Positions 1 to 64,000 of a stretch of DNA of 64,000 nt are shown here, in pieces (position 1 is the first letter of the stretch; each line of letters begins with the position of its first letter). A program made the translations under genes and the position numbers. The stretch is taken from positions 145,824,001 to 145,888,000 of the forward strand of contig NC_091985.1 of assembly GCF_044704955.1 (NCBI RefSeq), read 5' to 3'. The stretch comes from Pristiophorus japonicus. Its lineage: Eukaryota. The notes below the pieces were generated by a model, which had not been told where the DNA came from, ran no database searches, and was given only the letters and a program-made list of their open reading frames with translations.

Positions 1-1760
1 CACCCCCCCCGTAACCCAACCCTGTCAACCCCAGTAACCCATCCATACCCCTAGACTGCCACCCCCAGTAACCCATCCATACCCCGAGACTGCCACCCCC
101 AGTAACCCATCCATACCCCGAGACTGCCACCCCCAGTAACCCATCCATACCCCTAGACTGCCACCCCAGTAACCCATCCATCCCCCTAGACTGCCACCCC
201 CAGTAACCCTACCCTCCCACCCCGTTACCCATCCATACCCCTAGACTGCCACCCCCAGTAACCCATCCATACCCCTAGACTGCCACCCCCAGTAACCCAT
301 CCATACCCCTAGACTGCCACCCCCAGTAACCCTACCCTGCTACCCCCAATAACCCATCCATACCCCTAGACTGCCACCCCCAGTAACTCATCCATACACC
401 GAGACTGCCACCCCCAGTAACACTACCCTGCCTCCCCCAGAAACCCATCCATGCCCCTAGATTGCCATCACCAGTAAATCTACTCTACCACCCTCAGTAA
501 CGCATCCATACCCCTATCCTGCCACCCCCAGTAACTTTACCCTGCCACCCCCAGTAACCTATCCATACCCCTAGACTGCCACCTCTAGTAATCCTACCCT
601 GCCACCCCCAGTAATCCTACCCTGCCACCCCCAGTGACCCATCCATACCCCTAGATTGCCACCCCCAGTAACCCATCCATACCCCTAGACTGTCACCCCC
701 AGTAACCCATCCATACCCCTAGACTGCCACCCCCAGTAACCCATCCATACCCCTAGACTGCCACCCCAGTAACCCTACCCTGCCATCCCCAGTAACCCTA
801 CCCTGCTACCCCCAGTAACCCATCCATAACCCTAGACTGCCACCCCCAGTAACCCATCCATACCCCTAGACTACCACCCCCAGTAACCAATCCATACCCC
901 TAGACTGCCACCCCAGTAACCCTACCCTGCCATCCCCAGTAACCCTACCCTGCTACCCCCAGTAACCCATCCATACCCCTAGACTGCCACCCCCAGTAAT
1001 CCATCCATACCCCTAGACTGCCACCCCAGTAACCCTACCCTGCCATCCCCAGTAACCCTACCCTGCTACCCCCAGTAACCCATCCATACCCCTAGACTGC
1101 CACCCCCAGTAACCAATCCATACCCCTAGACTGCCACCCCAGTAACCCTAACCTGCCATCCCCAGTAACCCTACCCTGCTACCCCCAGTAACCCATCCAT
1201 ACCCCTAGACTGCCACCCCCAGTAACCAATCCATACCCCTAGACTGCCACCCCAGTAACCCTACCCTGCCACCCCCAGTAACCCATCCATACCCCTACCG
1301 CCACCCCCAGTAACCCATCCATACCCCTAGACTGCCACCCCCAGTAACCCATCCATACCTCTAGACTGCCACCCCAGTAACCCATCCATACCCCAAGACT
1401 GCCACCCCCAGTAACCCATCCATACCCCTAGACTGCCACCCCCAGTAACCCATCCATATCCCTACCTTGCCATCCCCAGTAACCCTACCCTGCTACCTCC
1501 AGTAACCCATCCATACCCCTAGACTGCCACCCCCAGTAACCCATCCATACCCCTAGACTGCCACCCCCAGTAACCCATCCATACCACTACCCTGCCACCC
1601 CCAGTAACCCATTCATACCCCTACCCTGCCACCCCCAGTAACCCACCCATATCCCTACCCTGCCACCCCCAGTAACCCATCCATACCCCTAGACTGCCAC
1701 CCCCAGTAACCCATCCATATCGCTACCCTGCCACCCCCAGTAACCCACCCACTTACCCCC
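1..1760. repeat. Minisatellite in MEMO1 intron: ~34-bp unit (acccccagtaacccatccatacccctagactgcc) mixed with a ~23-bp variant
   Basis: Directly visible tandem units, e.g. starting at 61 and 95. C-rich on +, G-rich on -. Confidence 0.95.
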
Positions 1761-1785
1761 CCAGGCCTCCATGCCCTGCCCCTAC

Positions 1786-1846
1786 CTGAGGCCGTGTACC
1801 AGCTCCCGGCGTGACTGGCCTCTCGGCAGACGGCTCGGCTGGACAT
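1786..1846 (-). CDS. MEMO1: MEMO1 first coding exon (61 nt coding); gene continues off the left edge
   Basis: MSSRAVCREASHAGSWYTASG matches the conserved MEMO1 N-terminus (CREASHAGSWY). GTAGG donor at 1785. Probable TAG acceptor at 1864-1866, 17 nt upstream of the ATG. Confidence 0.92.
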
Positions 1847-1849
1847 CTT

Positions 1850-2100
1850 GGAGCCGGAGCCTCCTATGATGGGATCGCGGCGGGTCGGCGGGGGACAGTG
1901 GGCCGCAGCCCGGACCCAGCGGCACCTGAGGGCGGTGACACTGACTCACGCAGGCCGCCAGCCGCCGGCTCTACCCTGCCAGCGAGAGCCCGAGAACAAA
2001 GCGGCAGCCGAGCCGAGCCGAGCCGTCCCTCGGAAATGGGAGCCCGGAGCCCGGCGTCAGCCGGCGTCACCACGCACGGTACGTGCCGGCCCTTTAATTC
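1850..2100. promoter_or_regulatory. CpG-rich MEMO1 promoter/5' region
   Basis: Dense CpG and high GC against a CpG-poor background. Confidence 0.7.
1950..2070 (-). other. MEMO1: Probable MEMO1 non-coding 5' UTR exon, followed by an 86-nt intron (1864-1949)
   Basis: GTGAGT donor at 1949-1944 on -, in a CpG-rich segment. Upstream boundary is approximate. Confidence 0.55.
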
Positions 2101-2342
2101 CATGGTGCATCCTGAGCCAGACTACAGCCTCTCTGGGGCAATGGTGTCACACTGGAAACATCTTGCAGCTCCAACCTCTTCCACTTCTGATCAAAGGGCA
2201 CTGACCTGAAACCTGAACTCTCTTCACAACCTGACCTCCTGAGTGCTTCCAGCAATTGCCATGTTTTCTTTAATTTTATGACATTACCTCCTGAAGGAGT
2301 TGCTGAAAAGTGCTTGCCCAAAGCATTAACCAACACTTTAAT

Positions 2343-2568
2343 TGTCAACCCTTGCCACTGGACCAAGACCTCGCTCTGTCAAGCCCGTGTGGTGGCTGGT
2401 GTGCAACGGCCACCCCACGTTAAAAAAAATCCACGTACAGGCATCTTCCACCCTTCAGCATGTAGTTTGGGACCTGGAATATCAGGTCCCTCATTGAAAC
2501 ACCTATGAACCTTTGGTGTGGAAGCAATGTCATTCTCAATACGAGGGACTGCCTAAGAAGAAGAGAAA
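2343..2568 (+). mobile_element. Short RTE-tailed retroposon with candidate 8-bp TSD (actttaat)
   Basis: Ends in gagggactgcct-aagaagaag, the tail also seen on RTE fragments near 36220 and 62230. actttaat at 2335-2342 and 2569-2576. Confidence 0.6.
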
Positions 2569-3439
2569 ACTTTAATGTATCTCACTCCACAGATACTGCC
2601 TGGCCTGCTGAGCGTTTCCAGCCTTTTAAAAAAAACTCATCTGGTATTATATTAATTGTTTTGAATATTCTTAATTATACCACATACAGGCTAATATTTC
2701 AAAGGTAAAAGAGCCTATTAATTGTACTGGTATTAAGTAATACAAATCTACCTCATAGCCCAGCCCAGAAACTCGCACATGGCTTGTCCAACCTGACTTG
2801 AAGTCTCTAGGGATTAAAAGTTAATCTCCTGGACATTGCTGGAAACTGAGAGAAAAATCACAGAGGCATACAACGTTGTTTTTTTCTCATTATCATTGAA
2901 TATTTTCATTTTATTAGTTGTAAAAATATTGGAGATTGGGGGCAAAGGGCTGTTTGACAGGGTGAGTTGATTGGTTGGCGGCGGGAGCTTATATGATCAG
3001 ACCTCCATGAATACTTCCTTCCAGCGTTGACAACCCTTGCCAAAGCAAGCTCGACCGTTGACCAGCTACGCCCAAATGACTCAGGAAAACTGCTTGGATA
3101 CAGCAATAGAAGTAATCACCAACCAATAAAACAGATGGAGCTGTGATTATTTCATAGTCGTATAAAAGAAGGACTTGCATTTATATAGCGCCTTTCACGA
3201 CCACCAGACGTCTCGAGGCGCTTTACAACAAATAAAGTACTTTTGGAGTATAGTCACTGTTGTAATACACCTCCAAACAGGAGACAGTGGTTTTTAAATA
3301 AAATGGACTGCTTATCACTCGGATACATCAACTGTTTTCTGCCTCAGGTGAAGAAAAAGGGGGAACTAAATTGATTAAATTGCTTGACTGCATTCCAATG
3401 TGTTAATTAACAGTGCAGTGAACCAGACCTTCGTCTACT

Positions 3440-3720
3440 TTACTAAGATGGCCGCAACAAAGCCTCAGGGCCACCTGCTCAGTCGCGCGATGATGACGTT
3501 CGCCGGCGCACGGATGATGACGCACTCCAGCGGAGCTCGCGTGGGAAGATGGCGTGCCGAGTCGGGAGGCCCGAGCACAGGGCGCCGCCTGAAGTGGTAA
3601 TGTCGGCCGTTTACGGTAGGGCCTGGGGTGGGAGAGATCACAGCCCGGGACCGGGGGTAGCGGGAGGGAGCTGACAGGCTCTGGGCCGGGGGAGGGTGGG
3701 AAACACCAGCAGGCCGCACG
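3440..3720 (+). promoter_or_regulatory. CpG-rich BUD23 promoter/exon 1 with YY1-type motifs and two CRE half-sites
   Basis: AAGATGGCCGC at 3445-3455, AAGATGGCG at 3546-3554, GATGATGACG at 3489-3498 and 3513-3522. Confidence 0.6.
3549..3596 (+). CDS. BUD23: BUD23 exon 1 ([16 protein letters not shown])
   Basis: ATG at 3549, GTAATG donor. Confidence 0.93.
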
Positions 3721-4237
3721 GGTTCACCCTCTTCCCCAATACCCTCCGTGTGAGGGTTCACCCCACTCAATACCCTCCGTGTGAGGGTTCACCCCCCCAA
3801 TACCCTCCGTGTGAGGGTTCACCCCACTCAATACCCTCCGTGTGAGGGCTCACCCCCCAATACCCTCCGTGTGAGGGCTCACCCCCCAATACCCTCCGTG
3901 TGAGGGTTCACCCCCCCAATACCCTCCGTGTGAGGGTTCACCCCCCCCCAATACCCTCCGTGTGAGGGCTCAGTGTGAGGGTCCCCCTCCCCCCCAATAC
4001 CCGCAGCCCATACCCTCCGTGTGAGGGCTCACCCCCCAATACCCTCCGTGTGAGGGCTCACCCCCCAATACCCTCCGTGTGAGGGCTCAGTGTGAGGGTT
4101 CCCCCCCCCTCAATACCTGCAGTGTGAGGGTTCTCTTTCCTCCCCCCCCCCAATACCCGCAGCCAATACCTGCAGTGTGAGGGCTCACCCCCCAATACCC
4201 TCCGTGTGAGGGCTCAGTGTGAGGGTTCTCCTCCTCT

Positions 4238-4269
<32 letters not shown>

Positions 4270-7200
4270 ACCCGCAGTGTGAAGGCTCAGTGTGAGGGTT
4301 CGCCCCCCTCCCCCAGTCCCCTCGGTGGATCGTAATGGACACTATTATAACAGCGGCGTACAAATGAACTGGTCAAAACCCTGGGGAGTTTTAGATGGAG
4401 TATAATTTACAACAAGGCTTTAACTCTAGGAAATGGTTAACGGTTGTTTTCTCTTCTTCAGTTTTACAGTGAAGATGAAGCAAGGAAATATACCCAGAAG
4501 TAAGTATTGTTGCTGCCTTGGTGCCTGGTTATGCGCTTTGTTGATTCTGTTAGGTGAGGTTGTGGGGTGATAAATGTGCCATTATTTAGTGTCTTTTGTA
4601 ATAAGTTTAATGGGCAGTGTGACTTCAGATGGCAATTTACTCCACTTGTTGTAATTCATCAGCAAATTTTGAAATGTTTTGCAGGATTGAACATGTTACT
4701 GAGACACAGGTCAAGCAAATCACACAGCTTAATTCCTTGTCTGCGCCGAGCTAGCTGCTTGCAGCAGATTGGTTAATGGGGTCTCCCTGTCCCCCGGTTT
4801 GGGAGGGGGAGATCAGCCAGGGTTCGTGCTTCCATCTGAGAGGTGTGGATGTGTGACACTGATTTGGCTGTGATATTCCGGCTTCCCCCGGCCAGGTGCC
4901 TTGCTGACCCTCGCTGCTACCCTTGTGTGAAAATGGAGAACTGCCAGTACCTGCCTGAGTTGGCATCTTCAGGAGGGGAGAGGATAATTCCATAAAGGGT
5001 GTGGGAGGATGCTTCCGGTACTTTGTTTTATGGAAGTGAGTGCTATGAAGTTGGACTTGGGGTATCTTGCATTTGGTAGTCTAGTGATTCTGGCACTGGA
5101 CTGTCCACTCAAGTTTACCTCCTGCCATGCCAGCTAGTAATTTGTGGGTGAATGCCTGAAAATAACTCTCAAAGCTGTCAGATTGTTGTAAAATCCCAAC
5201 TGGTTCACTGATGTCCATCAGCGAAGCAAGCCTGCCACCATCTACATGTGACTCCAGTCCCATAATTCCCTCGGAACGATGGGCGATAAAATGCTGCTTT
5301 GCTGGTGTCATCCACAGCCCCAAGAATAAATGAAAAAAAGAACTTGGTGTCATCAACTGACAGGGACAAGCCAGTTGCGTTATTAAATTGTGGTCTCTTT
5401 CCTTCACAGCTCTCGAATGATTGAAATCCAGACGCAGATGTCAGAGAGAGCTGTTGAACTACTAAGTTTACCTGAAGATCAGCCTTGCTTCCTGTTGGAC
5501 GTTGGGTAGGATTCTTCTTAAACCGTTGAAATCTCTTAGAGGATTTTCATAGAGAATTAACACTGAGGTGCAGCTGTGTAGTTCCTCTCGCGCTCTTGTT
5601 CCTTCTGCTCCACAGAGTTGCTCATTATATTTTGCCACTTCACTATCCGCGAGAAAAGGTCTTTTGTGCTGGTGGAAGATGTGATGTTTAAGAAAATGGC
5701 TGTAGCGTTTCACTGGGTGGCGGGAGGGCAGTTAAAATATTTCAATGGAACTGGGTGGTGCAGTGGGTCAGACACTGACCTTTCGCTTCTTGGAGTTGGT
5801 TTTAACTCCAGCCCAAACTGATGGGATGAAAGTTGGCTGCAAGGGTCCTATGTGATAACTGTTTGAACGGTTTCAATTGTGTTCCCAGCGGGGACGGGAC
5901 GATGGCACGAAACTGCCTCTAATCCAGCACTGATCAGCAGCAGCAGAGGCCTCAGGATGACTGATGTGGAGTAGCTGGGGAAAAAATGGCACAAAAGAGG
6001 ATGCTCTTGAATTTAGGGCAGAAGCACGCTGTTGTGGCAGTGTGAAGGCAGCTTTACTCTGCGTCTGGCTGCTCTATACCTGATCATTCAAAACTCTGCT
6101 GCTCTTGTCCTAACTCGCACCAAGTCCCGCTCACCCATTACCCCTGAGCTCGCTGACCTACATTGGCTCCTGGTTAACCAATGCCTCGATTTTAAAATTT
6201 TCATCTTTGTTTTCAAATGGCTTCGCCCCTCCCTATCTGTGTAATCTCCGAGTCCTACAGCCCTTCGCGATATCTGGGCTCCTCCAATTCAGGTCTCTTG
6301 AGCATTCCCGATTTTAATTGCTCCACCATTGGCGGCCGTGCCTTTTGAAGGGCGGTGCAAATCTTTACCCACCCCCTTCCGAATAAAAACGTGCATTTGA
6401 AAACCAGCTGTTGAAAACAAATGGTTGAATCCATTTTTAGTGTAATGTTATAAATAATCATCATCGGTTTTACATTTTTTGCCATTATATTTCTTTTTCC
6501 TGAAACATTGACTGAAGCTGTGATAATGAGCAATAATTCTCACACCAGTCTGCTGAATGCTGAAAATCTGATCATCAAACTCAGCGAGTTACATGACTGC
6601 CGCATGACTGATTCATCACTGTGTCTGAGACGTGTACTAGGGTACGTTATCTCTCGGGGGCAGTGACCTGACTGTGTTTCTGTTTGTGTTCCAGGTGTGG
6701 ATCAGGGCTCAGTGGAGATTACCTCTCTGAAGAAGGACATCACTGGGTTGGTGTGGATATCAGTGCAGCCATGCTTGGTAGGTGACCAGGCAATGTTACA
6801 CATTCCTATTGCCCACTGCCTGGCCCTCCCTGTGTCACTCTCCCATTTATATATTTTCATTCTGTCGTCGGTGTCTTGTTGGGTGCACTGAGATTACAAT
6901 TCTGCTGGCAGACTGGAAAGGCTCCGAGGAAAGTATGTCTGTACTGCTGCTGGAACAAGATAGGGTATGGTGATTTTTACTTGGAGTGCCATTGACTGCG
7001 GAAGACCAGTGCATTAGGAGTCGCCAACACTCCAGTGGTATAAAAGTCCCTGCAGTGGAGACTTAGTCCCACATGTTACCTTTCTGGGACTGTAATTGTT
7101 TAAATGTGCAACTGTTCCAAAACATAGAATTGCATGGAATTTTATAGCACCGAAGCGGGTCGTTCAGCCCAACTGGTCTATGCTGGTGTTTATGCTCCAC

Positions 7201-10200
7201 ACAAGCCTCCTCCCACCCCTCTTCATCGAACCCTATCAGCATATCCTTCTATTCCTTTCTCCTTTGTGCACTTATCGAGCTTCCCGTTACACGCATCTGT
7301 TATTCGCCTCAACCACACGTGGCAGCAAGTTCCACATTCTAACCATTCTTGAGTAAAGTAGTAAACCGTATTTACTATTGTTTGCCCCCATTGGTGAGGC
7401 TTTGCCATTTGGTGTTTCCTTAATTCAGATTGTGGGCGAGTGATGTCCCAGCGGTTCGAAACTTGTTAGCTGTGCCGAGGAGTCCTGCAACATAGTGCTG
7501 TCGGCCCCTGTGCTGTGTTGCATATTGCCCACTGGGGGGAGGAAGAGCCATGGCCGGCCTCATTTGGAGACGTCCTGCTGCCTTTTGGGTTGGTTAGTTC
7601 CATTTGGAATGGCGGGGAGACGTTCTGGCGCTGGCCTCTTTTTTTTTTATGTTTGAGGAGTCGGGTGAGGGATTGTTTCAGAGCAGGAGTTTTAAGCAGG
7701 TGAAAAGGTTCGCTGAGCACCAGTCTGGCAGAGATTAGCTGACTGCCTGCACACTGAACCCTGCTTTTTCCTCTTTAATATTTAGAAACATATGATCAGC
7801 ATTTGGGGATTTATATGATCTGTCTGTCCCAATAGGGAATCTTGGTACTTGCTTAAAACACTCTCCCTGCAGCAACATTCCACGATGCCCCTGACTCAGA
7901 TGAAGGCAGTGCTGCCCTAGCAACTGAGAGCTCTGTATGCTTCTGGGGAGCTACTGCGGATCCCAGATCAGGCTCCTTCGTAAGATCTGAAAAGGAAAAA
8001 TGAGGGTAGAAGACGCTCCAACATGATTGGTTCATCAGCAGATCTCCCTTGGCATTGCTCACAATGGATCAGAGGATGTGCTGGTAAAAGGCAATAGGGG
8101 GTTATCAGAGTGTCACCGGAAGTAAGTGATGCCAGAAATGTGTGCTACAGGCAAGAGTTTTAATATTATAGACAATGAGTTGGTCATAAAAATAGATATA
8201 AATAAACAGTTTCCATATATTTGCTTGAAAAAAAGAAGTATTAAAGTGCATGGGGAGCGACAGGAGTGTGGGATTAGACTGGGTGGGTTATTAAAGGGTA
8301 CAGGGAGTGAGGAGGAGAGTGGAGTTAGACTGGGTGGGATATTAAAGTGAGGACTGAGCAGGAGAGAGAAAGAGATTAGACTGGGTTTGATATTGATGTG
8401 TACGGGGAGTTAGAAGAGTGGGTTAAGACTGGGTGGGTTATTAAAGGGTATGGGGAGTCAGTGGGATTAGACTGGGTGGGATATTAAAGGATATGGGGAG
8501 TGAGCAGGAGAGTGGAATTAGACTGGGTGGGATATTAAAGGGTATGGGGAATGAGCGGGTGGCTTGTGGAGAATGACACATGCACATATTTGATGGGCCG
8601 AATGGCTTGTTTCTGTGCTTAAGAACATAAGAACATAAGAATTAGGAACAGGAGTAGGCCATCTAGCCCCTCGAGCCTGCACCGCCATTCAATAAGATCA
8701 TGGCTGATCTGGTCGTGGACTCAGTTCCACTTACCCGCCCTCTCCCCGTAACCCTTAATTCCCATTATTGGTTAAAAATCTATCTATCTTTGACTTGAAA
8801 ACATTCAATCAGCTAGTCTCAACTGCTTCCTTGGGCAGAGAATTCCACAGATTCACAACCCTCTGGGAGAAGAAATTCTTTCTCAACTCGGTTTTAAATT
8901 GGCTCCTCCGTATTTTGAGGCTGTGCCCCCTAGTTCTAGTCTCCCCTACCAATGGAAACAACCTCTCTGCCTCTATCTTGTCTATCCTTTTCATGATTTT
9001 AAATGTTTCTATACGATCACCCCTCATCCTTCTGAACTCCAAGGAGTAATGACCCAGTCTACTCAATCTATCATCATAAGGTAACCCCCTCATTTCTGGA
9101 ATCAGCCTAGTGAATCGTCTCTGTATCCCTTCCAAAGCTAGTATATCCTTCCTTAAGTAAGGTGACCAAAACTGCACGCAGTACTCCAGGTGCGGCCTTA
9201 CCAATACCCTATACAGTTGCAGCAAGACCTCCCTGCTTTTGTACTCTATCCCTCTCGCAATGAAGGCCAACATTCCATTTGCCTTCCTGATTACCTGCTG
9301 CACCTGCAAACTAACCTTTTTGGGATTCATGCACAAGGACCATCAGCCGGTCCAGGCAGCAGGGGGTCGTTCAACCTGACTGCCTGCCTCTCTTCCGCGC
9401 GTACATCCGCGCCAGGGTGTCCTTGGAGATGGAGCACGCGGTGTCCACCGGTAAGCTCGTGGCCTTCCACGAGAGGTGGGCACCGGAGGGACTGGAGTGC
9501 ATCGTCACGCCCGGCAACCAAATTTTAATTTGATTTTATGTTTTAAAGTTTCATTTGTTTTAATTGCCGGTGCTTTTAGTGTCCCCCTCCCCTTTTATAG
9601 GGGGCACTTGGAAAAAAAATTCGATTCTGTGCCCAAAAAAAAAAATGGCATTGTAAATGTTGGTGTTTCCCCCAGATCGGGGGGCACGGTTTAATGTTTT
9701 TCTGTTAACTCCTAAAAGAGTTTCATGCACAAGGACCCCCAGGTCTCTCTGCACCACAGCATGTTGTAATTTCTCCCCATTCAAATAATATTCCCTTTTA
9801 CTGTTTTTTTTCCCCAAGGTGGATGACCTCACACTTTCCAACATTGTATTCCATCTGCCAAACCTTAGTCCATTCGCTTAACCTATCCAAATCTCCTTGC
9901 AGCCTCTCTGAGTCCTCTACACAACCCGCTTTCCCACTAATCTTAGTGTCATCTGTAAATTTTGTTGCACTAAACTCTGTCCCCTCTTCTAGGTCGTCTA
10001 TGTATATTGTAAACAGTTGTGGTCCCAGCACTGGCACACCACTAACCACTGATTTCCAACTGGAAAAGGACCCATTTATCCCGACTCTCTGCTTTCTGTT
10101 AGCCAGCCAATTCTCTATCCATGCTAATACATTTCCTTTGACTCCGCGTACCTTTATCTTCTGCAGTAACCTTTTGTGTGGCACCTTATCGAATGCCTTT

Positions 10201-13200
10201 TGGAAATCTAAATACACCACATCCATCGGTACATCTCTATCCACCATGCTCATTATATCAAAGAATTTCAGTAAGTTAGTTAAACATGATTTCCCTTTCA
10301 TGAATCCATGCTGCGTCTGCTTGATTGCACTATTCCTATCTAGATGTCCCGCTATTTCTTCCTTAATGATAATTTCAAGCATTTTCCCCACTACAGATGT
10401 TAAACTAACCGGCCTATAGTTACCTGCCTTTTGCCTGCCCCCCTTTTTTAAACAGAGGCGTTACATTAGCTGTTTTCCAATCCGTTGGTACCTCCCCAGA
10501 ATCCAGAGAATTTTGGTAGATTATAACGAATGCATCTGCTATAACTTCCGCCATCTCTTTTAATACCCTGGGATGCATTTCATCAGGACCAGGGGACTTG
10601 TCTACCTTCAGTCCCAATAGCCTGTCCAGCACTACCCCCTTAGTGATAGTGATTGTCTCAAGGTTCTCCCTTCCCACATTCCTGTGGCCTGCAAATTTTG
10701 GCATGGTTTTTGTGTCTTCCATTGTGAAGACGGAAGCAAAATAATTGTTTAAGGTCTCAGCCATTTCCACATTTCCCATTATTAAATCCCCCTTTTCATC
10801 TTCTAAGGGACCAACATTTACTTTAGTCACTCTTTTCCGTTTTATATATCTGTAAAAGCTTTTACTATCTGTTTTTATGTTTTGCGCAAGTTTACCTTCG
10901 TAATCTATCTTCCCTTTCTTTATTGCTTTTTTAGTCATTCTTTGCTGTTGCTTAAAATTTTCCCAATCCTCTAGTTTCCCACTAACCTTGGCCACCTTAT
11001 ACGCATTGGTCTTTGATTTGATACTTTCCTTTATTTCCTTGGTTATCCACGGTTGGTTATCCCTTCTCTTGCCGCCCTTCTTTTTCACTGGAATATATTT
11101 TTGTTGCGCATTATGAAAGAGCTCCTTACAAGTCCTCCACTGTTCCTCAATTGTGCCACTGTTTAGTCCTTGTTTCCAGTCTACTTTAGCCAACTCTGCC
11201 CTCATCCCACTGTAGTCCCCTTTGTTAAGCATAGTACGCTCGTTTCTGACACAACTTCCTCATCCTCAATCTATTACAAATTCAACTATATTGTGATCAC
11301 TCATTCCGAGAGGATCTTTTACGAGGAGATTGTTTATTTTTCCTGTCTCATTACACAGGACCAGATCTAAGATGGCTTGCTCCCTTGTAGGTTCTGTTAC
11401 ATACTGTTCTAAGAAACAATCTTCTATGAATTCCTCCTCCAGGCTACCCTGTGCGATTTGATTTGACCAATCTATATGTAGGTTAAAATCCCCCATGACT
11501 ACTGCCGTTCCTTTTTCGCATGCCTCCATTATTCCCTTGATTATTGCCCGCCCCACCATGAAGTTATTATTTGGGGGCCTATAAACTACGCCGACCAGTG
11601 ACTTTTTCCCCTTACTATCTCTAATCTCCACCCACAATGATTCAACATTTTGTTCATTGGAGCCAATATCATCCCTCACAACTGCCCTGATATCATCTTT
11701 TATTAACAGAGCTACCCCACCTCCTTTCCCTTTTTGCCTATCTTTCTGAATCGTCTGATACCCCTGTATGTTTAATTCCCAGTCTTGGCCACCTTGCAAC
11801 CATGTTTCTGTAAAGGCCACCAAATCATACCCATTTGTAATGATTTGTGCCGTCAACTCATTTATTTTATTTCGAATGCTGCGTGCATTTAGGTAGAGTG
11901 TTTTCATCCTAGTTTTTAAACCATGATTTTTAGTTTTGACCCCTCCTGCAGCCCTTTTATATTCAGTGGCCCTTTTTGTTTCTTGCCTTTGGTTTCTCTG
12001 CCCTCCACTTTTACTCATCTCTTTTCTGTCTTTTGTTTTTGTCTCCTTTTTGTTTCCCTCTGTCTCCCTGTATTGGTTCCCATCCCCCTGCCATATTAGC
12101 TTAACTCCTCACCAACAGCACTAGCAAACACTCCCCCTAGGACATTGGTTTCGGTCCTGCCCAAGTGCAGACCGTCCAGTTTGTACTGATCCCACCTCCC
12201 CCAGAACCTGTTCCAATGCCCCACGAATTTGAATCCCTCCCTGCTGCACCACTGCTCAAGCCACGTATTCATCTGTGCTATCCTGCGATTCCTATTCTGA
12301 CAAGCACGTGGCACTGGTAGCAATCCTGAGATTACTACTTTTGAGGTCCTACTTTTTAATTTAGCTCCTAGCTCCTTAAATTCGTCTCGTAGGACCTCAT
12401 CCCTTTTTTTTAACCTATGTCGTTGGTACCAATGTGCACCACGACAACTGGCTGTTCTCCCTCCCTTTTTAGGATGTCCTGCACTCGCTCGGAGACATCC
12501 TTGACCCTTGCACCAGGGAGGCAACATACCATCCTGGAATCTCGATTGCGGCCGCAGAAACGCCTATCTGTTCCCCTTATGATTGAATCTCCTATCACTA
12601 TCACTCTCCCACTCTTTTTCATGCCCTCCTGTACAACAGAGCCAGCCACGGTGCCATGAACTTGGCTGCTGCTGCTCTCCCCTGATGAGTCATCTCCCTC
12701 AACAGCACTCAAAGCAGTGTATCTGTTTTGCAGGGGGATGACCAGATGGGACCCCTGCACTACCTTCTTTGTACTACTCTTCCTGCTGGTCTTCCATTCC
12801 CTAGCTGGCTGTGGATCCTTCTCATGCGGTAAGACCAACTCACTACACGTGCCACTTATGTCATTCTCAGCATCGTGGATGCTCCAGAGTGAATCGTTTT
12901 GGACCAGATATGATAAATTGGGAATATTCTGTTACATTTCATTTGTGTGCACTTTTATCCAGAGAAAGAAGCATTTGAGGGATGGGTTAAGGAAGGAGTC
13001 TGTAAAGTAACAACAATCTTAACTCCAAAGCAGCAAAAATGTTATTTTTGATAAAAGTATAATCACGTGCTTATAAAATCTCCTGTATTTGAAAACCATG
13101 GAGTAATGGGGCACTCTCCCACACCATCTAAAGCATTCTGTCCTACCATCTCTGTACTGCATGACCCTGAACTTGTTTTGCTTCCTTTTCCTGATAGATG

Positions 13201-16200
13201 TTGCGTTGCAGAGAGAGGTGGAAGGTGATCTCATTCTCGGAGACATGGGTGCTGGCATTCCATTTCGGCCTGGCACCTTTGATGGTTGCATCAGGTAATG
13301 GAGAACTGATGGGCACCTGACATTGCCTTCTACGTAAACACTTAACACCATGCAGTAGTCGTGTTTGAAGGAAAGGCAGCAAGGTTTATTTTGTCGCGGC
13401 ACTAGTTTGCAGGGAAAGGAATTGATGTGGACAATCCACGTGGTCTATGCGGGTCCGGAGCTCGATCCTGCTTTAATGAGATTTTCTCTTCTGTCCCAAA
13501 AATATAATTTAAATTTATTTATTGGTTAAGTGCAGAATTTTAAAATGCAGCTCTTTGATGTGAAGGTTTTTTTCCCCCAGATCGTCATTCATGTCCAGTT
13601 CCCAAAATAAAGCTTAGTCTTGTTCTGGTCTTTTCCAGGATAAACTTCAGGCCACTGTTGTCGAGGTGATCAGGAACTGATTGTGTGCTTTTTAAATTGA
13701 AGTCTCAGTTCCCTCTAGTTGCTCTGTATTTCTCTGAATTTATGAACTTGTGTTTATGCTGCCGAGAGGGTGGGTGAATGGTTTTGTGCCCCCCCCCCCC
13801 ACCCGGATCTGTGCCAATGTCCCAACTATCTGTTCAGTTCACCCAGGCAATAAATCACCAGAAAATACTGCAACATACAAGGTTTTGCAGTCTACCCAAC
13901 TGGTCCCAAAAAGAAAATACTCTTCAGTCACCCACTCCTTCAAATACTGATTAGTTTTTGCACACTTTCTGGCCAGTCCGTTTTACACGTTCACTACTCT
14001 GTGTAAAGCTACATCTAAACTGCGCGCCTTCTCTCTTGGCCTGTGCCTATATATCTCTCGGTTCTGGAGTTTATGGCAATCTCAAACATTATCAGAAAGT
14101 AATTTTATCGCTGCATTCCTTTAAGCATCTGGAATGCCTTGAATAAACTCTCCCCTAAACCTTTCCTTCTCCAGACTAAACAATCCCAGGCTCCTCGGCC
14201 TCCCCTCACAGCCCAGATGTTTTAAACTGGGTATCAGTTTGGTACCACTGTTTTATTTAAAAAAAACAGTGTGATATTTATAATCATTCCCCATTGTTGG
14301 GTTGTCGCCCAAGCATCATATTTGAACAAGGCTCTTAACTCTGCTCTACTCATTGGAATTCAGAATAATGAGAGGTGATCTTATCGAAACGTATAAGATT
14401 ATTGAGGGGGCTTGACAAGGTGGATGCAGAGAGGATATTTCCACTGATGGGGGAGACTAGACCTAGAGGGCATGATCTTAGAATAAGGGGACGCCCATTT
14501 AAAACTGAGATGAGGAGAAATTTCTTCTGAGGGTTGTAAATCTGTGGAATTCGCTGCTTCAGAGAGCTGTGGAAGCTTGGACATTGAATAAATTTAATAC
14601 AGAGACAGTTTCTTAACTGATAAGGGAATAAGGGGTTATGGGGAGTGGGTAGGGAAATGGACCTGAGTCCATGATCGGATCAGCCAGGATTGTATTAAAT
14701 GGCGGAGCAGGCTCGAGGGGCCGTATGGCCTACTCCTGCTCCTATTTCTTATATTATGAACGAGAACCAACGATGGAAGCAGTGAATTTAATGGTGTGCC
14801 TTTTCTTGCTCTCCTCAGTATTTCTGCCCTGCAGTGGCTGTGCAACGCGGATAAGAAGAGTCACAGTCCTCCGAAGCGGCTCTACAAATTCTTCAGCTCC
14901 CTGTACGCCAGTCTGGTAAGCTTTAGGACTGGGGAACTTCAGTATCCATGGCACCCGGAGGACAGAGGTGGTTGTTTTTGTGTGTAGATTGCTTGGATTT
15001 TATAAGAACATTAGAAGTAGGAGTAGGCCATTAGGCCCCTTGATCCTGCTCTGCCATTCAATGAGATCATGGTTGATCTTCGACCTCAACTCCACTTTCC
15101 TGCACTATCCCCATATCCCTCGATTCCCTAAATATCCAAAAATCTATTGATCTCTGTCTTGAATATACTCAACAACTGAGCTTGTACATCCCTCTGGGGT
15201 AGAGAATTCCAAAGATTCACCACCCTCTGAGTGAAGGAGTTTCTCCTCACCTCAGTCCTAAATGGCCGGCCCCTTATTCGGAGACTGTGACCCCTGGTTC
15301 TAGACTCCCCAGCCAGAGTAAACATCCTGCATCTATCCTGTCAAGCCCTGTAAGAATTTTATATGTTTCAATGAGATCACCTCTCATTCTTCTAAACTCG
15401 AGAACAAAGGCCTAGTCTATTCAATCTCTCCTCATAGGACAATCCCCCCATCCCAGGAATCAGTCTGGTGAACCTTCATTGCTCTCCCTCAATGGCAAGT
15501 CTATCCTTCCTTGGGTAAGGAGACCAAAATTGTGTATTTGCAGTATATCACCTGAAGGATTTCCCCTGCACTTGGGTTGTATGCTGTTAGTAGAACAGCT
15601 CTGGGTATTCAGATGATGCAGGAAATGATGCAAGAAAACCGGAGGAAAGAATTATAATGTACATCCAGACATTTTAATTGTGTTTCTCTTCTCTATTCTC
15701 CTCTCTCTTTCCCCCCGCCCCCCCCCCCACCTGCCATTCTCAGCTACAGCACTCCCACCCCCAAAAGAATTGGGATCCCATTTTACTCGTGCAGCAATAC
15801 ACATCACCAAGGATCAGAGATCGCACACTACTGAGCTGCGGCCCTCTAGTTGAGAACCACTGAGGGTTTGGTGTGGGTACGTTTTGGTGCAGGTTTGCCA
15901 TGTGAACTCCTAGAAGAGCTGTTAATATTCACTCGAATGAAACTGGGATTTAACAGAATCATTGTGTTATTTTTTGACCAGAATAGCTGTTTTCTGTATT
16001 CACCTGTTTTACAGGTACGGGGAGCTAGAGCTGTGTTTCAGTTGTATCCTGAGAACTCCGAGCAGGTTGGTTATTACAATATTAAAATAGTGCAACTTAA
16101 TACCCGACATATGGTGAGCGTGTCGACCTCCTGTTCTCTTCGTCCTCCTAGCTTGTTGAGTGCGCAGTGAATCGTGACTGCTTTTGTGAGATAAATTCAG

Positions 16201-19200
16201 CAAGCTCGCTGAAATCTTAGTCCACGCAAATCTTGTGGCGCGTTCTGTAAATGATCATTCGATAAGGTGAGTGTGTGAGCTCATCAGGGTTTAGTCATTA
16301 CAACACTCATCCTACTAGATTGTGCTGGAGAAGAGAGCCAGTTTGGCTCAATGCTGTTTGACTTTTCTCTGGTGAGTAGCAGTCACTCTTGCTGGTCATT
16401 GCTCCATGCGCAGCAACAGCACTGCAGTACTTCCCCCAAGTGGCCATTCTTCACCCAAGCCTAAACGGCCAGTGTCGTTGAGCTATTGATCCAAGGAGCG
16501 CATCACAGTCAAGCCCAATTGCCTTGTCACCCGACCTCTACACAAGTGCACTTTCCAGCTAGGTCACTGGGTGGCAAACAGCAGCAGCAGAGAGGATTAC
16601 GGGAGATTTAATCGAGGTGTTCAAAATTATGAAGGGTTTCAATTGAGTAAATAAGGAGAAACCGTGTAAATGAGAAACTTTCCACTGACCGAAGACACAG
16701 TTTTAAGATAATTGGCAAATGAACCAGAGAGGAGATGAGAATTTATTTTTACGCAGTGAGTTATGATGATCTGGAATGCACTGCCTGAAAGGGTGGTGGA
16801 AGCAGATTCAATAGTAACTTTCAAATGAGAATTGGATAAATACTTGAAACGGAAACATTTTCTGCGCTATGCAGAAAGAACAGGGGAGTAATTGGGTAGC
16901 TCTTTCAAAGACCTGGCACAGGCACAATGGGCTGAATGCCTCTCCTTCTGTACTGTATAATTCTAGGATATCTAGTTGTCTTTTATTGCCCTCCCCTCTG
17001 TAACACAAGGAGCCGAGGCTCATTTGTTGGCATCCCAGGTCAACTCAACACAGACAGGGGATTCAACCTGTGACCTTCTGCACAGAATGACGTCGTACTA
17101 CGTTAGATGTTGTCCCTGTCAGGCCATTGTAGTGGCTCCGTGTTATGTTTTCTGAGTCCTGCAGGCTTTGGATGGATTTTTAGCATCATCGTCATAGTGT
17201 AATTGTAGTTTGATATGTCTCTATTCCTGGCTCTGTCCTCTTGCAGCCTCTGTAGGCCTTGTCTGATATCACGAGCAGCAGTTGCTACTGTATCCACAGA
17301 TGCTGCAGTATTAATCGGTGCCGCCTTTAATTTGAATCGTGTTGGAAATTACTGAGAGCGCTTCCCTCGGCCAATGGCTCATTCACTTTATGCAGCTGAG
17401 CCGTGTGGACAGGAAGGTCCCACGTTTGATGTCTGATCTCTTCTGAGTTAGCTGACCTCATTTGGGCCAGCAGTTATGTCGGTGAGGGTTAGGGAGGGGA
17501 AAATCGGCCATGATTCCACTTCAAATTGCCATTTGGTAACCCCTGTTACTAGTACGTGTGAGATTATTGGGCAAGTGTAGGATTAGGCTCAGCTGTGCTG
17601 CCTCCTGCAGTTGAATTGCCTAATACTCACTGTTTAGCCTCACACGTTTTAACTGTTTCTAAAATGTTGTCGTGCCATATCAAATGCCTCAAAACACGAC
17701 TCACACACTGATTTACTTGGAATTGTGTTGATTGCGTAGCTAAGAGAGCTCCTTGTTCTTTATCAAGTCGTGCCATGGGATTTTAAACATGTAACTGAAC
17801 CAACGGAACAGGCAGATAGTGCCTTAGTTCAATATCTCATCCAAAGGAAGACACTTCCAACACTCAATGCAGCCCGAGTGCTGCAGTGGGGTGATGGTCT
17901 GGATGATGTGCTGAATCCCAGAGTGGGGTTTTAACACACAACCACCTGACTCTGACAAGGGCGCTTCTTGGACATGGTACCAAAGGGTGCCCGTAGAACC
18001 ATATCCCAGCAAAGAGGAGGGAGAGGGGAAGAATTACTAAAGGGAGGGGAGAATGAATGATTGACTAAAGTTAGTATGATTTTTTTTTTGTCTTCAGCTG
18101 GAGTTAATCACAGCGCAAGCGATGAAGGCTGGTTTCACAGGTGGGATGGTGGTGGATTACCCCAACAGCAGCAAAGCAAAAAAGTGAGCATCAGAGTGGT
18201 CTTGTTTTCTGGTGGGAACACAGTTAGTATTAAGAAACACTGTTGTAACTGGTTTTATTCTTCTGTTTTGAAGTAATTTCTGTCTGCTTAAATGTTGGCC
18301 CTTAGCTTAGAGTTACCATACTCGCCTCTGAGTCAGGAGGTCGTGGGTTCAAGTCCCACTCCAGAGCACATAAATCTAGGCTGACACTCCAGTGTAGTAC
18401 TGAGGGAGCATCGCACTGACTGAGGTGCCTTCCTTCAGATGAGAAGTTAATCCGAGGCCCTGTCTGCCCCCTCAGGTGGACTTAAAAAATCCCACGGCAC
18501 TATTCGAAGCAGAACAGGGAAGTTCTTCCAGTGTCCCTCAACAACACCTAAAAGCAGATGATCTGGTTACTTATTTCATTGCTGTTTGTGGGATCGTGCA
18601 GTGTGCAAGTTAGCTGCTGCATTAGTTGACGTAACAGCAGTTCCTACACTTCAAAAGTACTTCATTGGCTGAGAATGTGAAAAGCGGCATTTAAATGCAA
18701 GTTCTTTTTGTTATCAGAACAAATTGCAACTTCCATCAGTATATTTTTCAAATAATTGAAAGGGAATAAGCGAACTGGCCTAAATTTTCACCTTGATGTA
18801 AATAGACTATCTACTGTGGGGCAGTTAGATTATTATTTTATCCTGCATGTAGGTTTCTCATTTGCTGGCTATATATAAATCTGGAAAAGGCTTGCTGATT
18901 GTCTAACCAGATGATCCTCCTGACATGTTTACTATCCATCTGTCCCTAGATTATCTGCAAATTCTTGAGAATTCTGAGATTTATTTCTGCCTCTTTATTT
19001 CAGCCCACTCTTCCCGGTCTAAATCAGCAGTTGCTTTGTTCTGTAGATTCTATCTTGAGTTTCTCAGAAGGTTGGGGAATGATACTGATCTGCTAACCAT
19101 GGCTGCACATTTATCTCAATGTAATGGTTGATCTTGCAGTAAACATATGAGTATTCCATCTCCATATCCCCCTAATCTTTGTCTCTGGGCAGTGATCGGA

Positions 19201-22200
19201 TATGAAGCAGTCAGCTGATGTTCCAGGCAAGTTGCAGACTGTGTTGGGATGTGGCAAGCTGGCCCCTCTTCCTGAATTAGCTCACTGGGGGGGCGGGGCG
19301 GGAAGAGGGGGAAACAAAATTAGTACTGGGGTAAAGACAGCAATGGCGTGGGTGTAACACAAGGATGGATTGACTCTGGGTACAATAGCCCCCTGGGTAT
19401 TCTGTGAACACGAACTGCACTTCAAAAAGCAATTCATTGGCTCTGAATCGCTTTGAGACTTCCTGAGGATGTGATAAAATGCTATATATAAACGCATGTT
19501 CTTTCTGTCCATGTCCATGTGAGTATTGATTGTTAACTCTTTCTTTCTCAGATTCTTCTTGTGTTTATTTGCTGGAGTCTCCGGAAAACTGCCCATGGTA
19601 ACTCTTCTATCTAATTTCACTGGGATATTGCAGGTTGCTCCCAGTTCCTGTGTTGTACTTGTGCTGGCTCCATAGTGAGCAGAGTATTTATTTCCAGCTG
19701 ACTCCTCCTAGGTTGCACACACAAGTCACTGTACACCAAGCCTCTGAGATTCTCCCGAGGCTCCCTGAAAAAGAACGAATCCAAATAAATACAGGAAATC
19801 GATCTAGATATGGTGCCATAAAACTCTACATAGAATTTTTAAAAATATCCACAAAGGCAGCAAAATTGGCAATTTAAAAAAAAAAGTGAGTGACAGTAAC
19901 ATTTTCTTTTATAACAAGGTGGCGGGGAGAGGGGGAGTACTTTGCCCTACCCCCACACCAGGAATGTCCAGCCCACAACCTTATCGCTCCCAATCCCTGG
20001 CAATCCAACCCTTGGGGGCCCGGACGACTCGGCTATATTTCCACGTTTTAGTCGCTGGTTTGTAGGCTGGAATTTTGGAAAGGCCTTTTCTTAGTGCTGT
20101 AGCCTCAATGGCAAATAAACCGTAAATCACAGCACGCAGATCTATTCGTATCAGCAACTTGAGATGTTTGTAAATTAACGGAGACATAGATTTGAACTTT
20201 GTGGGTCCCCAAGCCTCTATGGTACACAGCAGTGCAACTCATTAAGGTAAAACCTTGGCTGTCCTGCCCTAGAATTTCCTTTCTCGTTAGTTTTGTAGGT
20301 ACTTGTGTTGGAGCTAAAAAAAATCCCTGAGCAGTGACTTGTGTTGCAAGACTGTCCTTTCATTTCTCGGGAGCGGGTTTCAAATTTCCACAGAGCGGTT
20401 CAGGTTCCACAGTTAAATCAATTAGAGGTGGTCTTACTCCAGCCCTTCCCAATTGCTGCGGTTCCACAGCTCCAATCCACCCTCAGACTGGACATGAATC
20501 CAACACCATTTTAGAAAAGAAATAGTGACGTTGTCCCTCCTGCAGCCACAGATTCTCAGTCGAGTTTGGAACTGGATGTTGCTGCACGTGAGTGCCAACA
20601 GGCTCTTCTGCCATGAAGAATATTGCTGCTGACTTGCTTGATATCTGAGTACCTCCCAATAGGAGCCGCTGATAGTTTGTTTCCCCTCTATAACCCCAGA
20701 GACACTGAGCCCCATTCTTGTGTATCTTCCCCCCCCCCCCCCCCCCCCCCCACCCCTCAACTGTTGCTGCAGTGACCTTAACTCAGTAGGCCTTCAAGAG
20801 AAAACACCAGGTTCAGATAACGTCAGATGAATTTAAATTTAATTTCAGTGTCTGTTTCAGATCCCTGTTTTTGGATGTCCAAACCCAGGGGATTGCTTTA
20901 CGTTGCGCAAACTTCATAGCCGGCTTGTGTTTTCTGGTCCACATTGCATGTGCTCAAAAACCTCAAACAGCCAGTGTCTGAACTGATGCACCCCAGGCAT
21001 TGCAAAGACTTCCCGCATTGAGACGAGACTGTGACTGTCAAAGTTCCGTATATAATCAAAACTAAATTACGTTCAGCATCCATTGGCTCTATAAGCTATC
21101 CAAGTTATGCATTCTGAGCTGGTAGTGGGGTAAAGCAGTCACAGAATTTCATGAATTAAACAAAAGCAGTCAGTGTTGTCGTTAACTAGTGTACCTGCTA
21201 CCTGCTACCGGGCAGGGCTGTCGTTAACTAGCGTACCTGCTACAAGGCAGGGCTGTCGTTACTAGTGTACCTGCTACCGGGCAGGGATGTCGTTAACTAG
21301 TGTACCTGCTACCGGGCAGGGCTGTCGCTAACTAGTGTACCTGCTACCAGGAGGGTGGGGGCAGGGTGGCAAATTTTCTGTGAACCTGTCTGCTTCCTGT
21401 TAGACAGGAGGATCTGAAGGCAGTTTCGAACAACCTTAACCCAGGGACACATGCCAGTATATTTTAAACTTCAGAGTGTCGGAAGTCAGTTCATCCAATA
21501 GCCTGAGGTAATTCCCCATTATTCCCACTCTTCCCAGTGTGCGGACACACGTTCTGTCCTTTCATCTCTGGGAATTGGGTTTAAATCTGCCCCAGTCTGA
21601 CGATTGATTTTGATGAGTGTTTCTCTGCTGGTTGTACCCATCCTATGTGGAGTGTGTGTGTAACCGTCCTATCCTGAGTGAGTCTGGGTGTAACCGCCCT
21701 ATGTGGAGAGAGTCTGGGTAGCCTTCACCTTGCAGACAGAACAAACTGCCCACTAATTAGATACAGATTGCAAAGTTGTCAATCACACTTCGTCACGAGG
21801 ATGGCGGCGGTGGGCAAAGGAAATGCCACACTGGTATTGCGACGAACCTTCTGAGGTTGTGACTGACAACAGGTAATCTATCACTCCTCGCCCTCCTTGA
21901 CCTGTCTGCAGCCTTTGACACAATTGACCACTCCTCCAAAGCCTCTCCACCATCGTCCAGCTGGGTGGGACTGCACTCGCCTAGTTCCATTCTTATCTGT
22001 CTAATCGTAGCCAGAGAATCTCCTGCAATGGCTTCTCGTTGCACACTCGCATCGTTATCTCTGAGATCCGTCAAGGATCTGTCCTTGGCCCCCTCCTATT
22101 TCTCATCTATGTGCTACCTCTTTGCGATATCATCCGAAAACACAGCGTCCGTTTCCACATGTACGCTGACGATACCAAGCTCTACCTCTCCACCACTTCT

Positions 22201-25200
22201 CTCGACCCCTCCATGGTCTCTAAATTGTCAGACTGCTTGTCCAACAACCAGTACTGGGTGAGCAGAAATTTTCTTCAATTCAATATTGGGAAAAGCAAAG
22301 TCATTGTCTTTGATCCCTGCTACAAACTGCATTTCCTAGCCTCCATCCCTCTCCCTAGCATCTATCTGAGGCCAAAGCAGACTGTTTGCAACCTGGGCAC
22401 CATATTTGACCGTGAAATGAGCTTCTGGCCACGTATCCACGGCATAACTAAAACTACCTCTAACTTTCACCTCTAACATTGCCCGCCTCAGCTCTTCTGC
22501 TTCATCCATGACTGTGTTATCTCTAGACTTGACTACTCCACGCATTCCTGGCTGGCCTCCCACATTCTACCCTATGAAAACTTGAGGTCATCCAAAACTC
22601 GGCAGCCCGTGTCTGATCAACCATCACCCTTGTGCTTTCTGACCTATATTGGCTCTAAGTTAAGCAATGCCTCGATTTCAAAATTCTCATCCCTGTTTAC
22701 AAATCCCTCCATGGCCTCGCCCCTCCCTATCTCTGTAATCTCCTGCAGCCCCACAAACCCCCCCCCCCCCCCGCCCCCCCGAGATGTCTGCGCTTCTCAA
22801 ATTCTGCCCTCTTGAGCATCCCTGCTTATAACTGCTCAACCATTGGTGACCGTGCCTTCAGCTGCCTGGGCCCTAAGCTCTGGAACACCCTCCCTAAACC
22901 TCTCCGCCTCTCTACCTCTCTTTCCTCTTTTAAGACACTCCTTCAAACCTACTTCTTTGACCAAGTTTTTGGTCATATGCCTCGGTGTCAAATGTATCTA
23001 TTTTTTCTGATAACGCTACTGTGAAGCACCTTGGGACATTTTACTATGTTAAAGGCTCTATATAAATAAAAGTTGTTGGACCGAAGGCACATTTGTTGAG
23101 GCAGAGAATTGGTGTCTGGCCTATTCTGTGCCTGAAAATTGTTCCATTAAACACTGAACACATGACACAACTTGAGCATAAATAAATCTCTGGCAGGTAA
23201 AGTAAATGTAACAGTAAGTGCCTTGGGACATTTTACTATGTTAATGGCACTATGTAAATACAAGTTCAAAGTTAGTATTTTGTTTTTCCGATTGAAGCTC
23301 CAGGTTGAAACGTGGAGCTTTATGGGGGAAAAAATGTTTGATTTCATTGGGATTAAACTAATGCTTTTGACAGCTTTTCTCCTCACGTCATCTGTCTCTG
23401 ACTTCTCCTTCTAACTTTTCCCTTCCCCCTCCCTCATCGTCTCTCGTCCTTCTGAGTCCACTGTCCCACCAGAGGTGTATTGACAAACCCGTCCAGCTCA
23501 GTGGACTTGTGCAATTGCCTCCTCCCTACTGTGAGTAATATTGGGTTAAAGTTACTGGAGCTGGGTTTATGCCAGTCTCCCTTGTGGTATGAGGCTGGTT
23601 GCTCACTGTGCTGCGGAGTTCTGTCTACGGCCTGTGGCTTAACCAATCTGGCCTACCAAACCCAGCCGACTTTGTCCGATTCATGCTTTTATTTCTGGTT
23701 TGTCCTGTTGAATTCCATATATCTGGAAACATAGAAACATAGAAAATAGGTGCAGGAGTAGGCCATTCGGCCCTTCGAGCCTGCACCGCCATTCAATAAG
23801 ATCATGGCTGATCATTCCCTCAGTACACCTTTCCTGCTTTCTCTCCATACCCCTTGATCCCCTTAGCCATAAGGGCCACATCTAACTCCCTCTTGAATAT
23901 ATCCAATGAACTGGCATCAACAACACTCTGCGGCAGGGAATTCTATAGATTAACAACTCTTGAGTGAAGAAGTTTCTCCTCATCTCAGTCCTAAATGGCC
24001 TACCCCTTATCCTAAGACTATGTCCCCTGGTTCTGGACGTCCCCAACATTGGGAACATTCTTGCTGCATCTAAGTGTCCAGTCCCGTCAGAATCTTAAAC
24101 GTTTCTATGAGATCCCCTCTCATCCTTCTAAACTCCAGTGAATAAAGGCCTAGTTGATCCAGTCTCTCCTCATATGACAGTCCAGCCATCCCTGAAATCA
24201 GTCTGGTGAACCTTCGCTGCACTCCCTCAATAGCAAGAACATCCTTCCTCAGATTAGGAGACCAAAACTGAACACAATATTCCAGGTGAGGCCTCACTAA
24301 GGCCCTATATAACTGCAGTAAGACCTCCCTGCTCCTGTATTCAAATCCCCTAGCTATGAAGGCCAACATACCATTCACCGCCTGCTGTACCTGCATGCCC
24401 ACTTTCAGTGACTGATGAACCATGACACCCAGGTCTCGTTGCACCTCCCCTTTTCCTAATCTGCCGCCATTGAGATAATATTCTGCCTTCGTGTTTTTGC
24501 CCCCAAAGTGGATAACCTCACATTTATCCACATTATACTGCATCTGCCATGTATTTGCCCACTCGCCTAACCTGTCCAAGTCACCCTGCAGCCTCTTAGC
24601 GTCCTCCTCACAGCTCACACCGCCACCCAGTTTAGTGTCATCTGCAAACTTGATATTACACTCAATTCCATCATCTAAATCATTAATATATATTGTAAAG
24701 AGCTGGGGTCCCAGCACTGAGCCCTGCTGCACTCCACTAGTCACTGCCTGCCATTCTGAAAAGGACCCGTTTATCCCGACTCTCTGCTTCCTGTCTGCCA
24801 ACCAGTTCTCTATCCACGTCAATACATTACCCCCAATACCATGTGCTTTAATTTTGCACACCAATCTCTTGTTTGGGACCTTGTCAAAAGCCTTTTGAAA
24901 GTCCAAATCCACTGGTTCTCCCTTATCTACTCTACTAGTTACATCCTCACATAATTTCAGAAGATTTGTCAAGCATGATTTCCCTTTCATAAATCCATGC
25001 TGACTTGGACCAATCCTATCACTGCTTTCCAAATGCGCTGCTATTTCATCCTTAATGATTGATTCCAACATTTTCCCCACTACTGATGTCAGGCTAACCG
25101 GTCTATAATTACCCGTTTTCTCTCCCTCCTTTTTTAAAAAGTGGTGTTACATTAGCAACCCTCCAGTCCATAGGAACTGATCCAGAGTCGATAGACTACT

Positions 25201-28200
25201 GGAAAATTATCACCAATGCATCCACTATTTCTAGGGCCACTTCCTTAAGTACTCAATCTGGAGGGCTGTTAACACAATCACTTGGACATTGAATAAATTT
25301 AAGACCGAGATAGACAGTTTCTTAACCAATAAGTGGTTATGGGGAGCGGGCAGAGAAGTGGACCTGAGTCCATGATCGGATCAGCCATGATCGTATTAAA
25401 TGGCGGAACAGGCTCGAGGAGCCATATGGCCTACGCCTGCTCCTATTTCTTATGTTCACCTCATCAGTGTCAAATTCTAAATCACAACACCAAAATCTGT
25501 TTTATCCACAGCTTTGGACATGCAGATTAAGGGGAACATTGAGCTAAACAAGTGATAAGTGGCCCTGTGGCTGCATGTAGCGCAGCTAAGTGACCCACAA
25601 AGTCAAAAAGCTTGGGCGAAAGCGACAGTGAGCAGACGGAGAGGAATCTTGGATAGTCCTGTCTCCTTGATCTGGCTGCAAACGTTTAAAGTGGAACGAT
25701 GTAGATGGTTGGTTTAGAAATTGCAACACATCAGGCGACTAGAGAGACCCTTGGGATACTCGATGATTTTATTGCAAATTGGACAGGAGGAAACACTTCC
25801 CGAGTCGCAGCTGAGGACATTAGTAAACTTGCAGAATGGGCAAATAATTGGAAGATGAAGTTCAACACAGATAAATGTGAGACGTTACATTTTGGTAGGG
25901 AGGTCATTATTGGAGGGTGAGTCCAGGTGGGGTCGAGGAACAAAGGAATCTCGGAGTACAAATACACGATCACTAAAAGTTGCGACGCAGGTTAACGAGA
26001 CCATTTAAAAAAAAAAGCAAACTGAGCACTAATGCAGATGAGTTCATTGGACATTTAACGAGTGGTGATCTAAATAAGTGAAGCAATAGCGCCCTCTTCA
26101 ATTGCACTATTTAGCAGTATTGTTCTGATACAGAGCCTCATTTAAAGATCAAACTCACCTTCTTGAAAATGGTGAGCTTAAAAGGGCAAAACAAAACTGG
26201 AAATCGGAAATAAAAACACTTGGGATATACGACACAGAAACAGGCCATTCGGCCCAACCAGTCCATGCTGGTGTTTATGCTCCACTCGAGCCTCCCCCTG
26301 TCTTTCCTCGTCTAACTCTATCAGCATAACCTCTATTCCCTTCTCTCTTATACTTGCCTAGCCTCCCATTTAATGCATCTATGCTATTTTCTTCAACCAC
26401 TCCCTGTGGTAGCGAGTTCCACATTCTCATCATTCTTTGGGTAAAGATGTTTCTTCTGAATTCCCTATTGGATTTCTTGGTGACTATCTTATATTGATGG
26501 CCTCTAGTTATGCTCTTCCCCACAAGTGGAAACATCCTCTCTGTATCCACTCTATCAAAACCTTTCATCGTTTTAAAGACCTCTATTAGGTCACCCCTCA
26601 GCCTTATTTTTTCAAGAGAAATTAGATCCAGTTTGTTCATCCTTTCCTGATCGGTATACCCTCACATTTCTGGTATCATCCTTGTTAATCTTCTCTGCAC
26701 CCCCTCCAGTGTCTTAATATCCTTTTTTAATAATATGGAGACCAGAACTGTACGCAGTACTCTGTGTGGTCTAACCAAGGTTTGATACAGGTTAAGCATA
26801 ATTTTCATACTTTTCAATTCTATACCTCTAAGAATAAACTTTAGTGCCTGGTTTGCTTTTTTTATGGCCTTGTTAACCTGCGTCGCAACTTTTAGTGATT
26901 GTGTATTTGTACTCCGAGATCCCTTTGTTCCTTTACCCCACCTAGTCTCTCACCCTCCAAGTAATAAGTGACCTCCCCATTCTTCCTACCAAAATGTAAC
27001 GTCTCACATTTATTGTGTTGAACTTCATCTTCCAATCATATGCCCATTCTGCAAGTTTACTAATGTCCTCCTGTAATTTGTTGCAGTCCTCCTCAGTATT
27101 GACTATCCCCTCTCTTTTTCTCCCAGCCCCCCCCCAATTTGGTGTCATCTGCAAATTTAGAAATTGTGTTTTCGATTCAAACTATTGAAAATACACAGCG
27201 GGTCACTCAGCATCTTTGAAAAGAAAAGATGGGGAGTAATGTTTTGGTTAGACATTCTGTGACACCCAACATATTAACCCATCTGTTCAGGTGCTGTCGG
27301 ACCCTGCTGTGTATTTCCCGTGTTCTTGTTTCTATTCCTTGAAAGTTGCGGGTGCCTTTCTGCTGCAGTCGTGTTTGTCGCTGTTGAATATTGCCTTGTT
27401 TATATGTTTGTGGCTTCAAGCGATCTCCAGCTGTCTGTGCCGCTGTTTATTTTGGGGTAAGGGCTGTTTTTAAAATCCTGAGTTCCATAGTTGGCAAGCT
27501 CAGCTTTTTTTACTGCAGGCAAGATTGCAAACCCACGGGTAGGTGTGGAACTCGGGATTCTTAAATGATGAGACACGTACAAATCATTTCTAAAACTTTT
27601 TTTAAAATTGTATTTTGTGACCTTTTCGTTCCTATTTAACCCTGGAAATTAAATGATCGGGATCAGTAATGGTGTCGACAGATTTTTCCCCCCTCCTAGC
27701 TGTAATTTTGACCTCCCTCTTTCCCCCCCACCATTGTAACATGCTCTGTCTTTAACTTCCTTCCCTCCCTCCTCCCCTTGTTCTGCCAAGTGCCCCTTCC
27801 CACTCTTCCAACGCCTCAGTTCGTGCAGGTCCATGTGTTCGTGAACATCAGTGCTTCCTCTGCCTTGTGATCTCAGTATGAAATTGAATTATAATTTCAA
27901 TGAGCGCAGTATTTAATAATATGTTCTGCCCCTCCCTGTTTAGGGCCTCGAAGCAGAGCGGGGAGAGGAGACGACGAGCCAAGTGCAATTCACAAATGCC
28001 AGGTATGGTGTTTACATTTGTGGGGAGTCCAAAACTCAAGGTCATAAATACATGATGGCCACTAATAAATCCAGTCAGTAATTCAGGAGAAACTTGTTTA
28101 CTCCTCGAGGGTGGTGAGAATGTGGAACTCACCATCTCACGAGACATTTAAGGGGAAGCTAGATAAACACATGAGGAAGGAAAGAGTAGAAGTGTACGGT

Positions 28201-31200
28201 GAGAGGAAGCTCATATGGTGCATAAAAACCAGTACAGCCCTGGGACAAATGACCTGTTTCTGTGCTGTAAAATTCTCTAACTCTCGCCTGAAATAGAGTA
28301 CAGCTGGGAACAACGATCACATTGGCTGGGAATTCTCTTTCGGCCTGCTACTCGGTCCAGTTTAAACCTCAGGGAAAGAAGGATGGCCTAACTCAATGGG
28401 GGTGTCACTGCATTAGAGGCTAGAGCTGAGAAAAGTCTCACTGTTAGCAGAAGAGCCCGCCTTTAATTTTAACAAGTAGGCACATCTGCAGAATGCCAGA
28501 TGCGGGTTTTGAAAATATTGGCCGGGTATAGGAACCAAACCTAGCCAATCGTTCAACTGACTCGATTCTGCATTTCCAATGGAAATTGTTTGTCCCTAAC
28601 AGGCACCCAAACGATAATTCTTGCACTGATTTCCTGATCCCAATAATGTTCTGAAATTGGATATTCTAAGCTCTGCAGTTATCAGTATTGCATTTTATTT
28701 TATCTTATTTAGTTTGCTCCTCCCAATTATTTCTTGCTCTTGCAAATTGACAAAGCAAAAAAAAAAGGTAAATATTCTCAAATGGTCTATAATTTAATTA
28801 AACCATGACTGCCGTTTCAAACTGCATGTAGCAGATAATATGGAGCTCTCTCAACACCACAGTGGCTCGTTACATGCCCAACTTGTCATACCGACCAGAG
28901 AGGTTTTGTGCTGAGTAAACTCATCTCACTAATGACATCACTGACCTGGGCTAGGGAGGGAGAAAATGAGCTGATGGGTTTTACTCCTGCTCACTATCTA
29001 ATGACCCGTGTTGGAGTCTGGCTCTGCTCTGTGGGTCTGTATCTGTGTGTAATTAATTATTGTGCTATTGCTTCATCGTATGTAAAAACCTGCACTTTGT
29101 AGACTAGATAATTATGAGAAGGTGGTGCACGATATTTCAATCTTTGTAGACTTTAATACATGGGTAATAGTGATTTCTGTCTGACATTGCAGGTCTCTCA
29201 CGGTAAAGCAGGGAGGGTTACAGTCTCCCTCTGTCTGTCGCGGAGAGACCTATAGTAACTGAGGAACATCGCTGTGACAGCCCAGAGCTGCTGGCTGCCA
29301 TATTTTCCGGCCTCTTACAGTTTATGGACTTGATGCCGTGCGGGTAAAATAAATAAGTGAAGCAGTGCTTGGTGGCTCAGTTAGAATTCCCTACCTGATC
29401 ACTGTGGGAGCACCATCAGCACACGGACTGCAGCAATTCAAGGAGAAGGCCCACCACCACCTTGGGGCCACTCGGGATGGGCAATACATGCCGGCCTTGC
29501 CAGCGTCACCCACATCCCTAACACTTCTGGGTCTTTGGTGAAGCGGAAACAGGCGACAGTGAATCGGCAGCCTGATTCCTAAGTCAAGAATATTGGTTGC
29601 GGTGTAAAGGGGCTGCCGATTCGCTGAAGACCAGTTTCATCCCCTTGACGTCTAGGCTCGCGCATGAGGAATGTGCACCTGGGCAAATAACCAGAGGGGT
29701 AAACTATTCCAGTGTGAATCAGTGCCTTCAGAGGAGAAAATGGGGGCGGGGAGAGAGCAAACTGCATGGAAATGGTCATGGGATTGATAGATGCGTGTGG
29801 TTCTGAGCTCAGGAGGTCCTAGCCCGGTCAATCCCACAACTAGTGTATCTAGCTGATCTCAGCCAAGGAGCGGTAAGGGAATGACGCATCCCAGGAGCGA
29901 GGGGGGCAGAAATAGCCAGATTTCTCTCTCTCGATAATTGTCCAGTGATCTCTGCTGGAAAGTAGATGTCAAACGGGGATGGAATTAGTCTCCAGTATGA
30001 TCTGCCGCAGTGGTCAAATAGCTTGCAGACATGGCCGTCATGTAAATAGCGGCTGTCATGGTTGGTGGGTGTGGTAATGGAGGGTCATCTGTACCTGTGA
30101 GACTTGCCTCACCCCCAAAGCACGGTTCAGTGCTTTGAGAGGAGAGGAAAGGGAGTAAAAGCAAGTCCAGGAACCCATGGAAGCATTGTGAAAGGTACAG
30201 TCCTCGTTTCGGTCTGTATCGGGTCAGGCAACTAGTGTCCCCAGGCGCGCTCAATTGGGTAAGGTTCCCACTATTGATGACCATCTATCAGTCCCTATTT
30301 GAAGTGTGCACGTGCAGACATTAGCCTAGGAGAGGATCGGGTTTATCTGTAACATCCTCATGTTCAAATTGGCTCTCACCGTCTTAAGTTAACAGGAGCA
30401 GCGCTTGGCAAAGTGGCTGACAGCTGGCAGGGCCTGTGGGATCGTGCCTACGTCTCTGCTGCTGGGGAGGTGAGGGGGGGAAAAGTATGATTCGTCACCT
30501 TTCCATTTCCAGCACTGCCGTGGAGAACTCGGTGTTCATTTCCCAACTCCGTGGGGAATTACAGACCAATTCACGGCATAGCACGTTGAGGGAAATGAAA
30601 GCTGATGTCGGGGAGGTAGAAACCTGGGCCTTGGAGAGATGTTGGGCAATAAAGTACAACAAATAAGTAACAAAGCTTTTAAAACTAGATCCCCAAAGGA
30701 TTTCATTCAAGCCTTGGCTGGATAATACAGTTCCAAATGATCTAAACAAACTTTTCTTCCATTCCCTGCCCGCAGGTTGAGATTTAAAAATGTGAAGGGG
30801 AAATCTGCAAAGAGAAGCAGGGACTGGATTCTGGAGAAGAAAGAGCGTCGAAGGCGTCAGGGAAGGTGAGGGGATTGTGTGCCGAGGCGTTTACTGCATG
30901 TAACAAGAAAAATCTCAGCATGGTGAACATGTTATCTCCCTGCCCTTCTCTTGACCTGTTCACAGCATGCTTAACCTGTCCGATCATTAGGCCGAACCTA
31001 TGTGCGCCCTTGCAGTGTTGTTCGTGCATGGAATGAGACTTGGGTTGCTGCTGCGCTTTAAGATACGTTGTTCCGTTCCTCTCGTTCGCTCCATCCCGAG
31101 ATGAAATTGCTCCTTCGGGCATTTGTTTTTATACTGTCTGTTCATGTTGATTTATGCTCGGAAAAAAATTGAATCGTTCAGTAATTTGAATTAAGCAACT

Positions 31201-31988
31201 TGCATCATATAACATAGTGGGAATTTAGTGCTTAAAAATGGAATTAGGCAACCTTGGATTACGAGTAGACTGTATTTTATGATTTAGGCGTCCAGCTTGC
31301 CACCAAGCACAATTCCAGCCTGCAGTAACCAGATTTACAAATGCTGCATTAGTACCTTTCCTGAGTCAGAAGGCTTGTCTGAGGCAGGAGCTGGAGAAAT
31401 TGAACACCACTTTCCCTGCTGTGGATTCCAAAGCAGAACTCCACACCCAGTGTGTGTGCTTCAGCATTGTCTCTTCCTCTGGGATACAATATGGAAATAA
31501 AACAAAAACAGTATTTCCAATAAATCTCAAACATCTCCATTCCCTTTACAGAAAATGTCCTGATCTTGACTGTACCTCTTCCTCAGAACATAATGGAAGT
31601 TACCCCTATCCTTAGCTCAGTGGAAGTGTTGGCTTGTTCTCTTTCAGAATCATTCAAATTACAGCACAGAAGGTGGCCAATCGGCCCATCATCCTTGGGC
31701 GAGTGGTATCTCCAACTGGCCCTGTCCATTCTAATCCTGTTCACCTGCCCTTTTCCTTTCAGCTTCTACAAATGAGTATGGCTTGGATATCTGTTTACTT
31801 CAAGTACAATCCACTTTGAAGTAAATTGGAGACACATTGTGAATGGGTATTTGTATATGTAGGGTGCAGTTTCAAGGTTGATGTACACAACAGTAGTGTG
31901 CAGGTTTTTAAATATTCTGTTCTCCCTCCCTAGGACTGTTCGAAATGACACAAAATACACCGGAAGGAAGAGGAAGACACGTTTTTAG
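3549..31988 (+). CDS. BUD23: BUD23 (WBSCR22) 18S rRNA guanine-N7 methyltransferase; 12 coding exons, 846 nt, 281 aa
   Basis: Exons 3549-3596, 4462-4499, 5410-5505, 6695-6777, 13198-13294, 14819-14915, 16015-16065, 18098-18183, 19552-19597, 27944-28002, 30776-30865, 31934-31988. All introns GT-AG with consistent phases. Motifs [18 protein letters not shown] (SAM binding) and [10 protein letters not shown]. Confidence 0.97.
3721..4320. repeat. Minisatellite in BUD23 intron 1, ~30-bp unit (caataccctccgtgtgagggttcacccc)
   Basis: Visible tandem units, each with the inverted repeat accctc/gagggt. Confidence 0.93.
4462..4499 (+). CDS. BUD23: BUD23 exon 2 ([13 protein letters not shown])
   Basis: ttcag acceptor, GTAAGT donor. 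Confidence 0.95.
5410..5505 (+). CDS. BUD23: BUD23 exon 3 ([32 protein letters not shown])
   Basis: cacag acceptor, GTAGG donor. Confidence 0.96.
5750..6082 (+). mobile_element. Old tRNA-headed SINE, LF-SINE-like; related copy at ~21555-21860
   Basis: tRNA-like head and co-linear motifs (ccagccc, cctatgtga, cagcagaggcc) resembling the recalled LF-SINE consensus. Confidence 0.45.
6085..6345 (+). mobile_element. L2 LINE 3' fragment
   Basis: [28 protein letters not shown]; similar to 61410-61680. Confidence 0.85.
6695..6777 (+). CDS. BUD23: BUD23 exon 4 ([27 protein letters not shown])
   Basis: ttccag acceptor, GTAGGT donor. Confidence 0.96.
7120..7352 (-). mobile_element. CR1 3' end fragment
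   Basis: Similar to the 3' end at 26230-26440. Confidence 0.7.
8100..8620 (+). repeat. CR1 3' fragment with an internal ~50-bp tandem expansion (ttaaagggtatggggagtgagcaggagagtggaattagactgggtggga), about 6 copies
   Basis: Repeated units at 8240-8560, ending in the CR1 hairpin gatgggccgaatggc. Confidence 0.7.
8621..12895 (-). mobile_element. Near full-length CR1-clade LINE: ORF1 SGNH/GDSL esterase, ORF2 APE endonuclease + RT (frameshifted), (ttcttatg)n tail
   Basis: ORF1 motifs [20 protein letters not shown] (12096-12838). APE motifs YLNARSI, GDFN, SDHN (11266-12018). RT motifs [13 protein letters not shown] (9798-10391). C-terminus 8809-9336. Confidence 0.95.
9342..9721 (+). mobile_element. 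5'-truncated Tx1/L1-clade LINE 3' end inserted in the CR1, with 16-bp TSD
   Basis: TSD ttcatgcacaaggacc at 9326-9341 and 9722-9737. Open frame [48 protein letters not shown]...ILI* (9342-9533) followed by a T-rich 3' UTR. Confidence 0.75.
13198..13294 (+). CDS. BUD23: BUD23 exon 5 ([33 protein letters not shown])
   Basis: gatag acceptor, GTAATG donor. Confidence 0.96.
14345..14757 (+). mobile_element. CR1 3' end
   Basis: Near-identical to 53850-54265. Confidence 0.9.
14819..14915 (+). CDS. BUD23: BUD23 exon 6 ([32 protein letters not shown])
   Basis: ctcag acceptor, GTAAGC donor. Confidence 0.96.
15002..15533 (-). mobile_element. CR1 3' end
   Basis: [22 protein letters not shown]...VVNLWNSLP; similar to 46910-47440. 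Confidence 0.9.
16015..16065 (+). CDS. BUD23: BUD23 exon 7 ([17 protein letters not shown])
   Basis: tacag acceptor, GTTGGT donor. Confidence 0.96.
16590..16965 (+). mobile_element. CR1 3' end
   Basis: Reverse complement of the 46340-46700 family (gcctgaaagggtggtggaagcagattc). Confidence 0.8.
17765..17955 (-). mobile_element. DeuSINE/SacSINE-like fragment
   Basis: Reverse-complement similarity to 18320-18500. Confidence 0.6.
18098..18183 (+). CDS. BUD23: BUD23 exon 8 ([29 protein letters not shown])
   Basis: ttcag acceptor, GTGAGC donor. Confidence 0.96.
18300..18708 (+). mobile_element. tRNA-derived SINE with Deu-like core and L2-type tail (SacSINE1-like)
   Basis: B-box gggttcaagtccc, core gtactgagggag...cagatgag, tail aaatgcaagttc. 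Related copies at ~3170, 19410, 38140, 42105, 51370 and 51750. Confidence 0.75.
19552..19597 (+). CDS. BUD23: BUD23 exon 9 ([15 protein letters not shown])
   Basis: tctcag acceptor, GTAACT donor. Confidence 0.94.
21176..21350. repeat. Minisatellite, ~35-bp unit (gtcgttaactagtgtacctgctaccgggcagggct), about 5 copies
   Basis: Visible tandem units. Confidence 0.9.
21870..23078 (+). mobile_element. L2 LINE 3' portion (degenerate RT, YADD)
   Basis: [13 protein letters not shown] and [12 protein letters not shown]; tail ggctctatataaataaaagttgttg. Confidence 0.92.
23726..25253 (-). mobile_element. CR1 LINE 3' portion with RT
   Basis: ORF 24070-25080 ([15 protein letters not shown]); (tttctatg)n tail. 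Confidence 0.95.
25284..25455 (+). mobile_element. CR1 3' end
   Basis: Matches 14580-14755. Confidence 0.85.
25812..26030 (+). mobile_element. CR1 internal RT fragment
   Basis: [22 protein letters not shown]; inverted relative to 26860-27075. Confidence 0.8.
26228..27178 (-). mobile_element. CR1 LINE 3' portion (different subfamily)
   Basis: ORFs 26275-26640 and 26942-27154. Confidence 0.9.
27944..28002 (+). CDS. BUD23: BUD23 exon 10 ([20 protein letters not shown])
   Basis: tttag acceptor, GTATGG donor; phases fit both neighbours. Confidence 0.9.
28008..28275 (+). mobile_element. Degenerate CR1 3' fragment abutting the exon 10 donor
   Basis: RVVRMWNS-like segment and CR1 tail. Confidence 0.7.
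29189..29322 (+). ncRNA. Box H/ACA guide RNA (snoRNA/scaRNA) in BUD23 intron 10
   Basis: Hairpin 1 (aggtctctc/gagagacct), H box ATAGTA at 29252-29257, hairpin 2 (gagg/cctc; tgtgacagcc/ggctgccata), ACA at 29317-29319, 14-nt pocket-to-ACA spacing, ~133 nt, sense to the host gene. Confidence 0.8.
30776..30865 (+). CDS. BUD23: BUD23 exon 11 ([30 protein letters not shown])
   Basis: cgcag acceptor, GTGAGG donor. Confidence 0.96.
31934..31988 (+). CDS. BUD23: BUD23 exon 12 coding part ([17 protein letters not shown])
   Basis: ccctag acceptor, TAG stop at 31986-31988. Confidence 0.96.
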
Positions 31989-33500
31989 GGTGGAAGTGGC
32001 TGGCGACATTTTGTTCTCTGCTTGTAGAGTTTTATTTGATTGATTTTGTGCCGCCTTTCAAGCTGCTGAAATTGCAAAATACCCCAGGACTGAGAGTGGC
32101 CCTGATATCCCCCTGCAACCCTAGACAATGATAAATTCACAACTCCACAAGGACCTGCATTGGATGATGGCTGTGCCAAACCATTCCCAGGACAGAGTTC
32201 CATTTCTGAGGAACTTCATAAGTGACTCATTGGTTTTGTGAATAGTCAACACTGAGAGTGGAGCCCACTTCCTCCTGTCTCCATCTCTACTTCCTTTTAT
32301 GGGGTGGGTTTCAGAATTCTGAGTATCCCAGGCTGTTCAGTCCCTGACCACACAGCTTAAAGTGTGTGCGCGACGGAACCTGCATAACAATACATCAAGA
32401 AAAAGTGTCACCTCCTTCAAACCCTTTTGTTTTTAAAATAGTGAGAGTGCTGAAGACATTAATTCCTCGATAACTGATCCCACTCCCTGCTGCTTCAGTG
32501 AATGATGGCAGGTGAGACACCAGCATTGTACAAAAATGATATTTATACTCCCCACCTGCAGTTAAAAGTGGAATCTTTAACCAGGCAGTTGAACAATTTA
32601 ATCTGGTGGGGGTGTGTGTGAAGTATCTGCTGGTGAGAATTTCAGCTAATTATTTTTGTCTGTATCCAAGTAAAATACAGTCCCTGGTTCTGATAAAGTG
32701 ATCAGTTTTTCTAATTCAATCCTGCTCCAGTTGGTATCTGAAAGATCCCATTATTGATTCAGCTGTGAAGAATGCTTGCTTTATGGGGAAATTAATGTGC
32801 CAGACTGAACTGAGGCAGTGTGAGGTTCTGTTAATACAGATGTTTGAATATTTGAGTAACAAACTTTACTCTGCTCATGTTTGAGTTGTACTGGTGAGAA
32901 CCGTTGGTGAACTTTAGTGAAGAATGGTGGCATTTTCTATTTTGACGAGTGTCCTCAAATGCAGGTATATAAGATTTGAATTGATGGTCTGCCCTCATCT
33001 CTTAATGGGAAGAGTTCCTGTGAAGATGAATACTGTGCCTATTATCTCATCCCATCCTGTTCCCTGCAGTTTAATAATTAGAGTATGAGGCCGTGTTGAC
33101 TACATGATAAAGGGATGGATTGGTGTTACCAAAGCCAAGGCGTTTAGTTGGCCCAGTATATAAGATGCGCGCAGGTACATGCTGCAGCTCCCTCAGAGCA
33201 AACAGGGCATCGCATTTAATCTCATTGTATAAACAGGCACTTATTGACCAAAATAACTTTGTTAGGATCACTTCCTCTGACAGCTTGCTTCCGTTCTATC
33301 CCCAAATTCACGTGAGGAGAGTTTACACGTCAGCATGTGGTGGCAGCGTGGTTTGTAGAATGGGGAGCTCGTGACCGAGCATCCATAATCAGCAGCGACA
33401 GCACTCTATCCTGGGGAAAGAACATTTCTATTAACTATGGATGTTGGGTAAAGAACTCACCCTTTTACTGCATTTTTCCAATACATGTAACCATTTTGTA

Positions 33501-33506
33501 AATAAA
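33501..33506 (+). terminator. Candidate BUD23 polyadenylation signal AATAAA
   Basis: AATAAA followed by a GT-rich tract at ~33530-33555. Confidence 0.45.
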
Positions 33507-33805
33507 AGGACAGTTGCTGCCACTCCAAGGTGTTTAATGTTCATGTTTCACTGTTCATAGATTGCATTTATAATTTGTCCCAATTCTCATGTCTGATGCT
33601 GGAGAGAATCTCTGCATCTCTACATTAAAACCCACCTCTTGGTGCAAATCCTTCCTATTCTCATCTTTGGCTGGCTGTCCATTTTTTGATCATGCCTCAG
33701 GATATTTTTCTATATTGAAGTCAAGGTCATCTGTACCAAGAAGCAGGCAGGCTGAAGAATTGTGAAATCATCTACCACTATTGACACCAGTTTAAAATAT
33801 ACACT

Positions 33806-33811
33806 TTTATT
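33806..33811 (-). terminator. Candidate RNASET2 polyadenylation signal AATAAA
   Basis: tttatt on +, ~1 kb downstream of the RNASET2 stop. Confidence 0.4.
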
Positions 33812-34808
33812 TTAAATGAACTCCTTCATTTACTAAATTACAGATTTGAAATGTTACACAAGACACAAACGAGTTTCAGAATTTTTAGAAATGGATCTGG
33901 AAACAATAGTGACTTTACTTGAGGCAGAACAGTTCCCCACTGTCTGGGATACTAAGTTTGATTTAATCATTCATTGGAAAAGTATATTGAAAGCTTTAAA
34001 ACCCATCTTAAATCTCAACATTTTTTAGAAGCCCACAGTGCTGATCAGAGATGACTCTAGCTAGTGAGATGAAGCAAGTGAGACTTCCCCTTCTACTGAA
34101 AGAGCACACAGTGCAGATTGAATGTTGTGCGACCTGGCCAGGGTTGTGAGGAAGCCCCAGGTTGAAGGCACGTCTGAGCTGTTCTTGTGCACCCAGAAGC
34201 AAGAGGCTGAGGCCTGGTACAAGCTCAGGCACACAGCCCTGGAGAGCAAGAGGACGTCTCAGCTGATGTGGGGAGGGGAAAAACAAACTATAAATTGCTA
34301 AAGCTTTAAGTTGAACACCTCGTTGCATTCCTCATCCTGCAGGTAGGTTTTACTTTCTGTTCAGTACTTTGGTTTCCTCTCCCAGTACCAGCCCCCTGAT
34401 TAAATGCATTGCAAGTCCAACACCAAATGTCATGACAAAATAAACTGGTCACTATAATTTACAGGTTAATCTAGCCCCACAATAAGGCAAGCCCATTTTA
34501 AAAGGAGAGCGATATAAAAGATTTAAGCTACACAATCTATTTTAAAAATCTTTTGTCTTGAGTAATGCCGCACAAAAATCTGTGCTCGTGTTAGTGCAAG
34601 TGGTATTGGAGATGGAAATACCTTAAACTTAGAGATTAAAAAGGACATTAACTGCTAGAAATTCTTAGGACACTGACTAATCCACTGTGCTTTGACACTA
34701 TTCAAACTGACAGACCATATTCTGTGTGGGATTGCAAGGGCAGCAATATACTGTAGCGACCTGGAGTACACAATACCAGCACTGTAACTAGTGCATTCTC
34801 TCACACCC

Positions 34809-35000
34809 TCAATACAGGTGGTCTATCGGAGGGTAAGAGATTTTCAGGTTAGGGTCACACTCGGAAAAGTCTGCAGAGGTACTGTGCTGTCTATCATTCT
34901 TGGAGACGAGCATGTTGGGTGCAGCCTCTATGCAGTTCTGCAGCTGAAATTCTTTGTTGAAACAGAGTTCGATCTGACCCAGTGTTTGCACTGCCGCAGC
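34809..35000 (-). CDS. RNASET2: RNASET2 coding exon 9 (AAAVQTLGQIELCFNKEF...YPPIDHLY*)
   Basis: ccacag acceptor, TGA stop. Confidence 0.94.
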   Translation of the reverse strand, partial: AAAVQTLGQIELCFNKEFQLQNCIEAAPNMLVSKNDRQHSTSADFSECDPNLKISYPPIDHLY

Positions 35001-38000
35001 CTGTGGTTGGGGAAGTGGAGGAAACAAAAAATAAAAGTTGAAGAGTTGAGCTCCAAGCTTGCCTCTTTTTTTTTCTAGAGTAAAAACAAAATTTGTCTCC
35101 ATACTAAATTGCATTTAAATTACAACATTGCAAGTTATAAATCAAGTAGACTGGAAACGAATTGCAGACCCAAATCTTTGAATTGTAAATCTCTATTTAA
35201 CCTTAATTACCAGACCCGGAGGGATTAAAACTTGCTGCAGACAAAATGATTCCTGTGTAATCGCCCCTGCAATCCCATCAACAGGAATAATCCCTCAACT
35301 CGCATCAGTCCCCAGGCAGACTGGCTGAGCAAGGTATAAATCAAGTGCAAAATGGAGACCTTCGTACAACTTTATAAATCAAGTGCAAAATGGAGACCTT
35401 CGTACAACTTTAATTTATCTGAAACCGGGTTTTGATCAGAACGACACGGGTCACAAACAAAGCAGGAATTACCTGAGTGAGACGCAGGCACTGAATTTTC
35501 GGTGTTACCCCATAGACTGACACGAGTGCCTTTTCAATGTCCTCCACCTAAATGTGAGAATGTTAGTGAGAATTATAGCAAAGCAGAGCAGAAAAACAAG
35601 GTGTTCAAAAGGACAAATAGCAGCAGGTTCTTACCATATAATAGTTGGTCGATGGCAATATACCAGACTTCTGAAGAACACTGAATAAAGTTTAAAAGAA
35701 AAGTCAATCACTGGGAAGTAAATTCCTGAATTAAAATAAATATCCAAGTCTTGCAGTGAAACATTAGAACAGCGACTGACAGATTTACTCTGCTCATTAA
35801 TAGAAGGACTGAGCACGTGTCGACCTCTTCAATTTATGTATTCGCGTGCAGGAAGCAAGGAGACAGAACAAGGGACTGGGAAATGGGTTAAAAACCCAGA
35901 CACTTTGGTTTGGGAGGTAAGAAGAGAGCACACAAATAGAACCCTCAAAGCCTCCTGAATAAAGTTTAACAACCCTACCAACATCTGGAATCCCTGGCCA
36001 GCGACCACCCTAAGCAGAAGAAGAGCACCCAGGAGGACACTGAGCACCTTGAGTCTCGTCACTGAGAGCATGCGGAAACCAAGCGCAGACAGCGGTTCCC
36101 ACACCCACCCTTTCCTTCAACCACAGTCTGCACCACCGGTTACAGAGACTGTAATTCCCACATTGGACTGTACAGCCACCTGAGAACTCACTTAGAGTGG
36201 AAGCAAGTCTTCCTCGACTTTGAGGGACTGCCTATAATGATGATTGAGAACAAAAGCAGTGTTAGCTTGTCCTCTGTTAGTTTGCCCTCAGCTTTAGACA
36301 TATTCGAGGACTTTGGCAAAGAATCTATCCAAATTTCTGCCCAGAAGAGCCAAGTTATTCCGTTCAGGGCTGCTTCGATGAGAAGGGTTTGGGTACAGTC
36401 TGAAATCTATGAAAAGGAGGGAAGATGGATTACCTGTTCAGGTCCAGCTGGTGATACAGTTCCAGTGCTTTACTGAAATACTTGTCCTGGGTGTCCAAGG
36501 ATTCCAGCGTAGCCGCACAGGTTCCATGTTTCATCCACTCGTGCTTCCTGCACAGAAAAGAACGAGACCCAAAATGTCAGGTAGAAGTAGCAAGTGGAAA
36601 CTGCCCCTCTCATCCGTACAGGCCGACAGATGCCAGGTTTCACCGAGTTGCCGAGAGGTTTTCTTATACATCCAATGTTATCAGTTTGCTTCAAGGTCTG
36701 ACTCCATGGCTACTTCTCCTCCTTTAAGACCCCCCCTTAAACCCCACCTCTTTGACCTGGCTTCTGGTCACCCTTCCTAATATCTCCACCTTCAGTTTGG
36801 CATCCATTTTTGTCTGATTACACCTCTGTGAAGCCACTTGGGTTTTTTTTCTGATTTTGAAGTTAAAGGCCCAGTATAAATGCAAATAGACTTTGTTACC
36901 AAGCCCATAAGGTCATTCTCCACAAGTGAGCCCAGACAGAAATGGCTATTCAACTGTGTGAGGTGGCAGCAAACTGAATTCTCTCTTGACCAGAGAGCAG
37001 GGGGGCTGCAATAGTGACCAGGAGCAGGAACCCTGGCCAATTCCCTCTTTGGAGCCTGCAGCACTGAAGGCAAATAGAATGCCTGTATTAATGCCATGGC
37101 TGAGTAGTGCCAACTCAGCACAGGTGGGGGATCAACACAAGGGCCTTTCTGATCTGTACGGCTCAGTAGCACTCGAGTTGGTATAACTCCCCTCTCAGGG
37201 AGCAGGGGTACATTTGCATTAACTTCGAGCATGCCCTCTACTTACTCAGCATTGGCCCAAACTAATCTACCTCCTGCAGTCAAAACCAAGGAGGAATATT
37301 CATTCTTACTGTGGCTTTACTAGCTCTAGATTACTAAATGACAGCCCACAAGATGGGCTGAATACAGGCACAAAGGATAGCAAGGCTGTAACCAAGGAGG
37401 CCTGCGGGATGTTACAAAGAATGAGCCTTCCAGTTAGGACCAGATGAGAAGCTAGGGATTTTCTGGTGAAGCCGAGAAGGTTAGGGAAGACCAGATGAAA
37501 GAGATTTCGATAAGATAAACAGTGAGACTTTTTCCCCCCCAATGACTCGAGACAATAACGAGAGGGCACAAATTTAATATGATCTCAAGAATGTGAGGTG
37601 GTTAGAAAAAATATTCTTTCCACGGAGAGGGGTTAGAATATGGGATTCTCTGCCACAAACTGTTGTTGAACGAGTCTAGAAATTCGTTTAAATAAAAAAG
37701 GAATTAAGATAGTCGCTGGAAAACAAAGAATAGTAAACGGGTACGGGGACCAGCTGGAGTGTAGGGTCAGACTGGGTGGGTCATGGAGCAAAACTCCAGC
37801 ACAGACTCTATGGGTGGAATGACCAGTTTCTGTTCTATGCCATTGTAAGAGAAGCAATAGAGCAGATCCTTGGCTCCTGGCTGCTCCCTATGTTTCAGCA
37901 GAGATGGTCTCACGTACACTTGCTGTCGAATGGGGAGATGACACTGACTAGGCCCTTGATTCGGAGTTTGACTGTGCAAGACTTCACGTGGGTACTTGTC

Positions 38001-41000
38001 TGGGGCTTAGGGCTAAATGCGCTGCAGGGAATCCACGAACCACAGACGCCTCGAGACACTTGCACTTTGCTTATCTTTTGGATGAGCAAATTAATTAATC
38101 GTTCGTAGAGGGATAGATTAGAATCAAGCTGACCAGGGGCCTTGGTTTAACTTCTCATTTGAAAGACGGCACGTCTGACAGTGCAGCACTGCATTGGAGT
38201 GTCAGCCTGCATTGTGTGCTCAAGTCCTTGGAATGGGACTTGTGCACAGAACAGAAGACAGCTGTGAGCAACGAGTGTTAAACGTCCACCCAAGTGTCCC
38301 ATTTTCTTACTGATTGTGTTGAATAACAGAACATTAACACAAAGACAAACCAGAGCATAGTAGTGTTGGGATGGATCACATCAGGCCACCAGTGCTCCAA
38401 TTCAGATAAAATGTCCTGCAGATAAATAGAAATGTCAGAAGCTGTAACCAGCAACATTACTCTTCAGTCTGTCTACGTATCGAGAGCTATAGTGGAACAG
38501 ACTCAGACACAGAATACCAACGGTGGGGCTTTAATCTTATATATTCTACCCATCACTAACCCACACTGCATCCTCTAATTTAAAATGGCTCAGCACTCAC
38601 ACTCCATGGGTTTTCAAGGCCAGATTGCCATGGTCAGGAGGCCAGAGTTTGGATTCCCTGCCCTGCGGAGACCCAGTCTAACTGAACATACAATGTAGCT
38701 GCTCACCTCTAATCAATGAAATCTGAAGTTTTCACTGTACCCAGAGCTCAAAGAAATCCCAAGTCAACCATTTGCACACCAAACAGATTGGGAACAAAGC
38801 AGTCACAGCAGGTATACTTTATTTAAGTTTCAAGTTAGCATTCACGATCAATGATACATTCACACATGTTTAGCGTCAGTGAGAAGCGTTTTCACCTGGG
38901 GTGTAAAGTCAAGCGTTCGGGACTGAACTGACCCCAAAGGGCAGGAGAGTGAGACTAACTCCTCCAGGTGCTCTCACTCTACTTTACTCTGTCATCAGGT
39001 CAGACCTGGAGTCCGGATTCAGGCTACAGGTAACCTCATAACTGCGGTCAAAGCAAAACCCCTTCCACCCAACATAAGAAATAGGAGCAGGAGTAGGCAA
39101 TTTGGTCCCTCAAGCCTGCTCTGCCATTCAATAAGATCATGGCTGATCAGATCCTGGCCTCAACTCCACTTCCCCGCCCGCTCCCCATAACCCTTGACTT
39201 CCTGTCTATCTCTACCTTAAATATATTCAATGACCACAGCTCTCTGGGTGGAGAATTCCAAAGATTCACAACCCTCAGAGAAGAAATTCCTCCTCATTTC
39301 TGTCTTAATTCTGAAACTATGCCTTCTTCATACTACAGCAGAGTGTGAATCCAGCCTTAAAACTAATAATGATACAGCACAATTTCCTTTTAATATTATA
39401 GCTAGACAGCTCATTCCGCACATTCCCAATCCATTAGTGCTGGTAATTAATTAGAATCCAGCACATGTAAATATCAGAGTCCTTTAAGTATTCCATGTAA
39501 TGATAAAGTGATAGACGGAACATTAAATGTATTTCAATCAAAAGATAAAACCTAGCTTATTATATCAAATTACACATCATATTGATTCAAAATAGCAAAT
39601 GCCATCTCGCTTTAGTAAATGTACCGAGGGCCCCCACTGCATCAACCCCAATGTAGATAAAGCTAAATACCCACCTTGACATTTCGGACGTCGAAATGCC
39701 AGGAACGATTGCACATCATATTGTGTTTGGGCCTATTTTTAAAAAATTTATTTTTAAAATCAAGATAATCATGAAATAAAAACAGGAAATAAAGACAACA
39801 CATTACCTCTGAGGAGTAGGTCAACATTCCACCCTCATCAAAGGACTTTATTTATTTTTAAGTTTTTAAAAGTTTGGATTTCCAGCATTCAGGAAGGAGA
39901 GAGAGAGAAAAAAAAAATCAGCAAAAGAAAATGGCGAGCGAATGGGAGAAGGGGAAGAAACAGATAAAGTATGGAACAACATTAATATTGCATTTTTGTC
40001 TCATCTCTGAAAAACATCCCAAAACATTTCACAGACAATAAATTACTTTCAGTTCTTGATATTTAGGTAAACGGGGCAAATTTGACTGCTGTTCCCAATT
40101 AAAAAGACCATCTCAAGGGCTGATAGTCTGCAAGACGGAAGTCCCAAGCAGACAATCCCGCTTCTCCCATCTGGATCGAAGTTGCTGTTAATTGAAAACT
40201 TAGTACTTTTTCAGGTTAAGGGAACGTGTGGAATTTTCAGACCCAAACTGCTGTTGTTATAGGGAGGAAATGTTATTTTGATTCCGATTGCAATTCTGCA
40301 AAGTATTTAATTTCTTGTTTAGTTGGATTTTGATGCAGTGTCACTATTTTGAGTAGATAATTGCACAAGTTGTTGCTTGGAATATCACTAAGTTTCTCTA
40401 AAGGGTGCAGCCGAGCACAGAGTGATCAACAAATGACATTTGGTGGAATAAAGCAAACTGATGAGCCCACTGTAAGTACATTTAAGGAAGAGGTTTTCAA
40501 AAACTTCTCAGGATGCGAGTAAGGCAGTGTTTATAGCACATCGAGTTGATCAAGTGATTCATTGTGCAATCAAATGGCTTGTGAGGCCACTTCAGAAAGT
40601 TAACCAAATAACATGGGACTGGAGTCAATCATCTTCCCTCCATCACGAGGTCAGAATGGGGATGTTTGTTGATGACTGCACAGTGTTCAGTGCCATTCGC
40701 AACTCCTCAGATAATGAAGCCGCCCGTGACCACATGCAGCAAGACCTGGACAACATTCAGGCTTTGGCTGATAACTGGCAAGTAACATTCAAGTGCTAGG
40801 GGCAATGACCATCTCCAAGAGAGAGTGTCTAACCACGGTCCCTCGACTTTCACCGACATTACCATCACCGAATCTCCCACCATCAACATCCTGGGGGGGA
40901 GGTGGTCACCATTGACCAAGATCTTAACTGGACCAGCCATCTAAATAGTGTGGCAACAAGAGCAGGTCAGAGGCTGGGTATTCTGTGGCGAGTGACTCAC

Positions 41001-44000
41001 CTCCTGACTCCCCAAAGCCTTTCCACCATCTACAAGGCACAAGTCAGGAGTGCGATGGAATACTCTCCACTTGCCTGGATGAGTGCAGCTCCAACAACAA
41101 GCTCAACATCATCCAGGACAAGCAGCCTGCTTGATCGATACCCCATCCACCATCTTAAACATTCACTCCCTCCACCACCGGCGCAACGTGACTGCAGTGT
41201 GTACCTTCTACAAGATGCACTGCAGCAACTCGCCATGCATTTTTTGACAACTCCTCCCAAACCTGCAACCTCTACCACCTCGAAGGACAAGGGCAGCAGG
41301 TGCATGGGAACACCACCACCTCCAAGTTCCCCTCCAAGTCTCACACCATCCTGACTTGGAAATAGATCGCCGTTCCTTCATTATCGCTGGGTCAAAATCC
41401 TGGAACTCCCTCCCCAACAGCTCTGTGGGAGCACCTTTACCACACGGACTGCAGCGGTTCAAGATGGTGGCTCACCACCATCTTCTTGAGGGCCAATAAA
41501 TGCTGGGTGACACCCACAGGAATAAATTTTATTTTAAGTCACAGGCAGGCCCACACCCGATAAGGACAGCAGGTTCGCTTCCCTGAAGAATATTACTGAC
41601 CCAACTGGGTTTTTAAACGACACTCCATTCGGTTTTCGTGCTCATTTATTTTCAGTGTCACCAACAAATGATTAGATTTACTGAATTTAATTTCCTGAAC
41701 TTGAAATCAACCTTGAAGAGACCAGAATGAGCCTTGGGGCCCATAACCTGTGAATGGTTGAGTGTGGCATTTGACCAAGTGAAAACCGATGAATCTTTGT
41801 GGCAAAGAGCAAGATTTTTAGAAATGATCACTTTAGATTTGGTTGAGCTGGTTCCTGGCCAAATACAGCTGCAAAAATGTCCCTGATTCACAGCATGTAA
41901 TGAAACATCAGGGGAACCAGAGGCATTCCAACTTAACTCTGTTCTAAACATTAGTAACTACACAACACCACATTGGGCAAATGGTTGGAGATTTAAAGCA
42001 AATGTAAAGTAGTTGGTAACAACTCAGGCCGGGCAGTAGTATATAGAGGCGCCAACCAACATGGAAAAAAACACAGGCCTATATGTAGTCATTCTCAAGT
42101 GTCAACTTGGCGCCATTGGTACCACTCTTACCGTGGGCGTCAGAAGGATGTTCAACCCCCACTCCAGGATTTGAGCTCATAATCTGACACTAGGGGGTCA
42201 AAATTCGGTTGTCAACGCCACCAGTTACCACTGGAGAGGGGCAGCTAATGAGCAGCTAATTGCTTACCCGTCAGCGGGGAGCGGGTTCCTCGGCTCACGG
42301 CAAATTTGGTTGGGTGGCGCAAAGAGGTACCGCTGCACGCTCTGCCACCACCACGTGGTGACGACATAGAGCGTGCAACGCCCCCTTGGCACCGCGGCTG
42401 CGAAATTTGGTTGATACGGTGGCCTTGTCGGCAGGCGTTTGTGCAGCCTGGAAAAGCTGTCGGTACATCAGGGATCCCGGGGCGGTAGCGTCCAGACATC
42501 AAGGTAAGTTGTTATCTTTAATTTTTTTCAGCATTTATATATTAATGGCACAGTGGAGAAGTGTGGGTGTGAGTTTGATACATTTTCAGAAGCTTTTCCC
42601 CCCCCAGTTTTTCCAAACTCACGTGCTGGAAGCCGACCGTGGGGAAATTCAGTCGGCCTCCTGAGATGCCGCTCTGATGGTGCCTGAGGATGAGTGTACA
42701 ACACCACTTTTAGTGCTGCTCTCTCAGCTTTGGGTGGATAAACTGAATTTGGCAGTTTGAGGTGGTGATTACCGCCTGGCGGTAAATTTGCCCTCCAGGC
42801 GATGTCACCACCTCAAAAACGGCAGAACCGAATATCGACCCCGAGCAGTTTTGAGAGTGTACGGCACTGTTGGAGGCACCATTTCCAGATGGGATGTCGA
42901 GGCCTCGCCTACCTTTTCAGGAAGATATAAACAATCCCATGGCATTATTCAAAGAAGAACAAGTGAGCTCTTCCAGAATCCCGGTCAACATTCCTCCCTC
43001 AACCAACAGCACCAAAATACAGATTCTCTGCTCGATCATCTCATTCGCTGTTTGTGTGATCTTGCTGTGTGCCAACTGGCCTACAAATCAACAGTGACTG
43101 CACTTCACATGTCAATCATTGGCTGGGAAGTGCTTTGAGATGCGATAAGACACCACATAGACAGTGCACAAGCAATCACGCTATTCATATCAGACCATGA
43201 ATGAAAGTATCTGCTTACCAGAGTCCGTGAACAGTCCAGTAGTTAGGAAGAACTTTGCAAGTGTGATTCCACAGCTGCGAGAGGCAAGAGACGTAATTAC
43301 CTTTCACAAAGTTTACGGCCAGTTCAAAGTCTGCTCCAATGTGAAGTTCCATCTCTGGATGACTGATGTTATCATGCACTAGATGTCCATTTACACAATA
43401 AAAACACAAACATGACAACCCCCTAACAGTATTGGAGCTTCCCAGACAGGGAACTACTCAACCTGGGCATCAGCCTGTTGGCACACAGCTGCCTGCAATC
43501 CAAACTGTTATCTTGTCCTGGCAGAAGGCGCTCCTTATTCTGGAGAAAGACCATGCGAGTGGGAAAGATATTAAGATGATAGCACCTTTACTTTGCCCAA
43601 GGTCACTCAGCCAAACAGCCCTTAAAAATGTTAAGAGTTCAGAGCCAATCACTGGCCTCATTTCCTGGTTCACATCTGAACAATTGGAATTATTCAAACA
43701 AACTCCCCTTTGCAATTCCCTTTCCCAAGTCACTCTGCTTGGTCACCTCCCTCCCTGCTGTCAAAAGTTTCCTTCGAACAAGTCTTAGATCATGCTTTCT
43801 CCCCACACCTGTTTCTCTCTCTCTCAATTCCCAGCTCGGTGTCCATCTTTTTTCTTCCCTCCACTCTGTACACTTGATCAGGTTCTGCCCGAAGATCGCC
43901 ATGGGTCATTTAAACCTCTACAAAGTAGCCCAAAAGAAAACCGCAAAGACCGTTTTATTGTGCTTTGTTATGTTCCATTCACAAATAAGAGATTCCCTCA

Positions 44001-47000
44001 GCAATTTTCTCTGGCGTTCTCGCCACTGACTGTATTGACTCCTTCAGTTCCAAGGGTGCCGACTGACGGCTAGTACCTCAGTAGAACGCCCAGGCAGCTC
44101 AATAGTCGGGGGCGAACCTTGGCGGCAAGCGGCAGTAGACTATATGACTATGGGGGAAATGGCAGGCTGCTCGCACCACTTCAGGCAGGAGTCACTGGGC
44201 AGCGATCTGGAGCATGAACGGAAGCCAATGCCCCCTCCCCTAACCCAGAGGCACCGAAACCAACTAAGGGATTGAACCCAGGGCACTCATGGGCCGTATG
44301 CCTCAGCTATTCACTGAATAAAGTCACTGAGCTGAAGTTACATCCATTTTGTTTTCAATATTTTCATTTGAGGCAGTAAATACTGGGACAGGCTTGAAGT
44401 GAGTCACTGAGCTCCAATATGAGGAAGCTGATTCAATGGGTGATTCAGTGTCAAACTGCAGTTAATAATTCAGCTGATTCACACTTTTGCAACCAATTGA
44501 TTGAAATTGATCAAGAAAACTAAACAACTAAAAAAAGTGACCAAAGTGGATAGATTAAAACAAAAGCGGTTTATAGGTCTCTTTAAATTTCAGTCCAAGT
44601 ACACATCAGGAAAAGTATAAACCATCAACCCCACAACACTAACAGATGCAGACTCACCAAACACACAGTCCAAGGCCAGTGATGAGACAAACTGAGGGTG
44701 TGCCATGGGTGTTTCGTACTACGAGAGAACAGACACTTAATTAGCACTTGTTTTCAATGCTTAATGCGCCACAATTCAACTTTATCGGAGGTTTGGACCC
44801 CCCCTGAACATAATTTACACAAGTAGCAGCCTGAGTGGCTCAGTGAGTGAGAAACACCACTAGGTTAGTAATGGACTGTGCAAATCAGATGACCCCAGCT
44901 TGAATCCCTGGTCTATGTGGAGTTGGCCAAACTTAGCCCAGAGGGGATGGGGAAACCCGGGGTGCTCAACTGATCATCCTGAATGTGGGAGATGAAGAGA
45001 GGGGGAAAATTCAACTGGGGTTTCTGTTCCTGATCACTGTTCAGCAACACGTGCTGGAAGCTGAATCTGTGTGTGGACAGGATCAGGGTCAAGTGTGCGG
45101 CCCCCACAGCGGAATAGCCAGCTGCCACTTACCATCGAGGGTCATAACTCAAGATTGGATGGCTATCAGAGGGTGGCTGGCACTCAGGGAATCGTACCCC
45201 AAAACACAGAGTTCCTGTCTTCAGGAAAGGAGAAGTGAAGGAAGGGTGAGGGAAATATAAATAACTAGTTTTTTTTTAATGAAATGTTTTTGACGTCACA
45301 TAATACATTGAAATTGCAACACGGAAACAGGCCGTTCGGTACAACCAGTCTGTGCTGGTATTTATCCCTCACACAAAAAGTAATCCTAGTCCCATGTACC
45401 CGCCCTATTCCCATATCCCTTTATTTCCCCTTTTCCACCCTTCTAACCCATTCTTAAATGTTAACATGGTCTCTGCTTCAATCACTAACTCCGGTAATAC
45501 ATTCTACAGCCTCTGTGCAAAAATATTTCTCCTGCTCTCTGTCCTGTATCTCTTACGTTTAATCATATACCTACACCCGATCTTGTTTAAGTGCTCATCA
45601 GCAAAGAAGCCCAATTACTGCACTGAAACTCCTGTCACTTTTCAACTGACCAGAAACGGTTTGCAAGCCGCACTATTTATTGCTGCTGCTAGACTGATTA
45701 GTAAAGTGTTTCAAGATTTGGCTCCCAATTTTGAATTGTGAGGTGATGTTTTTTTTTTTGAAATTCGTAGCCAATCGTTCCAATTCTTTGTCAAATCACA
45801 AACGCCAGAGGTCACCTTGCACACGCCAAGGATCACTCTGCGCCAATGCTCTTAGCCAAAAGGCCTAGAGCCACTGCACCGTTCCTGGAAGTACTGCAAT
45901 ACCAGGTTCGTGCCATGGAGGTGGATGGGTCAGGTCCCCCACCCACCTCCTGTTTCCAAAAAAACAAGCATATACCTTCCTGATCCAGGGAGAACAACCT
46001 TGGGGTTATGGTGGTTACTCCCGTCAGGTCAGTTACGCATGATCTTAGCCAAAAGGCCGAGAAGCGAAATTGAAAAGTACAACAACGGTCGTACACAACG
46101 GTACCTGAGAAGTTCTAAACTCCGCACACAGCAGCTGAAGCGAAGGCACAGGCTCGTTTACAAAGTGATTCGCACAGCTCAAAATATTCACCAGCTGTGA
46201 CTCAAAGCAAAAGCAAAGAACATTAAGCTGTAGGGCTACGAACCTGAGGATGTGCTTTCAAAATACAGATTGCGAAACGACAGAAACAAGATACTTGGAG
46301 GGAAACTAATGGGCAGACAGTGGGTTTTAAATAATTCATAGAATTGTACAACAGAGGAGGCCATTCGGCCCATCATGCCTGTGCCAGCTCTTTGAAAGAG
46401 CTATCCACTCCCCCACTCTTTCCCCACAGCCCTGCAATTTTTTTCCTTTTCAAGTATTTATCCAATTCCCTTTCGAAAGTTACTATTGAATCTGCTTCCA
46501 CCACTCTTTCAGGCAGTGCGTCCCAGATCATAACTCGTGTAAAAAAAAGCCTCCTCATCTCCCCCCTGGTTCTTGTCCTATTATATTAAATCCGTGACCT
46601 CCGGTTACTGACCCTGCTGCCAGTGGAAACATTTTCTCCCCATCGACTATCAAAATCCTTCAATATTTTGAACACCTCTATTAAATTCCCCTTACCCTTC
46701 TCTGCTCTGAGGAGAACAATACCAGCTTCTTTACTCCCTCATCCCTGGCATCATTCTAGTAAATGTCTTCTGCACTCTCTCCAAGGCCTTGACATCATTC
46801 CTGAAGTGTGATGCCCAGAATTAGACATGACACTCCAGCTGTGGCCGAACTAGTGTTTTATAACGGTTTAGCATAACGTTTTTGCTTTGTACTCTATGCC
46901 TCTTTATAAGAACATACATAAGAAATAGGAGCAGGAGTAGGCCATTTGCCCCCTCAAACCTACTCCACCATTCACTGAGATCACGGCTGATTTTCTACCT

Positions 47001-50000
47001 CAACTCCACTTTCCCGCACTATCCCCATATCCCTCGATTACCTTAATATCCAAAAATCTATCGATCTCTGTCTTGAATATGCTCAACAACTGAGCCTCCA
47101 CAGCCCTCTGGGATTGAGAATTCCAAAGATTCACCACCCTCTGACTGAAGAAGTTTCTCCTCATCTCAGTCCTAAATGGCCGACCCCTTATTCTGAGACT
47201 GTGAGCCCTGGTTCTAGACTCCCCAGCCAGGGAAACTTCCTTCCTGCATCTACCCTGTCAAGCCCTGTAAGAATTTTGTATGTTTCAATGTGATCACCTC
47301 TCATTCTTCTGAACTCCAGAGAATATAGGCCTACTCATAGGACAATCCCCCTCCTCTCAGGAACCAGACTGGTGAACCTTCGTTGCACTCCCTCTATGGC
47401 AAGTATATCCTGCCTGAGGTAAGGAGACCAAAACTGTACACAATAATCCAGGTGTGGTTTCACCAGGGCCCTATATAATTGCAGTAAGACATATTTACCC
47501 TTATACTCAAATCCTCTTGTAACAAAGGCCAACATACATGCTTTCTTAATTGCTTGCTGTACCTGCATGTTAACTTTCAGTGATTTGTGTACAAGGTCAG
47601 CCAGGTCCCTCTGAACACCAACATTTCCCAATCTCTCACCATTTAAAAAATACTCTGCTTTTCTATTTTTCCTACCAAAGTGGCTAACTTCACATTTCTC
47701 CACATTATATTCCATTTGCCATGTTCTTGCCCACTCACTTAGATGTCTATATTCCCTTGAAGCCTCTTTACATCCTCTTCGCAACTTACATTCCCACCTA
47801 GCTTTGTATCATTAGCAAACTTGGATATATTACTTTTGGTCCCCTCATCCAAATCATTGATATATATTGTGAATAGTTGGGACCCAAGCACTGATCCTTG
47901 CGGTACCCCAGCACTGATCCTTGCGGTACCCCACTAGTTACAGTCTGCCAACCTGAAAATGACCCATTTATTCCTACTCTCTGTTTTCTGACCGTTAACC
48001 AATCCTCAACCCATGCTAGTAATCCACGATCCCAATCCCATGAGCCCTAATTTTTTTTTATATCCTCGTATGGCATCTTATCAAATGCCTTCTGAAAATC
48101 CAAATACACCACATCCACTGGTTCCCCCCTTATCTATTCTGCTAGTTACAACCTCAAAAAAACTCCAACAGATTTGCCAAACATAATTTTCCTTTCATAA
48201 ATTGTGTTGACTCTGTCCAATCTTATTATTTTCTAAGTGCCCTGTTACCACATTCTTAATAATAGATTCTAGCATTTTCCCTACTACTGATGTCAAGCTA
48301 ACTGGTCTGTAGTTCCCCGTTTTCTCTCTCCCTCCTTTCTTAAATAGTGGGGTTACATTTGCTACCTTCCAATCTGCGGGAACCGTTCTCGAATCCATGA
48401 AAGTTTGGAAGATGACAACCAATGCATCCACTCTTTCTATATCAACTTCTTTCAAAACCCTGGGATGTAGGCTATCAGGTCCAGGGGATTTATCGGCTTT
48501 CAATCCCATTAATTTCTCCAGCACCATTATTTTACTAATACTAATTTCTTTCAGTTCCTCATTCTCGCTAGACCTTTGGTTCCCCATTATTTTTTAGTTT
48601 TCTTCTGTGACGACAGACACATATTTGTTTAATTTCGCTGCCAGTTCCTTATTCCCCATTATAATTTCTCCTGTCTCAGCCTGTAAGGGACCCACATTTA
48701 CTTTTCACAAATCTTTTCCTTTTTGCATGCCTATAGAAGCTTTTACTGTCTGTTTTTATGTCTCTCGCTAGTTTACTCTCATATTCTATTTTCCCTTTCT
48801 TTATCAATTTCTTGGTGCTCCTTTACTCCTGAAATCCTCATGCTTACTATTTTTGGCAAAATTATAAGCCTCTACCTTTGATCTAATACTATTTTTAACT
48901 TCTCTTGTTAGCCACAGTTGGACCACATTTCCTATGGGGTTTTTGTGCCTTAAAGGAATGTATGTTTGTTGTAAATTATGTATTAATTCTTTAAATGCTA
49001 TCCATTGCTTGTCTACCATCATACCTTTCAATGTAGTTTTCCAATCTACCTTAGCCAACTCGCCTGACATCTACATAGTTTGGTTTGTTTAGATTTAAGA
49101 CCCTAGTTTCGGATTTAACTACATCATCTTCAAACTCAATTTAAAATTCTAACATATTATAGTCACTTTTCCCATGGGCCCCTTTACTACAAGGTTATTA
49201 ATGAACCCTTTCTCATTGCACAATACTAGATCTAAAATAGCCTGTTCCTTATTTGGTTCCTCAACATATTGATCTAGAAACCCATCTTGTATATATTATA
49301 TGAATTCATCCTCTACACTTACTGCAAATTCGGTTTGCACAATCTATATGTAGATTGTATTACCCTTATTACATGCATTTCTAATTTCCTGATTTATACT
49401 CTGCCCTACATTACAACTGCTGTTTGGGAGTCTCTTAACAACTCCCACCAATGTTTTCTGCCCCTTGCTGTTTCTTAGCTCCACCCAAACTGATTCTACT
49501 TCTTGATTTTCTGAGCCAAGATCCTTTCTTTCTACTGTCTTTATCCCATCCTTTACTATCAGGGGTAGCTACCACTCCTCCTTTTCCATTTTGCCTATCT
49601 CTTCTAAATGTTAAGTATCCTGGAATATTTAATTCTCAACCGTGGCCACTTTGCAACCACGTCTCTGTAATGGCCATTAGATCAAACCTATTAATTTCTA
49701 TCTGCGCTATTAATTCATCTGTTTTGTTGTGAATGCTTCGCACATTCAGATATAGTGTCTTTAGCTTTGACTTATTTCTATTTTTCCCTGATGTCACCTT
49801 AGTCACTTGTGCTCTATGACCTTTGTTATTTATCTGTCCCTTCCTGACCCTCTCTGCTTATTTTTACCCAAACATCTACTCTGCTCTAGAGCCTTGTCAT
49901 TTCTCTTGCTGCTTTTAAATGAACTCTTTCCTGAAACCTCCCATCTCCCTTTCATTAGTTATATAAAGCCAATTATCCTGTATGGTTTTACAGCCTTATT

Positions 50001-50136
50001 AACTTGTTCTGCCAACTTCAAAGATTTGTGTACGTAAACCTCCAGGTCTCTCCGTTCCACCACCCCCTTTAAAATTATACCATTTAGTTTATATTGTCAC
50101 AAACTAATTCTAGCAGACGCCTCGAGTTCTTTTCTA

Positions 50137-50176
<40 letters not shown>

Positions 50177-50357
50177 CTGGTCATTTCCAGTAACATCAGG
50201 GGATGTCAGCACTGTAACTTTTGACAAAGCTTCCCCACACTCTGTGTCTCACTTACCCATCAGAAGTTTCCGGGAGAATAAAGGCAGCAAGCAGAGGCAG
50301 GAAAATCCAGGCAAACACTGGCTTCCTCCAGTATCCTGAGCCTTTCTGAAAAGCCAT
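34809..50357 (-). CDS. RNASET2: Ribonuclease T2; 9 coding exons, 768 nt, 255 aa with signal peptide
   Basis: Exons 50357-50257, 44718-44658, 43274-43219, 39732-39675, 38415-38351, 36547-36434, 35680-35635, 35547-35473, 35000-34809. All introns GT-AG with consistent phases. CAS I WTVHGLWP and CAS II WKHEWMKHGTC intact. Confidence 0.95.
35335..35410. repeat. Perfect 38-bp tandem duplication
   Basis: tataaatcaagtgcaaaatggagaccttcgtacaactt x2. Confidence 0.9.
35473..35547 (-). CDS. RNASET2: RNASET2 coding exon 8 (VEDIEKALVSVYGVTPKIQCLRLTQ)
   Basis: tttag acceptor, GTAATT donor. Confidence 0.95.
35635..35680 (-). CDS. RNASET2: RNASET2 coding exon 7 (SVLQKSGILPSTNYYM)
   Basis: ttcag acceptor, GTAAGA donor. 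Confidence 0.93.
35935..36244 (+). mobile_element. RTE-clade LINE 3' end
   Basis: Degenerate C-terminal Cys/His motif (CTTGYRDCNSHIGLYSHLRTH) and gagggactgcctataatgatga tail. Confidence 0.75.
36434..36547 (-). CDS. RNASET2: RNASET2 coding exon 6 (CAS II: WKHEWMKHGTCAATLESLDTQDKYFSKALELYHQLDLNS)
   Basis: gtgcag acceptor, GTAATC donor. Confidence 0.97.
37400..37850 (+). mobile_element. Degenerate CR1 3' end
   Basis: TRGH-like segment (acgagagggcac) and CR1 tail. Confidence 0.6.
38351..38415 (-). CDS. RNASET2: RNASET2 coding exon 5 (DILSELEHWWPDVIHPNTTMLW)
   Basis: ctgcag acceptor, GTTTGT donor. Confidence 0.93.
39071..39325 (-). mobile_element. CR1 3' end
   Basis: aacataagaaataggagcaggagtaggc terminus. 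Confidence 0.85.
39675..39732 (-). CDS. RNASET2: RNASET2 coding exon 4 (PKHNMMCNRSWHFDVRNVK)
   Basis: aatag acceptor, GTGGGT donor. Confidence 0.94.
40635..41525 (+). mobile_element. CR1-group (Crack/L2-like) LINE 3' portion, degenerate
   Basis: MFVDDCTVF...QQDLDNIQ and IYKAQVRSAMEYSPLAW. Tail shared with short elements at ~5170-5335, 29385-29520 and 50930-51190. Clade assignment uncertain. Confidence 0.8.
42105..43160 (+). mobile_element. SacSINE/DeuSINE-like SINE split by a MITE
   Basis: Head at 42105-42193 and body at 42843-43160, co-linear with 18300-18708. Confidence 0.7.
42194..42842. mobile_element. Non-autonomous DNA transposon (PIF/Harbinger-like MITE)
   Basis: TIRs ggggtcaaaattcggtt / aaccgaatatcgacccc (15/17 match); imperfect 3-bp TSD tag/gag. 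Confidence 0.7.
43219..43274 (-). CDS. RNASET2: RNASET2 coding exon 3 (LWNHTCKVLPNYWTVHGLW, CAS I)
   Basis: tcgcag acceptor, GTAAGC donor. Confidence 0.96.
44658..44718 (-). CDS. RNASET2: RNASET2 coding exon 2 (TKHPWHTLSLSHHWPWTVCL)
   Basis: tcgtag acceptor, GTGAGT donor; conserved HWP-x-TVC. Confidence 0.94.
44828..45240 (+). mobile_element. Old unnamed tRNA-headed SINE; related copies at ~4750, 17370 and 29800
   Basis: A-box-like gtggctcagtgag, B-box-like ttgaatccctgg, and shared body motifs between copies. Confidence 0.5.
45310..45580 (-). mobile_element. CR1 3' end
   Basis: acacggaaacaggccgttcgg terminus. Confidence 0.7.
45749..46067 (-). mobile_element. U2/U1 snRNA-derived chimeric retroposon (SINEU-like) with poly(A) tail
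   Basis: On -: U2 nt 2-29, U1-like 5' segment, Sm-like site, U2 SLIII and SLIV, a second U2 SLI, a hairpin tail, then A11. Confidence 0.85.
46338..46905 (-). mobile_element. CR1 3' portion
   Basis: [25 protein letters not shown]. Confidence 0.85.
46908..49960 (-). mobile_element. Long degenerate CR1 LINE (APE through RT to the 3' end)
   Basis: ORF fragments 47335-47784, 48195-48587 ([15 protein letters not shown]) and 48804-49070. Internal 23-bp duplication near 47888-47932. Confidence 0.92.
50139..50175. repeat. (GA)n microsatellite
   Basis: Visible in sequence. Confidence 0.9.
50257..50357 (-). CDS. RNASET2: RNASET2 coding exon 1, signal peptide (MAFQKGSGYWRKPVFAWIFLPLLAAFILPETSDG)
   Basis: Hydrophobic leader; phase-2 GTAAGT donor fits exon 2; acceptor at 50374-50376 implies an upstream UTR exon. 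Confidence 0.88.
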
Positions 50358-50473
50358 TTCACGTCAACTTTTCCTGCGAGCAGAAATATATGATTGGGAG
50401 ATTAATGCTGTTCAGTGCTTCACCATTCTTTAGGTGCTTGCATCCAAATGTCAGAGTTCCAAGTGCAAGGTGA

Positions 50474-50830
50474 CAACAACAACTTGTATTTATATAGCTC
50501 CTTTAACGTAGTTAGACCCAAGGCACTTCACAAGACGGTTATCAAACAAAATTTGACACTGAGCCCCACAAAGAGAAATTAGGGCAGAAAAGAGGTCGGT
50601 TTTAAGAAGTGGAAGAGGTGGAGAGGTTTAGGGAGCAAATTGTAGAGCTTGGGGCCTAGGCAACAGAAGGCACGGCCACCAAAGATGGAGCGACTAAAAT
50701 GGGTGATGGTCAAGAGGGCAGAATTAGAGGAGCGCAGACATCTCGGAGGCTGGAGGAGATGACAGAGATAGGGAGGGGCGAGGCCATGGAGGGATTTGAA
50801 AACAAGGATGAGAATTTTAAAACAAAGATT
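50474..50830 (-). mobile_element. L2 3' end
   Basis: acaacaacaacttgtatttatatagc terminus. Confidence 0.85.
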
Positions 50831-52304
50831 TTAAATCTCTTTCCAATGTTCTTTGCTCCTTGCTGGGATATGAATCCATTGGGAACTTCAGTGCAGTGCC
50901 CAAGCAACCATTACAAGGGTATGTTAGCCTAGTGACTCTGGATTAGCAATCCAAAGGCCGTGAGTTCAAATCCCATCAGGGTCATTTGTGAATTTGAGTT
51001 CATGAAATCTGGTCATTTGTGGGCTAGTACCAGAAAATGTGACCAGGAAAATCCAACTCTCACTCTGATTAATGCCCTTCAGGGAAGGGAACCTGCTGTC
51101 CTAACCCGGTCTGTGACTCCAGTCTCACACTATGTTTTTGATTCTTAATAACCCCAGGGTAACTAGGACTGGGCGATAAATACTGACTAGTGCAGGCTAT
51201 CTAACTGTGGAACTGAAGCTAGGAATAGGAGCAGGGATCCTGACGCAATCCTTTCCCAAGCCAGAAGCGACAGCTCGCATGTCACCTTGAAGCCCCATCT
51301 CATCCATGGCAAACCCTCTCCTCACCTGACACACTCTTCCCATCAGGGTCAATGTACAGCGATCAGGAGTTAACTCCAGGACACCGGGACAACTGCCCTG
51401 CTCTTCTTCAAAATAGTGCCACAAGATCTTTTACCTCCGCCTGATAGGATGGACGGAGCCTTGGTTTAACGTTTCATCCGAAAGACGGTAACTCCCAACA
51501 GTGCAACACTCTCTCAGCACGGTTATGTGCTTAAGTCCCACAACCTTCTGACTCAGAGGCGAGAGTAAGTATAGTAATCTTGGTTACTTCTGCCTAACTA
51601 CTGGAATTAGACATAAAAATAAATGAATGTAATATTCAATTGGCCACAAGATGTGTTTCATTAAACATTGAATACAAACGTAATCGTATTATACCTAGCT
51701 TCCTGATAAAGATGATTGTTCCCTTTTGTGAAATGAGGGTCATTATTGTTTGGCATATCCCCAGGAAACTCCAAAGCATCTAACTCCAATGAAGTACTTT
51801 TGAAGTGTAGTCACTTTTGTAGACAAACACAGCAGCAATTGCGTAGACAGCAAAAACCCACAAACAGCAATAAGACAAATGCCCAGAATCTGCTTTGTTG
51901 GTTGAGGGTGGAATACTGGCCCAGGATAAAAGTGACTAAATACAAGATGGACTTGAATCCACTGGCCACTGCCCCCATTCCCCACCTAGTGCTCATTTTC
52001 TTTAGGTTTTATTTTCTGATCCCACCAGAAACGCTAACCTGGTTCCCTCTTTCAGACGCTGACCAGCCTGCTCTACATTTCCAATGTGTTGCTGAATTAA
52101 AGCCGTCACAGGAACTCCTAACGCAAGCTCATGTGATGTGCAGTGTTGCTGCAACTTACCGTACATTCACTTGCATAACTTTACAAGTTTAAACATGGCA
52201 AGAGTGCCTCTGACACAACCCTCCCACGGTGGATAAACCAGTCTTTGAGCATTTTCTCCATAAACAACGAACCAATGGCAGCAGCTAAACACGATTGCTG
52301 CTCC

Positions 52305-52326
52305 ACACACACACACACACACACAC
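52305..52326. repeat. (CA)n microsatellite
   Basis: Visible in sequence. Confidence 0.9.
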
Positions 52327-52599
52327 TATTCACATTTAAAACTGCACATCACGCAGAACAAGCTGGCCACGAACTCACAAAAAAGTACAACATAAACAAA
52401 TTCTGATCCTGGATTGGTAGTTTATGAATTTTATATTAAAACCAACATTTTATGCCCTCTACTTCTGAAGGCACTAACTAGGGCTGGGGTGCAATGGGGT
52501 AGCTCTGTATACCACCCCAGTGGTTACCCTCATTGTGCGAGCCTGGACTGCCAGCTATTCGACCGGGGGAGTTGTTTATTCTCCAGGATATTGCGGAGG

Positions 52600-52990
52600 T
52601 CCAAGAGCCCCATCTATCCCCGGGGGCCAGCCCCTACGGGGATCACCAGGGGGACACTGACCCCTCTCCCCCTCTCCCCCTCTCTATACCGGACCAGCCG
52701 GGGTCCCACACCCCCAGAGCTTGCAGCCCGCCCTCTGTCCCGGTTCTCTCGCTGCCGCTCCTACAACTCGGCCACTTTTATTGTGCTGCCGTCAGCGTTC
52801 AACACGTTGCACCCTACACATTCTGTACATTGTACGCCATACATTGCGCCCTACACTTGGTAAGCGATCCCCGCACTCACTCACCCGCTCCGACCCTCCG
52901 ACAACAAAAGGCACCGCTCGGTCCGATCACGTGGGATAAGTTGTTGCACAACGCAGTGGGTGGGGCTCAGATTATAAGTGAGCGGGGAAC
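52600..52990 (-). promoter_or_regulatory. RNASET2: Probable RNASET2 promoter and non-coding first exon, with an E-box/CLEAR-like motif
   Basis: CpG-rich; GTGAGTGAGT donor(s) at 52884-52875 on -; TCACGTG at 52927-52933. Confidence 0.6.
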
Positions 52991-53481
52991 ATGGGGACAG
53001 GACTAGGCTATTCAGCCCCTGGAGCCTGTTCTACCGTTCAATCAGATCATGGCTGATCTGTGATCTAACTCCCTTCATCTTAACGAAGTGCTGGGCCGAA
53101 TTGAGATAGTAATAGCACAAGTTAGGAAACTAAAGGTGAGTCTGGATAAGGTGTGATCAAATACAAAAAGGACTTCCAGCCTATCACAGACCTTCCCTTT
53201 TGTTCTTTCTACTGCCCCATACCCCCACCCCCTTAACAGGGACCCAGCACTTACATAAGAACATATGAAATAGGACCAGGAATAGGTCAATTGGCCCCTC
53301 AAGCCTGCTCCACCATTCAATAAGTTCATGGCTGATCTGATCATGGACTCAGCTCCACTTCCTTGCCCGCTCCCCATAACCCTTTACTCCCTTATTGCTC
53401 AAAAATCAGTCTATCTCCGCTTTAAATATACTTAATGGCCCAGCCTCCACAACTCTCTGGGGCAGAGAATTTCATAGATTT

Positions 53482-54266
53482 TGCAGAAAAAAAATCAAAG
53501 AGCAAGTTATTATTTAAATGGAGAAAGATTGCAAAGTGCTGCAGTACAGTGGGACCTGGGGGTATTTGTGCATGAAACACAAAAGGATAGTATGCAGATA
53601 CAGCAAGTGATCAGGAAGGCCTATGGTATCTTGGCCTTTATTGCAAAGGGGGTGGAGTATAAAAGCAGGGTAGTCTTGCTACAGCTATTCAGGGTATTGG
53701 TGAGGCCACACCTGGAATACTGCAGCAGTTTTGGTTTCCATATTTACAAAAGGATATACTTGCTTTGGAGGCAGTGGAGAGAAGGTTCACAGGGTTGATT
53801 CCGGAGATGAGGGGGGTCAACTTATGAGGAAAGGTTGAGTAGGTTGGGCCTCTACTCATTGGAATTCAAAAGAATGAGAGGTGATCTTATCGAAAGGTAT
53901 AAGATTATGAAGGGGCTTGACAAGGTGGATGCAGAGAGGATGTTTCCACTGATGGGGGAGACTAGAACTAGAGGGCATGATCTTAAAATAAGGGGCCACC
54001 CATTTAAAACTGAGATGAGGAGAAATTTCTTCTCTCAGAGGATTGTAAATCTGTGGAATTCGCTGCCTCAGAGAGCTGTGGAAGCTGGGACATTGAATAA
54101 ATTTAAGACAGAAATAGACAGTTTCTTAAATAATAAGGGGTTATGGGGAGCGGGCAGGGAAGTGGAGCTGAGTCCATGATCAGATCTGCCATGATCTTAT
54201 TGAATGGCGGAGCAGGCTCGAGGGGCCCTATGGCCTACTCCTGTTCTTATTTCTTATGTTCTTATG
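53482..54266 (+). mobile_element. CR1 3' portion nested antisense in a same-family CR1
   Basis: ORFs 53481-53798 and 53835-54179; (ttcttatg)n tail. Confidence 0.92.
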
Positions 54267-55278
54267 TACAACCCTCTGAGAGAAGAAATTTCTCCTCATC
54301 TCAGTTTTAAATGGGTGGCCCCTTATTCTAAGTCTATGTCCCCTAGTTTTAGTTTCCCCTATGAGTGGAAATATCCTCTCTGCATCCACCTTGTCAAGCC
54401 CCCTCATTACCTTATAAGCTTCGATAAGATCTTTAATTCTTCTGAACTCCAATGTGTATAGGACCAACCTACTCAACCTATCCTCATAAGTCAACCCCCT
54501 CATCTCTGGAATCAACCTAGTGAACTTTCTCTGAACAGCCTCCAATGCAAGTATATCCTTCCTTAAATACGGAGACCAAAACTGTATGCAGTACTCCAGG
54601 TGTGGCCTCACCAATACCCTGTACAGTTGTAGCAGGACTTCTCTGCTTTTATACTCTATCCCCCCTCCGCAATAAAGGCCAACATTCCATTTGCCTTCCT
54701 GATTACTTGCTGTACCTGCATACTAGCTTTTTGTGTTTCATGCACAAGGACCCCCAGGTCTCTCTGTACTGCAGCACTTTGCAATTTTTTTCCATTTAAA
54801 TTATAATTTGCTTTTCTATTATTTCTGCCAAAGTGGATAACCTCACATTTTCCCACATTATACTCCATCTGCCAAACTTTTGCCCACTCACTTAGCCTGT
54901 CTATATACCTTTGCAGATTTTTGTGTCCTCGTCACAATTTGCTTTCCCACCCATCTTTGTATCATCAGCAAACTTGGCTACATTACACTCGGTCCCTTCA
55001 TCCAAGTCATTAATATAGATTGTAAATAGTGGAGGCCACAGCACCGATCCCTGCGGTACCCCACTAGTTACTGTTTGCCAACTGGAAAATGACCCATTTA
55101 TCCCGACTCTCTGTTTTCTGTTAGTTAGCCAATCCTCTATCCATGCTAATATATTACCCCCAAACCTGTGAACTTTTATCTTGTGCAGCACCTTCTTATG
55201 TGGCACCTTATCGAATACCTTCTGGAAATCCAAATACACCACATCCACTGCTCCCTCCTTGTACACCCTGCTCGTTAC

Positions 55279-58200
55279 TGTTATATATGTGGACTTGTAT
55301 TTACTCTGTACAGCCACCATAGGGCTCAATCCCCGGAGTCCCAAGGGATCCCATAATCCCTTGGGAGCCCAGGTATTTAAGAAGGCGTCACAGGTTGGAG
55401 AGGCACTTTGGAGACCTGTAATAAAAGATTAAGGTCACACTTTACTTTGAGCTCACAGTGTTCAGTCTGACTCTTTCTCCATACACAACAACTGGCGACG
55501 AGATACAGATAGCGAACCCAAAGATGCAGAGACCAGTGGGCATCCTAGAGACATTTTCGGAGGGAGATGATTGGGAAACTTTTGTGGAGCGACTCAATCA
55601 ATACTTTGTGGCCAACGAGCTAGATGGGGAAGAGAGCGCTGCCAAATGAAGGGCGATTCTCCTCACCGTCTGTGGGGCACAAACGTATGGCCTCATGAAG
55701 AATCTGCTCACTCCAGCGAAACCCATGGAAAAATCGTATGACGATTTGTGCATACTGGTCCGAGAGCATTTGAACCCGAAGGAAAGCGTTCTGATGGTGA
55801 GGTACCGGTTCTACACCTACAAAAGGTCTGAAGGCCAGGAAATGGTGAGTTATGTTGCCGAGCTGAGACGCCGTGCAGGATATTGTGAATTTGAAGGACA
55901 TTTGGAGCACATGCTCAGAGACTTTTTCATACTTGGCATTGGCCACAAAACCATACTTCACAAGCTTTTGACTGCAGAGACCCCAACCTTGAGTAAGGCC
56001 ACAACAATAGCCCAGGCGTTTATTGCAACCAGTGACAATACGAAGCAAATCTCTCAGCGCACAAGTGCTGCTACAAATGCTGTGAACAAAGTGATGTTGT
56101 TTTCGAATTGTAACGTACAGAGCAGGTCACACATACCTGCAGCTACAAGTCCGCAGATGTCTGAGTCCACCATCAAGGTTGATGAATGCAAGGCCATTAA
56201 CACCTTTGTTGGTACTGCGGGGATGATCATCGTTTCCATTCATGCCGATTCAAGGGATACGTTTGCAAGGGCTGTGGAACAGTGGGACATCGCCAACGAG
56301 TGTGCAGGCGAGCTGCGAAGCCTGTTAAACCTGCAAACCACCATGTTGCAGAGACGGTCAGATCCACGGAGGACCACTACGAACCAGAGCCTCAGATCGA
56401 GGAGGCAGAGGTACATGGGGTGCACACATTCACCACGAATTGTCCCCCGATAATGCTGAATGTTGAACTAAATGGACTCCCAGTGTCAATGGAGCTGGAC
56501 ACGGGTGCGAGCCACTTCATCATGGGCAAAAAGACTTTCAAAAGGTTGTGGTGCAACAAGGCCTCAAGGCCAGTTTTAATTCCAGTTCGCATGAGACTAT
56601 GAACGTACACTAAAGAACTGATTCCTGTAATCGGCAGTGTACCTTAAAGGTCTCCTACGATGGAGCTGTGCATAAGCTACCACTCTGGGTGATACTGGGC
56701 GATGGTCCCACGCTGCTCGGCAGGAGCTGGCTGGGAAAGATACGCTGGAACTGGGACGATGTCCGAGCGCTATCGCCTGCTGACGACATTTCGTGTGCCC
56801 AGGTCTTAAACAAATTTCCTTCGCTGTTCGAACCAGGCATCAGGAAATTCCAAGGAGCAAAAGCGCAGATCCACCTAATTCTGGGGACGTGACCCATCCA
56901 TCACAAGGCGAGAGCATGATGAGAGAAAGGGTAGAGATTGCGCTAGACCGGCTGCAACGAGAGGGTTTCATTTCACTGATCGAGTTCAGCGAGTGGACCA
57001 GTCCCATTGTCCCAGTCCTTAAGGGAGACGGCACCGTCAGAATCTGTGGCGACTACAAAGTAACTGTCAATCGTTTCTCCCTGCAGGACCAATACCCACT
57101 ACCAAAAGCCGATGACCTCTTTGCAATGCTGGCGGGAGGAAAGACATTCACGAAGTTGGAGCTGACCTTAGCCTACATGATGCAGGAACTGGAGGAATCA
57201 TCGAAGGCCTTCACCTGCATCAACACGCACAAAGGTCTTTTTGTTTATAACAGATGCCCGTTTGGAATCCGATCAGCGGCGGCGATATTCCAGAGAAACA
57301 TGGAAAGTTTACTGAAGTCGGACCCGCACACCGTGGTCTTCCAGGAGGACATCTTGGTCACAGGTTGGAGCACAGTCGAGCACCTGCAGAATCTAGAGGA
57401 GGTTCTTCGTCGACTCAACCGCGTGGGGCTCAGGTTAAAACGCTCGAAGTGTGTTTTCCTGGCACCTGAAGTGGAGTTCCTGGGAAGGAGGATTGCAGCG
57501 GACGGCATCAGGCCCACCAACGCGAAGACGGAGGCAATCGAGAACGCACCGAGGCCACAGAACGTGATGAAGCTACGGTCGATTCTGGGACTCTTGAACT
57601 ACTTTGGTAACTTCTTACCGTGTCTCAGCACACTGCTAGAACCACTACATGTCTTACTATGAAAAGGGGGCGAATGGGTTTGAGGCAAAAGCCAAGAAAA
57701 TGCCTTTTGTAAAAGCGAGAAAATTGTTATGCTCAAATTGCTTGTGTTGTATGATCCATGTAAGCGTTTGGTACTAGCATGTGATGCGTCGTCATAGTTT
57801 ATGTTCTTGGCGCTCCAAACCGTGGTCCAGGGTACACGTCAACTATGCAGACCCGTTCTTGGGTAAAATGTTCCTTGTGCTTGTAGACGCGTACTCCAAG
57901 TGGATTGAATGTGAGCTAATGTCGGCTAGCACGTCCGCTGCCACCACTGAAAGCCTGCGGGCCATGTTTGCCACACATGATTTAGCCGATGTCCTGGTGA
58001 GCGACAACAGGCCATGTTTTACCAGTGCTGAGTTCAAAGAATTCATGACCCGTAACGGGATCAAACATGTCACATCTGCCCCGTTTAAACCAGCGTCCAA
58101 TGGTCAGGCAGAGAGAGCAGTGCAAACCATCAAGCAAGGCTTGAAGAGGGTAACTGAAGGCTCACTGCAGACTCGCCTATCCAGAGTCCTGCTTAGCTAC

Positions 58201-59027
58201 CGCACGAGACCACACTCACTCACTGGGATCCCACCTGCTGAACTGCTCATGAAAAGAGCACTTAAGACAAGGCTCTCGTTAGTTCACCCCGATCTACATG
58301 AACAGGGAGAGAGCAAGCAGCTTCAACAAAGTGCATACCATAATAGCGCCAATGTGTCACGCGAGATTGAAGTCAATGATCCTGTATTTGTATTAAATTA
58401 TGGACAAGGTCCCAAGTGGCTTCCCGGCACTGTCGTGGCCAAAGAGGGGAGCAGGGTGTTTCAGGTCAAACTTTCAAATGGACTCATTCACCAGAAACAC
58501 TTGGAGCAAATCACACTCAGATTCACAGACTACCCTGAGCAACCCACCTTGGACCCTACCTTTTTTGATCCCCCAACATAGGCACCATTGGCAACCGGCA
58601 CCATGGTTGACCACGAAGCAGAACCCATCATCCATAGCAGCCCTGCAGGGCCCAACACACCAGGCAGCCCAGCAAGGCCAGCTGCATAGCAGCCCAGCGA
58701 GGGCCCAATGATTCAACAACACCAGCTTTCACACCGAGATGATCAACCAGGGCCAGAAGGGCCCCAGATCGACTCACATTGTAAATAGTTACACTATTGA
58801 CTTTGGGAGGAATGTTGTTATATATGTGGACTTGTATTTACTCTGTACAGCCACCAGAGGGCTCATTCCCCAGAGTTCCAATGGATTCCATAATCCCTTG
58901 GGAGCCCAGGTATTTAAGGCAGCTTCACAGGTTGGAGAGGCACACTGGAGACCTGCAATAAAAGACTAAGGTCACATTTTACTTTGAGCACACAGTGTTC
59001 AGTCTGACTCTTTCTCCAGACACAACA
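55279..59027 (+). mobile_element. Gypsy (Mag-like) LTR retrotransposon, defective
   Basis: 212-bp LTRs (TG...CA) at 55279-55490 and 58816-59027; 5-bp TSD gttac; PBS tggcgacgag; PPT gggaggaa; gag, protease LDTGAS, RT (FQED), integrase core. Confidence 0.96.
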
Positions 59028-59445
59028 GTTACATCCTCAAAGAACTCCAGCAAATTTGTCAAACATGATTTCCCTTTCATAAAACCATGATGAATCTGCT
59101 TGATTGAATTATGCTTTTCCAAATGTCCCGCTACTGCTTCCTTAATAATGGACTCCAGCATTTTCCCAATGACAGATGTTAGGCTAACTGGTCTATAGTT
59201 TCCTGCTTTTTGTCTGCCTGCTTTTTAAAATATGGGCGTTACATTTACGGTTTTCCAATCTGCTGGGACCGCTCCAGAATCCAGGGAATTTTGGTAGATT
59301 ACAAGCAATGCATCCACTATCTCTGCAGCCACTTCTCTTAAAATCCTAGGATGTAAGCCATCAGGTCCAGGGGATTTGTCCGCCGTTAGTCGCATTATTT
59401 TACCTAGTACTACTTCCTTAAGAATTGTTACATTTCGAACATTCG

Positions 59446-59575
59446 CCAGTTCTGACGAAGGGTCATCAACCTGAAATGTTAACTCTGTTTATCTCCACAG
59501 ATGCTGCCTGACCCGCTGAGATTTCCAGCATTTTCTCTTATTTCAGATTCCAGCATCCGCAGTATTTTGCTTTTG
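59446..59575 (+). ncRNA. Penelope-type repeat with a minimal type I hammerhead ribozyme motif (probably decayed)
   Basis: agtt-CTGACGA-agg(gtcatcaa)cct-GAAA-tgtt-aact. Confidence 0.6.
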
Positions 59576-59579
59576 TTTC

Positions 59580-61910
59580 CCTTAATCTTTCTCCAGTTTC
59601 TCTCCGATATCCCCTTACGACCTTTCTGAGCTCATCCTGTCCATGAGACCCACTTCCCGCTCCCTTGACCCTATTCCCACTAAACTGCTGACCACCCAAC
59701 TTCCTTTTCTGGCGCCCATGTAAGCTGACATTGTTAATGGTTCTCTCCCCTCAGGTACTGTCCCCCTCTCCCTCAAATCTGCCGTGAGCACCCCTCTCCT
59801 CAAAATACCAACCCTCGATCCCTCCGTCCTTGCAAACTACTGCTCCATCTCCAACTTCCCTTTCCTCTCCAAAGTCCTTGAACTTGTCGCCTCCCAAATC
59901 TGTGCCCATCATTCCCGCAATTCCATGTTTGAATCCCTCCAATCCGGTTTCTGCGCCTGTCACAGTACCGGAACATCTCTCATCAAAATCACAAATGACA
60001 TCCTTTGTAACTGTCACAAAGGCAAAAGAACCCTCCTCATCCTTCTTGACTTGTCTGCAGCCTTTGACACGGTTGACTGCTCTATCCTTCTCCAACGCCT
60101 CTCCACTGTCGTCCAGCTGGGTGGGACTGCACTCGCCTGGTTCCATTCTTATCTCTCTAATCGTAGCCAGAGAATCACCTGCAACGGCTTCTCTTCCTGC
60201 CCCCGCATTGTTACCTCTGGTGTCCCCCAAGGATCTATCCTTGGCCCCCTCCTATTTCTCATCTACATGATGCCCCTTGGCGACTTTTCAGAATGGCAGG
60301 CAGTGACTAGTGGGGCACCGCAAGGTTCTGTGCTGGGGCCCCAGCTGTTTACATTGTACATTAATGATTTAGACGAGGGGATTAAATGCAGTATCTCCAA
60401 ATTTGCAGATGACACTAAGTTGGGTGGCAGTGTGAGCTGCGAGGAGGATGCTATTAGGCTGCAGAGTGACTTGGATAGGTTAGGTGAGTGGGCAAATGCA
60501 TGGCAGATGAAGTATAATGTGGATAAATGTGAGGTTATCCACTTTGGTGGTAAAAACAGACAGACAGACTATTATCTGAATGGTGACAGATTAGGAAAAG
60601 GGGAGGTGCAACGTGACCTGGGTGTCATGGTACATCAGTCATTGAAGGTTGGCATGCAGGTACAGCAGGCGGTTAAGAAAGCAAATGGCATGTTGGCCTT
60701 CATAGCAAGGGGATTTGAGTACAGGGGCAGGGAGGTGTTGCTACAGTTGTACAGGGCCTTGGTGAGGCCACACCTGGAGTATTGTGTACAGTTTTGGTCT
60801 CCTAACTTGAGGAAGGACGTTCTTGCTATTGAGGGAGTGCAGCGAAGGTTCACCAGACTGATTCCCGGGATGGCGGGACTGACCTATCAAGAAAGACTGG
60901 ATCGACTGGGCTTGTATTCACTGAAGTTCAGAAGAATGAGAGGGGACCTCATAGAAACGTTTAAAATTCTGACGGGTTTAGACAGGTTAGATGCAGGAAG
61001 AATGTTCCCAATGTTGGGGAAGTCCAGAACCAGGGGTCACAGTCTAAGGATAAGGGGTAAGCCATTTAGGACCGAGATGAGGAGAAACTTCTTCACCCAG
61101 AGAGTGGTGAACCTGTGGAATTCTCTACCACAGAAAGTTGTTGAGGCCAATTCACTAAATATATTCAAAAAGGAGTTAGATGTAGTCCTTACTACTCGGG
61201 GAATCAAGGGGTATGGCGAGAAAGCAGGAATGGGGTACTGAAGTTGCATGTTCAGCCATGAACTCATTGAATGGCGGTGCAGGCTAGAAGGGCCGAATGG
61301 CCTACTCCTGCACCTATTTTCTATGTTTCTATGACATCAATCGGAAACACAGCGTCAGCCAATGCACTCCTGGCTGGCCTCCAAAATTATACCCTACGTA
61401 ACCTAGAGGTGATCCAAAACTCGGCTGCCCGTGTCCTAACTCGTACCAAGTCCCGCTTATCCATCACCTCTGTGCTCACTGACCTACATTGGCTTCCGAT
61501 TAAGCAATGCCTCGATTTCAAAATTCTCATCCTTATTTTCAAATCCCTCCATGGCCTCGCCCCTCCCAATCTGTATCATTTCCTCCAGCTCCACAGTCCC
61601 CCGAGATGTCTGCGCTCCTCTAATTCTGCCCTCCTGGGCATCCATGATTATAATTGCTCAACCATTGGTGGCCGTGCCTTCTGTTTCCTCGGCCCCCAGC
61701 TCTGGAACTCCCTGCTTAAACCTCTCCGCCTCTCTATCCTCCTTCAAGATGCTCCTTAAAACATACCTTTTGACTAAGCTTTTGGTCACCTGCGCTAATT
61801 TCTACTTATGCGACTTGGTGTCAAATTTTTATCACATAATACTCCTGTGAAGTGCCTTGGGACGTTTCACTACGTTAAAGGCGCTATATAAATACAAGTT
61901 GTTGTTGTTA
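59580..61910 (+). mobile_element. L2 LINE interrupted by a CR1
   Basis: [12 protein letters not shown] and GVPQGSILGP; resumes at 61333; (gtt)n tail. Confidence 0.92.
60285..61332 (+). mobile_element. Young 5'-truncated CR1 inserted in frame into the L2 RT
   Basis: Uninterrupted RT C-terminal half (KFADD); (tttctatg) tail; short gac duplication at 60282-60284 and 61333-61335. Confidence 0.93.
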
Positions 61911-62223
61911 ATAGCTTTGGTTAACAGAAAGCTATCAACCTCCGATTTAAAATTAACAATTGATCTAGCATCAATTGCCGTTTATGGAAGTGATTTCCAA
62001 ATGTCGACCACCCTTTATGTGTAGAAGTGTTCCTTATTTCATTAATTTTTAGACTATGCCCCCAGTCCTAGAATCCCTAGCCAGCGGATATAGTTTCTCT
62101 CTATCTACCCTATCTGTTCCCCTTAATATCTTGAAAACTTTTATCAAATCACCCCTTAATTATAAGGAATACAACCCTAATTTGTTTAATCTCTCCTCAT
62201 ACTTTAATCCTTGGAGTCCGGGT

Positions 62224-62400
62224 CATCATAGGCAGTCCCTCGGAATCGAGGAAGACTTGCTTCCACTCCTGAAGAGTTCTTTGGTGACGGAATGGTCCAA
62301 CACCAAAGCCACAGACTCTGTCACAGATAGTCGTTGAGATAGTGGGTGGGACTGGTTTACCACACGCTCTTTCCACTGCTTGCGCTTGATTTCCAGGTAT
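62224..62400 (-). mobile_element. RTE-type 3' end
   Basis: catcataggcagtccctc...gacttgcttccactc is the reverse complement of the tail near 36200. Confidence 0.7.
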
Positions 62401-62606
62401 CATTCTGGTAAACATACTCCCTCCAAGGTCAGTGTGACTGTGTGGCTGTGTGGGAGGCCTCACATTATGTGGGAGGGGCCAAGCTTCCAGAGGGTGATTA
62501 GTGGGTGGAGCTCAGTTTGACACTAATCAGCAGGAGGCTCTTAGACTATCACTAGTTTGTGCTGTAGTCAGGTGAGGTTCAAAGAGATTGCTAGTTAGTT
62601 CTGTGA

Positions 62607-64000
62607 TAGTGCAGTACTCCCTCTCTCTCGCCCACCCGCCAGTGCAACGCTCCCTCAGTACCGCCCCTCCGACAGTGCAGCGCTCCCTCAGTACTGCCCC
62701 TCCGACAGTGCAGCGCTCCCTCGGTACTGCCCCTCTGACAGTGCAGCACTCCCTCAGTACTGCCCCTCCGACAGTGCAGCACTCCCTCAGTACTGCCCCT
62801 CCGACAGTGCAGCGCTCCCTCAGTACCGCCCCTCCGACAGTGCAGCACTCCCTCAGTACTGCCCCTCCGACAGTGCAGCGCTCCTTCAGTACTGCCCCTC
62901 TGACAGTGCAACGCTCCCTCAGTACTGCCCCTCTGACAGTGCAACGCTCCCTCAGTACTGCCCCTATACAATGCAATACTCCCTCAGTACTGCCCCTCCA
63001 ACAGTGCAACGCTCCCTCAGTACTGCCCCTATACAATGCAACACTCCCTCAGTACTGCCCCTCCAACAGTGCAACGCTCCCTCAGTACTGCCCCTATACA
63101 ATGCAATACTCCCTCAGTACTGCCCCTCTGACAGTGCAACGCTCCTTCAGTACTGCCCCTATACAATGCAATACTCCCTCAGTACTGCCCCTGACAGTGC
63201 AACGCTCCCTCAGTACTGCCCCTGACAGTGCAACGCTCCCTCAGTACTGCCCCTATACAATGTAATACTCCCTCAGTACTGCCCCGCCCCTCTGACAGTG
63301 CAGCACTCCCTCAGTACTGCCCCTCCGACAGTGCAACGCTCCCTCAGTACTGTCCCTATACAATGCAATACTCCCTCAGTACTGCCCCTCCAACAGTGCA
63401 GCACTCCCTCAGTACTGCACCTCTGACAGTGCAACGCTCCCTCAGTACTGCACCTCTGACAGTGCAGCACTCCCTCAGTACTGCACCTATGTGCAGCACT
63501 CCCTCAGTACTGCCCCTCTGACAGTGCAACGCTCCCTCAGTACTGCCCCTATACAATGCAATACTCCCTCAGTACTGCCCCTCCAACAGTACAACGCTCC
63601 CTCAGTACTGCCCCTATACAATGCAATACTCCCTCAGTACTGCCCCGCCCCTCTGACAGTGCAGCACTCCCTCAGTACTGCCCCTCCGACAGTGCAGCAC
63701 TCCCTCAGTACTGCCCCTATACAATGCAATACTCCCTCAGTACTGCCCCTCCAACAGTGCAACGCTCCCTCAGTACTGCCCCTATACAATGCAATACTCC
63801 CTCAGTACTGCCCCTCTGACAGTGCGGCACTCCCTCAGTACTGCCCCTATACAATGCAATACTCCCTCAGTACTGCCCCTCCGACAGTGCAGCACTCCCT
63901 CAGTACTGCCCCTCTGACAGTGCAGCACTCCCTCAGTACTGCCCCTCTGACAGTGCAACGCTCCCTCAGTACTCCCCCTATACAATGCAATACTCCCTCA
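62607..64000. repeat. Satellite, ~33-bp unit (ctccctcagtactgcccctccgacagtgcagca), about 40 units, running off the window end
   Basis: Visible tandem units with tatacaatgcaata variants. Confidence 0.96.

Follow-up and report, generated by a model that had tools for sequence, protein, structure and literature searches.

A young U2/U1 snRNA-derived retroposon family in the genome of Pristiophorus japonicus and its link to the U2 insertion site of Keno

The window, a stretch of 64,000 nucleotides from the Pristiophorus japonicus genome, carries on its minus strand (45749..46067) one dispersed member of a young, non-autonomous family of retroposons derived from U2 and U1 snRNA. The family is real: its units of 319-350 bp are non-coding and multicopy, have their internal junctions in common, and are linked to the site at which the LINE Keno enters U2 genes. 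The window copy is likely inactive, and we consider it probable that the family is copied by a Keno-type LINE and transcribed only from those copies that sit at position +1 of U2 genes.

Structure of the element in the window

Every module named in the original prediction was found on the minus strand, in the order given there. The copy belongs to subfamily A1 and differs from the column majority of its own type at 8 of 299 columns. The Rfam U2 profile matches it at 45869-46068 (72.1 bits, E 1.4e-13). As had been proposed, its head (46040..46067) corresponds to nt 2-29 of U2, with stem-loop I, and it is identical to the genomic U2 at 28 of 28 positions; it would act as a homology arm for 5' joining into U2 genes. 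The head is followed by a linker (46034..46039), at which U2 nt 30-45, the branch-point arm with the Keno cut site, have been lost, and by a segment derived from U1 nt 3-58 (45979..46033), in which the 5' end is altered, the SL1 stem retained and its loop changed. Since the Rfam U1 profile gave no match in the window at E<=1, the U1 origin of this segment rests on pairwise alignment. Aligned to the genome's own U1 nt 3-58, 46033-45979 scored 51.5 against a shuffle mean of 23.2, and 0 of 1000 dinucleotide shuffles scored as high. Sister copies gave scores of 65-68, and the U1 segment of subfamily C, taken alone, was not significant (161 of 1000 shuffles as high). The U1 middle segment proposed earlier was thus upheld by alignment, with its start moved from 46035 to 46033. 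On the opposite strand, the altered 5' end of the U1 segment gives a donor-like CAG|GTCAGT (46024-46032, +), so antisense intronic copies could provide cryptic 5' splice sites.

The next module is a degenerate Sm-like U-run (45956..45966), which is also a Pol III stop. An Sm-like site had been predicted here; the U-run is present, but the preceding A is absent in the window copy. The AU5G Sm site is retained in subfamilies B and C and lost in A1. The U-run is followed by a hairpin derived from U2 SLIII (45917..45950), which has a 13-bp stem and a stability of -27.5 kcal/mol compared with -13.4 for U2 SLIII (P 0.0003 against random edits) and is present in duplicate in many family members. The domain derived from U2 SLIV (45872..45916) lies within the Rfam U2 match, and sister copies are 94% identical over U2 nt 153-186. 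A second, re-paired U2 stem-loop I (45848..45871) was inherited from an older family, as described below, and the tail (45760..45847) is homologous to the tail of that family and not to Keno. The expected A11 tract lies at 45759-45749. No TSD was found for the window copy, in agreement with the prediction, though 41 of 58 solo relatives have one.

The folding of the whole element gave z = -3.6. When compared with random mutants carrying an equal number of edits, SLIII variants were more stable (-21 to -27 kcal/mol against null means near -8, P 0.0003), and the U1 SL1 variants had retained the stem and changed the loop (P 0.001-0.04). Selection on structure, suggested earlier, is therefore supported for the source lineages. 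The alternative suggested with it, a retrocopy of a novel functional chimeric snRNA, finds no support, since the 5' end and SL1 loop of U1 and the branch arm of U2 have all been altered, in ways that differ by subfamily; neither a splice-site nor a branch-site pairing arm is intact in the element.

Copy number, ends and age of the family

Copies were counted in the 5.92 Gb genome as exact pattern matches, which are lower bounds, and all reversed-pattern controls gave 0. By this measure there are at least 4,744 copies of the family 3' half, at least 2,292 of the window-type (A) head junction and at least 132 of the sister head B, together with at least 522 of the tail of the older family. For the ends, 70 loci on C1, the first places listed among the head-junction matches apart from three that had already been covered, were sampled and gave 73 copies, of which 15 were left out of the TSD test owing to a tandem neighbour or an A-run on the 5' side. 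A strict TSD was present in 41 of the remaining 58 solo copies, compared with 0, 0, 0, 1 and 0 of 58 in five mismatched pairings. The 5' ends peak at U2 nt 1 (17 of 73, with 7 more at nt 2), and 5' truncations occur. Extra 5' bases are few and non-recurring: no common 5' extension was seen, and 45 of 60 TSD-bearing copies have none at all. Up to three or four copies of differing types may be stacked in tandem at one site with the same TSD around them. Within types, divergence from the column majority has a median of 0.15-1.5%, in samples that are biased towards exact matches.

With thousands of copies that have common ends, A-tails and TSDs, the prediction of an independent snRNA-derived SINE family was borne out, and the copy-number check proposed with it showed that the element is not a one-off. 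The family has the features of the SINEU class of crocodilian retroposons: a U1/U2-derived head, a short multicopy unit, poly(A), TSD or target truncation, 5' truncation, and a target preference in common with a Tx1-clade LINE (the U2 array site and a relaxed motif elsewhere). The hot spots that could be classified were U2, the older family and a Gypsy-like pol, and did not follow the Mariner-N4 preference of Tx1-Mar. An origin independent of the crocodilian SINEU is likely, judging from the structure and from the differences in partner and target.

Origin of the family

A member of the older family is made up of an entire U2, a second fragment from the 5' end of U2 and a tail, and full-length copies are 78-94% identical to U2. 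The 3' half and tail of the young family align to the older one. In the least diverged old copies (L106) the second fragment reaches U2 nt 38 and the tail begins there, and the tail likely originated as an insert at the Keno site. The young family arose from the older one by replacement of U2 nt ~30-95 with U1 nt 3-58 and by reshaping of SLIII. Across types, mosaics combine different heads, loops, Sm regions, numbers of SLIII and tails.

U2 nt 30-45 serve in branch recognition and are also the site at which Keno cuts. Copies of the old family in which this site is retained are found interrupted at nt 38 (the first 13 of the 83 A-tract/U2 junctions in the genome are all such), and 1 of 24 unselected old copies spanning nt 38 is interrupted there. 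An older Keno head with an intact site is likewise interrupted at nt 38 (L201). Because these site-retaining sequences are hit, escape from cutting by the partner is a plausible driver of the loss of U2 nt 30-45; avoidance of interference with splicing may be an alternative. In another locus (L173), a U1-like fragment lies between two tandem Keno-lineage copies and is possibly a captured U1 piece like that behind the A heads. The U1 genes (L031-L042) often form inverted pairs 3-7 kb apart and have two types of upstream flank.

The partner LINE and its insertion sites

The original prediction held neither the partner LINE nor the copies in U2 genes and the parent family. In the genome, 83 places match a pattern of an A-tract with U2 nt 38-60 behind it. 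In the tandem U2 arrays these junctions are the 3' ends of a 5.7-kb LINE, of which ORF1 encodes RNA-binding domains and a zinc knuckle and ORF2 encodes APE, RT and zf-RVT domains (Pfam). Its protein homologues include one named transposon TX1 (34% identical), and 14 of 14 array copies with the mutated Keno head retain two long stop-free frames. The 3' junction of the array LINE is the Keno target, 37 nt into U2, as given in the available text of two reports (PMC6136364; PMC4640811). The partner is best read as a Keno-type Tx1 LINE and not as an L1.

This LINE lineage is also dispersed, with 360 exact 3' end matches; most of the dispersed copies sampled have 76-89% identity with the array LINE, and mixed SINE/LINE tandems hold LINE copies that are 94-98% identical (L164, L166, L167). 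The median TSD is 16 for the SINE and for the LINE, and the two have two off-target sites in common (2 mixed pairs). At 83 distinct, TSD-bearing dispersed SINE sites, T, G, any base, A, G and a pyrimidine are favoured from -6 to -1, where positions -1 and +1 are constrained by nick placement. These sites match U2 nt 32-36 at 1.86 positions on average compared with 1.27 for the background (P 1e-4, n=83), and the LINE's own dispersed sites gave P 0.08 (n=11). A pyrimidine stands at -1 in 6 of 11 LINE sites and 75 of 83 SINE sites. The largest SINE hot spot (9 loci, Gypsy-like pol) was seen in 0 of 31 LINE flanks. Targeting of the L1 type (TT|AAAA) was rejected, TT|A being present at 3 of 83 dispersed sites.

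The proposed check of the tail against local L1/Tx1 3' ends revealed no similarity to Keno, and a Keno-derived tail was rejected, with 49 of 200 shuffles scoring as high for the last 600 bp of the LINE and 7 of 200 for the whole LINE. Since the SINE tail is unrelated to the LINE, recognition by the LINE is likely to occur through the A-tract. An enrichment of A|TCT after the tail (5 of 56, P 0.011) is weak and was not relied on. At one locus (L150, C19:70743031) a Keno head is joined to the 3' body of a SINE, and the 3' junction of this chimera falls inside an old-family copy.

Copies in the U2 arrays

Five stretches of type-1 array contain 269 units with the U2 upstream flank, namely 237 U2, 17 subfamily B and 15 Keno-type, and both parasites together hold ~12% of the type-1 U2 units read (32/269). 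Two further B copies, one located at the edge of a contig and the other in a U2 gene of type 2, bring the total at the U2 Keno site to 19. Every array B copy starts seamlessly at U2 +1, is without U2 nt 30-37, and ends in an A-tract of up to 110 nt followed by U2 nt 38-191. Over the 230-bp upstream flank, 15 of 17 B units are identical to 57 of 57 intact units, and the remaining two differ at 19 and 83 positions. The array Keno is likewise fused at U2 +1, through a U2-derived head of its own that has a mutated cut site. In one Keno unit the sequence is that of the genomic U2 up to nt 44 and that of the Keno head beyond it, a switch that joining guided by homology would be expected to leave.

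Step by step, the array B haplotypes can be derived from the haplotype that is common among dispersed copies. Both type-1 B haplotypes have dispersed twins (L264, with A75, and L265, identical over 339 nt), and 28 of 30 dispersed B copies have haplotypes that lack an identical full-length array copy. The presence of two haplotypes among 18 type-1 B copies may reflect a few insertions spread by recombination, or redundant contigs. Among intact U2 starts, 253 of 274 were located, all in the two array types, and 21 were not seen.

A1 is the largest subfamily, and some of its types (0.15-0.45%) match B (0.30%) in young age. Promoter-linked A1 gave 0 of 9 matches with a pattern that covers just the two known U2 flank ends, and it was also absent among the U2-site junctions read, out of 83 places. 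The sole A1 copy in a true U2 gene (L152) has its 3' junction in U2 and a foreign 5' flank with no promoter. Turnover in a homogenising array, or alleles absent from one assembly, would explain the missing A1 and B sources. None of the A-tract/U2 junctions read showed true U2 nt 38-191 carried to a dispersed site by 3' transduction; at the single junction outside the main arrays (L201), U2 spacer DNA comes along.

Several other properties of the arrays were recorded. On C19, the segment at 69.62-69.73 Mb (L134-L143, L099) has 16 of 17 units occupied (11 Keno-type, 5 SINE), and several gaps of ~12 kb suggest tandem LINEs. The second type of U2 gene, in units of 14-21 kb, is located at C9:111.0-111.3 and 113.4-113.8 Mb (L097-L103, L151); a Keno 3' remnant and a headless U2 follow each of these, and some carry old-family inserts. 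The array unit in C1003, C1832, C1868 and C4309 is ~765 bp long with a variable (GTT)n/(GAT)n spacer.

Transcription and proposed life cycle

The features of classical Pol III SINEs are lacking: there is no B box, the one A-box-like match is located in the tail, and the element contains internal T4, T7 and T4 runs. The T-runs and the missing B box argue against Pol III. A PSE-like motif and an octamer are common to the U1 and U5 genes, and neither is clear in either U2 flank; near -60, the type-1 flank has a PSE score of 1.2 bits. For the source locus with a PSE that was proposed originally, the B copies behind the U2 flank are candidates, but the flank has no clear PSE. Since U2 is essential, the U2 flanks located here most likely include working promoters. 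Capture of this promoter, as judged from the anatomy, appears well supported for subfamily B and would extend to A1 by homology. A perfect octamer is present ~57 nt past the start of the Keno 5' region in L095 (C1003 ~23310) and in the other array LINEs.

These features may be arranged in the following cycle. The Keno endonuclease would nick a U2 gene at nt 37/38, and reverse transcription would be primed in the A-tract of the element. The U2 head of the cDNA would then pair with the first 28 nt of the gene, so that U2 nt 1-37 are exchanged for the element, which then has its start at +1. From there, the U2 upstream promoter would make an RNA of the element, its A-tract and U2 nt 38-191, ended at the U2 3' box. 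Most new insertions would take place at relaxed Keno-like sites elsewhere and be promoterless dead ends, while source copies would turn over along with the array. With U2 nt 30-45 lost, the element would likely be safe from cleavage by its partner. A broader reading, which is offered only tentatively, is that the snRNA heads are promoter-capture arms, by which a promoterless SINE and Keno might re-enter U2 +1 by homology and compete for units. The SINE RNA, with a U2 Sm site and 3' stem-loops obtained by read-through, might then ride snRNP export and re-import to the LINE proteins and back to the arrays. If true, this would describe a SINE life cycle without an internal promoter and offer a general explanation for SINEU.

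It seems unlikely that, with the same family and Tx1 machinery, the main subfamilies use an unrecognised internal promoter or host read-through, the array copies being a by-product of Keno. Such a reading would agree with the absence of A1 behind the U2 promoter, with U2 flanks that show no clear PSE, and with the flank-derived 5' extensions that Kojima describes on SINEU-2 in the available text (PMC4494074). However, no common 5' extensions were observed here (no extra base in 45 of the 60 TSD-bearing copies), the 5' ends stop at U2 +1, T-runs are present and the B box is absent, the newest haplotypes are located in the arrays and have dispersed twins, and all 253 of 274 intact U2 starts that could be located are in the two array types. 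Another possibility, that source copies rely on the U2 promoter while a sister Tx1 family of relaxed specificity, instead of the array Keno, inserted most of the dispersed copies, is quite improbable. It draws on the 76-89% identity of most sampled copies among the 360 exact LINE 3' ends, on the difference between SINE and LINE site profiles at -1, and on the Gypsy hot spot without sampled LINE insertion. The array lineage examined has intact ORFs, though, and the LINE copies in mixed SINE/LINE tandems reach 94-98% identity (L164, L166, L167), while off-target sites are held in common (2 mixed pairs) and TSD length is equal.

That the family stems from a chimeric snRNA gene useful to the host, namely a variant of U2 with passively spreading retrocopies, is very improbable. 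The kept or strengthened stems, the folding z of -3.6, the AU5G site of subfamilies B and C and the position of array copies, which have the U2 flank before them and the 3' end of U2 behind, would suit a gene of this kind, but the two splice-recognition arms and the SL1 loop of U1 have been altered, and differently so among subfamilies, the A-tracts are long and variable (up to 110 nt), the mosaic types are many and short-lived, and every array copy destroys one U2 gene. The window copy without TSD could also be taken for a one-off template-switch pseudogene; with 2,292 exact head-junction matches against 0 in the reversed control, copy number has already refuted that idea.

Relation to known elements

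In the available text of Kojima 2015 (PMC4494074), SINEU is reported from crocodilians alone and Tx1-Mar is inferred as its partner; its transcription is called an open question, given that the promoters of snRNAs are situated upstream, with a dependence on flanks suggested. The accessible part of a 2018 paper (PMC5786205) still treats the transcription mechanism as unsettled, and that of a 2017 review (PMC5381603) places SINEU under crocodilians only. As far as described there (PMC4494074), SINEU-1/2/3 resemble the present family in being short U1/U2-derived retroposons with poly(A), TSDs, U1/U2 mosaic heads and internal oligo-T, in having tandem copies that sandwich a TSD, and in lacking a LINE-shared tail, their Tx1-clade partner being inferred from targets. 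By the same account, the present family differs in its host, in an architecture built on a full U2 with a second SLI and tail, in a partner of the U2-targeting Keno type instead of Tx1-Mar, in insertion into U2 genes instead of Mariner-N4, and in the +1-fused copies seen in intact U2 units. Keno (Tx1 clade, APE) and Utopia (RLE) have the same U2 3' junction, 37 nt past the start, in the available text of PMC6136364 and PMC4640811; they are autonomous LINEs, whereas the present element encodes nothing, and the Keno found here differs from Keno as described there in bearing a U2-derived head with a mutated cut site.

R2 has non-autonomous derivatives in 28S rDNA. Like R2 and its derivatives, the present family would depend for transcription and turnover on a multicopy RNA-gene array. 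Co-transcription of R2 with rDNA is cited in the available part of PMC4494074. In contrast to release from a Pol I co-transcript, a Pol II snRNA promoter would here be captured at +1, and unlike R2, the present SINE has thousands of off-target copies. Chimeras of snRNA and LINE such as U6-L1, as presented in the accessible text of PMC4494074, are also retrocopies with snRNA sequence at the 5' end, but they arise by independent template switches, whereas here fixed junctions are common to thousands of copies. In the literature covered, which excluded subscription papers, Repbase and Dfam, neither a U2/U1 SINE outside crocodilians nor a Keno-dependent SINE was found, and the main text of one shark genome preprint, as far as accessible, mentions neither SINE nor Tx1.

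The genome of P. japonicus thus holds a second, still-young lineage of snRNA-derived SINEs. As it also contains putative sources of the family, the partner LINE in intact form and three generations of the family, the question of SINEU transcription becomes directly testable. Promoter capture at U2 +1, if true, would answer how promoterless SINEUs are transcribed. Seamless, homology-guided 5' joining by an APE-type LINE would also bear on RNA-templated targeted insertion.

Host gene and other features of the window

The element lies in sense orientation within RNASET2, as had been proposed, and more precisely in intron 1, as a predicted exon 1 and the positions of exons 2 and 3, which are in phase, indicate. 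The predicted coding exon 1 (50257..50357, -) would encode a signal peptide and end in a phase-2 donor. Exon 2 (44658..44718, -) starts ~1 kb downstream of the element, and the match to human RNase T2 (E 7.9e-12) comes from an exon at 36436-36546. Elsewhere in the window, an Rfam SCARNA20 match is present at 29192-29322 (+; 50.1 bits against a gathering score of 44), and a low-complexity tandem repeat at 62500-64000 yields long stop-free frames. Decayed Gypsy-like gag/pol frames are located at 55600-58600 (+), and a Gypsy-like pol resembling this region is the main off-target hot spot of the SINE.
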